Below are positions 1-64,000 of a DNA stretch of 64,000 nucleotides, one piece after another. The first letter of the stretch is position 1; every line of letters begins with the position of its first letter. The DNA is taken from assembly GCF_963921235.1 (NCBI RefSeq), contig NC_086107.1, forward strand, positions 112,470,001 through 112,534,000, written 5' to 3'. Origin of the DNA: Mobula hypostoma. Lineage: Eukaryota. Under the pieces are notes generated by a model that saw only the letters and a list, made by a program, of their open reading frames with translations, searched no databases and was not told the DNA's origin. The translations under genes and the position numbers were made by a program.

Positions 1-466
1 GGGTCGGGTTGCAACTCCAAAAGGACTGTCCATTCTCTCAAAACAGCGAAACAGCGAGCTGTGGGTCTCCCTCTCGGTGTGACAGGAGTGACACCTCTCT
101 CTCCTTTGATACTGAGAGAGAAAGAGTCTATGGCATGTCAAAGTGTTGGGATGAGCTATGTTTTTTTTTCTAGATCATGCTCTCTTGGGGGGCTTTGCTA
201 TCACTTGTTTGGTAGGGGGAGGATTGGTGCTTTGCTGCTACTTGTACATGAGAAGGGAAGGGGGCTTTGGGGTTCCAACATTTCTCTCTCATTCATTCTT
301 TGGGGGTTTTGCTTTCATTTTATGGATGTCTGTGAAGAGTAAGAATTTCAAGTTGTACACTGTATACATTCTCTGATATGAAATGGAACCATTGACCAGT
401 AAAACCTTCCCCAAGCACCACAGCTCATGTGGGTCTCTCAGTAATGGTACTGCACCTAGGAGTCAC

Positions 467-780
467 AATAGACAATAGACAATAGATGCAGGAGTAGGCC
501 ATTCAGCCCTTTGAGCCAGCACCGCCATTCACTGTGATCATGGCTGATCATCCACAATCAGTACCCTTTCCCTGCCTTCTCCCTATATCCCTTGACTCCG
601 CTATCTTTAAGAGCTCTATCTAACTCTTTCTTGAAAGAATCCAGAGAATTGGCCTCCACTGCCTTCTGAGGCAGAGCATTCCACAGAACCACAGCCCTCT
701 GTGTGAAAAAGTTTTTCCTCAACTCCGTTCTAAATTGTCTACTCCTTATTCTTAAACCCTGGCCTCTGGTTCTGGACTCC
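467..780 (-). mobile_element. CR1-type LINE 3' end
   Basis: ORF 558-839 ends RKNFFTQRAVVLWNALP...FKKELD; (ACAATAG)n tail at 467-486. Confidence 0.85.
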
Positions 781-3145
781 ACAAGTAAATAAAAGGCTTG
801 CGTTTTCTTGAAGTTAGGAGATGAAGGTGATTTAATCAAAGCAGTTTAACATATTTAATGAGGTAGATAATTATATTCTCAGATGAGCATCTGCGTCAAG
901 GAGAGAGAGGATTTTTTTCCCTTATAAAGGACAACGGAACACTCCGAAACACAAAGAAAATGCTATGAGTAATGAGGGACAACAAGACAAGGATCACCAA
1001 GATTAAAGCCGACAGATTTTTCTTTCAATTAAGAGCACAAAGGCTTACTGAGCAAAAACATGCAATGGGGACTGAGGTACAGATCACTCATGTTCCAAAT
1101 TGCTGAACAGTACAGACTCAACGGGCGGGATGGCCTCAACCTGACCTAGCATTTCCTGAAGCTTGTAAGGACCCTTAAAGTTCACTCATAAATATACCTT
1201 GCAACCTTTAGATCCTGCCTATCATGGTGCGGTTATGGTTCAAGTCTGAACTGATTCCACAACCTATGGTCTCACTTTCAAGGACTCTACAACTCATGTT
1301 CTCAATATTAATTATTATTTCATTATGATTTTGTTTTGTATTTGCAGAGATTGTCCTGTTTTGCACATTGATCGTCAGTCTTTGTGTATAGTTGGAGACC
1401 TGCGCCTCCTGCCTCAACTCTCAGATTGTGATGGGATTCTACTGATTGCCTCGTCGTGTGGCTCTTATGATATCTGCTGCACTCCCAGGCAATGAAAACT
1501 TGACATATTTACTGGACCATAGACGGTGGCAATGCGGATCATCCATGTCCCTCCCAACAGGGCAATCCTAATTTCCCCTGTGCTTTGCAACACACACAAA
1601 ATGCTGGAAGAACTCAGCAGGTCAGGCAGCATCTACGGAGGGCAATAAATAGTCAATGTTTTGGGCTGAGACCCTTCATCAGGATTGCTGCTGCCTGACC
1701 TGCTGAGCTCCTCCAGCGTTTTGTGTATGTTACTCCGGATTTCCAGCATCTGCAGAATCTCGCGTCCCCTGTCATAGTCACGGAGGGATTGGGAGGCCAA
1801 GTCGTTGGGCATATTTAAAGCAGAGGTTGATGGGATCTTGATTAGTAAGGGCGTCAAAGGTTATGGGGAGAAGGCAGAAAAGTGGGGTTGAAAGGGAAAA
1901 TAATGCAGCCATGATCGAATGGAGGAGCAGACTTGATGGGCTGAATGGCCTAATTTTACTCCTATGTCTTATTTTAGGCCTGCAACTTTATTTCCCTATC
2001 CCTTAACTCCTCTTTAATTCTTTTGCCATATAACCGACATTAAGGGATTGTTTACGACAGCCAATAAACCGGGGGTGTGGGAGGAAGCTGGTGCACCTGG
2101 GGAAATCCAGGAAGAGCCCATAAACTCCACTCAGACTGCACCTGAGTCAGGCTTGAACCCACGTCCCCAGAGCTCTGAGGGAGCAGAACTAACAGCTGCA
2201 ACACGACACGTGCTGGGTAGGTTCCCCCCGTGCCATCCCAGTAAACACGTCCAGGAGAGAGGACATGGCAGAAAAAGAGAGCAGCTCCTGTTTGTCTAAC
2301 AATGCCGACTGATGCTCTTATAAAGGAACAGGACTTTAAAACGGAAAGGTTTTGAGGATGTCCAAAACCACATTAACGGACAGCAAGGAACGTTAAGAGT
2401 AATTATTACTGAAATTTTATTTTATTGTTTTACTGAGATACAGCGAGGTACAAAGCCCTTTCGGCCCTTCGAGCCGTGCTGCCCTGATTTAACCCTTGCC
2501 TAATCACGGGACAATTTACAATCACTGATTAACCGGTAGGTTTGTGGACTGTGGGAGGAAACTCACACATTCCACAGGGAGAACATACAGACTCCTTACT
2601 GATGACTTTGGAAATCTGACCCCCTCACCCCAACCCTCCCGAGCTGTAATGGTATTGCACTAATTGCTACACTACCGTGGTGCCCAAAATGTAGGGAACT
2701 TTATAGCCTTTTTACACACACCAATTCTCTACAAACAATTAAGGGGAAAACAGCCCAATCATTTCTTTAGTAACGGTGAAGAATGGATGTAAAATAGCCA
2801 GGACAACAGGTAGATCGTTTGTTCACAGCATGGTAGCAGCTAACACAATGCTTTACAGCTCCAGCAACTAGGGTTCGATTCCCGCCACTGCCTCTAAGGA
2901 TTTTGTATATTCTCCCCGCGACCACACGGGTTTCCGCCACTTGCTCCGGTTTCCTCCCACTTTCCAAAGACGTACGGTCGGGGTTAGTACGTTGGGGGCA
3001 TGCTATGTTGGCGCCAGAGGCATGGTGACATCCTCACATTGGTCATTGATGAAGATGACACATTTCACGTGCTGTATCCTTCGATGTTTCAACATACATG
3101 AGAGAAAAAAAGCTCATCTCCACTTAAAGATAAAGCTAATGTGCT

Positions 3146-3541
3146 TTATCTAAATCAATGATGGCATGAACGTTGGTTTCTCAAATTACTCCCCCCCCAC
3201 CATTCCCCATTCCCATTTCCCTCACCTCCTCTCCTCACCTGCCCATCACCTCCCTCTAGTGCTCCTTCCCTTTCCTCCATGGCCTTCTGTCCTCCCCTAT
3301 CAGATTCCCCCTTTCTCCAGCCCTTTCTCTTTCACCAATCAACTTTCCAGCTCTTTACTTCACCCCCTCCCCCTTTCCTAGTTTCACCTATCACCCACCA
3401 ACTTGTACTTCTTCCTCCCCTCCCTGCAGAATCTTACTCTGACCCCCTCTTTGTTTCCAGTCCTGTTGAAGGGTCTCGGCCTGAAATGTCAACTGTTCAC
3501 TCTTTTCCATAGATGTTGCCTGGCCTGCCGAGTTCCTCCAG

Positions 3542-3596
<55 letters not shown>

Positions 3597-3601
3597 GTGT
3601 G
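3146..3601 (+). mobile_element. 5'-truncated Penelope-like element end
   Basis: GATGGCATGAAC...TTCTC (GMN..FS), pyrimidine-rich UTR, hammerhead-like motif 3458-3495, (GT)n; 14-bp TSD AAAGCTAATGTGCT (3132-3145 / 3602-3615). Confidence 0.7.
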
Positions 3602-6600
3602 AAAGCTAATGTGCTGCCTGATTTAGAGGGCGCGTCTCATGTCAACGGGTCAAGCGAGGCAGGGCTTTTCTCTTTGGAGCGAAGGAGGATGAGAGGAGAC
3701 TTGACAGAAGTGTAGAATGTGACAAGAGGTATAGAATGAGTGGGAACTCTTCTCCCAGGGAGGAAATGGCTAATACAAAGGGGCCAGAACTTTTAGATGT
3801 TTGGGGAAGATATAGAGGTAGGTATTTTACACAGAAAGTGGTGGGTCTGTGGGACGTACTGTCAGGAGTGGTGTTTGAGGCAGAAACATTAGGGAGATTA
3901 AGAGGCTCCTGTATAAGCATGTGAATGTAAGAAAAATGGAGGGCTATGTGGGATAGGTGCAACGTCATGGGCCGAACTGCCAGTGGTGTACTCTTCTATA
4001 TTCTATGCTCAAATCTCATCCACAAAGAAAGCCCAGGGAGAATTTTACATCCACTTTTACAAACAGACTAGAGCCCAGTATAACTCTGAAAGTGCATCAG
4101 CCCCTCAGGGCCAGTCAGACAACTTTGCTGCTCGGATCTCAGGTGTGATCTTTGAACACACAGCATTCTGACCCAGATGTACTGAGGCAGAGCTGGCAAT
4201 GATGCACGACCTTAGAGGATGGGACTGCGAGCTCAGGTTGCCTGAAGCTAGTCGTCAATCAGTTGATGTAACCTTAGTGTTCAGAGAGTCAGGGGCATTC
4301 AAGCAGAACCACAGTACAGGGCCTTAGAGGAGTAATTGTCCTCAAACGCCTGGCCAAATATAACATGGACTGAACACTGCGTTCTCTAATACAGTAGTCG
4401 CCAAGAAAATAGTTGAAGCATTTCAGACAGAAATGACAGAAGACAACCCTCAGAAAAATCATGCTGGAGTATTCGCTGTAGTTCCAGCAAGCTTCACATA
4501 TCATAAACTCGAGATTTGGCAGATACTGGAAATCCAGAGTAACACACACAAAATGCTGAGGAATCTCAGCAGGTCAGGCAGAGTCTAGAGAAGGGAATAA
4601 ACAGTCGATATTTCGGGCCGAAGCCCTTCGTCAAGTTTCACATATTGGGGCTGAGAGGAAAAATGGATCAGCCATGATGAAATGGCAGACTAGACTCGAT
4701 GGGCCAAATGGCCTAATTCTGTTCCTATATCTTATGGTCTTATATCAAACATTCTTTGTGTGGGAAAGGTAATGTTCCCCTCAAATCCCCATTACAACTC
4801 CTTTCACTCACCTTAAAACTATGTTCTCTTGTTTTTGATACCCTACAATGGGAAATCCCTTTCTAGCCCTTCATATGTCAATCAAGTTATTCCTCAGTCT
4901 CCATTGTACCAGGGAAAACAAGCCCAGTCCATCCAATCTCTCTCCATAACTAAAGTTCTCCAATCCAGTTAACATCCTGGTGAGCAAACACGCCACTATC
5001 TCCAGTTCCTACAGTACAGTGACCAGACTCTACACCATAATCCAAGTTTGGTCTAACTGGACTTCTGTAATGTTGCAGCACTATATACTGTGCCTCCAAC
5101 AATGAAGTCAAGCCTGCCATTTTCATTCCCAAGTTCAAAGTTCAAATAAATTTTATTATCAAAGTACATACATGTCACCATATACAACCCTGAGATTAAT
5201 TTTCCTGTGGGCATACTCAGCAGATCTATGGAATAGTAACTATAACAGGATCAATGAAAGATCAACCAGAGTGCAGAAGACAACAAACTGTGCAAATGCA
5301 AATATAAATAAATAGCAATAAATAACGAGAACATGAAATAAAGAGTCCTTAAAGTGAGACCATTGGTTGTGGGAACATTTCAATGATAGGGCAATTGAGT
5401 GTAGTTATCCTCTTTAGTTCAAGAGCCTGATGGTTGAGGGGTAGTAGCTGTTCCTGAACCTGGTGGTGTGAGACCTGAGGCTCCTGTACCTTCTACCTGA
5501 TGGCAGCAGTGAGAAGAGAGCATGGCCTGGATGGTGGGGATCTCTGATGATGGATGCTGCTTTCCTATGATAGTGTTTCATCACCCTACCCACCTGTGTT
5601 GTTACTTTTAGAGATAGATTTTCATTAGTAGTCACAGGTACATGGAAACATTGGAATGCACAGTGAATACGTTGTTCTCGTCAAATCAGATCAGTGAGGA
5701 TTGTACTGGGGGGCAGCGTTCAAGTGTTGCCAAGCTCCTAGCATCAATGTAGGATGCCCACCACTCACTATCCCTCGCCTGTATGCCTTAGGAATGTGGG
5801 AGGAAACCCCATGGTACAGACTCCTCACAGCCAACGGCCGGAATTGAACCCACATCCGCGATGCGCTACCTTCTATGCTACCGGGGTGCTCCTACTTTCA
5901 AGGAACTACAGAACTGATCTCAATGTCCACATCCTCACCAGCGATCCTCAGTGTCCTACCGTTTACGTCCACCTTCTGTTTGATTTTCCAAAATGCATCT
6001 CCTCACACTTGTCAAAATTAACTTCCATCTGCTAACGATCTGCCCAACGTTGCATCTGATCTTTATCCCGCTGTAGCCTTTGACAACCCTCTGATTGTTC
6101 ATAACACTACCAGCTTTTCTGCCACATCTATAAATACACTTATCTTATGTCCTACACTCACATGCCTTACATAAGGCACAAACGTTATGGGTTCCAGCAC
6201 CAACTCCTGAGGTACACCACCGGTGATAACAATTTTTAATGCTTCATTCTGAACGCTAGCACCTCCAACCACACTGTACTGTGTTACCGAGGATCCCACC
6301 CATCCATCCAGCATCCTCTTTCCACCATCAGGCAGGAGACACTGATGCATAAAGACAAGAACGGACAGGATGGGAAACAGCTTCTTCCCTCAGGCTGTTA
6401 GGCTTCTGAACTCCCTGCCGCATCACATTTGAAGTGTCATTGGTTAATTTTTTCTGTACCTTACAATTTATGTACTTTAGTTTGTTTATTTATATGTAAT
6501 CCATCTATAGATTTCATCCTTCCTTTCGTAAGTTATTTTGTGTTATGTATGTTATCTATACTACAGTACTTTGCACCCTGGTCTGCAGAAATGTCTCGTT

Positions 6601-6649
6601 TGACGGTATACATGTATATAATCAAATAACAATAAACTTGACTTGACTG

Positions 6650-7447
6650 ATATATGGAGATTTTTGCCCAAATCTCCAGAGAGCAAAGGGACCTGGGAAT
6701 CCTTTTGCAGGATTCCCTAAAGCAGAGGTTCCCAAGGTGTTTTCACACCTTGGACCCTATGTTGGGAACCTGTGCCCTGCAGGTTGAGTCAGTGTGAGGA
6801 AGGAAAACACAATGTTAGCATTCATTTTGAGAGGACTAGAATATAAAAGCAAGGAAGTTTTGCTGAGGCTTTATGAGGCAGTGGTCAGACTGCACTTGGA
6901 GTATTGTGAGCAGTTTTGGGCCCCTTATCCAAGAAAAGATTGGAGAGGGTCCAGAGGAGATGCACGAGAGTGATTCTAGGAATTAAAGGGTTAATATATG
7001 AGGAGCATTTGGTAACTCAGGGCCTGTACTCCATGGAGTTTAGAAGAATGGGGTTGGGGGGAATCTCACTGAAACCTATTGAATGTTGAAAGGCCTCGAT
7101 AGAATGGATGTGGAGAGGATGTTTATTTTGGTGGGGGTGTCTATGACCAGAGGGCACAGCTTCAGAATAATCAGATGTCCACTTAGAACAGAGATGAAGG
7201 TGAATTTCTTTAGCCAGAGGGTTGTGAATCTGTGAAAATCATTGCCACAGGTGGCAGTGGAGGCCAAGTCAGTGAGTATAGTTAAAGAGGAGGTTGATAG
7301 GTTTGTGATTCATCAATACTTCAAAGGTTATGGGGAAAAGGCTGGAGAATGGGGTTGAGAGGGATAATATACCAGACATTAATGAAAGGTAGGGCAGACT
7401 TGATGGGCCGAATGATCTAGTTCTGCTCCAGTGTCTTATGATCTCAT
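6650..7447 (+). mobile_element. Old CR1-type LINE 3' fragment
   Basis: Degenerate DLG...LEYCEQFW...RVVNL motifs and typical 3' UTR. Confidence 0.8.
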
Positions 7448-7947
7448 GGAATGGACTTGATCCCATGACCTTCTAAGTCAAAACCACTACAGTGCTACCA
7501 CTGAGCCATAACTGATGTAGCTTCTGGTCCTAACAAGGGCCATCAAGCATACCAGCCTCAGCATCTGACCACTACATCAGTGCAGCCAGGGGAGATAGAT
7601 GCACAGATGCTGTGTTACAACATGAGTAACTCTCTCCTTCAAAAACGTTTCTGTGGGCTGCTTTATCTCCATCACCCAGGACATCCCCTCTTCTCATTGC
7701 TGCCATCAGGGAGGAGGTACCGGAGCCTGAAGACACACACTCAACGTCTCATAGCTTCTTCCCCTCCGCCATCAGATTTCTGAATGGAAAATGAATCCCT
7801 GAGCCCCACTTCAATTTTTCCACGCTTTTCTTTAACTACTCATTTTAATGTATTTTTATATATACTCCATATTGTAAATTACTATGTATTGCAATGTATG
7901 ACAGCTGCAAAACAACAAATTTCACAACATATGCCAGTGATATTAAA

Positions 7948-8437
7948 TCTTGCGCGAAGATGAGGCCACCCTCAGGGTGGAGGAGCTGCACATTAAATTA
8001 CAGCTCGGTAGCCTCCAACCTGATGACATGAATATCAATTTCTCCTTCTGGTTAGGAAATTCACTCCCCCCTCCTCTATTCCCCACTCTGACCTTCTACT
8101 TCTTCTCACCTGCCTATTACTTCCTCCTGGGTCCCCTCCTCCTTCCCTTTCTCCCATGGTCCACTCTCCTCTACAATCAGATTCCTTCTTCTCCGGCCCT
8201 TGACCTTTCCCACCCACCTGGCTTCACCCGTCACCTTCTAGCCAGCCTCTTTCCCCTTCACCCCCACTCCCACCTTTTTATTCTGGTATCTTTCCCATTC
8301 CTTCTCAGCCTCGAGGAAGGGTCTCGGCCCGAAACATCGACTGTTTACTCTTTTCCATAGATGCTGCCTGGCCTGCTGAGTTCCTCCAGCATTTTGTGCG
8401 TGTTGCTCTGGATTTCCAGCACCTGCTTTCTCGTGTT
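7948..8437 (+). mobile_element. 5'-truncated Penelope-like element (GIY-YIG C-terminus plus terminal repeat with degenerate hammerhead)
   Basis: EATLRVEE.HI..QLGSLQPDDMNINFS resembles the PLE endonuclease C-terminus; pyrimidine-rich UTR; 10-bp TSD TGATATTAAA (7938-7947 / 8438-8447). Confidence 0.75.
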
Positions 8438-8685
8438 TGATATTAAACCAGATTCTGATTCTGGTCTAAGCAAGCCTTCACCAAACTTCCCATACAGTTA
8501 AAGTCACAGAAACAGGCCTTTCGGTCCACCATATGCATACTAGCCACAAGTAATTATCTCTATTAATCCTCTTTGCCACCATTTGGCCTGCAGCCTTCTG
8601 CTTAGATTAAAATTAAGAACATTGAGGGTGGATTATTAGGATTATTCTAGGTTGACTAAAATAAAGATTAGCTTTACAGTACAGT

Positions 8686-8992
8686 GTTAAGGCATCCATT
8701 AGTCTTGCGAGACCATGGATCTGCGCCTGGAAAGTCTTCACTCTCCAGGGCGCAGACCTGGGCAAGGTTGTATGGAAGACCAGCAGTTGCCCATGCTGCA
8801 AGTCTCCCCTCTCCACGACACCAATGTTGTCCAAGGGAAGGGCATTAGGACCCATACAGCTTGGCACCAGTGTCGTCGCAGAGCAATGTATGATTAAGTG
8901 CCTTGCTCAAGGACACAACACGTTGCCTCGGCTGGGGCTCGAACTCACAACCTTCAGGTAGCTAGTCCAAAGCCTTAACCACTTGGCCACAC
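8686..8992 (-). mobile_element. tRNA-derived SINE with RTE-like 3' part
   Basis: Minus strand: A box TGGCCAAGTGG, B box AGTTCGAGCC, then GTGTCCTTGAGCAAGGCACTTAA; tail related to the element at 11826-12378. Confidence 0.75.
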
Positions 8993-10184
8993 TCAGTACA
9001 GTGTAATGTGTCATTTACGTCAATAACCAGCACAGTCCGTGGGTGTGCAGGGGGCAGCCCACAAGTGTCATCGTGCTTCCAGCGCCAACATAGCATGCCC
9101 ACAGTTTACTAGCACTAACCCATACGTCTTCGCAATATGTTTGGAAAGCGGAGCATGCGGAGGGATCCCACATGGTCACAGGATTCAAACTCCTTATGAC
9201 CAGCAGCAGGAATTGAATCATAATCATACATCCTGCGTCACACTAACCACTACGTTACAGTCACACCCTACCCTTGGTGATTCAACAGCTCATCTCAATC
9301 AGGGGTTCCCAACCTGGGGTCCACGGACCCCTTGCTTAATGGTATTGGTCCTTGGCATAAAAAAAGGTTGCTCTACGGGAGTACCTGTCTCCACCACACA
9401 TGCAGGCACGAGGAATTCTGCAGATGCTGGAAATTCAAGCAACACACATCAAAGTTGCTGGTGAACACAGCAGGCCAGGCAGTATCTCTAGGAAGAGGTA
9501 CAGTCGAAGTTTCAGGCCGAGACCCAGTGTGTTTCAGACACAGATGTCGGAAATCCAGAGCAACACACACACACAAAATGCTGGAGGAACTCAGCAGCTC
9601 AGGGACCATTAATGGAATGAATAAACAGTCAATATTTTGGGCCGAGGCCCTTCGTCAGGACTGGAAAGGAAGGGGGAAGATGGCAGAATAAAAGGATGGA
9701 GGGAGGGGAAGCAGGACAGGTTAGGAGGTAACAGGTGGAGCCAGGTGAGTGGGAAAGGTGAAGGGCTGGAGAAGAAGGAATCTGACAGGAGGACCACAGG
9801 AAAAAGGGAAGAGGGAGGGGCACCAAGGAAAGGGGCAGAATTTTTTATTCTTTTCCAGTTCCAGTGAAGTGTCTCAGCCTGAAACATTGACTTTTTATTC
9901 ATTTCCATAGATGCTGCCTGACCTGCCAAGTTGTGTGTTCCCGATTCCAACCATCTTCTTTCTTAAATCCCCTCTCAGCCTCTTCTTACACCTTAACTTG
10001 ACCTATGCTCTCTAATTTTTGACACCCAATCTGTGGGAAACGATTCCCACTACCTACCCTCCTAACTATGCCCCTCAGAATTTTATAGACACAAGACATT
10101 CTGCAGGTGCTGGAAATTGTGAACAACGCACACAAAATGCTGGAAAACTCTGCAGGTCAGGCAGCGTCTATGGAGAGGAATAAA

Positions 10185-10222
10185 CAGTCGACATTTCGGG
10201 CCAAAACCCTTCATCAGGACTG
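10185..10222 (-). ncRNA. Minimal type-I hammerhead ribozyme motif
   Basis: CAGUC-CUGAUGA-A-GGGUUUUGGCCC-GAAA-UGUC-GACUG. Confidence 0.7.
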
Positions 10223-11825
10223 GTCCTGATGCAGGATCTTGGCCCAAAGCATTAAGTGTTTGTTTCCCTCCATAAGTGTTGGCTGACCTGCTGAGTTCCT
10301 CCAACATTTTGTCCGTGGTGCTCATAATTTTGTCTAACCAGATCTCTCAGTCTCAGCCGCCTCCACTCCAAGGTACATAAACCCAGCGTAGGTAGTCTAA
10401 ACACAAGGGATTCCGCAGATGCTGGAAATCTTCAGTAACACTGTTACCTTCAGTAACTTTTGATATGTAATCTACTTAAGTGTCTTTCCAAATATCTTTT
10501 AAATGGAGTAACACACAACAGAATTCTGGAGGAACTCAGCAAGTCAGGCAGCATCTATGGAGGGGAATAACCAGTTGGCGTTTTGGGCTGAAGCCCCTAG
10601 TCTGGACTCATCATAGGTAGCTAAGGCTCAGGAGATGCTCCTGGTGAATCTCCCCTGCACCCTCTCAGGTACAGTCACATCCTTTCAATAGAATGGTGAA
10701 CTGTTGACCTAAAGGTTCTTGATTAGTAAAGCTTTCAAAGGTCATTTGACCGTGGCGGATTTATTAACCCTCTCAACCCCATTCTCCCTCCTTCTCGATA
10801 GAGGGAGAAGGAGGAAGAATGGGGTTGAGAGGGTAAATAAATGAGCCATGATCGAATGACGGAGCAGACATGATGGGCTGGATGGCCTTTTCCTGCTCCT
10901 GTGTCTTATGGTCTTATGTCTAAAGTGATAAGAAACATTTGGAATATGGGGTCCAGTGAAAATTTACTCCCTAACCCAGTAATCTCAAATTCTGCAACAC
11001 TGCAGGTTGAGATCTATAATGGTCACTAAAAATTAATGTGGGTTGTAATAATTAATTCAAATTTTAATTTAGATTCTAATTTCTTCAAATAAATTAGAGC
11101 TTGCCTCAGTCAGAACAATCCTGAGTATTCATCTCCACTGGCCATTAAAAGCCAATTAAAATTAGCATGGTTAATGGTGTGTCTCATTTCTGTGTCCCCA
11201 TCCCCCTTAGACAAAAAAAAAATCTAAGTCACTAATTTACCAATGGAATAATGATTTAATTCAATAGATGAATCTCGGGCCTGTGCAGGAACAGCTGAGG
11301 AAATTAAACCTGGCTTCATTGATTGTCGAGAAGAATGGGATAATAATGGCAGAGCAGACTAGATGGGCTGAATGGCCTAATTCTGCTCCTAGATCTTAGG
11401 GTCATGTCTTGATTAGTAAGGATGTCAAAGGTTACAGGGGGGAAGGCGGGAGAATGGGTTCAGATGGATAATAAGTCAGCCATGATGGAATGGCAGAGCA
11501 GACTCATTGGGTCAATGGCCTAATTCTGCTCCTTGATCTTATGGTCATATCTTGATTAGTAAGGCTGTCGAAGGTTACGGGGAGAAGGCAGGAGAATGGG
11601 GTTGAGAGGGATAATAAATCAGCCATGATGGAATGGCGGAGCAGACTCAATGGGCCGAATGGCCTAATTCTGTTCCTGTGCCTCAGGGAATAATAAGCCC
11701 AAATGGTGGATGAAAGATAATAACCTGATTGAGTTAGCATTAGTAACAACACAAAATGCTGGAGGAACTCAACAGGTCAGACAGCATCATGGGGGAGGAA
11801 TAAACAGTTGACATTTTGGGTTGTC

Positions 11826-12378
11826 ATAGCCAGAGATGGAAGGTATTGGGGACGTGCTCCTACTACCTATTAAATGCTCCCAATGGCGTGTGCCTCAGAT
11901 AGCCTCTGACAACCAAGTCCAGCTCCTGACCTTCACGTGCAGCTGAGCTTCTAAGCCCAGTTGATCTAATCCTACCGACAGGAGAAGGGCCAATGGCAGG
12001 TCAATGACTCATTAAAACCAGTCACTTCGGGCAGATGAGGCTCATCAGCCGTGGTTGGCAGCCCATCTAGGAGAAGGGAAACTCTGATCTCAAACCTCCA
12101 CTGCCTTGTAGCTATACCCACTCCTGGGGAAGTCTTTGGGAGTAAACCCCAAGGGAAAAAATCCTCTAAAGCAGTCCTACGTTGAGTTCAACACTGACTG
12201 CAAACTCCTGTGATGCGGCTAGTGCCAAACTGTATCAGTCTCTGCCTTTCCTTAACAGTCATCAGCTGCTTGGAGAGGGGGAGCCTGCTGTATGGGCAAC
12301 AGCTTGCCGTCCATATTGTACTGCCCTTGTAGACAGCTGCAACGCAACATCCGTGGTCAACCGCGACCAGAAGAGAGC
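11826..12378 (+). mobile_element. Non-coding RTE-related element; second copy at about 55580-56110(-)
   Basis: The two colinear copies share TCTAGGAGAAGG.AAACTCTGATCTCAAACCTCC.CTGCC, resembling RTE 5' UTRs; no ORF. Confidence 0.6.
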
Positions 12379-13171
12379 GTCAAAAGATGCTGTTGCTGCC
12401 TGACCTGCTGAGTTCCTTCAGCATTCTGAGTGTGTGTGTTATTCTGTATTTACAGCAGCTGCAGAATTTCTTGTGTTTATGAGCTACCACTCTGGCTCGG
12501 CGATGCTCCTGTGAGAAAACGGAGTTGAGTTCGGGTGGAAACACAAGTAAGTGATTTGGAGGAAGGTCTGAGATTAATTCCAAGCTTTTGAACATAGAAC
12601 ACAGAACACCACAGCATAGAGCTGGACCCTCAGCCCACGATGTTGTGCTGACCTTTTAACATACTCTAAAATCAAACCTTCTTACATAGGCCTCCATGTT
12701 TCCATCATCCATGTGCCTATCTAACAGTTTTTAAATGTCCCTAATGTATCTGCCTCTACCACCATTCTCTGTAAAGAACTTACCTCTGATATTCCCCCGA
12801 TACTTTCCTCCAATCACCTTAAAAAAAATGGCCCCTGGTATTAGCTATTTCTGCCCTGGGAAAAAGTCTCTGGCTATCCGCTCGATCTGTGCTTCTTATC
12901 ATTTTGGACACATCTATAAAGTCACCTCTCACCTCCTATCTTATGATGTCTTGGTGACTCAAACAGGCTCAAGAATCCGGACACAACTACAAGAGATTCT
13001 GCAGATGCTGGAAATCCAGAGCAACACGCACAAAATGGTGGGGGAACTCAGCAGGTCAGGCAGCATCTATAGAAATGAATAAACAGTTGGTGTTTCAGGC
13101 CAAGATTCCTACATCAGGACCTTCCTGATGTTCCAATGAAGCGTCCCAGCCCAAAATGTTGAATGACTGCT

Positions 13172-13765
13172 CTCATTTTGAGAGGACTAGAATACAAAAG
13201 CAAGGATGTAATGCTGAGTCTTTTTAAGGCTCTAGTCAGACCACACAGAGTATTGTGAGAAGATTAGGACTCATCTAATATAGGATGCGCTGACATTGGA
13301 GAGGGTCCAGAGGTTCACGAGAATGATTCCGGGAATGAAAGGGTTAAGGTATGTGGAGCATTTGTTAGCTCTAGGATGTAGTCACTGGAGTTTAGAACAA
13401 TGGAGGAGGTGGGGGGGGGGGAATCTCATTCAAACCTAACGAATATTGAAAGTACCAGATAGAGCGGATGCGGAGGGGATGTTTTCTATAGTGGGGGAGT
13501 CCAGAACCAGGGAACACAGTCTCACAATAGAAGAATATCCACTTAAGACAGAGATGAGGAGGAACTTATTTAGCCAGAGGATGGTAAACCTTTGGAATTC
13601 ATTGCCACGGATGACTATGGAGCCCAAGTCATTGGGTGTATTTAAACCGGAGGTTGATGGGGCATCAAAGGTCACGGGCCAAAGGCAGGAGAATGGGGTT
13701 GAGAGGGATAATAAATCAGCCATGATGGAGACTCAATGGGCCAAGTGGCCTAATTCTTATGCACT
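13172..13765 (+). mobile_element. Old CR1-type LINE 3' fragment
   Basis: ORF 13446-13769 has TEMRRNLFSQRMVNLWNSLP. Confidence 0.8.
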
Positions 13766-15029
13766 GTAAGCACATTCCTGGCAACCTACAATAAGCTTTA
13801 ACGCCCCTGCTTGGCAAGTATTTATTAACCCCTGCCTTAAAACATTGAAAGACAGCATCCAAGCCCCTTAAGGGTCGGGTGTTCCAAAGATTTGTAGATC
13901 CTCAAGAGAAAGATTATTCACCTCATTTCTGCCTTAAGTAGGCAATCCCTTCTACTTCACATTTACACTTGTGAGACAGAGTTAAAAACCGTAATCATAG
14001 CAATAAGATAGCCAATAATAATTCTGATGCAGGCTTCCATAGCCCGGAGAGTGGGCAACATGTGGAACATTCTCCTACACTGAGGCTTATCGCAGAAATC
14101 TATTTAAGAGATAGCTAGATACACATCTGCTGGAGGAAGAAATGGGGAAGGTTTGGCGATGGAGGTGAGATTGGGGGGGGAGCAGGAGAAGGCTCACTTG
14201 GAACATAAACAGCAGGCAAACCAGATGGGCCGAATGTGCTGTAAAAACTCTGCAATTGGTCAAAGTTTCGTTTCTGAATATTTTATTTTCCTTCTCAAAG
14301 TTCACTTGGCTTTGAGGTGTGGTGGCTAGCACAGTAACATAGGGGGTTCAATTCCTGTCACTGTCTGGAAGTTCTCCCCCATGACTGCCTCGGTTTCCTC
14401 CAGGTGCTCCGGTTTCCTCCCACATTCCTAACAAGTACAGGTTATTAAGTTACAGGCATGCTATTTTGGCGCCGGAAGCCTGGCGACACCCGCGGGTTGA
14501 CCCCAGCACGTCCTCAGACTGTGATGGTTGTTGGCACAAAATGACGCCTTTCACCGAACGTCTCAATGTTCTGATGTATATATAATCGAATAAAGCTAAT
14601 CTTTAAAGTGGGGTGTATTTGGGTGGGAGTAGGAGACCCCTGTGGAACTCTCTGAGTGCCTTACCTACCTATCCATGTTGCGCATAGTGGTTAGCGCGAG
14701 GCTATCGCACCTCGGAGTGCTGGAGTTCAGAGTTCAATTCCATCGTCCTCTGTGGGGAGTCTATATATCCTCCCTGTGGAATGCGTGGGTTTCTCTGCGT
14801 TCTCCAGTTTCCTCCCTCAGTCCAAAGGTGTACTGTTTGGTGAGTTAATTGGTCAATGTAAATTGTCCCGTGACTGGGCTACATTTAAATCAGGGAATTG
14901 CTGGGCGGTGTGGCTTGAAGGGCCAGGAGGGCCATTTCTGGGCGGTATCTCTATAAATTAATTAATAAATAAATATCCTGGGAAAATATCTCACCAAAGA
15001 TGGGAAGAAAAGTGGGATAACTAGATTTA

Positions 15030-15612
15030 CTTAGAACATAGAAGAATATGGCACAGGAACAGGTTCTTCAGCCCACAATGTTGTGCTGAAACAGCTAAAA
15101 ACCCCCAAACTAATCCCTCCTACCTACACAATGTCCACATCCCTCCATCCTTCTCACATCCATGTGTCTATATAAGCATCCTTTAAAAGCCTCCAGTGTA
15201 TTTTCCTCTACCACCATGCAAGGCATCCACCACTCTCTGAGTAAAACACTTACCCCTCACATCCCCTTTGAACCCACCCTCTCTCACCTTCAATGCATGC
15301 CCTCTGGTATTAGACATTTCTACCTCAGGAAAATAATACTCTCTGTCCACTCTATCTATGCCTCTCAAAATGTTATAAACCTCTATCGGATCTCATCTGC
15401 CTCCGGCACTCCAGAGAAAACAACCCAAGTATATCCAGCCTCTCATGATAGAACATGCTCTCTAAACTAGGCAGCATCCTGGCGAACCTCTTCTGCACCC
15501 TGTCTGAAGCCTCAACATCCTTCCTAGAGTGGAGGCGACCAGAACTGTGTCCAAATCTGGCCTAACCAGAGTCCTATAAAGTTGCAACACAACCTCTTGA
15601 CTTCTGAACTCA
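15030..15612 (-). mobile_element. Old CR1-type LINE 3' fragment
   Basis: ORF 15183-15368 has TRGHALKV...FTQRVV. Confidence 0.75.
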
Positions 15613-15947
15613 ATGTGATGGGTGGCATAATGCCTTACAGTACAGGTGACCAGGGTTCAATTCCCACCACTGCCTGTAAGGAGTTTGTACGTTCTCCCTG
15701 TGACCACGTGGGTTTCCTCCGGGTGCTCCTACAATCCAAAGACATACCGGTTGGTAGGTGAATTGGTCATTGTAAATGGTCCATTGATTAGGCTAGGGTT
15801 AAATTGAGGGATTGCTGGATGGTGCAACTCAAAGGGCTGGAAGGGCCTATTCCATGCTATATCTCAATAAATAAACATTCTAAAAACTAAATAATTGAAA
15901 GGAAAATGAACTATAAATAACAATTGGAAGTCTACCATTATGATAGG

Positions 15948-16825
15948 TGTTACGAGAATACACATAAAATTAAGATGTTTGCTGGCCTGGGCTAGCATCA
16001 GTGGCATCAGCAGTTGGTCTGCCACCTGCCCTCAGGGGAAGGAGAGATAAGGAACAATGGAGCAGCGTCTGGAGATGTGTAATGAAGGGATGTGGGAGGA
16101 AGAGCTGTCTGGAGCGGCTCCCCCCTTTGAGCCCTGAACTGTTTGAAGTGATGGACAGGCGATACCCCAGCAGGGGGATAAAAAGGGACAGGTTCGCTAA
16201 GACAGACACACACGCCACCCGAGGTAACGAGACCCTGGAAGCGGTGCGCCTCTCACGAGTGGTGAGAAGTACCGGACAACGCCCAGGGTGGAAAGGTACG
16301 ATCAGCGGGAACCCGGTGTGTGTCCGCCCTTGCCTGGGTGCCGGGTTCACTGCAGAGGATCGACCGCATCTGGAGGAGGGGTCACAGTCGGTGACCTCAG
16401 GTGACATCACCAAGGACCCGCCCAAAAGCTGTTTGTGAGCCATCTCGCTGGTCTGTGAGCCATCCCGCTGGTCTGTGAGTGAAGCCGTTCTGAATGATGA
16501 GTTGTTCCTATTCTATCTCTCTCTTCCCCCACGTTGTCCACCGCCATGACAACGATTACTGCGAACTGAACTACAAACTGGACTGAACTTTGAGTCATTT
16601 TGAAATTGGTCATTTACCCCTAGACAACGATAGAGCTTGATTGATGCTGTTATCTTAATTCTGTGCACATGTGTGGTTATCATTGTTGAATTGTTGCATT
16701 TATTATCCTTTCGATTACTGTGTTGCTTGTTTCTTTAATAAAACTTTCTTAGTTCTAGTACTCCAGACTCCAACTGAGTGATCCATTTCTGCTGGTTTGG
16801 CAACCCAGTTACGGGGTACGTAACA
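15948..16825 (+). repeat. 5' LTR (878 bp)
   Basis: Starts TGTTACGAG, ends GTAACA; AATAAA at 16737-16742; direct repeat of 20025-20883. Confidence 0.95.
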
Positions 16826-16829
16826 TAAG

Positions 16830-16855
16830 TGGGGTTCTCGTCCGCGATTTTGAAC
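16830..16855 (+). promoter_or_regulatory. Primer-binding site, tRNA-Pro-like
   Basis: TGGGGTTCTCGTCCGCGATTTTGAAC, 4 nt after the 5' LTR; resembles the tRNA-Pro 3' complement TGGGGGCTCGTCCGGGATTTGAAC. Confidence 0.75.
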
Positions 16856-16924
16856 GCTAAATTTGGGACGGAGTAAATTGATTGGGTTAAAATTCCCGAA
16901 AGAAAGAAAAGACAAACAGCAGAA

Positions 16925-19852
16925 ATGGAGGTTGAGGAATTTATAAAGGCGCCGACCTTGGAGGCATTAGAGGATGCCAGGAAATCGGAATTGATAGCTG
17001 TGGCCAAACGGGTGAATCTTGCTAAGGTGAAGTCGACAATGAGGAGAGAGGAGATACACAGAGCTATTGTAGAGCACTATGTATCTAAAGGTGTGTTTCC
17101 CCAAGGTGAGCTGGGGGTGGTGTCTATTGAAAAACCTGCTGGAGACGCGGTACAGGTACAGCTTGAAAAACTGAGACTCGAGCACGAGTTCCGGGTACGG
17201 CAGTTAGAAAGGCAGGAGAAAGAGAGAGAGTTAGAAAGGCAGGAGAAAGAGAGAGAGTTAGAAAGGCAGGAGAAAGAGAGAGAGTTAGAAAGGCAGGAGA
17301 AAGAGAGAGAGTTAGAAAGGCGGGAGAGAGAGAAAGAGGTAGAAAGGCAAGAGAGAGAAAGACAGTTGGAGAGAGAAGAGAGAGAGAGGGACAGACAGTT
17401 GGAGAGAGAGGAGAAACAGAGGGAAAGGGAATTTGAGCTGGAGAAGTTAAAGATAAGGGCCGAGCAGGGGCTCGTGCCGAACCAAGGTGGAGGGTTCCGG
17501 GCGACCCAGGAGGTTAGGCTGGTTCCCCCATTTGACGATACCGATGTGGATCGGTACTTTCTCCACTTCGAAAAAGTAGCTATAAGTCAGGACTGGCCGA
17601 GGGATAAGTGGGTTGTTTTACTTCAGAGTGTACTGAAAGGGAAAGCCCAACAAGCTTACTCCGCTTTATCCGCGGAAGATGCCCAGAAGTATGAGGTGGT
17701 GAAGGAGGCCATCCTCAGGATTTATGAGTTGGTCCCGGAGGCATACCGGCAGAGGTTCCGGAATGCGAGGAAGCGGTGGGACCGCACGTATTTGGAGTTT
17801 GCTCGTGAGATGCAAACATATTGTGAGCGTTGGTGCGCCTCGAAAGGGGTAGAGGGGGATTATGACAGACTGCTGCAGCTGATTCTGATTGAGCAGTTTA
17901 AAGGTTGTGTCCCTGAGGGTATGAGACCCTACCTCGATGAGAAAGAGGCAGCCACGTTAGCCGCAACTGCTAAGTTAGCGGATGAGTATGCTTTGACGCA
18001 TAAAATGAAGTTTGCCCCGAGTAAAGGCTACCAGAAGGGTAGTCAGGACGGCGGGGAGAGTCCGCCGGAAAAGTCAGAAAGTAAGCCGGGGACTAGTGAA
18101 AAGGATAAGGTAGACCGGGAGCAGCCTGGTAGGAAGTCTCCTGGGGTCGTCTGTTATAATTGTGGGAAAGTCGGACACTTTGCGTCCAGGTGCTTTGCCC
18201 CAAGAAAGGAGACGGGGAAAGGAAAAGCGGAAATTTTGAATGGCTGTATTGAGCTGTTAAGCGAACCGCTAGGGAAGGACAGGTCTGAAAAAGTCCAGGA
18301 AGGGCGCGAGAGGTTTATCTTGGCCGGATTGGTGTCAGTGAAGGAGGGGTTAAAACCAGTTCCAGTGCGGATCTGGAGAGACACGGGAGCGTGTCAGTCA
18401 CTAATACTGAAGAGTGTATTAGAGTTTAGCTCAGAGACCCAGACTGGGGAGGTAGAGGTCAAAGGTGTTGGGGAAGGGACAGAGTCAGTCCCTTTGCACC
18501 AGATACATTTACAGAGCAACCTGGTCTCTGGACTAGTCACGATTGGGGTGAGGTCCGAATTACCGATGAAAGACGTGGAAGTCTTGCTCGGTAATGACAT
18601 CGCCGGAGGGATCGTGTTCCCAGTCGTGAGATTGACGGGTCAGCCTGCCAGCATGGAGGCCCCGCCCGCGATGGTGAATTTGGCTGAAACATTTCTGCCA
18701 ACCTTGTATGAGACAGGGTGTAGTGAGATAAGAGGTAGTGAGGGAGCTGGGACGGACGTAGCAGTAGCCAGGAAAGAATTTGTGCAGACGCAGGAGCGAG
18801 ACGAGGGGCTGATGGTTTTTGCCGAGACCGCTCTCTCTGACACAGCCTTGACAAGCTATTGTGCGGATGAGGAAGTGCTAAGGAAGAAAGGGAAATCAAG
18901 TACAGCATCCGCAGATGAGGAGTGGGGGGTGGTGCAAAAGAGTTACGGGGATGAGGTTTTTAACATGGCCCACGAGGTACCCCCCGGTGGACATTTTGCG
19001 GTGCTGGGGGAAACAGTTGGTGGAATCATGAAAGAGATTTACCGGCTGCCCAGGGGGAAGAATGTTATTGATCATGACCGACGCGAACTGAGACGGTCAC
19101 CGGCTTTTGATATGCTAACAAACCTAGTCGGTGTTAGCGTGGAAATCAATGAAGCTAGGGGCCCCCTGCTAAGAGGAAAAAACCATTTTGAAAAGATTAG
19201 GATGGGATCGGTCAGATGGGAGAAGGCTATTCTTTTGGCCAGGTCTACTGATAAGGTCTCTCCCTTAATCCCCGAAGGAGTAATTAAACGACTCGCACCT
19301 ATGTGTTTGATTGTCCCGAGGAAATGCAAAGAACTGGGACGTTGGGTGATTGTGGTTACAATAGGGCAGCCAAGCAAACAACACCCATATTTTTCGAGTA
19401 ATTCAGTGACTAAAGGGCTGATGAACACAGAGGTGTGTATTGGCAATTTAATACGGCTGTCTGAAGCCAGCGTGATAGTGAGCCTTGGAAAAAATGAATT
19501 CGGCCACACGAAGGTCACTTACCTGGGAATTGTGGTGACACAGGGGCAGCTGGCAGTGATGCAAGCTACAGTGCAGGCTATCGCTGACCTCCCAACCCCG
19601 ACAGACAAGAGGGCCCTCAGAAGGCTTTTGGAGATGGTGGGGTACTGCAGGAAGTTTTGCAATAACTCTGCGGTCAATACCCGTCCCCCTCCTACTAAGC
19701 CCTTGCGAGGGAAAATTGAGTCGGAATGGGACGACCCTTGTTGTTGTGGTCCGGGACAAAACCAAATGAGAGGTTACATTGGTCGCAATTCATCAGTGTT
19801 TTTGGCCACTATGAAGTTTGCTGAGTTGGAGCCTGGTCTAAGGGATTATTAA
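16925..19852 (+). CDS. Retrotransposon Gag-protease polyprotein (975 aa) with in-frame integrase/RT remnants
   Basis: Coiled-coil repeat; SCAN-like capsid (YFLHFEKVA...YELVPEAYRQRFR...LILIEQF...LADEY); CCHC knuckle CYNCGKVGHFASRC (18152-18193); protease RDTGA (DTG 18380-18388) and LLGND; partial integrase zinc motif AHEVPPGGH (18968-18994); RT C-terminal/thumb remnant VTYLG...LRRLLEMVGYCRKF. No YxDD, RNase H or DDE core seen. Confidence 0.88.
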   Translation: MEVEEFIKAPTLEALEDARKSELIAVAKRVNLAKVKSTMRREEIHRAIVEHYVSKGVFPQGELGVVSIEKPAGDAVQVQLEKLRLEHEFRVRQLERQEKERELERQEKERELERQEKERELERQEKERELERREREKEVERQERERQLEREERERDRQLEREEKQREREFELEKLKIRAEQGLVPNQGGGFRATQEVRLVPPFDDTDVDRYFLHFEKVAISQDWPRDKWVVLLQSVLKGKAQQAYSALSAEDAQKYEVVKEAILRIYELVPEAYRQRFRNARKRWDRTYLEFAREMQTYCERWCASKGVEGDYDRLLQLILIEQFKGCVPEGMRPYLDEKEAATLAATAKLADEYALTHKMKFAPSKGYQKGSQDGGESPPEKSESKPGTSEKDKVDREQPGRKSPGVVCYNCGKVGHFASRCFAPRKETGKGKAEILNGCIELLSEPLGKDRSEKVQEGRERFILAGLVSVKEGLKPVPVRIWRDTGACQSLILKSVLEFSSETQTGEVEVKGVGEGTESVPLHQIHLQSNLVSGLVTIGVRSELPMKDVEVLLGNDIAGGIVFPVVRLTGQPASMEAPPAMVNLAETFLPTLYETGCSEIRGSEGAGTDVAVARKEFVQTQERDEGLMVFAETALSDTALTSYCADEEVLRKKGKSSTASADEEWGVVQKSYGDEVFNMAHEVPPGGHFAVLGETVGGIMKEIYRLPRGKNVIDHDRRELRRSPAFDMLTNLVGVSVEINEARGPLLRGKNHFEKIRMGSVRWEKAILLARSTDKVSPLIPEGVIKRLAPMCLIVPRKCKELGRWVIVVTIGQPSKQHPYFSSNSVTKGLMNTEVCIGNLIRLSEASVIVSLGKNEFGHTKVTYLGIVVTQGQLAVMQATVQAIADLPTPTDKRALRRLLEMVGYCRKFCNNSAVNTRPPPTKPLRGKIESEWDDPCCCGPGQNQMRGYIGRNSSVFLATMKFAELEPGLRDY

Positions 19853-20012
19853 TAACACGTGTAAAAGGAACAGAAAATGTGATGACTGTCTGTCAAGGTG
19901 TTGACAATTTCAAATTCTCTGTATTAGCTAAATAACTGTTAAAGATGTATATTGTGTATGTATCAGATAATGTAGTCATGTTTGTAATTTTTACCTCCCG
20001 GTAAAAATCCTT

Positions 20013-20024
20013 AAAGGGGGGAAG
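20013..20024 (+). promoter_or_regulatory. Polypurine tract
   Basis: AAAGGGGGGAAG directly abuts the 3' LTR. Confidence 0.9.
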
Positions 20025-20883
20025 TGTTACGAGAATACACATAAAATTAAGATGTTTGCTGGCCTGGGCTAGCATCAGTGGCATCAGCAGTTGGTCTGCC
20101 ACCTGCCCTCAGGGGAAGGAGAGATAAGGAACAATGGAGCAGCGTCTGGAGATGTGTAATGAAGGGATGTGGGAGGAAGAGCTGTCTGGAGCGGCTCCCC
20201 CCTTTGAGCCCTGAACTGTTTGAAGTGATGGACAGGCGATACCCCAGCAGGGGGATAAAAAGGGACAGGTTCGCTAAGACAGACACACACGCCACCCGAG
20301 GTAACGAGACCCTGGAAGCGGTGCGCCTCTCACGAGTCGGTGGGAAGTACCAGACAACGGCCAGGGTGGAAAGGTACGATCAGCGGGAACCCGGTGTGTG
20401 TCCGCCCTTGCCTGGGTGCCGGGTTCACTGCAGAGGATCGACCGCATCTGGAGGAGGGGTCACAGTCGGTGACCTCAGGTGACATCACCAAGGACCCGCC
20501 CAAAAGCTGTTTGTGAGCCATCTCGCTGGTCTGTGAGTGAAGCCGTTCTGAATGATGAGTTGTTCCTATTCTATCTCTCTCTTCCCCCACGTTGTCCACC
20601 GCCATGGCAACGATTACTGCGAACTGAACTACAAACTGGACTGAACTTTGAGTCATTTTGAAATTGGTCATTTACCCCTAGACAACGATAGAGCTTGATT
20701 GATTCTGTTATCTTAATTCTGTGCACATGTGTGGTTATCATTGTTGAATTGTTGCATTTATTATCCTTTCGATTACTGTGTTGCTTGTTTCTTTAATAAA
20801 ACTTTCTTAGTTCTAGTACTCCAGACTCCAACTGAGTGATCCATTTCTGCTGGTTTGGCAACCCAGTTACAGGGTACGTGACA
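20025..20883 (+). repeat. 3' LTR (859 bp)
   Basis: Starts TGTTACGAG, ends GTGACA; AATAAA at 20795-20800; differs from the 5' LTR by about 7 substitutions, a 1-nt indel and a 20-nt indel (counted by eye). Confidence 0.95.
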
Positions 20884-22289
20884 TAGGCATTGTAGAAAAG
20901 CAATATATTTTTAAAAAGCAACCCGGGGCATGCAAGAACACTGTGTGGTCAATTTAGTATCTCTGGGAAGAGCTCACAGTTGTAAAGTAGGAAACACAGA
21001 AATCAAACTGTGCAAGATCCCATAATCAGCCACCCAATGATACCCAGGGTTTCTAGGGATTTCTCATGGTCCTTTCTTTTTAGTTATTTTGTTGGAGGCT
21101 CCTGATTCCCTGCTGTTTGAAATGGTCCCTTGGGATCTTTTCTATCCATCCGAGAAGAGGATCCAAACGGTAGTTGGTAGAGTAGGGAGAGATTATTGAG
21201 GGGAGAGAGGGTGCATCAGCTCACGGAGGGTAGGGAGGATGGTTTTGGAAAGAGGTTGGCATTGAAGACAACATATTGGTGATTGGCTTACAGTTGTCTC
21301 ACGTACTGAGATACAGTGAGAAGCTTCACTTACGTGCCATCCAGATACATCATTCCAAACATCAAGGCGGTACAAAGTGAAGAGCGATAAGAGAATACTA
21401 AACATAGTGTCACAGTTACAGAGAATGGTAGACAAAGAAGGTGAAAAAGCCCTGACAAGGTCGATTGAGAAATCAAAAGTTTGTCTTTATTTTATGAGTT
21501 GTCTTCAAGAATCTTATAATAGTGGTTAGCACAATGATTTACAATACAGGTGACAGGTGACCTGAGTTCAATTCCCACCACTGCCTGTAAGGAGTTTGTA
21601 CGTTCTCCCCATTAATTACCCCGAGTATGTGGGTGAGTGGTAGGACCAGGGGGTAGTTGAAACATGGAAGCAATAAAGGATCAGTTCGGGATGAGAATAA
21701 ATGAGAGCTCGATGAGCCAAGGGCCTGTTCCCATGCTCTATGTTTGCAGGCTGCTGAATGCATTATCAAGGAAGTACAGTACCAAATAATTCCAGCTCAT
21801 TCGCATCCTGACACTCGGAATTCTGAAGTGGGAATTCTGGGCTATTTATATCACCACTCAGAATCCAAGTGTAACATCCAATGGGCAGGATCGGAACAGG
21901 TATCTTGGTAAGCGACTCAGTGGTTAAATTAACAGATCAGAAACCCAGCTGTCAGGGCTCTGTAAGGAACTCGGTTCAAAACCAGCTAATAATCTAGAAT
22001 TCACAAAATCATTGACAATACTAATGCCGATCATTGTAAAATTCGTTCCAGGTTGGGTGAGACTAGAACTGCAGGTCATAGGTTTAGGGTGCAAGGTCAG
22101 ATATTTAAGGGGAACCTGAAGGGGGACTTTTTTCATTCGGAGGGTGGTGCGAGTGTGGAATGAGCTGGCAATAGAAGTGGTAGTTAGGAGTTTGACCGCG
22201 TGGGTTTCCTCCCACAGTCCAAAGATGTTCTGGTTAGTAGGTTAATTGGCCACTGTAAATTGTCCAGTGATTAGGCTGGTGTTAAGTAG

Positions 22290-22683
22290 GTGGCCGCCAA
22301 CAGGACCACACTCTTGTCATGGTTTGGAGGCTTGCTTGCATCAGTGACCCGGAGAGCTATGTTGGCTGGATCCAGGGCTTGATGCTTTGGCTCTTGTTGG
22401 GGTCACCCATGCCAAACAGGTCAAAGGTTAGAGGCCGGACTAATAGTGGCCCACCGGTCCTTCAGGTTCAGGGGGTTCAGCCCAGGACCAACAACCCTGA
22501 CTGGTAAAACAAAATTGTTACAGAAACAGCAATGAAGAATCCTTCTACATGTGACAGTATTCCTTATTCTCCACCTGGACAGTACTGAAAACCGAGAGGA
22601 AGCTACAGACTACAGAGGAAGCCCTGAACACCGCCACAGATGGAGGACCCTAAACACCAGAGGCGTAACGGGCAGTAAGCAAG
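22290..22683 (+). mobile_element. Bipartite RTE-derived element (5' UTR joined to 3' end); second copy at about 46080-46510(-)
   Basis: RTE/BovB-like 5' UTR (CCACACTCTTGTCATGG...GGCTTGC...GAGAGCTAT...GGGTCACCCA) and end ...ACGGGCAGTAAG. Confidence 0.6.
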
Positions 22684-23202
22684 CGAATAGCGGGGTAGTG
22701 GGGCAGCTCGGCTCTGTTCTGCACTCTACTCTATCTCTAAATAAGTAAATGTGGGCTCAGTTGTAAACTTCAAGAAAAGTTTGGATAAGTACATGGATGA
22801 CAGAGGTAAGGAAGGCTATGGTCTGACTACAGGTAGATGGCACTAGGCAGAAGACCAGGTCAGCATGGACCCGATGGGCGAAAGAGCCTGCTTCTATCCA
22901 GGACTGTATGAATTCATCACTCTGATGTCCTTCAGGAAAGGAAATCTGCTCACCTTAGCTGACCTGACCTGTTATAAGTTGGTACCTATCACATAATCAA
23001 GGACCCCTCCCACAATAGCCAACCTCTTTCTCCCTTCTCCTATTGGGCAGAAGATACAAAAACGTTTTTAAAAATCACATCACTAGGCTCAAGGACAGCC
23101 TCTGCTATAAGACTTTTGAACAGACCTCTGTACGATGAACTCCTGACTTCACTATCTACTTCGTCAAGGTCCTTGCATCTTGTTGTCTACTCGCACTGCA
23201 CA

Positions 23203-25599
23203 TTCTCAGTGGCCTCTCTATGAGATACACCTGCTCGTTAATGCAAATATCTAACCAGCCAATCATGTGGCAGCAACTCAATGCATAAAAGCATGCAGAC
23301 ATGGTCAAGAGGTTCAGTTGTTGTTCAGACCAAACATCAGAATGGGGAAAGAAATGTGATCTAAGTGACTTTGACCGTGTAATGATTGTTGGTGCCAGAT
23401 GGGGTGGTTTGAGTATCTCAGAAATGGCTGATCTCCTGGGATTTTCACACACTGCCCGTCTCTAGAGTTTACAGAGAATGGTGGGAGAAATTTTAAAAAA
23501 ACATCCAGTGAGCAGCAGTTTTGTGGGTGAAAATGCCTTGTTAATGAGGGAGGTCAGAGGAGATGGGCAGACTGGTTCAAGCTGACAGGAAGGTGACAGT
23601 AAAAGACTGGTAAAGACAAATGTAGGTCCCCTACAGACAGAAACAGGTGAATTGATTATGGGGAGCAAGGACATGGCAGACCAATTGAATAATTACTTTG
23701 GTTCTGTCTTCACTAAGGAGGACATAAATAATCTTCCAGAAATAGTAGGGGACAGAGGGTCCAGTGAGATGGAGGAACTGAGCGAAATACATGTTAGTAG
23801 GGAAGTGGTGTTAGGTAAATTGAAGGGATTGAAGGCAGATAAATCCCCAGGGCCAGATGGTCTGCATCCTAGAGTGCTTAAGGAAGTAGCCCAGGAAATA
23901 GTGGATGCATTAGTGATAACTTTTCAAAACTCATTAGATTCTGGACTAGTTCCTGAGGATTGGAGGGTGGCTAATGTAACCCCACTTTTTAAAAAAGGAG
24001 AGAGAGAGAAACCGGGGAGTTATAGACTGGTTAGCCTAACGTCGGTGGTGGGGTAACTGCTGGAGTCAGTTATCAAAGATGTGATAACAGCACATTTGGA
24101 AAGCGGTGAAATCATCGGACAAAGTCAGCATGGATTTGTGAAAGGAAACTCATGTCTGACAAATCTCATAGAATTTTTTGAGGATGTAACTAGTAGAGTG
24201 GATAGGGGAGAACCAGTGGATGTGGTATATTTGGATTTTCAAAAGGCTTTTGACAAGGTCCCACACAGGAGATTAGTGTGCAAACTTAAAGCACACGGTA
24301 TTGGGGGTAAGGTATTGATGTGGATGGAGAATTAGTTAGCAGACAGGAAGCAAAGAGTGGGAATAAACGGAACCTTTTCAGAATGGCAGGCGGTGACTAG
24401 TGGGGTACTGCAAGGCTCAGTGCTGGGACCCCAGTTGTTTACAATATATATTAATGACTTGGATGAGGGAATTAAATGCAGCATCTCCAAGTTTGCGGAT
24501 GACACGAAGCTGGGTGGCAGTGTTAGCTGTGAGGAGGATGCTAAGAGGATGCAGAGTGACTTGGACAGGTTGGGTGAGTGGGCAAATTCATGGCAGATGC
24601 AATTTAATGTGGATAAATGTGAAGTTATCCACTTTGGTGGCAAAAATAGGAAAACAGATTATTATCTGAATGGTGGCCGATTAAGAAAAGGGGAGGTGCA
24701 ACTAGACCTGGGTGTCATTATACACCAGTCATTGAAAGTGGGCATGCAGGTACAGCAGGCGGTGAAAAAGGCGAATGGTATGCTGGCATTTATAGCGAGA
24801 GGATTCGAGTACAGGAGCAGGGAGGTACTACTGCAGTTTTGCAAGGCCTTGGTGAGACCACACGTGGAGTATTGTGTGCAGTTTTGGTCCCCTAATCTGA
24901 GGAAAGACATCCTTGCCATAGAGGGAGTACAAAGAAGGTTCACCAGATTGATTCTTGGGATGGCAGGACTTTCATATGAAGAAAGACTGGATGAACTGGG
25001 CTTGTACTCGTTGGAATTTAGAAGATTGAGGGGGGATCTGATTGAAACGTATAAAATCCTAAAGGGATTGGACAGGCTAGATGCAGGAAGGTTGCTTCCG
25101 ATGTTGGGGAAGTCCAGAAGGAGGGGCCACAGTTTGAGGATAAAGGGGAAGCCTTTTAGGACCGAGATTAGGAAAAACTTCTTCACACAGAGAGTGGTGA
25201 ATCTGTGGAATTCTCTGCCACAGGAAACAGTTGAGGCCAGTTCATTGGCTATATTTAAGAGGGAGTTAGATATGGCCCTTGTGGCTACGGGGATCAGGGG
25301 GTATGGAGGGAAGGCTGGGGCGGGGTTCTGAGTTGGATGATCAGCCATGATCATAATAAATGGCGGTGCAGGCTCGAAGGGCCAAATGGCCTACTCCTGC
25401 ACCTATTTTCTATGTTTCTATGTTTCTATGTAACTCAGATAACCACACGTTACAACAGTGGTTTGTAGGAGAGCATCTCTGAATGTACACCATATCAAAC
25501 CTTGAAGTGGATGGGCTACAGCAACAGAAGACCAGGAACATACACTCACTGGCCTCTTTATTAGGTACAGGAGGTAGCTGATAAAGAGGCCACAAAGTA
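23203..25599 (+). mobile_element. Non-autonomous Tc1-like element, split by the CR1 insertion
   Basis: TIR related to CACTCAGTGGCCACTTTATTAGGTAC at both ends; degenerate Tc1 N-terminal HTH coding sequence. Confidence 0.8.
23601..25430 (+). mobile_element. Young 5'-truncated CR1/HER1-type LINE (RT domain to 3' tail), inserted in a Tc1 derivative
   Basis: One reading frame (ORFs 23652, 24081, 24357) broken by two nonsense codons (24054-24056, 24333-24335); RT motifs QHGF, YLDFQKAFD, QGSVLGP, FADD; (TTTCTATG)n tail. Confidence 0.95.
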
Positions 25600-26307
25600 T
25601 ATATTCTGTACTCTGTCATTGCTTTTCCCTTCGCATTGCTTGAAGTTCTCATGTTTGAAATGATCCACCTGGATGGCTTGTAACATCACTCACTGTATCT
25701 CAGTACACGTAACAATAACAAACCAGTTACCAAATCCAGATCAGCCCCATGTAGCTGGTTTAATTGCCCCTGTGAGCCATTCAATTCCTGGGCAATAAAA
25801 GCTGACACAAGGCAGTTGACCTAAGTATTAACTCTGTTGCTCTCTCCACGGACACTGCCTGACCTGCTGAGTGTTTCCAGCATTTTCTTTCCTTGCCAAT
25901 GATGTCAAGATCCGGAAAACAGATTTAATCAGGCAGTGCCCCCGCCTGACGCACACATTTGTTTACCAGAGAGGCACACTTCCACACCAATCGCATGCCC
26001 CGGTGCTCAAGTCTGTTGGAAAATCTTTGTGGTAACCCCTAGCTTAATGAGAGAATATTCTAATGGCAATTGTCCCCCCCCCAGCCTGCCCCACTTGTCT
26101 TCCAAATTAGGAATCAAAGATCACTCAATAAGTAGACTACTCTGAAGGTGTCCAAACCAGGTCTCCTTAATCCATCTTCCCTTTAGATCTAATCTTCCCT
26201 TTCTTTGGCATACTTAGTATCAACGTCTTCTGCAACAAATCTATGGCAGCTGGGATATTGGTTCAGATCCCATATCAGAGACATGAACATATAAAACTTT
26301 GGATGAA

Positions 26308-26875
26308 AGCAACACTCACAACACACTGGAGGAACTCAGCAGGTCGGGCAGCGTCCGTGGAAACGATCAGTCAACGTTTCGGGCTGGAACCCTTCGTCAG
26401 GACTGTAGAGGGAGGGGGCAGAGGCCCTATAAAGAAGGTGGAGGGAGGATGGGAAGGAGAAGGCTGGTAGGTTCCAGGTGAAAAACCAGTAAGGGGAAAG
26501 ATAAAGGGGTGGGGGAGGGGAAGCAGGGAGGTGATAGGCAGGAAAGGTGAAGAAGGAATAGGGGAAAACACAATGGGTAGTAGAAGGAGGTGGAACCATG
26601 AGGGAGGTGATAGGCAGCTGGGGGAGGGGGCAGAGTGAAATAGGGATAGGGGAAGGGAGGGGGAGGGAATTACCGGAACTTGGTACCAAGTATGTTCATA
26701 CCAAGGGGCTGGAGACTACCCAGATGGTATATGAAGTGTTGCTCCTCCAACCTAAGTTTAGCCTCATCATGGCAGTAGAGGAGGTCATGTACGAACATAT
26801 CCGAATGGGAATAGGAAGCAGAGTTGAAGTGGGTGGCAACCGGGAGATCCTGTCTGTGGTGGCAGACGGAGTGGA
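26308..26875 (-). mobile_element. 5'-truncated Penelope-like element
   Basis: Minus strand carries a RL.LEEQH.I..LGSLQPLGMNI-like C-terminus, the UTR and an intact hammerhead core. Confidence 0.75.
26368..26405 (-). ncRNA. Minimal type-I hammerhead ribozyme motif
   Basis: CAGUC-CUGACGA-A-GGGUUCCAGCCC-GAAA-CGUU-GACUG: stem I CAGUC/GACUG, both core boxes, palindromic ACGU in place of helix III. Confidence 0.75.
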
Positions 26876-28989
26876 GGATTTTGTGTTTATAACTTTGGGA
26901 GGTTCTCCATGAAGCAGCTGCAGAAAGTTGTCAACCCAACCAGCTCCACCATGGACACTGGCCACCCCAGCATCCAGGGCGCCTTCAAAAGGGGATGCCT
27001 CAAAAAGGCAGCATCCATCATTGAGGGCCCCCATCAGCCAGAACATGCCCTCTTCTCAATGCTACCATCACGGAGAAGGTACAGGAGCCTGAAGAAACAC
27101 ACTCAATGTTTCAGGAACAGCTTCTTCCCCTCCGCAGTCAGATTACTGAATGGACAATGAACCCACGAACACTACCTCAGTGTTCTTCCCCCTCTCTTTT
27201 CCCACTACTTATTTAATTTAAATTTCTTTCTTTAATACAAACTTCTTATTGGAATTAATTACAGTTCCTATTATGATGTATTGCAATGTACTGCTGCCAC
27301 AAAACGACATATTTCACAACATACAGTGTGCCAGTGATATTAAACCGGATTCTGATTCTCTATGCCTCTCCTACACCTCTATCAAGTCATGTCTCATCCT
27401 CCTTCACTCTGAAGGGAAAAGCCCCAGCAATATAAAATAATAACTATAATTTGCTATAATTATATGTAAATAAAAGAAAATTAAATTAAGTAAGTATATA
27501 GAACACAGAACATGGAAACCTACAGCACATTACAGGCCCTTCGGCCCACAATGTTGTGCCGACCATGTAATCTACTCTAGAAACTGCCTAGAATTTCCGT
27601 ATCGCATCGCCCTCTATTTTTCTAAGCTCCATGTATCTATCTAAGAGAGTAAGTAGTGCAGCAAGAGAGGGAAAAAAGAATATTGAGCTAGTGTTCATGG
27701 TTTCATTGTTCCTCATAAGACATGCTCTCTAATCCAGGCAGCATCCTGGTAAATCTCCTCTGCACCCTTTCTAAAGCTTCCACATCCTTTCTATAATGAG
27801 TTCACCATAACTGAACACAATACTAAGTATTCTTACCTCTCTTTTTGCACTACTTATTGAATTTAATTTTTATATTTAATTATTATGATTTATGATTGTT
27901 TTATTATTATGTATTGCAATGAACTGCAAGTGCAAAACAACATATTTCACGATGTATGCCGATGATATTAAACCTGATTCTTATTCTGCGTATTACCAAG
28001 GGAGTGCTGTACTGTTGGTAGTGCCGTCTTTTTGCAGAGAAGCTAAGTCAAGAACTTGTCACTTCTCTGAAGTGAACGCAGGAAGATGTGCAGGTCGAAG
28101 AGAAGACCAGGAGTTATCCCTATGTCCTGATTCAAAGCCTATCAGCCAAGGAAACAGGCTGTCTGTGCATTACTAGGTTGATCTTGGTTAATGCACAGTG
28201 TGATCCCAAGCTTGTGGGATCGCACCGTGCGTTAACTGGCGACCACGTTTTAACGAGTACTGCATTGGCTGTAGGGTCTTTAGGATGTCTAGAAAGGGAT
28301 GGGTAAGGTGCTATAGAAAGTCAGCCCTTTCTCCCTCACGATGAACAGAGCCAGCATCACTTGTCCTTGCGACACCTGAGGAAGTCAGGAATAACCGCCA
28401 GTCAAGACAGAGCAGCAGGCGACTATGGCGATTGATGGTTGCAGGTGGGGTTGAGGGGGAGAGGAGAAATACGACAGACAGACATGGTGTCAAGTGGGGG
28501 GGGTGGGGGGTTTGGCTTATTTGCTGGTCAAAGATCACTTCCACCATGTCGGTCATTGATTGGCCCATTTAAAGGATGTGCCCGGTCTTTCCCGTTGGAT
28601 GTTTTGCACGCCTCAGCACTGATTTCTAGTTCCGGGTGCCTCGGGAGTATAAGAATAGCACGTGAGGGAGGCTCGGTCTCTTTTCCTTCCATCCCCAGGC
28701 CCCGCCTCTGGCCGAAGTCATCACCAGCGCTGAAGGACCATTGGGAAAGAGCGCTGCAGACATAGATGGACCCCCGCAATTGTTTAGTTAAGTATTCATT
28801 TGTAGCATGTTTAGTTCTTTGATCTTATAATTTGGGGAGATTTAATGGATTACCCGTTCAATTAAAGGGCAACTGAATGTCCACTATTGTGGCTTTGGGT
28901 AGTTTAGGCAAACTCTTGCCTAGTGTTACACTGTTCATTTTTAAATAAATAGTTAACGTGCTCATTTTAAACCTGTGTCCTCTGTGTCA

Positions 28990-29585
28990 CTGCAACACAC
29001 CCAAAATGCTGGAGGTACACAGCAGGCCAGGCAGCATCTACGGAGAAGAGTAAACAGTCGATGTTTCGGGCCGAGACCCTTCCTCAGGACTGGAAAAGGA
29101 AGGGAAGAGGTCAGAGTGAGAAGCTGGGGGGAGGGGAGGAAGAAGTACAAGGTGGCAGGTGATAGGTGGAACCGGGAGAGGGGGCGGGTTGAATCAAAGA
29201 GCTGGGAAGTTGATTGGTGACAGAGATAAAGGGCTGGAGAAGGGGGAATCTGATAGGAGAGGACAGAAGACTGTGGAAGAAAGGGAACAGGGAGGAGCAC
29301 GGACTTCTATCCTCTTCTATCAGATTCCTCCTCCTCCAGCCCTTTATCTCTTTCACCAATCAACTTCCCAGCTCTTTACCTGACCACCTCCCCCTCTCCC
29401 AGTTTCGCATATCACCTGCCACCTTGTGCTTCATCCCCCACCTTTCCCCCACTTTTTTACTCTGACCCCTCCCCTTCCTTTCCTTTCCTGAAGAAGGGTC
29501 TCATCCCGAAACGTCGACCGTTTATTCATTTCCCTGGACGCTGCCTGGCCTGCTGCGTTCCTCAGCTTTTGGCGCGCGTGGCTCT
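28990..29585. mobile_element. Head-to-head inverted pair of Penelope-like terminal repeats; similar pairs at about 1588-1765, 9540-9950, 10088-10321, 12990-13170 and 61768-62335
   Basis: Left arm on minus strand and right arm on plus strand, each with a hammerhead motif (29055-29092 on -, 29483-29520 on +). Confidence 0.75.
29055..29092 (-). ncRNA. Minimal type-I hammerhead ribozyme motif
   Basis: CAGUC-CUGAGGA-A-GGGUCUCGGCCC-GAAA-CAUC-GACUG. Confidence 0.7.
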
Positions 29586-29736
29586 TCTACTTCACTCATT
29601 GGATCCTCGAGCCTGCCTGCACATTACACACGGGTTGGTCGGGACACCCAGGTGTGATTGGGAAGTACAGGGACAGGGAGGGTGTTGGCTTTCCAAATCT
29701 GGAACATGACAAGGCTCACAATGATAAACCTAACTT

Positions 29737-29863
29737 CTGCTCAGCGAGTGACTAACGATTAACATTATCAAATCACGTTCATAAATCCTACCACCTCTGC
29801 TCAGCGGGTGTCTAACAATTGACATTATCAAATCATGTTGATAAATCCTCAGCGAGTGACTAA
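29737..29863. repeat. 60-bp tandem repeat, about 2.2 copies
   Basis: CTGCTCAGCG.GTG.CTAAC.ATT.ACATTATCAAATCA at 29737 and 29797, partial third copy at 29848. Confidence 0.85.
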
Positions 29864-32156
29864 TTTCACTGATTCCGCGAGGTGAAGGTTTCTCTCCGAT
29901 TGTATCTGTCCGCTGCTTCACTGTATCTGCTTTTCAACCTCATTACCCTTATCGTGCCCCGCACCCTTCTAACCCAGGACAGGAAAGCAATGGTGCACAC
30001 ATTGAAGACAGGAGGATGTCAAAGATTATGTGATGGTTGAGTGGGTGAAAGCCTTCATTCCAGCTCACGTGCTGAATGCCTCCTTGTCTCTGGTTGTTAA
30101 CCTCCAGAAGGGTCCTTGGCGATGACCTCAGAGTGAAGGTGCCATATATCTCGATACATTACTCAAGTCTCCTGGATACCCGCTGATAGTCTAAAAACAT
30201 CCTTTTGATTTTATTTATAGATCGGTATAATGTTTCAAATCCTTCCCCCGTGTAGTTACAAGAAAAAAATTCAGATGTAATTCTACCTCTCGTATAAGGT
30301 CCCAAGAGAGTTCAACAGATTTATATATGTTATATCCTTTTTATGCTAATCTTATTTTGAGAAACGATGTATTAATTTCAGCTCCCCATCGCTGCCAATC
30401 GCGACTTTAGCAGATATTGAATGATGAATTTGAGTGGTGCGATGGCTGTGGGCCAGAGAGTGGGTCCAACACTTGGGCTTCCGAAGCAGATCTGTCTGGT
30501 GAGCCACAGGGAGTCCTGACCTTTTGAGTTTGGATCAGGGGAGTGGGGATGGTGGAATGGAAGATGGTGGGCTTTTCCGGGTTGCTTACACGTATTCCCC
30601 GGTGGTAGAGAAGGAGGCCGTTCAGCCCATCAATTCCGTGCCAGCACTCAGAGCAATCCTATCAATTCCATTCACTCACTTATTTCCCAGTAATCTATTC
30701 GCTCTCAAATGCCAATGCGCTCCCCCAGTTTTCCTGCCAGTGACCTACACCACAGGGGCAATTTACAGCCGCCAATCACCCTGGCAACCCACACGATTTT
30801 GGGATGTGGCCTTCATAAATCAGGGCACTGAGCACAGGAGTTGTGTAAGATGCCGCTAGCGAGGCGGAATTTTGGAGTATTGTGTGCAGTTCTGTTTACT
30901 GATCTGCAGGAAAGATATCAATAAGCATGAAAGAGTGCAGAGAAAATCTAATGGGCAAGATGGTGGTGCGGCGGTTATCACAGCGCCAGCGACTGGGGAT
31001 CAACTCCCGCTGCTGTCTGAGAGGAGTTTGTACGTTCTCCACGCGGGCTTCCTCCGGACGCTCCCGTTTCCTCCCACATTCCAAAGACGTACGGGTCAGG
31101 ATGTTCAATGGACTGAGCAGCGCGGACTCACTAGGCCGGAAGGGCCTGTTACCACACTGTGTCCCTAAATAACCAAATTTACAAGCTCGTTGCCGGTACT
31201 TGAGTTATAAGAAAAGTTCGAATAGGCTAAGACCTTGTTCCCCAAAGCGTAGGAGAATGTGGGGAGATTTGATAGAGGTATACAAAATTATGAGGTGTAT
31301 AGACAGGGTGAATACTTGCAGGTTCTTTCCCCTCAGGTTGGGCGAGACTAGAACGAGGGGTCATAGATTAAGGGAGGAAGGTGAAATATTTTAGGGGAAT
31401 ATGAGGAAAAATGTCTTCACTCAGAGGGTGATGTGAGTGTGGAATGAGCTGCCAGCAGAAATGTTTTAGTTGTAATATTTAATAAAAGTTTGGATAGGTA
31501 CATGGTCTGGGTGCAGGTCAGTGGGACTACGTCAACTAGGCTCGCATGGACTTGATGGGCCAAAGGCCCCGTTTCGGTACTGATGTACCATATGACTCGG
31601 TGGTCTAACCCAGAGGAAACCCACGCTGTCACTGGAAAAATGTGCAAACTCCACACACAGACGGCGGCAGAGATTGGAATCGAACCCAGGTCTCTGGAGC
31701 TGGGAGACAGTTGCGCTATCGCAGCACCGCCAGCCGCTGGCTGTCCCGCTGGATGGGGCTTGTTGAGAGACCTTTCACGGGGAAATGGAGCTCCTTGGCA
31801 AAGTGGGGTTTCAGCCAAGGTTCTTTCTCATGGAGAGTTTCTTCAGTGGGAATTCCACCCTGCCACGTTATCCTTATCCCAGACTTTTTTTTCCCATCTG
31901 ACTTCTAGCTACAATCACTCTCTGTCCATAAATATGAGGATCTGGAGTTCAGCAGGAGGGAACGATCACCCCGTAGCGCAGTGGGGAATGGGAGAGCGGG
32001 CCAGAAGTTTGGTGAGCGTCCCCAGCGCAGGTCCAGGGAGAGTCCGGCACAAGATGAGTGGCCTCACCCTTACTCTGGAGTTCCTGCTGGACATCAAAAG
32101 GGAAGGGGGGATTCACCATGATCCAATGAGGCCCGTGGCTGTGGAGCAGGAGGTGA

Positions 32157-32440
32157 GGGCGGCACGGTAACATAGCAGTCAGTACAATGCTTTACAGTAC
32201 AGGCGTGTAAGGAGTTCAATTCCCGCCATTGCCTGTAAGGAGTTTGTACGTTCTCTCCGTGATCACGTGGGTTTCTTCCAGGTGTTCCGGTTTCCTCCCA
32301 CAGTCCAAAGACGTACCGGTTGGTAGGTTAGTTGGTCATTGTAAATTGTCCCATGGTTAGGCTAGGGTTATATCAAAGGATCACCAGGCGGAGCAGCTCG
32401 AAAGGCCGGAAGAGCCTATTCTGCACTCTTCTCAATAAAT
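32157..32440 (+). mobile_element. V-domain tRNA-SINE, representative copy. Others at about 2430-2685(-), 2825-3120, 5640-5890(-), 9000-9270(-), 14320-14605, 14680-14970, 15620-15875, 30955-31170, 31610-31730(-), 36615-36920, 36945-37225, 38750-39000(-), 46530-46790(-), 49165-49420, 51270-51565, 52430-52690, 54680-54940(-), 55280-55490, 58840-59090(-) and 63590-63870(-)
   Basis: tRNA-like head with B box GTTCAATTCC and V-domain GGAGTTTGTACGTTCTC...GGTTTCCTCCCACAGTCCAAAGAC; A-rich or LINE-like tails. Confidence 0.8.
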
Positions 32441-32616
32441 AACTAAATGCATAAATGATGGGAATCTTGGGTGGGACAAGGAGACCTGTGTCTGGAGATC
32501 CAGGGTAGGAAACAGGATCGGCTAATTGCCCATGGGGTCCAGAATTTAAGTTTATAGGTATGATTGTGTGTGCAAACACATATAAGTCTGCAGATGCATT
32601 GACCAGAAGGGGGGTT

Positions 32617-32653
<37 letters not shown>

Positions 32654-33049
32654 TTATAACACTGTATGTATATGAAAGTATCTGCAAAAGTGTGACACAG
32701 ATACATGAAATCTTGTGAGCGTGGGTGGGCCTCATTTGCCTTTCCATATATGACCGTGTAAGTATGCAGATGGATGCAAGCGTGTACGTAGTGTGTAGTG
32801 CTCTGGAAAGGTAACCCCAGGTTCATTTGTTACACGGATGTGCGAAGGATTTTAGCATCGCTCTTATCATTGGTCTAAGCAGTCAGCCAATTGTTTGGTT
32901 AGGGTGTTTTCTCTGGCACTGAGTCTAGGGCAAGGACACTTAGCAAAAAAATATTTAAAGATATGGTCATCACTGGCAAACTCTGCATCAACTTCCTGAA
33001 GGCAGAGTGCCTTCGAGAAATGCTGGAGCAGACTTGATGGGCCAAATGG

Positions 33050-33368
33050 CATGAGAGAGAGGGAGGGAGGAACGTGAGTGTGTGTCTGTGTGTGGGTGTG
33101 AGTGTGTGAGAGAGAGAGGAAGAGGGAGGGAGGGAATGTGAGTGTGGGAGAGAGGGAGAGACATAGAGAGGGGGGAGATAGAGAGGGGAGAGAGATAGAA
33201 GGAAGAGGTAGACAGAGGGAGAGAGGGGTGGTGAAAGAAAAATAGCCCAGATGATGGTGAATGTTTAAGGGCAGGTGAACACACAGAGATGTGAATGTGC
33301 TGAGGAGGGAGAAGCAGGATAAATACCCTCGGCCAACTCAATAACCTCAAAGCACATTCAGGATGAGT

Positions 33369-33409
<41 letters not shown>

Positions 33410-33425
33410 TGTGTTTGTGTGTGTG
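33050..33425. repeat. GA-rich and (GT)n simple repeats; other (GT)n at 3548-3593 and 32618-32650, (CTAT)n at about 58782-58835
   Basis: Directly visible. Confidence 0.9.
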
Positions 33426-34300
33426 ATTGACATGCCAATTCAAAAGCAATCAAATTTCAATTCCTGTGCGAGTCTGTGTACACAGGATCGTGTAAATGCA
33501 GGCATGAAAAAACTACGTGTGCAAAAATGTTTTTTATGTATATGTATGGTATAAGTCAACGCTGGGCTCAGGATAAATGTTCCCAGAGTTAGCAGCTAGC
33601 TGGTGTCTGCTGGCTCAGTTCAGACCTAGTTTCTGATTGACTCCAGCCAGACCAGGTTAACCTGCCCCATGGGGAAGTGTGGGAAGGGGAGCAGGATTCC
33701 TCCATTTTCAGGGTAGGCCGAGCCAAGCCCAGTTCACTTGCTGTGGGAATGATGAAGTGCGACAAAAGAGGGGATGATGAGGTTTCCTCTAAGCTTGGGC
33801 CTTAGCCTTTATCTGCCCTCATCATTTATCCTCGTGAGGTGGACTCATTCCCAGTTCCCATCCAGGTGACCAGTACATCAGCTTAAGAGGGCGATTAACA
33901 ATTTTCAGGGTGGGAATCTGAAGAAGGAGGCCAGGTTAAAAGGGACAAGTGTTGGCTCGTAGACACCAATCTGCCGTATTCAATTTACTGGGACCAGATA
34001 TTAAATTCTAGACATTTTCTTATGAAAACCAATTCAGCCTGAGATAGATTTTGTTCCACATTATTACTCTGGAAACTGTAACCACTTAGAAACATTATCC
34101 CATGGAGAATTGCTGAGTGTTAAATCTTAGTAAGGAAATTCCTCCCCCCACCTTGCAGATCATCTCAAGGACCCAGTGGAGGTCAACCAAAGAACGCCAT
34201 CGCATTCCACCCATCCACTCCCCTCCCGCCAATCTGTACTCAGACTATGGACCTGCTTGCATCCCGCTTCTGTTTGGGCTGGAGGGACGTCATGTGGTAC

Positions 34301-34495
34301 CTTTGCGGATACTTCCGTCAGACGAGTGTTCAAAGTCTCCGGTGGTCAACAGGAAGCAGGCTCTGTCCCGGGCGTACCTCTCCCTTCCTCCAGGCGTGAC
34401 CGGCTGGTTCTCCTCTGGCGACAGGGCCTGGTCAATGGTAGGACAATCCTCATTGGCCAAAGCAGCATTGGCGGCGTCCCCGTTCTGCTTGGGAT
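34301..34495 (-). CDS. KCNC3: Internal/penultimate coding exon of a Kv3 (Shaw-type) voltage-gated K+ channel, cytoplasmic C-terminus; best match KCNC3 (Kv3.3)
   Basis: Manual minus-strand translation gives (D)[64 protein letters not shown]. This closely resembles the Kv3.3 segment [23 protein letters not shown]...[30 protein letters not shown], recalled from memory. AG acceptor at 34497-34496 and GT donor at 34300-34299; 195 nt, phase 1 at both ends. Family assignment is stronger than paralogue assignment. Confidence 0.85.
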
Positions 34496-34498
34496 CTT

Positions 34499-34513
34499 AC
34501 ACACACACACGCA

Positions 34514-34579
<66 letters not shown>

Positions 34580-34727
34580 CAGACACACACACACGCACAC
34601 ACATACACACGCACACACAGACACACACACACGCACACACATACACACGCACACACAGACACACACACACGCACACACATACACACGCACGCACAGACAC
34701 ACACACGCACACACAGACACACACACA

Positions 34728-34765
<38 letters not shown>

Positions 34766-34767
34766 CA

Positions 34768-34823
<56 letters not shown>

Positions 34824-34828
34824 CAGAC

Positions 34829-34863
<35 letters not shown>

Positions 34864-34935
34864 CACACACGCACACACACACACACACACGCACACACAT
34901 ACACACGGACGCACAGACACACACACGCACACACA

Positions 34936-34974
<39 letters not shown>
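34499..34974. repeat. Long imperfect (AC)n/(GT)n microsatellite
   Basis: About 476 bp of AC units with GC, AT and AG variants. Confidence 0.98.
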
Positions 34975-34981
<7 letters not shown>

Positions 34982-35683
34982 GAAAGAACACACATAGGCA
35001 GGTTATTGGTTAGACTCGCCAAACAGGCCCTCAGAAACAGACTGCAGATAACCCCAAGGACCTCAATGTCCTCCATCCCAGATCCTTAAAGGTGAAAGGG
35101 TAACAAAGCAAGTCAATTCCTAATGCTTATAAATGGGTCATGGACACCAATTGAAGGATTTAATTTATTGATGCCAGGCATTAAATTCTAGAGGAATGCT
35201 ACCGACTGGTGTTTTCCAGGCTGAAGGAGTTTGTGCTGAGGGTGAAGCCACCACAAAGACTTGGTGGGAAGGACCATAGTACAGGGTTCTTCTGCTACTG
35301 GAGTTTAGAAGAACAAGGGGAGATAGACCATAAGACATAGGAGCAGAATTGGGCCATTTAGCCCATCGAGTCTGCTCCGATATTCAATCATGGCTGATCC
35401 TTTTTCCCCTCATCAATGAAACCTTATCGAATATTGAACGGCCTGGATAAAGTGACGCGGAGAGGATGTTTCTTAAAGAGAGGGAATCTAAGACCAGAGG
35501 GCACTGCCTCTGAATAGAATAGAAAGGCCTCCCTTTAGAACACAGACGATGAGGAATTTCTTTAGCTAGAGGATCATGAATCTGTGTAATTCATTGTCAT
35601 ACAGAGCTGTGGAGGCCAAGTCGTTGGGTGTATTTAAAGCAAAGGTTGATAGGTTCTTGACTAGTCAGGCCATCAAAGGTTAT

Positions 35684-36345
35684 GGTGAAAAAGGCGAACG
35701 GTATGCTGGCATTTATAGCAAGAGGATTCGAGTACAGGAGCAGGGAGGTACTACTGCAGTTGTACAAGGCCTTGGTGAGACCACACCTGGAGTATTGTGT
35801 GCAGTTTTGGTCCCCTAATCTGAGGAAAGACATCTTTGCCATAGAGGGAGTACAAAGAAGGTTCACCAGATTGATTCCTGGGATGGCAGGTCTTTCATAT
35901 GAAGAAAGACTGGATGAACTGGGCTTGTACTCGTTGGAATTTAGAAGATTGAGGGGGGATCTGATTGAAACGTATAAGATCCTAAAGGGATTGGACAGGC
36001 TAGATGCGGGAAGATTGTTCCCGATGTTGGGGAGGTCTAGAACGAGGGGTCACAGTTTGAGGATAGAGGGGAAGCCTTTTAGGACCGAGGTTAGGAAAAA
36101 CTTCTTCACACAGAGAGTGGTGAATCTGTGGAATTCTCTGCCACAGCAAACTGTTGAGGCCAGTTCATTAGCTATGTTTAAAAGGAAGTTAGATATGGCC
36201 CTTGTGGCTACAGGGGTCAGGGGGTATGGAGGGAAGGCTGGGTTCTGAGTTGGATGATCAGCCATGATCATAATAAATGGCGGTGCAGGCTCGAAGGGCC
36301 GAATGGCCTACTCCTGCACCTATTTTCTATGTTTCTATGTTTCTA
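35684..36345 (+). mobile_element. Young CR1/HER1-type LINE 3' fragment, inserted in an older CR1 3' end
   Basis: Near-identical to 24761-25430; (TTTCTATG)n tail; older LINE resumes on both sides. Confidence 0.93.
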
Positions 36346-37535
36346 AGACAGGAGAATGGAGTTGGGAGGGATGATAAATCACGGGAAGGCGGAGCAGACT
36401 CAATGGGCCAAATGGCCTGAACTCTGCTCCAACACGTCATGGTCTTATGGATCAGAGGCAAATTTCCTTTTATGAGAATGGTGAGATTATGCGGAAGGTG
36501 CAAAAAGGAGCTGTTGAAGTTTTCATCAGAAATGTAGAGTGGAGATATGAATCATAAGAGGAGCACGGATTAGAACTGGAAACTCCTACTTGCAGCTCCG
36601 TTCGACAGAAGAGGGTGGGACAGTGGGGCGGCTGGTAAGAGTCACCGCCTGTCAGCTCCAGTGAACCAGGTTCAATTCTGACCGTGGGCGCTGTCTCTTG
36701 TGGAGTCTGCATGCTTCCCCTTGTTATTGTATGGGTTTCCTCTGGGTGCTCTGGTTTCTGCCTGAACTTGACACTGTGATTTCCCCAGGTGTGTAGGTGA
36801 GAGTTAGAATCTGGGAGCAGTTGTCAGCATGTGGGGAGAAGAATGGGGATAGTATCAATGGGGGCTTGGTGGTGGATGATGGGCTGAAAGGCCTGCTTTC
36901 ATGCTGGATGACCCCATAACTCTATGGCCTTACACTATACATGGGTGATACAGCAGCGTACAACACCAGCAATCACTGACCCGGGTTCAATTCCCGCCAC
37001 TGCCTGTAAGGAGTTTGTATTTTCTCCCCGTGACCGCGTGGGGTTGCTCCGGGTGCTCCGATTTCCTCCCACAGTGCAAAGGCGTACGGTCAGGGTTAGT
37101 AAGTTGTGGGCACGCCACGCTGGCGCCGGAAGCTTGGTGACCCTTGCAGGCTGCCCCCAGCACATTTGATTTGATGCTAACGATACATTTCACTGTCTGT
37201 TTTGATGTACGTGTGACAAATAAAGTTAAAAGTATTTACTGAAATGTCCAAGCCAAATTATTAGCGTAACACCCGCGATGCAGGTTCAATTCCTGCCGCT
37301 GCCTGTAAGGAGTTTGTACGTTCTTCCTGTGACCATGTGTAATTCCTCCAGTTTACTCCTACATTCCTAAGGAGTACGGGTTAGTAGGTTAATTCGTCAC
37401 CTGGGTGAAATAGGGTGGTGCAGGCCCACTGGGAACTGTGCTGTGTATGTGGCTGACCACAGCCAAAGCCTTCAGTACAACCATCGACTACCCAACAATT
37501 ACTTTCAGATGAATCGGACAGCTCATAATCTTGAT

Positions 37536-37742
37536 CAACACACATCAAATTTGCTGGTGAACACAGCAGACCTGGCAGCATCTCTAGGAAGAGGTACAGT
37601 CGACGTCCTGACGAAGGGTCTCGGCCTGAAACGTCGACTGTACCTCTTCCTAGAGATGCTGCCTGGCCTGCTGCGTTCACCAGCAAATTTGATGTGTGTT
37701 GCTTGAATTTCCAGCATCTGCAGAATTCCTCGTGTTTACATT
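37536..37742 (+). mobile_element. Young short Penelope-like terminal-repeat insertion with inverted 5' arm
   Basis: 37536-37606 is the reverse complement of 37631-37701; 13-bp TSD TCATAATCTTGAT (37523-37535 / 37743-37755). Confidence 0.8.
37605..37640 (+). ncRNA. Minimal type-I hammerhead ribozyme motif
   Basis: GUC-CUGACGA(37608-37614)-AGGGUCUCGGCCU-GAAA-CGUC^GACUG; predicted cleavage after 37635. Confidence 0.7.
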
Positions 37743-38392
37743 TCATAATCTTGATGTTGTATTTGAATTTCCTTTTCAGGTGCTCTGCAACGGTGAAGTC
37801 ACCTATTGCCATATCTATAAAAATGACTCCGTCTCCCCTGTTGTTGCAAACTTCATCCATGCCTTTCGAACCTTTAGTCTTTACAGATATACTGTGGAGA
37901 GCATTCTAACTGGCTGCCTCACCAGTCTCGGGGGTGGGGGTGTTAGTGGCGCTGCGCAGGATCAAAAGAAGCTACAGGAAGTTGTAAAATTAGTCAGCTC
38001 CCTACTGTTGAGGACACCTTCAAGGAGCAATGCGCAGAAAGGCGGCATCCATTATTAATGACCCCCATCAGCCAGGACATGGACATCTTTTCATTACCAA
38101 CATCAGGGAGGAGGTACAGGAGCCTGAAGGCACACACTCAATGATTCAGGAACAGCTTCTTCCCCTCTGCCATCCAATTTCTGATTGGACATTGAACCCA
38201 TGAACACTACCTCACTACCTTTTTATTTCTGTTTTGTACTACTTATTTAATTTAACTATTTTATATATATATACTTACGGTAATTCACAGTTTTTTTTTC
38301 TATATTATCGTGCACTGCATAGCACTGCTACCGAAAAGTTAACAAATTTCGTGACATATGCTGGTGATATTAAACCTGATTCTGACTCTGAT

Positions 38393-38748
38393 ACGTCTCT
38401 ACCAAAGGAGGTGTGAGGTGCTCCTTCCCTCCACTAGCCTGCAGGGCACCCTTGGCAAGGTGCAGCACCCGCTTAGCCTCCCTCCCAACCCCAAGCAGGG
38501 TCACGCGAAGCCATGGGAACAGGTGGTGGATGATCGTATGAGCAGCTGGTGCACCACTAACACCACTAACACCAGGCGGACAACCTCTGAGGAGTATTGA
38601 TAATGGCTGGGGTCACCCATCTTGCAAAGGCACTGCCCAGGAGAAAGCAATGGCAAAGCACTTCTGTAGAAAAATTTGCCAAGAACAATCATGGTCATGG
38701 AGAGACTGTGATCGCTCACGTCATACAACAAGGCACATAGTGAATGAA
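38393..38748 (+). mobile_element. RTE-related SINE-like element; second copy at about 61190-61522(-)
   Basis: GCAATGGCAAA.CACTTC.GTA...TTTGCCAAGAA motif typical of RTE/BovB-partnered SINEs. Confidence 0.6.
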
Positions 38749-39051
38749 CATCAAAACATACAGAGAAATGTGTTGCTTTGCGTCAACAACCAACATAGTC
38801 TGAGGACATACTGGGAGCAGCCTGTAAGTGGCACCGCACTTCTTGCGCCAACATAGCATGCCCACAACTTACTTCGTACATCTTTGGAATGTGGGAGGGA
38901 AATGGACGGACAAACTCACTACAAACAGCAGTGGGAACTGAACCCAAATGGGTGCACTGGTGCTGTGAGAAGTGCGCTAATTCCCACACTGCCAAGTTGC
39001 ACAGTTAAGCTGCGGGAGGAACCCAGCGGGTCGAGCAGCATCTTTGGTGAG

Positions 39052-39262
39052 TGTCAGACCTGCTCCCCCTGGCACTTCCCAGCCTGAACGTGCAGGCGCG
39101 TCCCAGTCTCCTCCCAGAGAATAGATTTCACCTGCCGCTCATGCCAGACTCATCACCTGCAGCCTATTTAAACCCAGTTCTCATCCACTGTCCTTGTTCA
39201 CTCATTGAACTGGCTGGCCTCAACCAGTTGCTCCTAACCTTCACTCTCCCTGCCTAAAGTTT
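39052..39262 (+). mobile_element. Possible truncated solo LTR
   Basis: Begins TGTCA and has CACCTG boxes before a TATTTAAA box, as in fish Gypsy LTR U3 regions; no partner LTR or TSD found. Confidence 0.3.
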
Positions 39263-39360
39263 ACCTTAAACACAAGAGATCCCGCGGATGCTGCAAAACC
39301 AGAGCAACACACAAGTGCTGGAGGAACTCAGCAGGTCACGCAGCGTCTTTGGAAATAAAT

Positions 39361-39913
39361 AAACATAGAAACATAGAAACATAGAAAATAGGTGCAGGAG
39401 TAGGCCATTCGGCCCTTCGAGCCTGCACCGCCATTTATTATGATCATGGCTGATCATCCAACTCAGAACCCCGCCCCAGCCTTCCCTCCATACCCCCTGA
39501 CCCCCGTAGCCACAAGGGCTATATCTAACTCCCTCTTAAATATAGCCAATGAACTGGCCTCAACAGTTTCCTGTGGCAGAGAATTCCACAGATTCACCAC
39601 TCTCTGTGTGAAGAAGTTTTTCCTAATCTCGGTCCTAAAAGGCTTCCCCTTTATCCTCAAACTGTGACCCCTCGTTCTGGACTTCCCCAACATCGGGAAC
39701 AATCTTCCTGCATCTAGCCTGTCCAATCCCTTTATGATTTTATACGTTTCAATCAGATCCCCCCTCAATCTTCTAAATTCCAACGAGTACAAGCCCAGTT
39801 CATCCAGTCTTTCTTCATATGAAAGTCCTGCCATCCCAGGAATCAATCTGGTGAACCTTCTTTGTACTCCCTCTATGGCAAAGATGTCTTTCCTCAGATT
39901 AGGGGACCAAAAC
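39361..39913 (-). mobile_element. Young CR1/HER1-type LINE 3' fragment, inserted in a Penelope-like terminal repeat
   Basis: ORF 39463-39846 matches the same C-terminus; (CATAGAAA)n tail on +; AAACA at both junctions. Confidence 0.93.
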
Positions 39914-40499
39914 AGTTGATGTTTCAGGCCAAGACCCTTCTTCAGGACTGCAGAGGAAGGGACAAGGTGCCAAAATAATCACAGAGGGGGAGCAGAGAGA
40001 GAGGGTCTCACTGAACTTCCGTTGAAGGAAGAATTGAACTTCTTCAGGGTAGCCATCTCTCAAAGAGGCTTCGCAGTGGAGCAGCAAATGTCTGTTTTGA
40101 TTAGTTTCTGTTCGCTCTTATTTTGTGGCTCCTTGTGGCTTGTTATTTTGCGGTCCATTATTAAAGTTATCATTTACCACTGAATTAGCTCCACAGCTCT
40201 GTTAATGGGTTAAGCCTCCTCTACATTTCCTGACAGGGGGTGGGGGTGGTGAGGGAAGGTCAACATTATGTTGCCTCTCAACCCATGGATTTCCTCTAGG
40301 AGGTCTTTTCCTCCTCCAGAATCCAGCACGTGCAGCCTCCTGTGCCTCCACCAAATTCTGTTGCCCCAGGTTCCTCCTCACGCTTAGACCCAGTCTGCGA
40401 TCACTCTTGCGGTCACTAACTTGTAACGGTTCCCCAATATAATCATTGCTTCAGTTTAAAAATTGAAAAAAATTAAAAATTTAAAAGTGTAGCAGTAAG

Positions 40500-42395
40500 C
40501 TATATCTTGGCATTCAATACCATCATGTCTTCAAAACTAATCAATAAGCCTCAAGACTTAACCCTTGAATGCCTCCATGTGCAATTGGATCCTTGATTTC
40601 CTCACTTGCAGACCACAGTCAGTTCGGATTGGCGACAACATCTCCTCTATGATTTCCAATGGTACAGGTGCATCACAAGGTGATCTTCTTGCTTTACACT
40701 TATGACTGTGTGGCTAAGCACAGCTCCAATGCCACATTTAACTTTGTCGATAACACCACATTCATAGACTGAATGAAAGGTGGTGATGAACCAGCATACA
40801 GGAGTGATATTGAAAATTTGAGTCAATGGTGAAACAACTACAACCTCTCACTCAGTGTCAGCAAGACCAAGGAGCTAATTATATATAGGCAAGGTTGCGT
40901 CACAGCCTGATACGGAAACACCAGAGTCCTTGAATGGAAGATCCTACAAAAAGTAGTGGGTGCGGCCCAGTCGGTCACGTGTAGAGCTCTCACAACCATT
41001 GAGCACGTCTACACGGAGCGCTGTCGCAGGAAAGCAGCATCCATCATCCGGAACACCCATCACTCAGGCCATGCTCTCTTCCTGTTGCGGAAATCAGGAA
41101 GAAGGAACAGGAGCCTCAGGACTCACACCACCAGGTTGTGAGGAGGATGCTAAGAGGATGCAGGGTGACTTGGATAGGTTGGGTGAGTGGGCAAATTCAT
41201 GGCAGATGCAATTTAATGTGAATAAATGTGAAGTTATCCACTTTGGTGGCAAAAACAGGAAAACAGATTATTATCTGAATGGTGGCCGATTAGAAAAAGG
41301 GGAGGTGCAACGAGACCTGGGTGTCATTATACACCAGTCATTGAAAGTAGGCATGCAGGTACAGCAGGCGGTGAAAAAGGCGAATGGTATGCTGGCATTT
41401 ATAGCAAGAGGATTCGAGTACAGGAGCAGGTACAGTTGTACAACTGCAGTTGTACAAGGCCTTGGTGAGACCACACCTGGAGTATTGTGTGCAGTTTTGG
41501 TCCCCTAATCTGAGGAAAGACATCCTTGCCATAGAGGGAGTACAAAGAAGGTTCACCAGATTGATTCCTGGGATGGCAGGACTTTCATATGATGAAAGAC
41601 TGGATGAACTGGGCTTATACTCGTTGGAATTTAGAAGGTTGAGGGGGGATCTGATTGAAACGTATAAAATCATAAAGGGATTGGACAGGCTAGATGCAGG
41701 AAGATTGTTCCCGATGTTGGGGAAGTCCAGAACGAGGGGTCACAGTTTGAGGATAAAGGGGAAGCCTTTTAGGACCGAGATGAGGAAAAACTTCTTCACA
41801 CAGAGAGTGGTGAATCTGTGGAATTCTCTGCCACAGGAAACAGTTGAGGCCAGTTCATTGGTTATATTTAAGAGGGAGTTAGATATGGCCCTTGTGGCTA
41901 AAGGGATCAGGGGGTATGGAGGGAAGGCTGGTACAGGGTTCTGAGTTGGATGATCAGCCATGATCATAATAAATGGCGGTGCAGGCTCGAAGGGCCGAAT
42001 GGCCTACTCCTGCACCTATTTTCTATGTTTCTATGTTTCTATGTTCAGGATCAGTTATTACCCCTCAACCATCAGGCTCTTGAACCAGAGGGGATAACCT
42101 CACTCAACTTCACTTGCCCCATCACTGAACTGTTCCCACAACCTATGGACTCACTTTCAAGGACCCGTCATCTCATGTTCTTGATATTTGTTACTTATTT
42201 ATTTATTTTCATTATTTCTTTTTGTATTTGCACAGTTTGTATTTTTTTTGCACTGTAGTTGAACACCCAAGTTGGTGCGGTCTTTCATTGATTCTATTAT
42301 GGATTTATTGAGTATGACCACAAGAAAATGAATCTCAGGTTGTATATGGTGACATATATGAGAATAAAGTTTATTTTGAACTTTTGAACTTTGCA
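40500..42395 (+). mobile_element. Rex1/Babar-type LINE remnant (RT to 3' UTR), split by the young CR1 at 41137-42045
   Basis: Degenerate [34 protein letters not shown], and C-terminal KAASII...H.GHALF...SGRR...THTTR. Confidence 0.8.
41137..42045 (+). mobile_element. Young CR1/HER1-type LINE 3' fragment, inserted in a Rex1/Babar LINE
   Basis: Near-identical to 24529-25430; GTT at both junctions; host LINE text CACCACCAGGTT...CAGGATCAGTTATTAC resumes after the tail. Confidence 0.93.
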
Positions 42396-42474
42396 AAATA
42401 CTCTTTCTTCTCTTTGAATCTTTACATAATCTCCCTCCTTGCTATATATTTGCATCCCAATCTACTATAGAACG

Positions 42475-43000
42475 GAGAACACAGAACACAGAACACTACA
42501 GCACAGTACACACCCTTTGGCCCAGCTTCTAACCTAACCCTTCCCTCTATTTTTCTCTCATCCATGTCCCTAACTAAGAGTCTCTTAAATGTGCCTAATG
42601 TATCTCCCTCTACCACCACCCCTGGCAGTGCGTTCCACACAGCCCTACTCTCTGTATATAATACTACTTCTGACACCCCCCTATACTTCCCGCCAAACAC
42701 CTTAGAGTTCTGCCATCTTATATTAGTCATTTCCACCCTGGGAGAGAGTCGCCAACTCTCCGCTCGAATTCTTATCATCTTGTACACCTCTATCAAGTCA
42801 CCTCTCACTCCAAAGAGAAAAGCCCTAGCTCGCTCAACCTATCCTCGTAATCTCTAATCCTGGTAAATCTCTTCCGCATCCTCTCTAAAGCTTCCACTGA
42901 TCCTTCCTCTAAGGAGGTGACCAGAACTGAACACAATTTTCCACGTGCGGCCTGACGTGTCTTATAGAGCTACAGCATTACCTTGCAGTTTTTGAACAAT
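42475..43000 (-). mobile_element. Old CR1-type LINE 3' fragment
   Basis: ORF 42422-42808 has MRGDLIEVYK...VWNALP; (ACAGAAC)n tail. Confidence 0.75.
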
Positions 43001-43638
43001 ATAGCCCTCCAAGATTTCTGCTCCCTCTCAAATTCCTCTTGATATCCTGAAATTTAATCACTCCACACTAGTGGCCCTAAGCTTGACAAATGCCTCACTA
43101 ACCCTCTGTGGCTGAGGCCTACAACATCGGCACTGGCCTTGACATTGAACAGGCTTCATGGCTGTGGGCTCACTTTCGGCAATTCTGCAGCCCACATTCT
43201 GTCTGTTATTTGTATGCTTATTTTATTGTTTGCATGATTGGTACATTTTTTTGGGTGTCAACCACACTGGGTGTTTGATGGTCTTTGTTGTGTGAGGTTT
43301 TTCTCATTGATTCTATTGTGTTTCTTTATTTTGTGGCTGCCTGCAAGAAGATGAACCTCAAAGTTGTAGATACTGTACATAGTTTGATAATAAATGCACT
43401 TTGACACTTTGAACTTTAAACGCCTCCAGCTATCCACCTCTCCTTCATAACTGACCCCTTAAAATTTCATGGCCCTGGTCTTTACTGCTTCATGTGGCGG
43501 TGTCAGAATTTGCTGAGGCCACATGGTCTATCTTACAGTAAAGGTGCTTTATAAGTCCAAGGTGTAACTACAACAGAGTAACACACAAAGTGCAGCAGGA
43601 ACTCAGCAGGTCAGGCAGCATTTATGGAGGGAAATGAA

Positions 43639-43676
43639 CAGTCAACATTTCAGGCCGAGACCATTCATCAGGACTG
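43639..43676 (-). ncRNA. Minimal type-I hammerhead ribozyme motif (stem II partly mutated)
   Basis: CAGUC-CUGAUGA-AUGGUCUCGGCCU-GAAA-UGUU-GACUG. Confidence 0.55.
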
Positions 43677-44702
43677 TGTCTAAGCTCCTTGCAGATCTCT
43701 GTAAAAACCAGTGCCCAGTCACCATAGAGTCCAGAACAATGCTTATAGGAAAGGAAAACTTTGCAGATGCTGAAAATCGTAAACAAAATACTGGGAACAT
43801 TTCAATGGTTTAAAGGCACTGGGAATCTTCCTTCAGGTAGCTTCTACCACCCCCCCCCCCGCCACCCCCGTGTCCAACTCTTCCCATCGCTTGACTTGTT
43901 TATGGGTAACTTCTACTTTTCCCACATCTGATGAAACCATATTAACCTAAAAAGAAACTTTGTTTCTCCCTCTGCAGATGCTGCCTGACCTGCTGGGCAA
44001 TTCCTGCGTTTTGTTTCTGATCTCCAACAGGGAGATGAGAAGGCAGCTGAACACTGTGTTATCATGAGAGAAGAGTCTACTTGACCTTGAGACAAAGCGG
44101 CAGCCTGGAACACTGCCCAAGGACACTTGCATAATTATGCATGACTATCCACCCCATAGGTTAAGGATGTATTTGGGCATTGTTCCAATGCAAAGTCCTT
44201 AATAACACTTTGCTTCCCTAAGGAGCTCCTGTTGTGATGCCCTGGGGTTGATTTAATTGATTTCTAAACAATACAAACATCCAGTCACAGAGTTATAGAA
44301 TCATCAGGCACAGAAACAGGCTCTTCAGCCCATCTAAACAGTGCTAGTTCCATTGACCTGCACTCAGACCATAACCCTCCATACCTCTCCCATCCATGTA
44401 CTTATCCAAATTTCTATTAAATATTGAAATCAAATCCCCATACCTCACTTCTGCTGGCAGCTCGTCCCACACTCTCACCACCACTTGAGTGAAGAATCCC
44501 CCCCAATGTTCCCCTTAAATATTTCACCTTTCACCCTTAACCCATGACCTCTAGTTCTAGTCTCACCCTACCTCAGTGGAAAAAGCCTGCTTGCGTTTAC
44601 CCTATCTATATCACTCATAATTTTATATGCCTCTATCAAACATCCCCTCATTCTCCTACATTTTGGGAAACAAAGTCCGAATCTATTCAACTTTTCCATA
44701 TA

Positions 44703-45325
44703 CAAGGGGTGATTGATAAGTTCATGGCCTGAGGTAGAAGGAGTCAATTTTAGAAAACTTAGCACATTTATTTTTCAACATAGTCCTCTCCTACGTGTAC
44801 ACACTTAGTCCAGCGGTCGTGGAGCATACGGATCCCTTCTTTGTAGAAGTGGTCCACAGCAGGGGTGATTGATAAGTGCGTAGCCTAAGGTAGAAGGCGA
44901 TGAGTTAATAACTTCAAACTTCCTGCATTATCACTCAAAGAGTAGAACTGCACGTGCATGTAACGAGAGCGTCTTGGACCTCCAGGTGGTCCACAGCAGG
45001 AGTGATTGATAAGTTTGTGGCCTAAAGTGGAAGGAGATGAGTTATACCACTCTCGTTACATGCACGTGCAGTTCTACTCTTTGAGTGATAGTGCAGGAAG
45101 TTTGAAGTTAATAACTCATCGCCTTCTACCCTAGGCCACAAACTTATCAATCACCCCTGCTGTGGACCACTTCTGGAGGTCCAAGACACCGACTTCTACA
45201 AAGAAGGGATCCGTATGCTCCACGACCGCTGGACTAAGTGTGCAAATGTAGGAAAAATAAATGTGCTAGGTTTTCTAAAATTGACTCCTTCTACCTTAGG
45301 CCACGAACTTATCAATCACCCCTCA
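44703..45325. mobile_element. Palindromic mariner-family MITE
   Basis: TA TSD (44701-44702 / 45326-45327); TIR (C/T)(A/G)AGGGGTGATTGATAAG; both arms carry the mariner transposase C-terminus DFYKEGIRMLHDRWTKC (45191-45243, and reverse complement near 44800-44850). Confidence 0.85.
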
Positions 45326-45548
45326 TAACTCAGATCCTCAGTTCCTTGCAACATCCTTGTAAATTTCTCTGCACCCCTTCAATCCTATTGATGTCTTTCC
45401 TGTAGGTAGACGAACAGAACTGCACACAGTACTTCAAATTAGACCTCACCAAAGTCTTATATAATTGCAACATGACTTCCCAATTCCTGTACTTTGACTT
45501 ATGAAGGCCAATGTGCCAAAAGTTCTGTTTGTGACCCTATCTACCTAA

Positions 45549-45745
45549 GACTGGTGGTGTAGTGGCATCTGCACCGGACTTTGGAGTGAGTGGTCATGGG
45601 TTTGAATCCAGCCGGCCCCTTTCATGTCTTCCATCTGTGCTGAGTTGAGTGACAAACTAGCAACTCGGCCTCGTAAAACAGACAAAAACAATGAAAAGGC
45701 AAAGTTGCCAGTTGATACGCCAAACAAGGCGTGGGGAGGAACTTT
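45549..45745 (+). mobile_element. tRNA-derived SINE, another family; second copy at about 60960-61128(-)
   Basis: GGTGGTGTAGTGG ... GGTTTGAATCC head; shared body CTAGCAACTCGGCCTCGTAAAA. Confidence 0.65.
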
Positions 45746-46950
45746 ACCTTTTTTTTACCTCCTTATAACACCACTGTCAATGAACTATGGATCAGTATTC
45801 CCAGATCCTTCTGTTCTACCACACTCCTCAGCGCCTTACCACTTACTAGGTAAGACCTGCCCTGGTTTGCCCTCCCAAAGTGCAACACCTCACACTTGTC
45901 TGCATTAAATCCCATCTGCCATTTTTCAGCCCATTTTCCAGCTAGTCCTTGAGATAAGACAGCCTTGATTCCTCTGATTTAGATTTGGTGAGTCACTTTA
46001 ATGATGCATTCAGCTAAAAGTGGGCTTTTTATAAAATAAAAGATGAAAATTAAATTTATTTGTCACAAATATATCAAACTTACTGCCCATTACACCACTG
46101 GTACTGGCAGCAGTGAAGGTCCTCCCCTTCTGTCTGTCCTTGTCCAAATTTGGTCTTGTTCTTGGCAGTGTTCAGGGCTTACTTCATCAAGTCAGTACCT
46201 TCCTCTCGGTCCTCACTACTGTCAGTCATCCAAGTCCCGGGTGGAGACTCAGGAATACCATCGCACTCAGATTTAGAAGGATTCTTCAATGATATTTCCA
46301 AAACAATTTTGTTTTTTGACCACTCAGGGTTTTTAGCTGAGCTGAGACCCTGAACCTGGAGGACCGGTGGACCACTCTTAGTCTGACCTCTACCCTTTGA
46401 CCTGTTTGGCTTGGGTGACCCTACCAAGACTCAAAGCACAAGGCCCTGACTCTAGCCAGCATAGCTCTCTGGATCATTGAGGTGCGCAAGCCTCCAAACC
46501 CAATGACGAGGTTCTCTTAGAGGATGTACATCAAAACATATTGTGAAATGCATTGTTTGCATCAAGGACCAAGATGGTCTGAGCGCAGGAGTAGCCCACA
46601 GTGATGCCACACTTCTGGCACCAACGTTGCATGCCCACGCCTTACAACCCTAACTGCACAGCTTTAGAATGTAGGGGGAAACCCACATGGTCACAGGGAG
46701 AACATCCAAACTCCTTTCAGGCAGAGGCAGGATTTGAACCCGGGTCGCTGGTACCGTATAGCGTTACGCTAACCATTATGCTACCATGCAGGTCACCCCT
46801 GGAAAGCAGCTGTCCAAGTCTTTAAACGAGGCCTGGTATCAAGCAGTCTGAACATCCACCAGCAAGTTAGTGGTGAGAAATTGCTGTTTGATACTTTTAT
46901 CAACTCTGAGAAGACTGTAGGGAGGTGGTAGGTGGCCAGGTTTGACATCA

Positions 46951-47060
46951 AGCAACACACATCAAAGTTGCTGGTGAACGCAGCAGGCCAGGCAGCGTTC
47001 ACCAGCAACTTTGATGTGCGTTGCTTGAATTTCCAGCATCTGCAGAATTCCTCGTGTTTG
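46951..47060 (+). mobile_element. Young short Penelope-like terminal-repeat insertion with inverted 5' arm; same family at about 9405-9525(-) and 61997-62092(-)
   Basis: Fold-back of GCAACACACATCAAAGTTGCTGGTGAACGC; 13-bp direct repeat AGGTTTGACATCA (46938-46950 / 47061-47073). Confidence 0.8.
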
Positions 47061-48063
47061 AGGTTTGACATCATTGACTTTTACGACTGGAACAAAGCCA
47101 ACGCCATTTTTCACTTTGAGGGGTAGGTGTCAGACGCTGTGAAAACAGGCAACTGTGCCCCCCCCCCACCCCCACCCCCACCTAGCCCAGTACAAAGATA
47201 AGTTTGGAAGGTCATCTCAGGAACAGTGTCGGGGCTAAATAAAAATGAGCTCACCTGCTAAAGAGGTAAAGCACCATGCAATCCCACATTAAGCAATCAA
47301 ACCTCTGCTCACCCTTTAGTGAATGGTCATATCCACTGTTATAAAATATGGAAAAAGACCCATGCAGTCCATACAACCATGAAGCACCCATTGACACAAA
47401 CCCCTTCATTTATGACCCATACCTTCCCGTCATCTACTCGCTGGATCTACCACTCATCCAAGTACTGTGGGCAATTACTGAGCCAGCTAAGTCTCTCCAG
47501 TGACTCTATTCTCGTGACAACAGAAACCAGTGACAACTCTAAGTAAATGGAGGCAATGACCAAACATCAAGGATTTCCTAATAAGCAATGACTGTTTTAA
47601 CCTTCACTGGCCCTTTGAAGGACTGATGAAGGGTCCTATTGAAGAGTCTTGGTCCAAAGTGTCAACGGTTTATTCCTCTCCGTAGATGCTGCCTGACATG
47701 CTGAGTTCCTCCAGCATCTTGAGTACGTTGCTCAAGGTTTCCGGCATCTTCAGAATCTCTCGTGCCTCATTATAAAGAAGTTGGGATTTAGGCAGTGCCT
47801 GAAGCAGTCTATGCTTCCATACAGCCAAGATTAGACAACAAGCGCTGATAATATTTTCACCATTATGTTGCACCACGTCCTTCTCCAACTGGAGAGAATC
47901 CAGCCAACCTGCCTGGTCATCCATCTAAACCGGGAGACACATTGACCCAACCGAGGGCTCTGTGCTAATCTTTGCCCTCTGAGTGTGGGTTACCAGTGGC
48001 TACAGCCATACGTTGAGAGGATCCAGGTGTGAGGAATTCTTTAGAAAATTTCTGGCACTCACC

Positions 48064-48575
48064 CATCAGTGGCCATTTTATTAGGTACACCTGTACACCA
48101 GCTTGTTATTGGAAATATCTAATCAGCCAATGCATAAAAGCATGCAGATGTGGTCAAGAGGTTCAATTGTTGTTCAGACCAAACATCAGAATGGGGAAGA
48201 AATGTGATCTAAGTGACCTTGACAATGGAATGATAGTTGGTGCCAGACAGGTTGGTTTGAGTATTTCAGAAACTGCTGATCTCCTGGGATTTTCACGCAC
48301 AACAGTCTCTAGAGTTTACAGAGAATGGTGTGAAAAACAAATAAAAATCCAGTGAGAGGCAGTTCTGTGGGCGAAAATGCCTTTTTAATGAGAGAGATCA
48401 GAGGAGAATGGCCAGACTGGTTCAAACTGACAGGAAGGTGACAGTAACTCAAATAACCACACGTTACAATGGTGGTGTGCAGAAGAGCATCTCTGAATGC
48501 ACAACACGTCGAACCTTGAAGTGGATGGGCTACAGCAGCAGGAGACCACAAACATACACTCAGTGGCCACTGTGT
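48064..48575 (+). mobile_element. Non-autonomous Tc1-like element; other copies at about 56125-56288 and 56903-57422
   Basis: MGKKCDLSDLDNGMIVGAR..LSISETADLLGFSRTTVSRVYREW / MARLVQ.DRK.TVTQIT..YN...SISE.TTRRTL..MGYSSRRP is the Tc1 DNA-binding region; no DDE domain. Confidence 0.85.
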
Positions 48576-49619
48576 TTCTCTACAAAATTACCTTGCAGGA
48601 CGCAACTCAATTCTTGACACTATAGTTGCCCCTTTGTGTGAGGAAGTGCCTTCACCTGTGAACACCTGTTTGCTAGATTGCTAGACCCATGCAAAAGATT
48701 GAATAGGTTATGACTTCATTCCTTTGGATGTAGAAGATTGAGGGGAGATTTGATAGAGGTATACAAAATTATGAGGGGTGTAGATAAGCAGGCTTTTACA
48801 CTGCGGTTGGGCGGGGGGGGGGGGAAGCTACAGCCAGAAGTCATAGGTGAAAGGTGAAAGATGAAAAGTTTAGGGGAACAATAAGGGAAACTTCTTCACT
48901 TGGAGGGTTCATGTGAGAGTGGAACGAGCTGCCAGCACGTGGTGCATGCAAACTCAATTTCAACACTTAAGAGAAGTTTGCATAGGTACATGGATGGTAG
49001 GGGTGTGGAGGGCCATGGTCCCAGTGCAGTTCGAAGGAGTAGGCAGTTTAAATAGGTTGGCACAGACTAGATGGGCTGAAGGGCCTGTTTCTGTGCTGTA
49101 CTTTTCTAGGACTCTGTGACTCTAATGCAAGTTCTACCAGTGGCATAACTCGAAGAACCACTGACCCCTTGACCTGTCTGTGTGGAGTCTGCACGCTCTC
49201 CCAGTGACACGTGGCTTTCCTCTGGCTGCTCGGGTTTCCCCTCGCACCCCAGGTTTTGTGGATTGCAGTGTTCTGTGTAGCTCAGCTGAGCACGGTGCGC
49301 AAGAAAGTGCAGTGAGACTTGCGGGCTGCCCCCAGCACGCCCTCGGGTGTGTTGGTTGTTAACGCAAACGACACATTTCACTGCACGCTTCGATGAACGT
49401 GTGATAAATAGATTTGAGTCTTGAATCTTGAATCTTGACCACTGAGAATTGATGAATGGCAGAATCTGGAGGAGGGGAAGGCATGGATGGGAATGTGGTG
49501 AGAATCAAAAGGAGTTAATATACTGCATGAGAAGTGTTAGTAGGCCAATGGTTGGTGTGGATTCGATGGGCTGCATATCACACCACAGACAGCACCTTCT
49601 ATCACCGTAGACTAGGCTG

Positions 49620-50365
49620 GACAACTAGAAATCAGAGATACAAAGGGATTCGGAAGTCCTCGCGCACAATTCCCGAAACATTAACTTGCTGGTTGAGTCG
49701 GTGGTAAGGAAGGCAAATGCCTTCATTTCAAGAGGACTAGGATACAAAAGCAAGGGTGCATTGCTGAGGCTTTATAAAGTATTGGTCAGACTGCACTCGG
49801 AGTATTGTGAGCACTTTTGGGGCTCTATCTAAGAAAAGATGTGCTGGCATTGGAGAGGGTCCAGATGAGGTTCACATGAATGATTCTGGGAATGAAAGGG
49901 TTAACATATGAGGAGTGTTTGATGGCTCTGGGCCTGTACTCGCTGGAGTTTAGAAGAATGGGGGGGTGGAGGGTGGATCTCATTGAAACCTATGGAATAT
50001 TGAAAGGTCTGGATACAGTGGATGTGGAGAGGATGTTTCCCACAGTGGGAGAGTCTGGGACCAGGCGGCACAGCCTCAGAAGAGAAGGACGTCAATTTAG
50101 AACAGAGATGAGGAGGAATTTCTTTAGCGGGATGTTGGCGAATGTGTAGAGTTCACTGCCACGGACGGCTCTGGAGGCCAAACCACTGGGTACATTTAAA
50201 GCGGTGAGCACTAGGTTCTTGATTAGTCAGGGGTGTTAAAGGTTACAGGGAGAAGGCAGGAGAATGGGGTTGAGAGGGATAATAAATCAGCCATGATGGA
50301 ATGGCGGAGCATTCTCAATGAGCCCAATGGCCTAACTCTGCTCCTATGTCTTATGGTGTTATGGT
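49620..50365 (+). mobile_element. Old CR1-type LINE 3' fragment
   Basis: ORF 49880-50149 has LGLYSLEFRRM...FRTEMRRNFFS. Confidence 0.8.
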
Positions 50366-50544
50366 CATTCATCCTATTCTTTGGATGGCAGCAGTTTTCT
50401 AAGTTGCCAGGCAAACTGCAAGGTTGTACACGGAGAAATAGTTACGACCAGAGATAACAATGACCAACCCTCCCACCCCCTGAAGAGATATTTATCCTGT
50501 AGCTGTCCAATCAGATCCTTGTAATATTGGAGCGCTATATTACA

Positions 50545-51000
50545 ATGATGTTGCCGGGGCTTAAGGACCTGAATTACACAGAAAGGTTGAATAGTTTAGG
50601 ACTCTATGCCCTGGAACGCAGGAGACTGAGGCAAGATCTTACCAAGGTATACAGAATTACAAAGGGTATATAGATTGGTTGAATGCAAGCAGGTTTTTTC
50701 CACTGAGGTTGAGTGAGACTAGAACCAGAGGCATTAGGCATAGGGTTAAAGATGAAATATTTAAGGGGACTTTGTGGCAAGTTCTTCACTCAGAGGGCCG
50801 TAAGAGCGTGGAATGAGCTGCCGGTGGAAGTGATGGATACAAAGTTGATTTCTTTTAAGAGAAGTTTGGATAGATAGATGGATGGGAGGGGTTTGAATTG
50901 ATATGCTTCGGGTGCAGGTCGATGGGACGAGACAGAAAACCAGTTCAGCAGGGAGTAGATGGGCCAAAGGCCCTGTTTCTGTCCTGTAGCACTCTATGAC
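50545..51000 (+). mobile_element. Old CR1-type LINE 3' fragment; the same subfamily occurs at about 31180-31595, 48695-49120 and 51620-51990
   Basis: Shared GCAAGCAGG...CACTGAGG...TTCTTCACTCAGAGGG...TGGAA text and 3' UTR. Confidence 0.7.
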
Positions 51001-52699
51001 TACAACTCTGTAACAGAATCTTTATAAAAACGTCAATTAGCTCAAGTCTCAGCGGGTTGTGACACGTTCTATTGCTTCTCTCCTAGGAAGGTTTACTTTG
51101 TCTGAAGGCAAAATTAGGCCAGACTCAGAATGAAATTCAAAATGGCCCACTGATTAAAATTTTCCACACAGGTGTTTCCGGAGCATTCCTCCCGCGACAC
51201 GCAATTAAGAAAGAAAACAAAATAGAACACCACTGAAATGTGATGCGATGGTGTGTATACTGTGTGATATGGGCGCCACTGTAGCGTGGCGGTTAGCGCG
51301 ACGCTATTATAGCGCAGGACATTAGAGTTCAGAGTTCAATCCCGGCGTCCTCTGTAAGGAGTCTCTGTACATCCTCCCCATGGAATGTGTGGGTTTCCCC
51401 CGCGTGCCCCGGTTTCCTCCCACAGTCCAAAGATGTAGCGGGTAGGGTTAATTGGTCATTGTAAATTGTTCCATGATTAGGTTAGGATTAAATTGGGGAA
51501 TGTCTGAAGTTGATGGGCTCAAAGGGCCAGAAGGGCCTTTTCCCTGCTGTATCTCTAAATAAATAAAAATATAAAAATAAATAATAAATAAATATAAGAT
51601 TTATTTCCTTCCTTGAAGAACTTTATTTTGGAATGCAGAAGATTGAAAGGAGATTTGACAGAGGTTAACAAAATTACGAGGGCTAGAGATAGGGTAAATG
51701 CAAGCAGGCTTTTTTCACTGAGGTCATAGGTTAAGGGTGAAAGGTGAAAAGTTTAAGAGGAACATGAGGGGAAACTTCTTCACTCAGAGGGTGGTGAGAG
51801 TGTGGAACGAGCTGCCAATGCAAGTGGTGGATGCGAGCTTGATTTCAACGTTTAAGAGAAGTTTGGATAGGTACATGGATGGTAGAGGTATGTAGTGTGC
51901 AGGCTGATGGGAGTAGGCAGTTTAAATGGTTTGGCTTGGACTAGATGGGCCAAAGGGACTGTTTCTGATCTGTACTTTTCTATGACTCCGCCCCTTGGAT
52001 AATGGAACTGTGCAAACTGTGAGTCTCACAATACCTACTTAACTAACAATAGTGATAACACTTCAAACAAACTAATACTATCTGAAATTCTCCCAGGAAA
52101 TGACACAGCAGATATTAGATTCAGAGTAAAACTCACCTGACACCATCCCATCAAATATTCTAATGGTACAATGAAATAATTTATATTTGCATAGATGTGC
52201 AGATCCTACAAAACTCAGGAAACTCTACACTAAGACAAAGCAGCCACTTGGATAGGCTCCCCATTCACCGTGCTAAACATTCACTCATCTACAAAACTCA
52301 CTGTAAGCAACTCATCAAGGCCTCTTCAGGACAACCTCAAAGGACAGAGGGAGAAGGTCAACAAGAACTCAGCAATTTCCATTCGCACACCAGCCTGACC
52401 TGGAAATAAATCGCCTCCCTTCAATGGAACGGCACAGTAGCGTATGGTTAGCACAACGCTTTACAGTACAGGCGACCCGGGTTCAATTCCCACTACTGCC
52501 TGTAACCACGTGACCACGTGGGTTTCCTCTGGGTGTTCTGGTTTCTTCCCACAGCCCAGTAAAGACGTACCAGTTGGTAGTTTAATTGGACATTGTAAAT
52601 TGTTCCATGATTAGGCTGGGATTAAATTGGGCAATTGCTGGGCAGCAGGACTCAAAAGGCCGAGAGGGACTATTCCACACTGTTTATAACATCTCAAAG

Positions 52700-53517
52700 A
52701 TTATAGACTTCAGGAGAGGGAAACCAGAAGTCCATGAGCCAGTCCCCATTGGAGGAGTGGAGGTGGAGAGGGTTAGCAACTCTAAATTCCCGAGTCTTAC
52801 TATTTCAGAGAACCTGTCCTGGGTCGAGCACGTAAGTGCAATTATGAAGAAAGCACCGCAGTGCCTCTCCTTCCTTGGAGTCTGAGGGGATTTGGTATGA
52901 CGTCTAAATCTTTGACACACTTGTTCAGATGTGTAGTGGAGAGTATATTGATTGGCTGCATCACAGCCTGGTATGGAAACACCAATGCCTTTGAATGGCA
53001 AATCCGACAAAAGGTAGTGGATTCAGCCCAGTACGTCACGGGTAAAGTCTTCTCAACCACTGAGCACATCTACATGAAACGCTGTTGCAGGAAAGCAGCA
53101 TCCATCATCAGAGATCTTCACCACCCAGGTCATGCTCTCTTCTCGCTGCTGCCATCAGGTAGAAGGTACAAGAACCTCAGGATTCACACCACCAGGTTCA
53201 AGAACAGTTACCACCCCTCAACCATCAGGCTCTTGAGCAAAAGGGGATAACTACACTCTCTTACCCCGTCATTGAAATGTTCCCACAACCAATGATCTCA
53301 CTCTAAGGATTCTTTATCTCATTATCTCATGTTTTCATCATTTATTGCTATTTAATTAAATTTGCATTTGCACAGTTTGTTGTCTTCTGCACTCTGGTTG
53401 ATCTCTCATTGATCTGTTATGGTTACTGTTCTATAGATTTGCTGAGTATGCCCACAGAAAAACGAATCTCAGGGTTGTGTATGTATTTTGATAATAAAAA
53501 TTACTTCGCGCTTTGAA
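52700..53517 (+). mobile_element. Rex1/Babar-type LINE 3' fragment; related pieces at about 5135-5580(-), 6290-6650, 7670-7947, 26905-27360, 37810-38390, 53580-53935 and 58400-58755
   Basis: ORF 52861-53250: VESILIGCITAWYGN...RKAASIIRDLHHPGHALFSLLPSGRRY...TTRFKNSY. Confidence 0.85.
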
Positions 53518-54079
53518 ACAACGTAAATAGATTACCCTTTCATCTGACCCTTTATATTGTGTCTGTCTACACCCCTCACTACCTCAGCAAAAGAGCCAGC
53601 ATTATCAAAGACCCCACCCACACCAGACATTCCCTCTTCTCCACTCTCCCATCAGGTAGCGATACAAAAGTCTGAATGCACGGACCACCAGGCTTAAGGA
53701 CAGCTTCTATCCCACTGTTAAATAGTTTCCTCGTATGATAAGATGGAATCTTGACCTCACGATCCACCTCGTTATGATCTTGCACCTTATTGTTTACCTG
53801 CACTGCACTTTCTCTGTAGCTGTCACGCTTTATTTTGCACTCTGTTCTGCTTCAGCGCACTGTGTAATGAATTGTTCTATATGAACAGCATGCAAGACAA
53901 GCTTTTCATTGTAACTCGGTACATGTGACAGTAATTACCAACCAATTACTAAACACTTCCCAATTACCAATTACCTTCCATCTGAGAGCACCATGGGAAC
54001 ACCTTCACCCCATGACCACAGCAGAAGAAGTCATCTTCTCCAGGGCAGTTACGAATACACCAGAGACATCAACACATCT

Positions 54080-54610
54080 ACTCCCATTCCAATGTGTCGG
54101 TCCATGACCTCCTCTTGTGCCAAGATAAGGCCACCCTCAGGGTGAAGGAGCAACACCTTATATTCCGTCTGGATAGCCTTCAACCTAATGACATGAATAT
54201 CGCTTTCTCCTTCTGGTAAACAAATCTCACCCACCTCCCCCCCCGCCCTCTATTCCCCACTCTGACCTTTTATTTCTTCTCACCTGCCTATTAGTTCCCC
54301 AGTGTCCCCTACTCCTTTCCCTTCTCCTCTCCTAGCAGATTCCTTCTTCTCCAGCCCCTGACCTTTCCCACTCACCTGGCTTCACCTACCACCTATTATC
54401 TTCCAACTAGCCTCCTTTCTCTCCCCCCACCTCTATATTCCAGCATCCGCCCCCCCCAACCCTTCCCTTTCCAGTTCTGAAGGAGGGTCTCGGCCCGAAA
54501 CGTTGACTGTTTATTCATTTCCATAGATGCAGCCTGTCCAGCTGATCTCCCCCAGCATTTTGTGTGTGTTGCTTTGGATTTCCAGGGTCAGCAGACTTTC
54601 TTGTGTTTAT
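54080..54610 (+). mobile_element. 5'-truncated Penelope-like element
   Basis: ATLRVKEQHLIFRLDSLQPNDMNIAFS followed by the same UTR and terminal repeat as 7948-8437. Confidence 0.75.
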
Positions 54611-56457
54611 GAATAGGAGGGATCTATCCAACACACTATCCGTCTCCGTGTTCAACACATTCAACAATGACTTGATTTAGTTTAGAGATACAACACGGAA
54701 TAGGCCCTTCCAGCCCTTCGAGCTGTGCTGCCCAGCAATCGCCCGACAACCCCGATTTAACCCTCGCCTAATCACGGGACAATTTACAATGACCAATTAA
54801 CCCACCCAGTATGTCTTTAGCCTGTGGGAGAAAACCCACTCATTCCACAAGGAGATCGTACAGAGACTCCTTGAACTCCGACCTCTGAGGCCCCAAACTT
54901 TAATAGCGTTGCACTAACCACTACGTTACCATGGCGCCCACACTCAAGGGGATATAAAACCAGCCAGCTTGATCCTCATTCCAGGAATCAGTCAAGTGGA
55001 TCTTTGTTACGCTCTCTTTCAGGTGTGAGATCTTTGCTTCACACTCTTTGTTACACTTCCTTAAACATCCTTCATTAATCACAAAGACCAAAGCTCTACA
55101 TTGTAATCCAGGTTTGCTCAGGTCAAACCCATATATCAACTCCATCAATATATCTTTACGCCAGCACTCCAACGTTCTTGCAGTAAAAGTTAACGTGCCA
55201 TTTGTCTTTCTCGGCATCTGCTGTACCTTGAAGTATTAACATGCTGTGATTCTGTACAGCCGCAGTGCTTTAACTAGCAGCGGTATGGCGGCATAGCGGT
55301 TAGCGTAACGCTATTACAGGAGTTTGTACATTCCCCCCTTGATTGCGGCCATTTCCTCAGGGTGCCCTGGTTTCCTCCCACTTTGCAAAGACATACGGGT
55401 TAGTAGGTTAATTGTCACGAGGGTATAACTGAGCAGCGCGGGCTCGCTGGGCCAGAAGCGCCTGTTGACATGTTGTATCTCTAAATAAATACCAGCATCT
55501 CCCACCTCTTGTCATTTTAAACTATTCGCCTTCTCTACTTTTCTAACTGTTGGTGCACCCTCGCTTGCTCATAGTATACGCCTAGGGCCCCCTTTGGTCA
55601 GGGTCAACCCTAGACGTTGTGTAGTAGTTGTCTACGTTGTACATGCAAACCAGTACGACATGGAGAGCGAGCTGTTGCCCACGCAGTAGGCTCCCCCTCT
55701 TCATGCCGCTGATGAACCCAAAGGAACGACAGAGACCAATGCAGTTAGGCACCTACGCAGGAGTCGCCTGTCAGTGTCCAACTCAACGTCGGGATTTTTC
55801 CTCGGGGTTTACTCCCGAAGCCTTCCTCGCGAGGGGATGTAGCCGCAAGGCAGCGGAGGCTTGAGATCAGAGTTTTTCCTTCTCCTAGATGACCTGCCAA
55901 CCACAGCGGACGAGCCCTATCTGCCCGAGGGCTCCAGGAACCCGCCTTTGACCCATCTCCTGTCAATCGCAATGGTTCTGCTGAGCTTAGTAGCTAAGTT
56001 ATTCGTGAAGGCCAAGAGCTGGACTTGGCTGTCAGAGACTAGTTGAGATGCACCTCATTAGGAGAATTTAATCGGTAGTGGGAATTTATTCCATTACCAC
56101 CCCCAGCCATAAAAACCTAGGATTAGGGCTGACAGGAAGGCGACAGTAACTCAAATAACCACGTGTTACAACAGTGGTGTGCAGAAGAGCATCTCTGAAC
56201 GCACAACACGTCAAACCTTGAAGTGGATGGGCTACAGCAGCAGAAGACCACGAGCCTACAGTCAGTAGCTAATAAAGTGGTGACTGTCTGTTTTTCTACA
56301 AGGTTATCTTGCAGTAGGTAACTCAATTCTTGACTCTGGAAAGTAGCTACCTCCTTGTGTGAGGAAGTGCCTTCTCCTATGAACACCCTATCACCAGTAG
56401 CACAGCTTGCTAAATTGCTGCCTCCCACGACCTATACGCTAGCTGCCATGATACTAA

Positions 56458-56548
56458 CAACTCACTTTTACTCACTCACCCTGTCTGTACGCACTGTCTC
56501 TGTACAACTCACTTTTACTCACTCACCCTGTTTTGTACCCATTGTCTC
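56458..56548. repeat. About 48-bp tandem duplication
   Basis: CAACTCACTTTTACTCACTCACCCTGT occurs twice. Confidence 0.8.
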
Positions 56549-57554
56549 GTTACCTTTGCTGCCTCCTTGCCTTCTCCCATCTGCTCCTCTTTGTATCATC
56601 AGCCCACTCAGACACATCACACTCACCCCCTCAGTGAAGTCATCAATATCGGCTGCAAGGCTGAGACCCATCACCAGTCTTAGCAGCACTCCATTAGATA
56701 CAGTGTCTGTCCCACACTGTGCCTTCTATCCATTAACCAGTCCTGAATGCATATTACGTAATCCTTAAGCTCATTTTTGTGTAATAACATTTTATGTGAT
56801 AAATCAGCAAATATTTTTCAAAAATGCAAATAGGTCTAGGCTCCCACCAATGTCCCCTATGAGTTGGAACCTTAAACTACTCAAAATAGCTTTCTAATTC
56901 ATATACAGTATCTACTGTCAGTACACCAGCTCATTAACACAAATATCTAATCAACCAATCATGTGCCAGCAACTCAATGCATAAAAGCATGCAGATGTGG
57001 TCAAGAGGTTCAGTTGTTGTTCAGCCCAAACATCAGAATGGTGAGGCAAAGTGACCTTGACTGTGGAATGATTGCTGGTGCCAGATGGGGTGGATTGAGT
57101 ATCTCAGAAAGTGCTGGAATTTTCACGTACTGCAATATCTAGAGTTTACAGAGAACGGCATGAAAGCAAAAAAAAAAGCCAGTGAGTGGCAGTTCTGTGG
57201 GCGAAACTGCCAGAGAGGTCAAAGGAGAATGACTGGTTCAAGCCGACAGGAAGGCGACAGTAACTCAAATAACCACGTGTTACCACAGTGGTGTGCGGAA
57301 GAGCATCTCTGAATGCACAACACATCGAACCTTGAAGTGGATGGGCTACAGCAGCAGAAGACCACAAACATACACTCAGTGGCTACCTTATTAAATATCT
57401 AATAAAGTGGCCACTGAATGTACGTTAAGCCGCCACCATGACCTTGTCATTTTCTAAGTCCACAACCACCATGCCTCTAATAGCAGAGTCTAGCATAATT
57501 GCTTACCTCAGGCTATCTGACCTATTACTTCGAACTTCCACTGATCCTAAAAGT

Positions 57555-58225
57555 TCTCATGCAAGTTGATAGGGTTGTTAAGAAGGTGTAGGGTGTGTTG
57601 ACCTTCATTAGTCGGGGGACTGAGTTCAAGAGCCTCGAGGTAATGTTGCAGCTCTATAAGACTCTGGTCAGACCACACTTGGAGTTCAGTTCTGGTCACC
57701 TCATTATAGGGAGGATGTGGAAGCTTTAGAGAGGGTGCAGAGGAGATTTGCCAGGATGCTGCCTGGATTAGAGGGCATGTCCTAACAGGATAGTTTGAGC
57801 GAGCTAGGGTTTTTCTCTAAAGGAGTGAAGGAGGATGACAGGTGACTTGGTAGAGGTGTACAAGATGATAAGAGGAGTGGATAAATCGAGAGGATAGACA
57901 GAGACTTTTGCTGAGGGAAGAAATGGCTAATACCAAGGGGCATAATTGTAAGGTGAATGGAGGAAATTATAAGGGGGATGTTAGGGAAAAATTCTTTAAA
58001 CTGAGAGTGGTGGGTATGTGGGACGTCCTGCCAGCCCCAGGGGTGGTGGTAAAGGAAGATACTTTAGAAGCATTTAAAAAACTCTTAGATAGGCACATTG
58101 ATTATAGAAATTGGAGGCCTATTGGGAGGGAAGGTTTACATAGATCTTAGAGTAGGTTAAAAGGTTGGTACAACATTGTGGGCTGAAAGGCCTGTACCGT
58201 AATGTTCTATGTTACTTGTTCTATG
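57555..58225 (+). mobile_element. Old CR1-type LINE 3' fragment
   Basis: Degenerate LYKTLVRPHLE, RVQRRF and TKGHN...FFKLRVV motifs. Confidence 0.75.
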
Positions 58226-59608
58226 TTTTCTTGAAAACTGGATTTATATTTGCTCTTTACAATCTGTGAGGATATTCCAAAAGTTCAAAACCAATGGATC
58301 CACTATTTCAGTAAACTTAAGATAGAGTCATAGAGTCATACAGAATGGAAACAGGTCCTTCTGCCCAACCGGTCTCTGGTGACCAAAACCTACCTATTTA
58401 CATCATTAAAGACCCCTCACACCCTCTCCATGAACTGTTTGTTCTTCTGCCATCAGGCAGACGTTACAGGAGCATTAAAACTAAAACCACAAGGCTACTA
58501 AACAGCTTCCTCCCACAGGCAGTCAGACTACTAAATAGCTGCTCTACCTGACTCTGCTTTGGACACTTTTAACTTGCACTGGACACTTATAACTTGATCT
58601 TAACTGACATGTGGCTGTTGTGTTTTACTATTTATTGTTATGTTTATTATTTAGTGCTGTATTTATTATGTTATGATTGCACTGCTCCTGGGAAACTCTG
58701 TCTCATTCTGCCCTGCAGAGCTGATGTACGGTTAGAATGACAATAAAGTTTTTTTTGAATCTTTGAAGCTTGAATCCATCAATCTATCTATCTACCTACC
58801 TACCTATCTATCTATCTTTCTATCTATCTATTTATTTATTTAGAGATACAGTGTGGAATAGGCCCTTCCACCTCCTGGCACCATCCTGACAACCCTACTT
58901 TAACCCTAACCTAATCACAGGACAATTTACAATGGCCAGTTAACCTACCCAGCATGTCACTGGACTGTGGGGGGAAACTGAGTACCCAGAAGAAACTCAC
59001 ACATTCTGCAGGGAGGACACACAGACTCCTTACAGAGGAACTCCAACACCTCAATCTGTAATAGTGTCACGCTAACCGCTATGCTGTTAGTCTATTTTGC
59101 TTGCGTTGCACCACATTCCTCTAAAATTTTTCCTAACCATGTAATTGTCCATTTATCCAAAATAATCATTCAGAAATGTTCTTAATGTACCTGCCTCAAC
59201 CAGTTCTTCTGGCAGCTCATTCCATATACGGACTCATCACCGTCTATGTGAAAAAGTTGTCCCTAAAGTTCCTATTAATCCTCTATCCTCACACTGAAAA
59301 CTATGTCCCCTAGTTCTTGTGCAACATGCACAAAATGCTGGAGGAATTCAGCAAGTCAGGCAGGATCTCTGGAGAGACATGAACATTTTGTGTCTGTTGC
59401 TCAAGATTTCCAGCATCTCCCGTCCCTCCAGTTTTTAATTCCCAAACCCTAGGGGAAAAGACCATGAGCTTTCACCCACCTATGCCCCTCATGATTTCAT
59501 ATACCTCTACAAGATCCCCCATTTTCTCCAACGCTCCAAACTGCTCGATACCTCAGTTCCTCGAGTCCAAGCAACATCCTTTTCCATCTCCTGTATGCTC
59601 TTTCCAGT

Positions 59609-60258
59609 CAATCAGTTGATTGGTTGTCATTACAGAAACTCAGTTGTGATTTAGAGAGGGGTCTCATTGCTGACTGGTTGTGTGGCCAACTCTGTGCGTT
59701 GTCTGGAATTCTGCCCACATTGGCTTATAAATGGGATCGAGATCTAAGTGTCTGTTTATAGAACTGTTTGGAGAGAACCATGCTTCTAGAAATTCTCTAG
59801 TTCCAAGAACATAGAATTTTGGTCATGCATACACCAACAGCAATGCTGAGGAGACTACTCTGCAGACCTAAAGAGCAAACCAAGCTACTGGACGAGACCA
59901 ATGTAGTCTACAAAATCCAATCCGGGGACTGCAGCAAATGTTACGTTGGACAAACTGGGAGAGAACTATCCACAGGCATCCATGAACATCAACTGGCTGT
60001 GAAATGGCACGACCAACTCTCCCTGGTCCCTACCCACGGAGATCGAAAGGGGCACAAATTCAACTGGGCATCAGTGAGACTCAAGCAAACATGCGGTATG
60101 CTAGAGAATCCCTAGAAGCATAATGTTCTGCAAACAATTCTGTAAACGGACGTGTAGATCTCGGTCCCATTTATAAGCCAATGCGGGCAAAAATCCAGAC
60201 AATGCACAGTTCGCCATGTGAGTTTTAATCAGCGACGAGATCCATTCCCTACGTCAAA
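59609..60258 (+). mobile_element. Penelope-like element fragment (second family) with GIY-YIG endonuclease remnant and inverted 5' arm
   Basis: ORF 59819-60115: NVVYKIQSGDCSKCYVGQTGRELSTGIHEH (VVY...YVG). About 59655-59800 is the reverse complement of about 60101-60245. 11-bp TSD CTCTTTCCAGT (59598-59608 / 60259-60269) inside a CR1 fragment. Confidence 0.8.
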
Positions 60259-62689
60259 CTCTTTCCAGTGTAATGGAATCTCTCCTGTAGCAGGGTGACC
60301 AAAACTGAACGCAATATTCCAAAAGCGGCCTCAGCAATGTCTAATACAACTACAACATAAAATCCCAGCTTTGATACTAATGAAAGCCAGCGTGCCAAAA
60401 CCCTTCTCAACCGCCTACCTGTGGCACCACTTCTAATGAACCATATACTAAACGTGGGCCGTCTGCCAAGAGATCGTTTTGCTTTTAGTACTATTAATTT
60501 CTCCATATTTTATTAATATTAATTTACTTATTTATTGGTTCCCAATCTTTCTCTATTGTTTTATGCCTGGTATCATGAAGATAAATTTGTTTGACGTCTC
60601 TGCCTTTTCCATATTTATAATTGGTCCTGTCTCTGCCTGGCTGTTTTGCACAGCTATAGAGAAAAACTAAAACCTATTGCTGTGCCTCTTTTTAGATTAT
60701 TTTTATATTCTAATTTCTATTATCAATTTTTTGGTAACCCTTTGCTGAATTCTAAAATCCTCCCAGGCTTATTTTAGCAACATTATGAGCAGAGCTGATT
60801 TGATGGGCTGAATGGCCTAATTCTGCTCCCATGTCTTATGATCTCACGGTCTTCTTTTAAACCAATGACGTTTTATAAAGTTGAAGCATTATGCCTATGG
60901 TATCTTTATTCCACAAGGAAGTTCATGGAAAAATTCTGTTATTGAATATTGTTGTTATTCCTTTCTGCGCTGTTTCTTTAGCATTTTTGTCTGTTTTTTT
61001 ACGAGGCCGAGTTGCTAGCTCGACACTCAACCCAGCACGGATGGAAAGCATACAAGGAGCTGGCTGGATTCGAACCTGGGACCACTTGCACTGAAGTCCA
61101 GTGCTGATGCCTCCACACCACCGGCTGGCACTGTTATTGAATATTACTGGTTACTAATTTGATCGTTCATTCACTGTGTTTTATGTCAGGTGATGTGGGC
61201 GATCATGGTCTTGACCATGATTGTTCTTGGCAAATTATTACATAGAAGTGGTTTGCCATCACCTTCTTCTGGGCAGTGTCTTTACAAGACGGGTGATTTC
61301 CCCCCCCCAGCCATAATCAATATTCTTCAAAGGCTGTCTACTTGGTGTCACATAACCAGGAACTTGTGATGTGCACCAGATGCTCATACAACCATCCGCC
61401 ACCTGTTCCCATGGTATCACGTGACCCTGATCGGAGGCTAAGCAAGTGTTACACCTTGCCCAAGGGTGACCTGCAGAGGCTGGGGCAGGGAAGAAGTGCC
61501 TTACATCTCTTTTGGTAGAGACACATCCTGACCCCACCACTCTGAAACCAGAGCACCCGGACGAAACCCACCCAGTCAGGGGGAAGAACATATAAACTAC
61601 TTCCAGACCGCGGCAAGAATCGAACCCTGATCGCTAACAGTAACGTCCTTATACAACAGAGGGTCGAAATAAACTGAAAATCTGTTATCCTATTAGGTAA
61701 AATGCACCATTTTTCACTATGGCTTCACCCCAAGCAGCTAGACAATAACATCAACTAAATTTATCCTAAACACAAGAGATTCTGCAGATGCTGGAAATCC
61801 AGAGCAACACACACACAATGTTGGAGGAACTCAGCAGGTCAGGCAGCATCTATGGGAATGAATAAACAGTCAATGTTTCAGGCCCAGAACTTTCTTCAGG
61901 ACTGAGAAGGAAGGGGGAAGGCGCAAGAATGAAAGGTAGGGGGAGAGGAAAGAGGCTAGCTAGAAGGTGATGGGTGAAGCCAGGAGGGTGGGAAATGCAA
62001 ACAACAGGAATTCTGCAGATGCTGGAAATTCAAGCAACACACATCAAAGTTGCTGGTGAACGCAGCAGGCCAGGCAGCATCTCTAGGAAGAAGTAACATC
62101 GAGGGCTGGAGAGGAAGGGGTCTGATAGGAGAGAAGAGTGGGCCATAGGAGAAAGAGAAAAAGGCAGAGGGGCACCAATGGGAGGTGATAGGCAGGAGAA
62201 GAGAAGAGGTAGGAGGCAAAAGTAGGGAACAGAAGAAGAGAGGAGGGGAAGGTGAAAAAAATGATCCCACCCACCTGGCTTCACCTGTGGACGCTGCCTG
62301 ACCTGCTGAGTTGCTCCAGCATTTTGAGTGTGTTATACAACTTATTTGCTCTCTTTCGTAAATCTACTTCCCACTTGGTCTTAAACTAATTGCCGATGTC
62401 CCTACGCAGATTTCTACATTCATATTAAAAAATTTAGGTATGAACTTTATTAAGTCACTCTCAAATTCAATTTAAAATGCTGTCATACTATTATCTGTCT
62501 TTCTCAGAATTGTTAATTAACTAACGCACTGCATAACAATAAATTTTAAATGGGTTGCCCCTAGTTAGTTCCTTGATTTAGAAGACAATTAAATCTCTGA
62601 CTGGATCAGGACACTGAATAGCAATGGTTATGTACAGACCATCCCTGGGTTATGAATTCCTAACTTATGGACCTTTCTCCATATGAGCC

Positions 62690-63420
62690 CATAAGACCAT
62701 AAGAGATAGGAGCAGAATTAGGCCATTTGGCCCATCGAGTCTGCTCCACTGTTTCATCATGGCTGATCCATTTTCCCTCTCAGCCCCTATCTCCTGCCTT
62801 CTCCCTGTAACCCTTCATACCTTGACTAATCAATCAACCTCTGCCTTAAATATACCCAATGACTTAGCCTCCACAGCCACTTTCCACAAATTCACCACTC
62901 TCTGGCTAAAGAAATTCCTCCTCATCTCTGTTCTAAAAGGATGCCCCTCTACTTTCAGGCTGTATCCTCTGGTCTTAGACTCACCTACCATAGCAAACAT
63001 CCTCTCCACATTCACTCTCTCGAGGCCTTTCGACATTTGATAGGTTTCAATGTAGTCACCCCTCATTCTTCTGAATTCCAGTGAGTAGAGGCCCAGAGCC
63101 ATCAAGTCCTCCTCAGATGACAAATTATTCGATCCCAGAATCATTTTCATGAACCTCCTTTGAACCCCCTCCAACGTCAGCACATCCTTCCTTAGATAAG
63201 GGGCCCAAAACTGCTCACAATACCCCAAGTGAAGCCTCACCAGTGCTTTATAAAGTATCAACATTACATCCTTGTTTTTATATTCTGGTCCTCTCGAAAT
63301 GAATCCTAACATCACATTTGCATTCCACACCACAGACTCAACCTGCAAATTAACCTTTAGGGAACCCTGCACAAGGACTCCCAAGTCCCTTTGGCCATCA
63401 GATTTTGGAATCTTCTCTCC
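62690..63420 (-). mobile_element. CR1-type LINE 3' fragment
   Basis: ORF 62830-63471 has QRDLGVLV...LYKALVR...RRNFFSQRVVNLW. Confidence 0.85.
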
Positions 63421-64000
63421 ATTATTATTCTCTCCAATAATATGAACCAAATTATAACTTAAGTCCGACATAATTTTAGATATTATTTCCTAATGGCAGT
63501 ATTAGTCTCCTCTCTCTCTCTCTCCAATTTTAGTAATTGTTTCTTTTTTTATCAGTCTTATTTGATTTTGATAGCATTTCTTTATTTATTTTACTTAGAG
63601 ATACAGAGTGGAACAGGCTCTTCCGGCCCAGTGACCTGCACCACCCACCGACTTAACCCCAGCCTAATCACAGGACAATTTACAAAGACCAATTAACCTA
63701 CCAACTGGTGCATCTTTGGACTCTGGGAGGAAATCGGAGCACCCGGAGGAAACCCCGTGCACACGGGAAGGAACGTACAAACTTGCTTACAGAGGAGGTG
63801 GGAACTGAGCTCCGAATTCCGACGCCCCGAGCTGTAGCAGCGGTGAGCTACGCTACTGTGGCACCCCAGTGCTATGGAGGTGTGGTTACCATATTGAATG
63901 ATTTTGTGTCCTTTCCAACGAAGGAATAAAATCTATTGATGGACGCCATTAAAAACGGAACCCGTTCATCATTTGAGGGCGGCGTACAACTGGACAATGA

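Follow-up and report, generated by a model that had tools for sequence, protein, structure and literature searches.

A long TG repeat between a candidate distant branch point and the acceptor of a probable Kv3.3 tail exon in the ray Mobula hypostoma

How is an intron branched when several hundred bases of a dinucleotide repeat stand directly against its 3' splice site? The question arises at an internal, frame-preserving exon of 195 nt (34495-34301, minus strand) in a 64,000-nt stretch of the Mobula hypostoma genome (NC_086107.1, positions 112,470,001 to 112,534,000), hereafter the window, which contains no N. Because a 476-nt TG repeat abuts the acceptor of this exon, the branch has to form either some 500 bases away on the upstream side or at a weak position within the repeat. 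Each of these layouts has been described before, and the ray site is an extreme example.

Gooding et al. (2006) used AG exclusion zones to define exons with distant branch points, the mapped cases lying 100-400 nt away; by their estimate only one fifth to one half of the zones of at least 100 nt are true, and a zone of 369 nt made by a repeat is given as a counter-example (PMC1431707). According to Taggart et al., 8% of human branches are more than 60 nt away and are linked to exon skipping, and their contribution is only moderate (PMC5378181). The other layout was described by Lin et al. (2016), in whose account GT-repeat acceptors of teleosts and lamprey depend on an AC partner further upstream; when the last 35 nt of the zebrafish model intron were mutated, the branch in use was lost (PMC4691745). 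Our literature search, with most subscription journals outside it, found no publication on this locus or on distant branches made by microsatellites.

The exon, its gene and the use of its acceptor

The peptide encoded by the exon's 65 codons matches, at 100% identity, residues 512-576 of proteins from Mobula and Hypanus that are annotated 'KCNC1-like', a position in the cytoplasmic tail. A 16-row tree, built with named KCNC1 and KCNC3/kcnc3a rows and none named KCNC2 or KCNC4, groups the 'KCNC1-like' proteins of rays and sharks with the named KCNC3/kcnc3a rows and splits them from the named KCNC1 rows (100/100). Because the tree joins the ray proteins to KCNC3/kcnc3a, apart from KCNC1, the host gene is likely the KCNC3 (Kv3.3) orthologue. 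The original prediction had spoken of a Kv3.3 C-terminal exon: identity and tree agree with the Kv3.3 tail, but the exon is internal and not the last one. Proteins of cartilaginous fishes, frog and lizard that are named 'KCNC1-like' (P0002, P0063, P0074, P0064) also cluster with KCNC3 in this tree. The exon peptide had no match in Pfam or in the PDB. Since no further Kv3 exon was found in the 64-kb window, the intron upstream exceeds 29.5 kb.

At its other end the exon is bounded by the donor GTACCA (34300-34295, minus strand), after which RNA-like contigs take several downstream continuations. Reading through this donor (34300-34290) gives G-T-T-stop, as in the annotated Hypanus isoform X7 (P0075).

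Four of 24 listed sequencing runs were compared across 33430-34512. One of them, X13, is probably RNA, a guess on our part: its contigs break off at either edge of the exon and carry on into other coding exons. It shares its organism label with the best DNA runs, and all five of its records are at least 99% alike. Its record 4 is a contig of 1,860 nt whose final 197 letters correspond to 34497-34301. Read by hand, the upstream loose end of this contig encodes QEEIIEINRA, the peptide that precedes the exon in ray proteins. As the upstream exon likewise ends in AG, the only cut that respects the AG rule is 34496/34495. The predicted junction at 34495 is thus present in one probable-RNA contig, and the AG used there is, as anticipated, the first one after the putative branch motif. 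The acceptor is real and used.

No other acceptor for the exon was seen in the X13 contigs. We discarded entry at an upstream acceptor (AG 35016, 35031 or 35043) and retention of the repeat, because the X13 contig departs from the window sequence at the acceptor. This contig is unbranched from the upstream exons through the acceptor; in four short X13 records the branching is on the donor side, and one of them enters the DNYKDSPVIS tail of isoform P0070. Within the contigs of this one run, an assembly of which drops rare forms, skipping and other acceptors do not appear to be common, and alternative splicing appears to occur downstream of the exon.

Two candidate branch positions in an AG-free zone

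The predicted anatomy was reproduced on the minus strand in each of its coordinates. The last AG upstream (35016-35015) lends its G to the heptamer GTCTAAC (35015-35009), which contains the candidate distal branch motif CTAAC (35013-35009). Its candidate A, at 35010, is 515 nt from the exon (-515) and 6 nt inside the 5' edge of the AG-free zone; weaker candidate As lie nearby at 35003 and 34995. A 14-nt pyrimidine tract, TTCTTTCTCTTTCT (34988-34975), begins 22 nt past the distal A, although it may alternatively be a (TC)-like flank of a compound microsatellite. It is followed by an imperfect (TG)n array (34975-34500), 476 nt in length, devoid of AG and made up of duplicated sub-motifs, with 238 units (204 TG, 17 CG, 10 TC, 5 TA and 2 TT). 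The array ends at the acceptor TAAG (34499-34496), with an A at -3 and, as predicted, no adjoining pyrimidine tract.

The zone comprises 517 AG-free bases, 92% of them TG dinucleotide microsatellite. No other AG-to-AG distance on either strand of the 64-kb window reaches the 519 nt measured here; the runner-up has 261 nt. Preceding a used acceptor, the zone exceeds the 100-150 nt taken as the mark of distant-branch (AGEZ) exons, and a branch consensus and a pyrimidine tract are present near its 5' edge, though the tract is short. [quoted passage not shown] The original prediction described this layout correctly overall and overlooked one A inside the repeat, at 34520 (-25), in the poor consensus TGTGTAT (34525-34519).

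How exceptional is the upstream stretch? We counted positions with a branch motif 20-50 nt upstream, no AG between and at least 13 pyrimidines out of 14. Among 127,355 other positions, 71 have this layout with CTAAC, 133 with yTRAy and 365 with yTNAy, or 0.06-0.3% overall. Given the pyrimidine run alone, the motif is present in 6%, 11% and 30% of cases, respectively. With a crude U2-pairing score, A35010 reaches 10 and ranks among the top 2.4% of As on the minus strand; the five As of the repeat all have a score of 5, close to the median, and no U at -2. In addition, the 38 non-repeat bases past the upstream AG are AG-free themselves, which happens by chance in 11% of cases. Altogether, the stretch looks like a real 3' splice signal, one that would fit a working distant branch and a relic alike.

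We tentatively favour a distant branch at -515, with the repeat as a tolerated spacer. A motif at the very start of the zone, followed by a tract, is the layout used by Gooding et al. (PMC1431707) to call distant branch points; it is rare in the comparison above, its A outranks those in the repeat, and splicing takes the first AG after it. Several points weigh on the other side. The relic of an ancestral acceptor would look identical. The share of true zones in that study, and its false positive made by a repeat, bear directly on a zone of this composition. A position of -515 is beyond the mapped 100-400 nt quoted in 2006, and the tract has just 14 nt. Finally, distal branches go with skipping (PMC5378181), and the X13 contig is unbranched.

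The A at -25 opens a second reading, a close rival though somewhat more doubtful: the UG tract itself would serve as the 3' signal, with a branch at this A or at another base close by and recognition by exon definition, and CTAAC and its tract would be a relic or a microsatellite flank. In zebrafish cep97 the branch lies within the last 35 nt of the GT-repeat intron, and in human APOA2 splicing can be directed by GT repeats that precede the AG (cited in PMC4691745). The absence of a skipping branch in run X13 is in keeping with this reading. Its difficulty is the site: TGTGTAT has no U at -2 and a median score, and the motif containing this A is copied five times along the array, so that it may be an ordinary interruption. 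Of the branch predicted at GTCTAAC, what stands is that it is the best candidate by sequence; an A at normal distance, here and in two relatives, competes with it.

Elsewhere in the window, a frame of 991 aa (16877-19852) carries a CCHC knuckle, a DTG protease-like motif and a 27-nt tandem repeat, and is flanked by sequences similar to each other (~15970-16512 and 20047-20671). The region 15970-20671 resembles an LTR retrotransposon remnant. Four LINE-like 3' fragments (35684-36345, 24761-25428, 39366-39913 and 41370-42041) are 95-96% identical; three of them have 8-base tandem tails (TRF) and one is found 670 nt upstream of CTAAC. A 60-nt direct match, 77% identical, flanks the exon (33953-34012 and 35134-35192).

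The acceptor in relatives and the homologous exon in other vertebrates

Two further runs, X9 and X17, similar to the window in the downstream intron at roughly 95% and roughly 90%, have TG repeats directly against the acceptor. Their contigs end within the tract, 24-30 nt in, so the lengths of at least 27 and at least 24 nt are lower bounds; run X5 spans the 13 repeat bases that were compared. Because these relatives have TG at the AG too, the tract is not a private insertion of the ray. The predicted expansion of the repeat between tract and acceptor is amended to this extent: TG at the AG is common to the relatives, and only the length may be specific to the lineage.

The visible tracts of X9 and X17 each contain a single A, at -19 and -27. 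All three species with readable letters, the window included, hence have an A at normal branch distance, the two readable relatives resembling the window in this respect; such an A is what a branch near -25 would use. From the frequency of TA units (5 of 238), the chance of an A within -18 to -35 is about 0.17 per lineage. For three lineages together it is about 0.005 if the events are independent and 0.17 if the A was inherited once, and the three As may indeed reflect one inherited event.

The lower bounds in the relatives also bear on the length of the array. It could be an assembly inflation or a rare allele, the usual tract having a few dozen bases and CTAAC being only slightly distant; the near-identical duplicated blocks of the array would agree with this. 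We hold it to be the least probable of the readings considered here: the window has no Ns, and run lengths and blocks vary between copies as they do in real slippage.

More distant homologues were sought in a metagenome scan, whose 536 pattern matches came down to two loci (L001 and L002), both teleost-like and neither from a cartilaginous fish. L001, the other teleost paralogue, has an ordinary AG-free zone of 40 nt. L002, kcnc3a-like, has a zone of 531 nt (L002:1463-1993) before the homologous exon, AG-free and 82% pyrimidine; 278 of 20,000 base shuffles of it were AG-free. Motifs of the yTRAy type occur in L002 at -541, -495, -369 and -355. It may be a better candidate for a distant branch than the ray site. 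A Logan ORF of another fish (P0051) implies about 420 AG-poor bases before the exon.

P0051 comes from a survey with 62 matches, of which 51 were listed, many of them ORFs that read from the intron into the exon. Among those listed, 90-200 pyrimidine-rich bases are implied by a few, while the majority look ordinary and have no long pyrimidine run. None of the 51 has a run of Cys-Val (at most two CV/VC pairs), so a TG tract at the acceptor is seemingly uncommon in bony vertebrates. No recognizable shark or ray intron sequence appeared in this survey; in rays, such read-through is blocked by the in-frame TAA of TAAG. Long zones thus recur at this exon without being general, and the exon may tolerate them. 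For a distant branch in the ray, L002 and P0051 count in favour, and L001 and the majority of the read-through ORFs against.

Shark annotations (Heptranchias, Mustelus) include forms that skip the exon (P0066, P0069) and forms that enter it at an inner AG (P0068, P0031), which suggests a leaky acceptor in sharks; P0062 is also among the shark proteins with skipped or inner-site forms. Neither skipping nor inner-AG entry was found in eight ray proteins (P0002, P0003, P0020, P0063, P0070, P0074, P0075, P0076), which come from the listed part of a 68-member cluster.

The repeat as spacer, partner or switch

Is the absence of AG selected? Of the six single-base changes possible in a TG unit, only T to A creates AG, so the repeat by its nature accounts for most of the AG-free length. 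The original prediction had listed GC, AT and CT as interrupting variants that never create AG, and had read this as possible selection. These variants are present, but the list was incomplete: TT and one CC dinucleotide occur as well. The 34 variant units repeat a small number of motifs and go back to an estimated 4-8 or so independent substitutions. In the window's other arrays, four of nine isolated interruptions change TG to AG, against none in the main array, a faint point in favour of a distant branch. With the window's own interruption spectrum, a small sample whose uncertainty was included, the probability of finding no AG is 0.03-0.13; it rises to 0.23-0.66 if neutral rates of 1/6 or 0.1 are assumed. 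A range of 0.03 to 0.66, depending on the null and for so few substitutions, does not bear out selection against AG, and the missing AG among the variants is a hint only.

The array has predicted room for eight pUG folds or 21 non-overlapping (GU)6 sites. Like the pUG-fold sequences of PMC12962679, PMC12276007 and PMC13558559, it contains runs of at least 12 units with G in register, and U-to-C changes are tolerated in those sequences. It differs from them in having a G replaced in 17 of its 34 variant units, and replacing a G abolishes the pUG fold in vitro (PMC12962679); on this ground we rejected selection for pUG folds. Folding is slow, with a half-life of at least 13 min (PMC12276007), and is prevented by TDP-43 (PMC13558559). 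The parts of these three papers that we drew on describe no role for a pUG fold in bridging a branch to its AG.

Arrays complementary to the UG array lie on the transcript strand, across the exon from it. The first (AC)n array (33425-33364, minus strand), about 880 nt past the donor, has a predicted duplex energy of -110 kcal/mol. A second, imperfect one (33108-33075, minus strand) and a third, (AC)17 (32651-32618, minus strand; predicted duplex -62.8 kcal/mol), also lie downstream of the exon. Three of the window's four transcript-strand AC arrays of at least 30 nt are hence clustered 0.9-1.7 kb past the donor; the remaining one is at 3547-3594, and none is upstream of the exon. A predicted fold pairs one AC array with the UG array across the exon; computed with no shuffle control, it is not used here as evidence of pairing, which is expected in silico of any complementary repeats.

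The position of these arrays matters for a bridged intron, in which AC repeats behind the upstream donor would pair with the UG array, join the splice sites and bypass U2AF2. As in the (AC)m-(GT)n introns of PMC4691745, GT repeats abut the ray acceptor in place of a pyrimidine tract, and the class, reported in teleosts and lamprey, is argued to be ancestral. Nevertheless, the ray intron of more than 29.5 kb departs from the tendency of the class to moderate lengths, its array goes far beyond the more than 14 units of the model intron, and its AC arrays sit across the exon, an arrangement that zebrafish avoids within 200 nt; the word 'shark' is absent from the main text of that paper. The 29.5 kb upstream of the exon contain a single AC run, of four units only. 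We consider a bridged intron quite unlikely.

A regulated switch, in which both branches would be used and the UG array, through TDP-43/CELF, pUG folding or AC pairing, would set inclusion by tissue or allele, also seems to us unlikely, if a little less so. It would profit from an exon that preserves the frame, from the shark isoforms, from the three AC arrays within 1.7 kb downstream, one of them paired in the predicted fold, and from the precedents of CFTR and APOA2. In these (UG)m(U)n and (GT)16 acceptors (PMC4691745, PMC1524908, 10.1101/2021.12.21.472683), UG repeats likewise occupy the 3' splice site, where they are bound by TDP-43. Their tracts have about 11-16 units against 238 in the ray, however, and in CFTR the U tract lies between the repeat and the AG, while the ray tract lies upstream of the repeat. 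The exon is present in all eight ray proteins of the listed part of the cluster, run X13 displays neither a branch before the acceptor nor a back-joint, and both the ease of AC-UG pairing in silico and the slow, TDP-43-sensitive folding of pUG sequences speak against a switch. The original proposal that repeat length tunes inclusion finds no support: the X13 contig is unbranched at the acceptor, with branching only downstream of the exon.

A more elaborate version would make the exon the carrier of a conserved distant-branch design whose spacer was rebuilt from various simple sequences, UG in rays (about 520 nt) and CU-rich sequence in a teleost (about 530 nt). The UG array would be active, pUG folding or AC pairing collapsing the 515-nt gap in competition with TDP-43, and length and folding would set splicing. 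We regard this as very unlikely; if true, the locus would be a natural test case for intronic pUG folds in splicing.

Our preferred reading, a distant branch behind a tolerated spacer, can be put as a sequence of steps. In the ancestral site the branch motif would have been followed by the pyrimidine tract, a short run of TG and then TAAG, and slippage with block duplication would have grown the TG run to 476 nt in the ray lineage. U2 would keep branching mainly at CTAAC (-515), aided by the tract behind it, and the second step would take the first downstream AG, which stays the correct one because a TG array seldom gains AG. The repeat, probably coated by TDP-43 or CELF, would then be a tolerated spacer and not a demonstrated regulator. 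Such a site would resemble alpha-tropomyosin exon 3, PTB exon 11 and GABBR1 exon 23 (PMC1431707) in its long AG-free zone, its motif and tract at the edge, the lack of a good motif near the acceptor and the use of the first AG. It would differ from them in a zone that is 92% microsatellite, in its short tract, in a branch beyond 100-400 nt and in that alternative use of the exon is not seen in rays.

The ray locus is a clean natural experiment, either outcome of which falls within known kinds and leaves textbook splicing unchanged. A lariat near -25 would extend GT-type acceptors to the cartilaginous fishes, with branching on a very poor motif, and would warn that AG-free zones made by repeats mislead. 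A lariat at -515 would mean that the mere growth of a microsatellite is enough to give rise to a distant branch, beyond the classically mapped 100-400 nt, with the exon still included.
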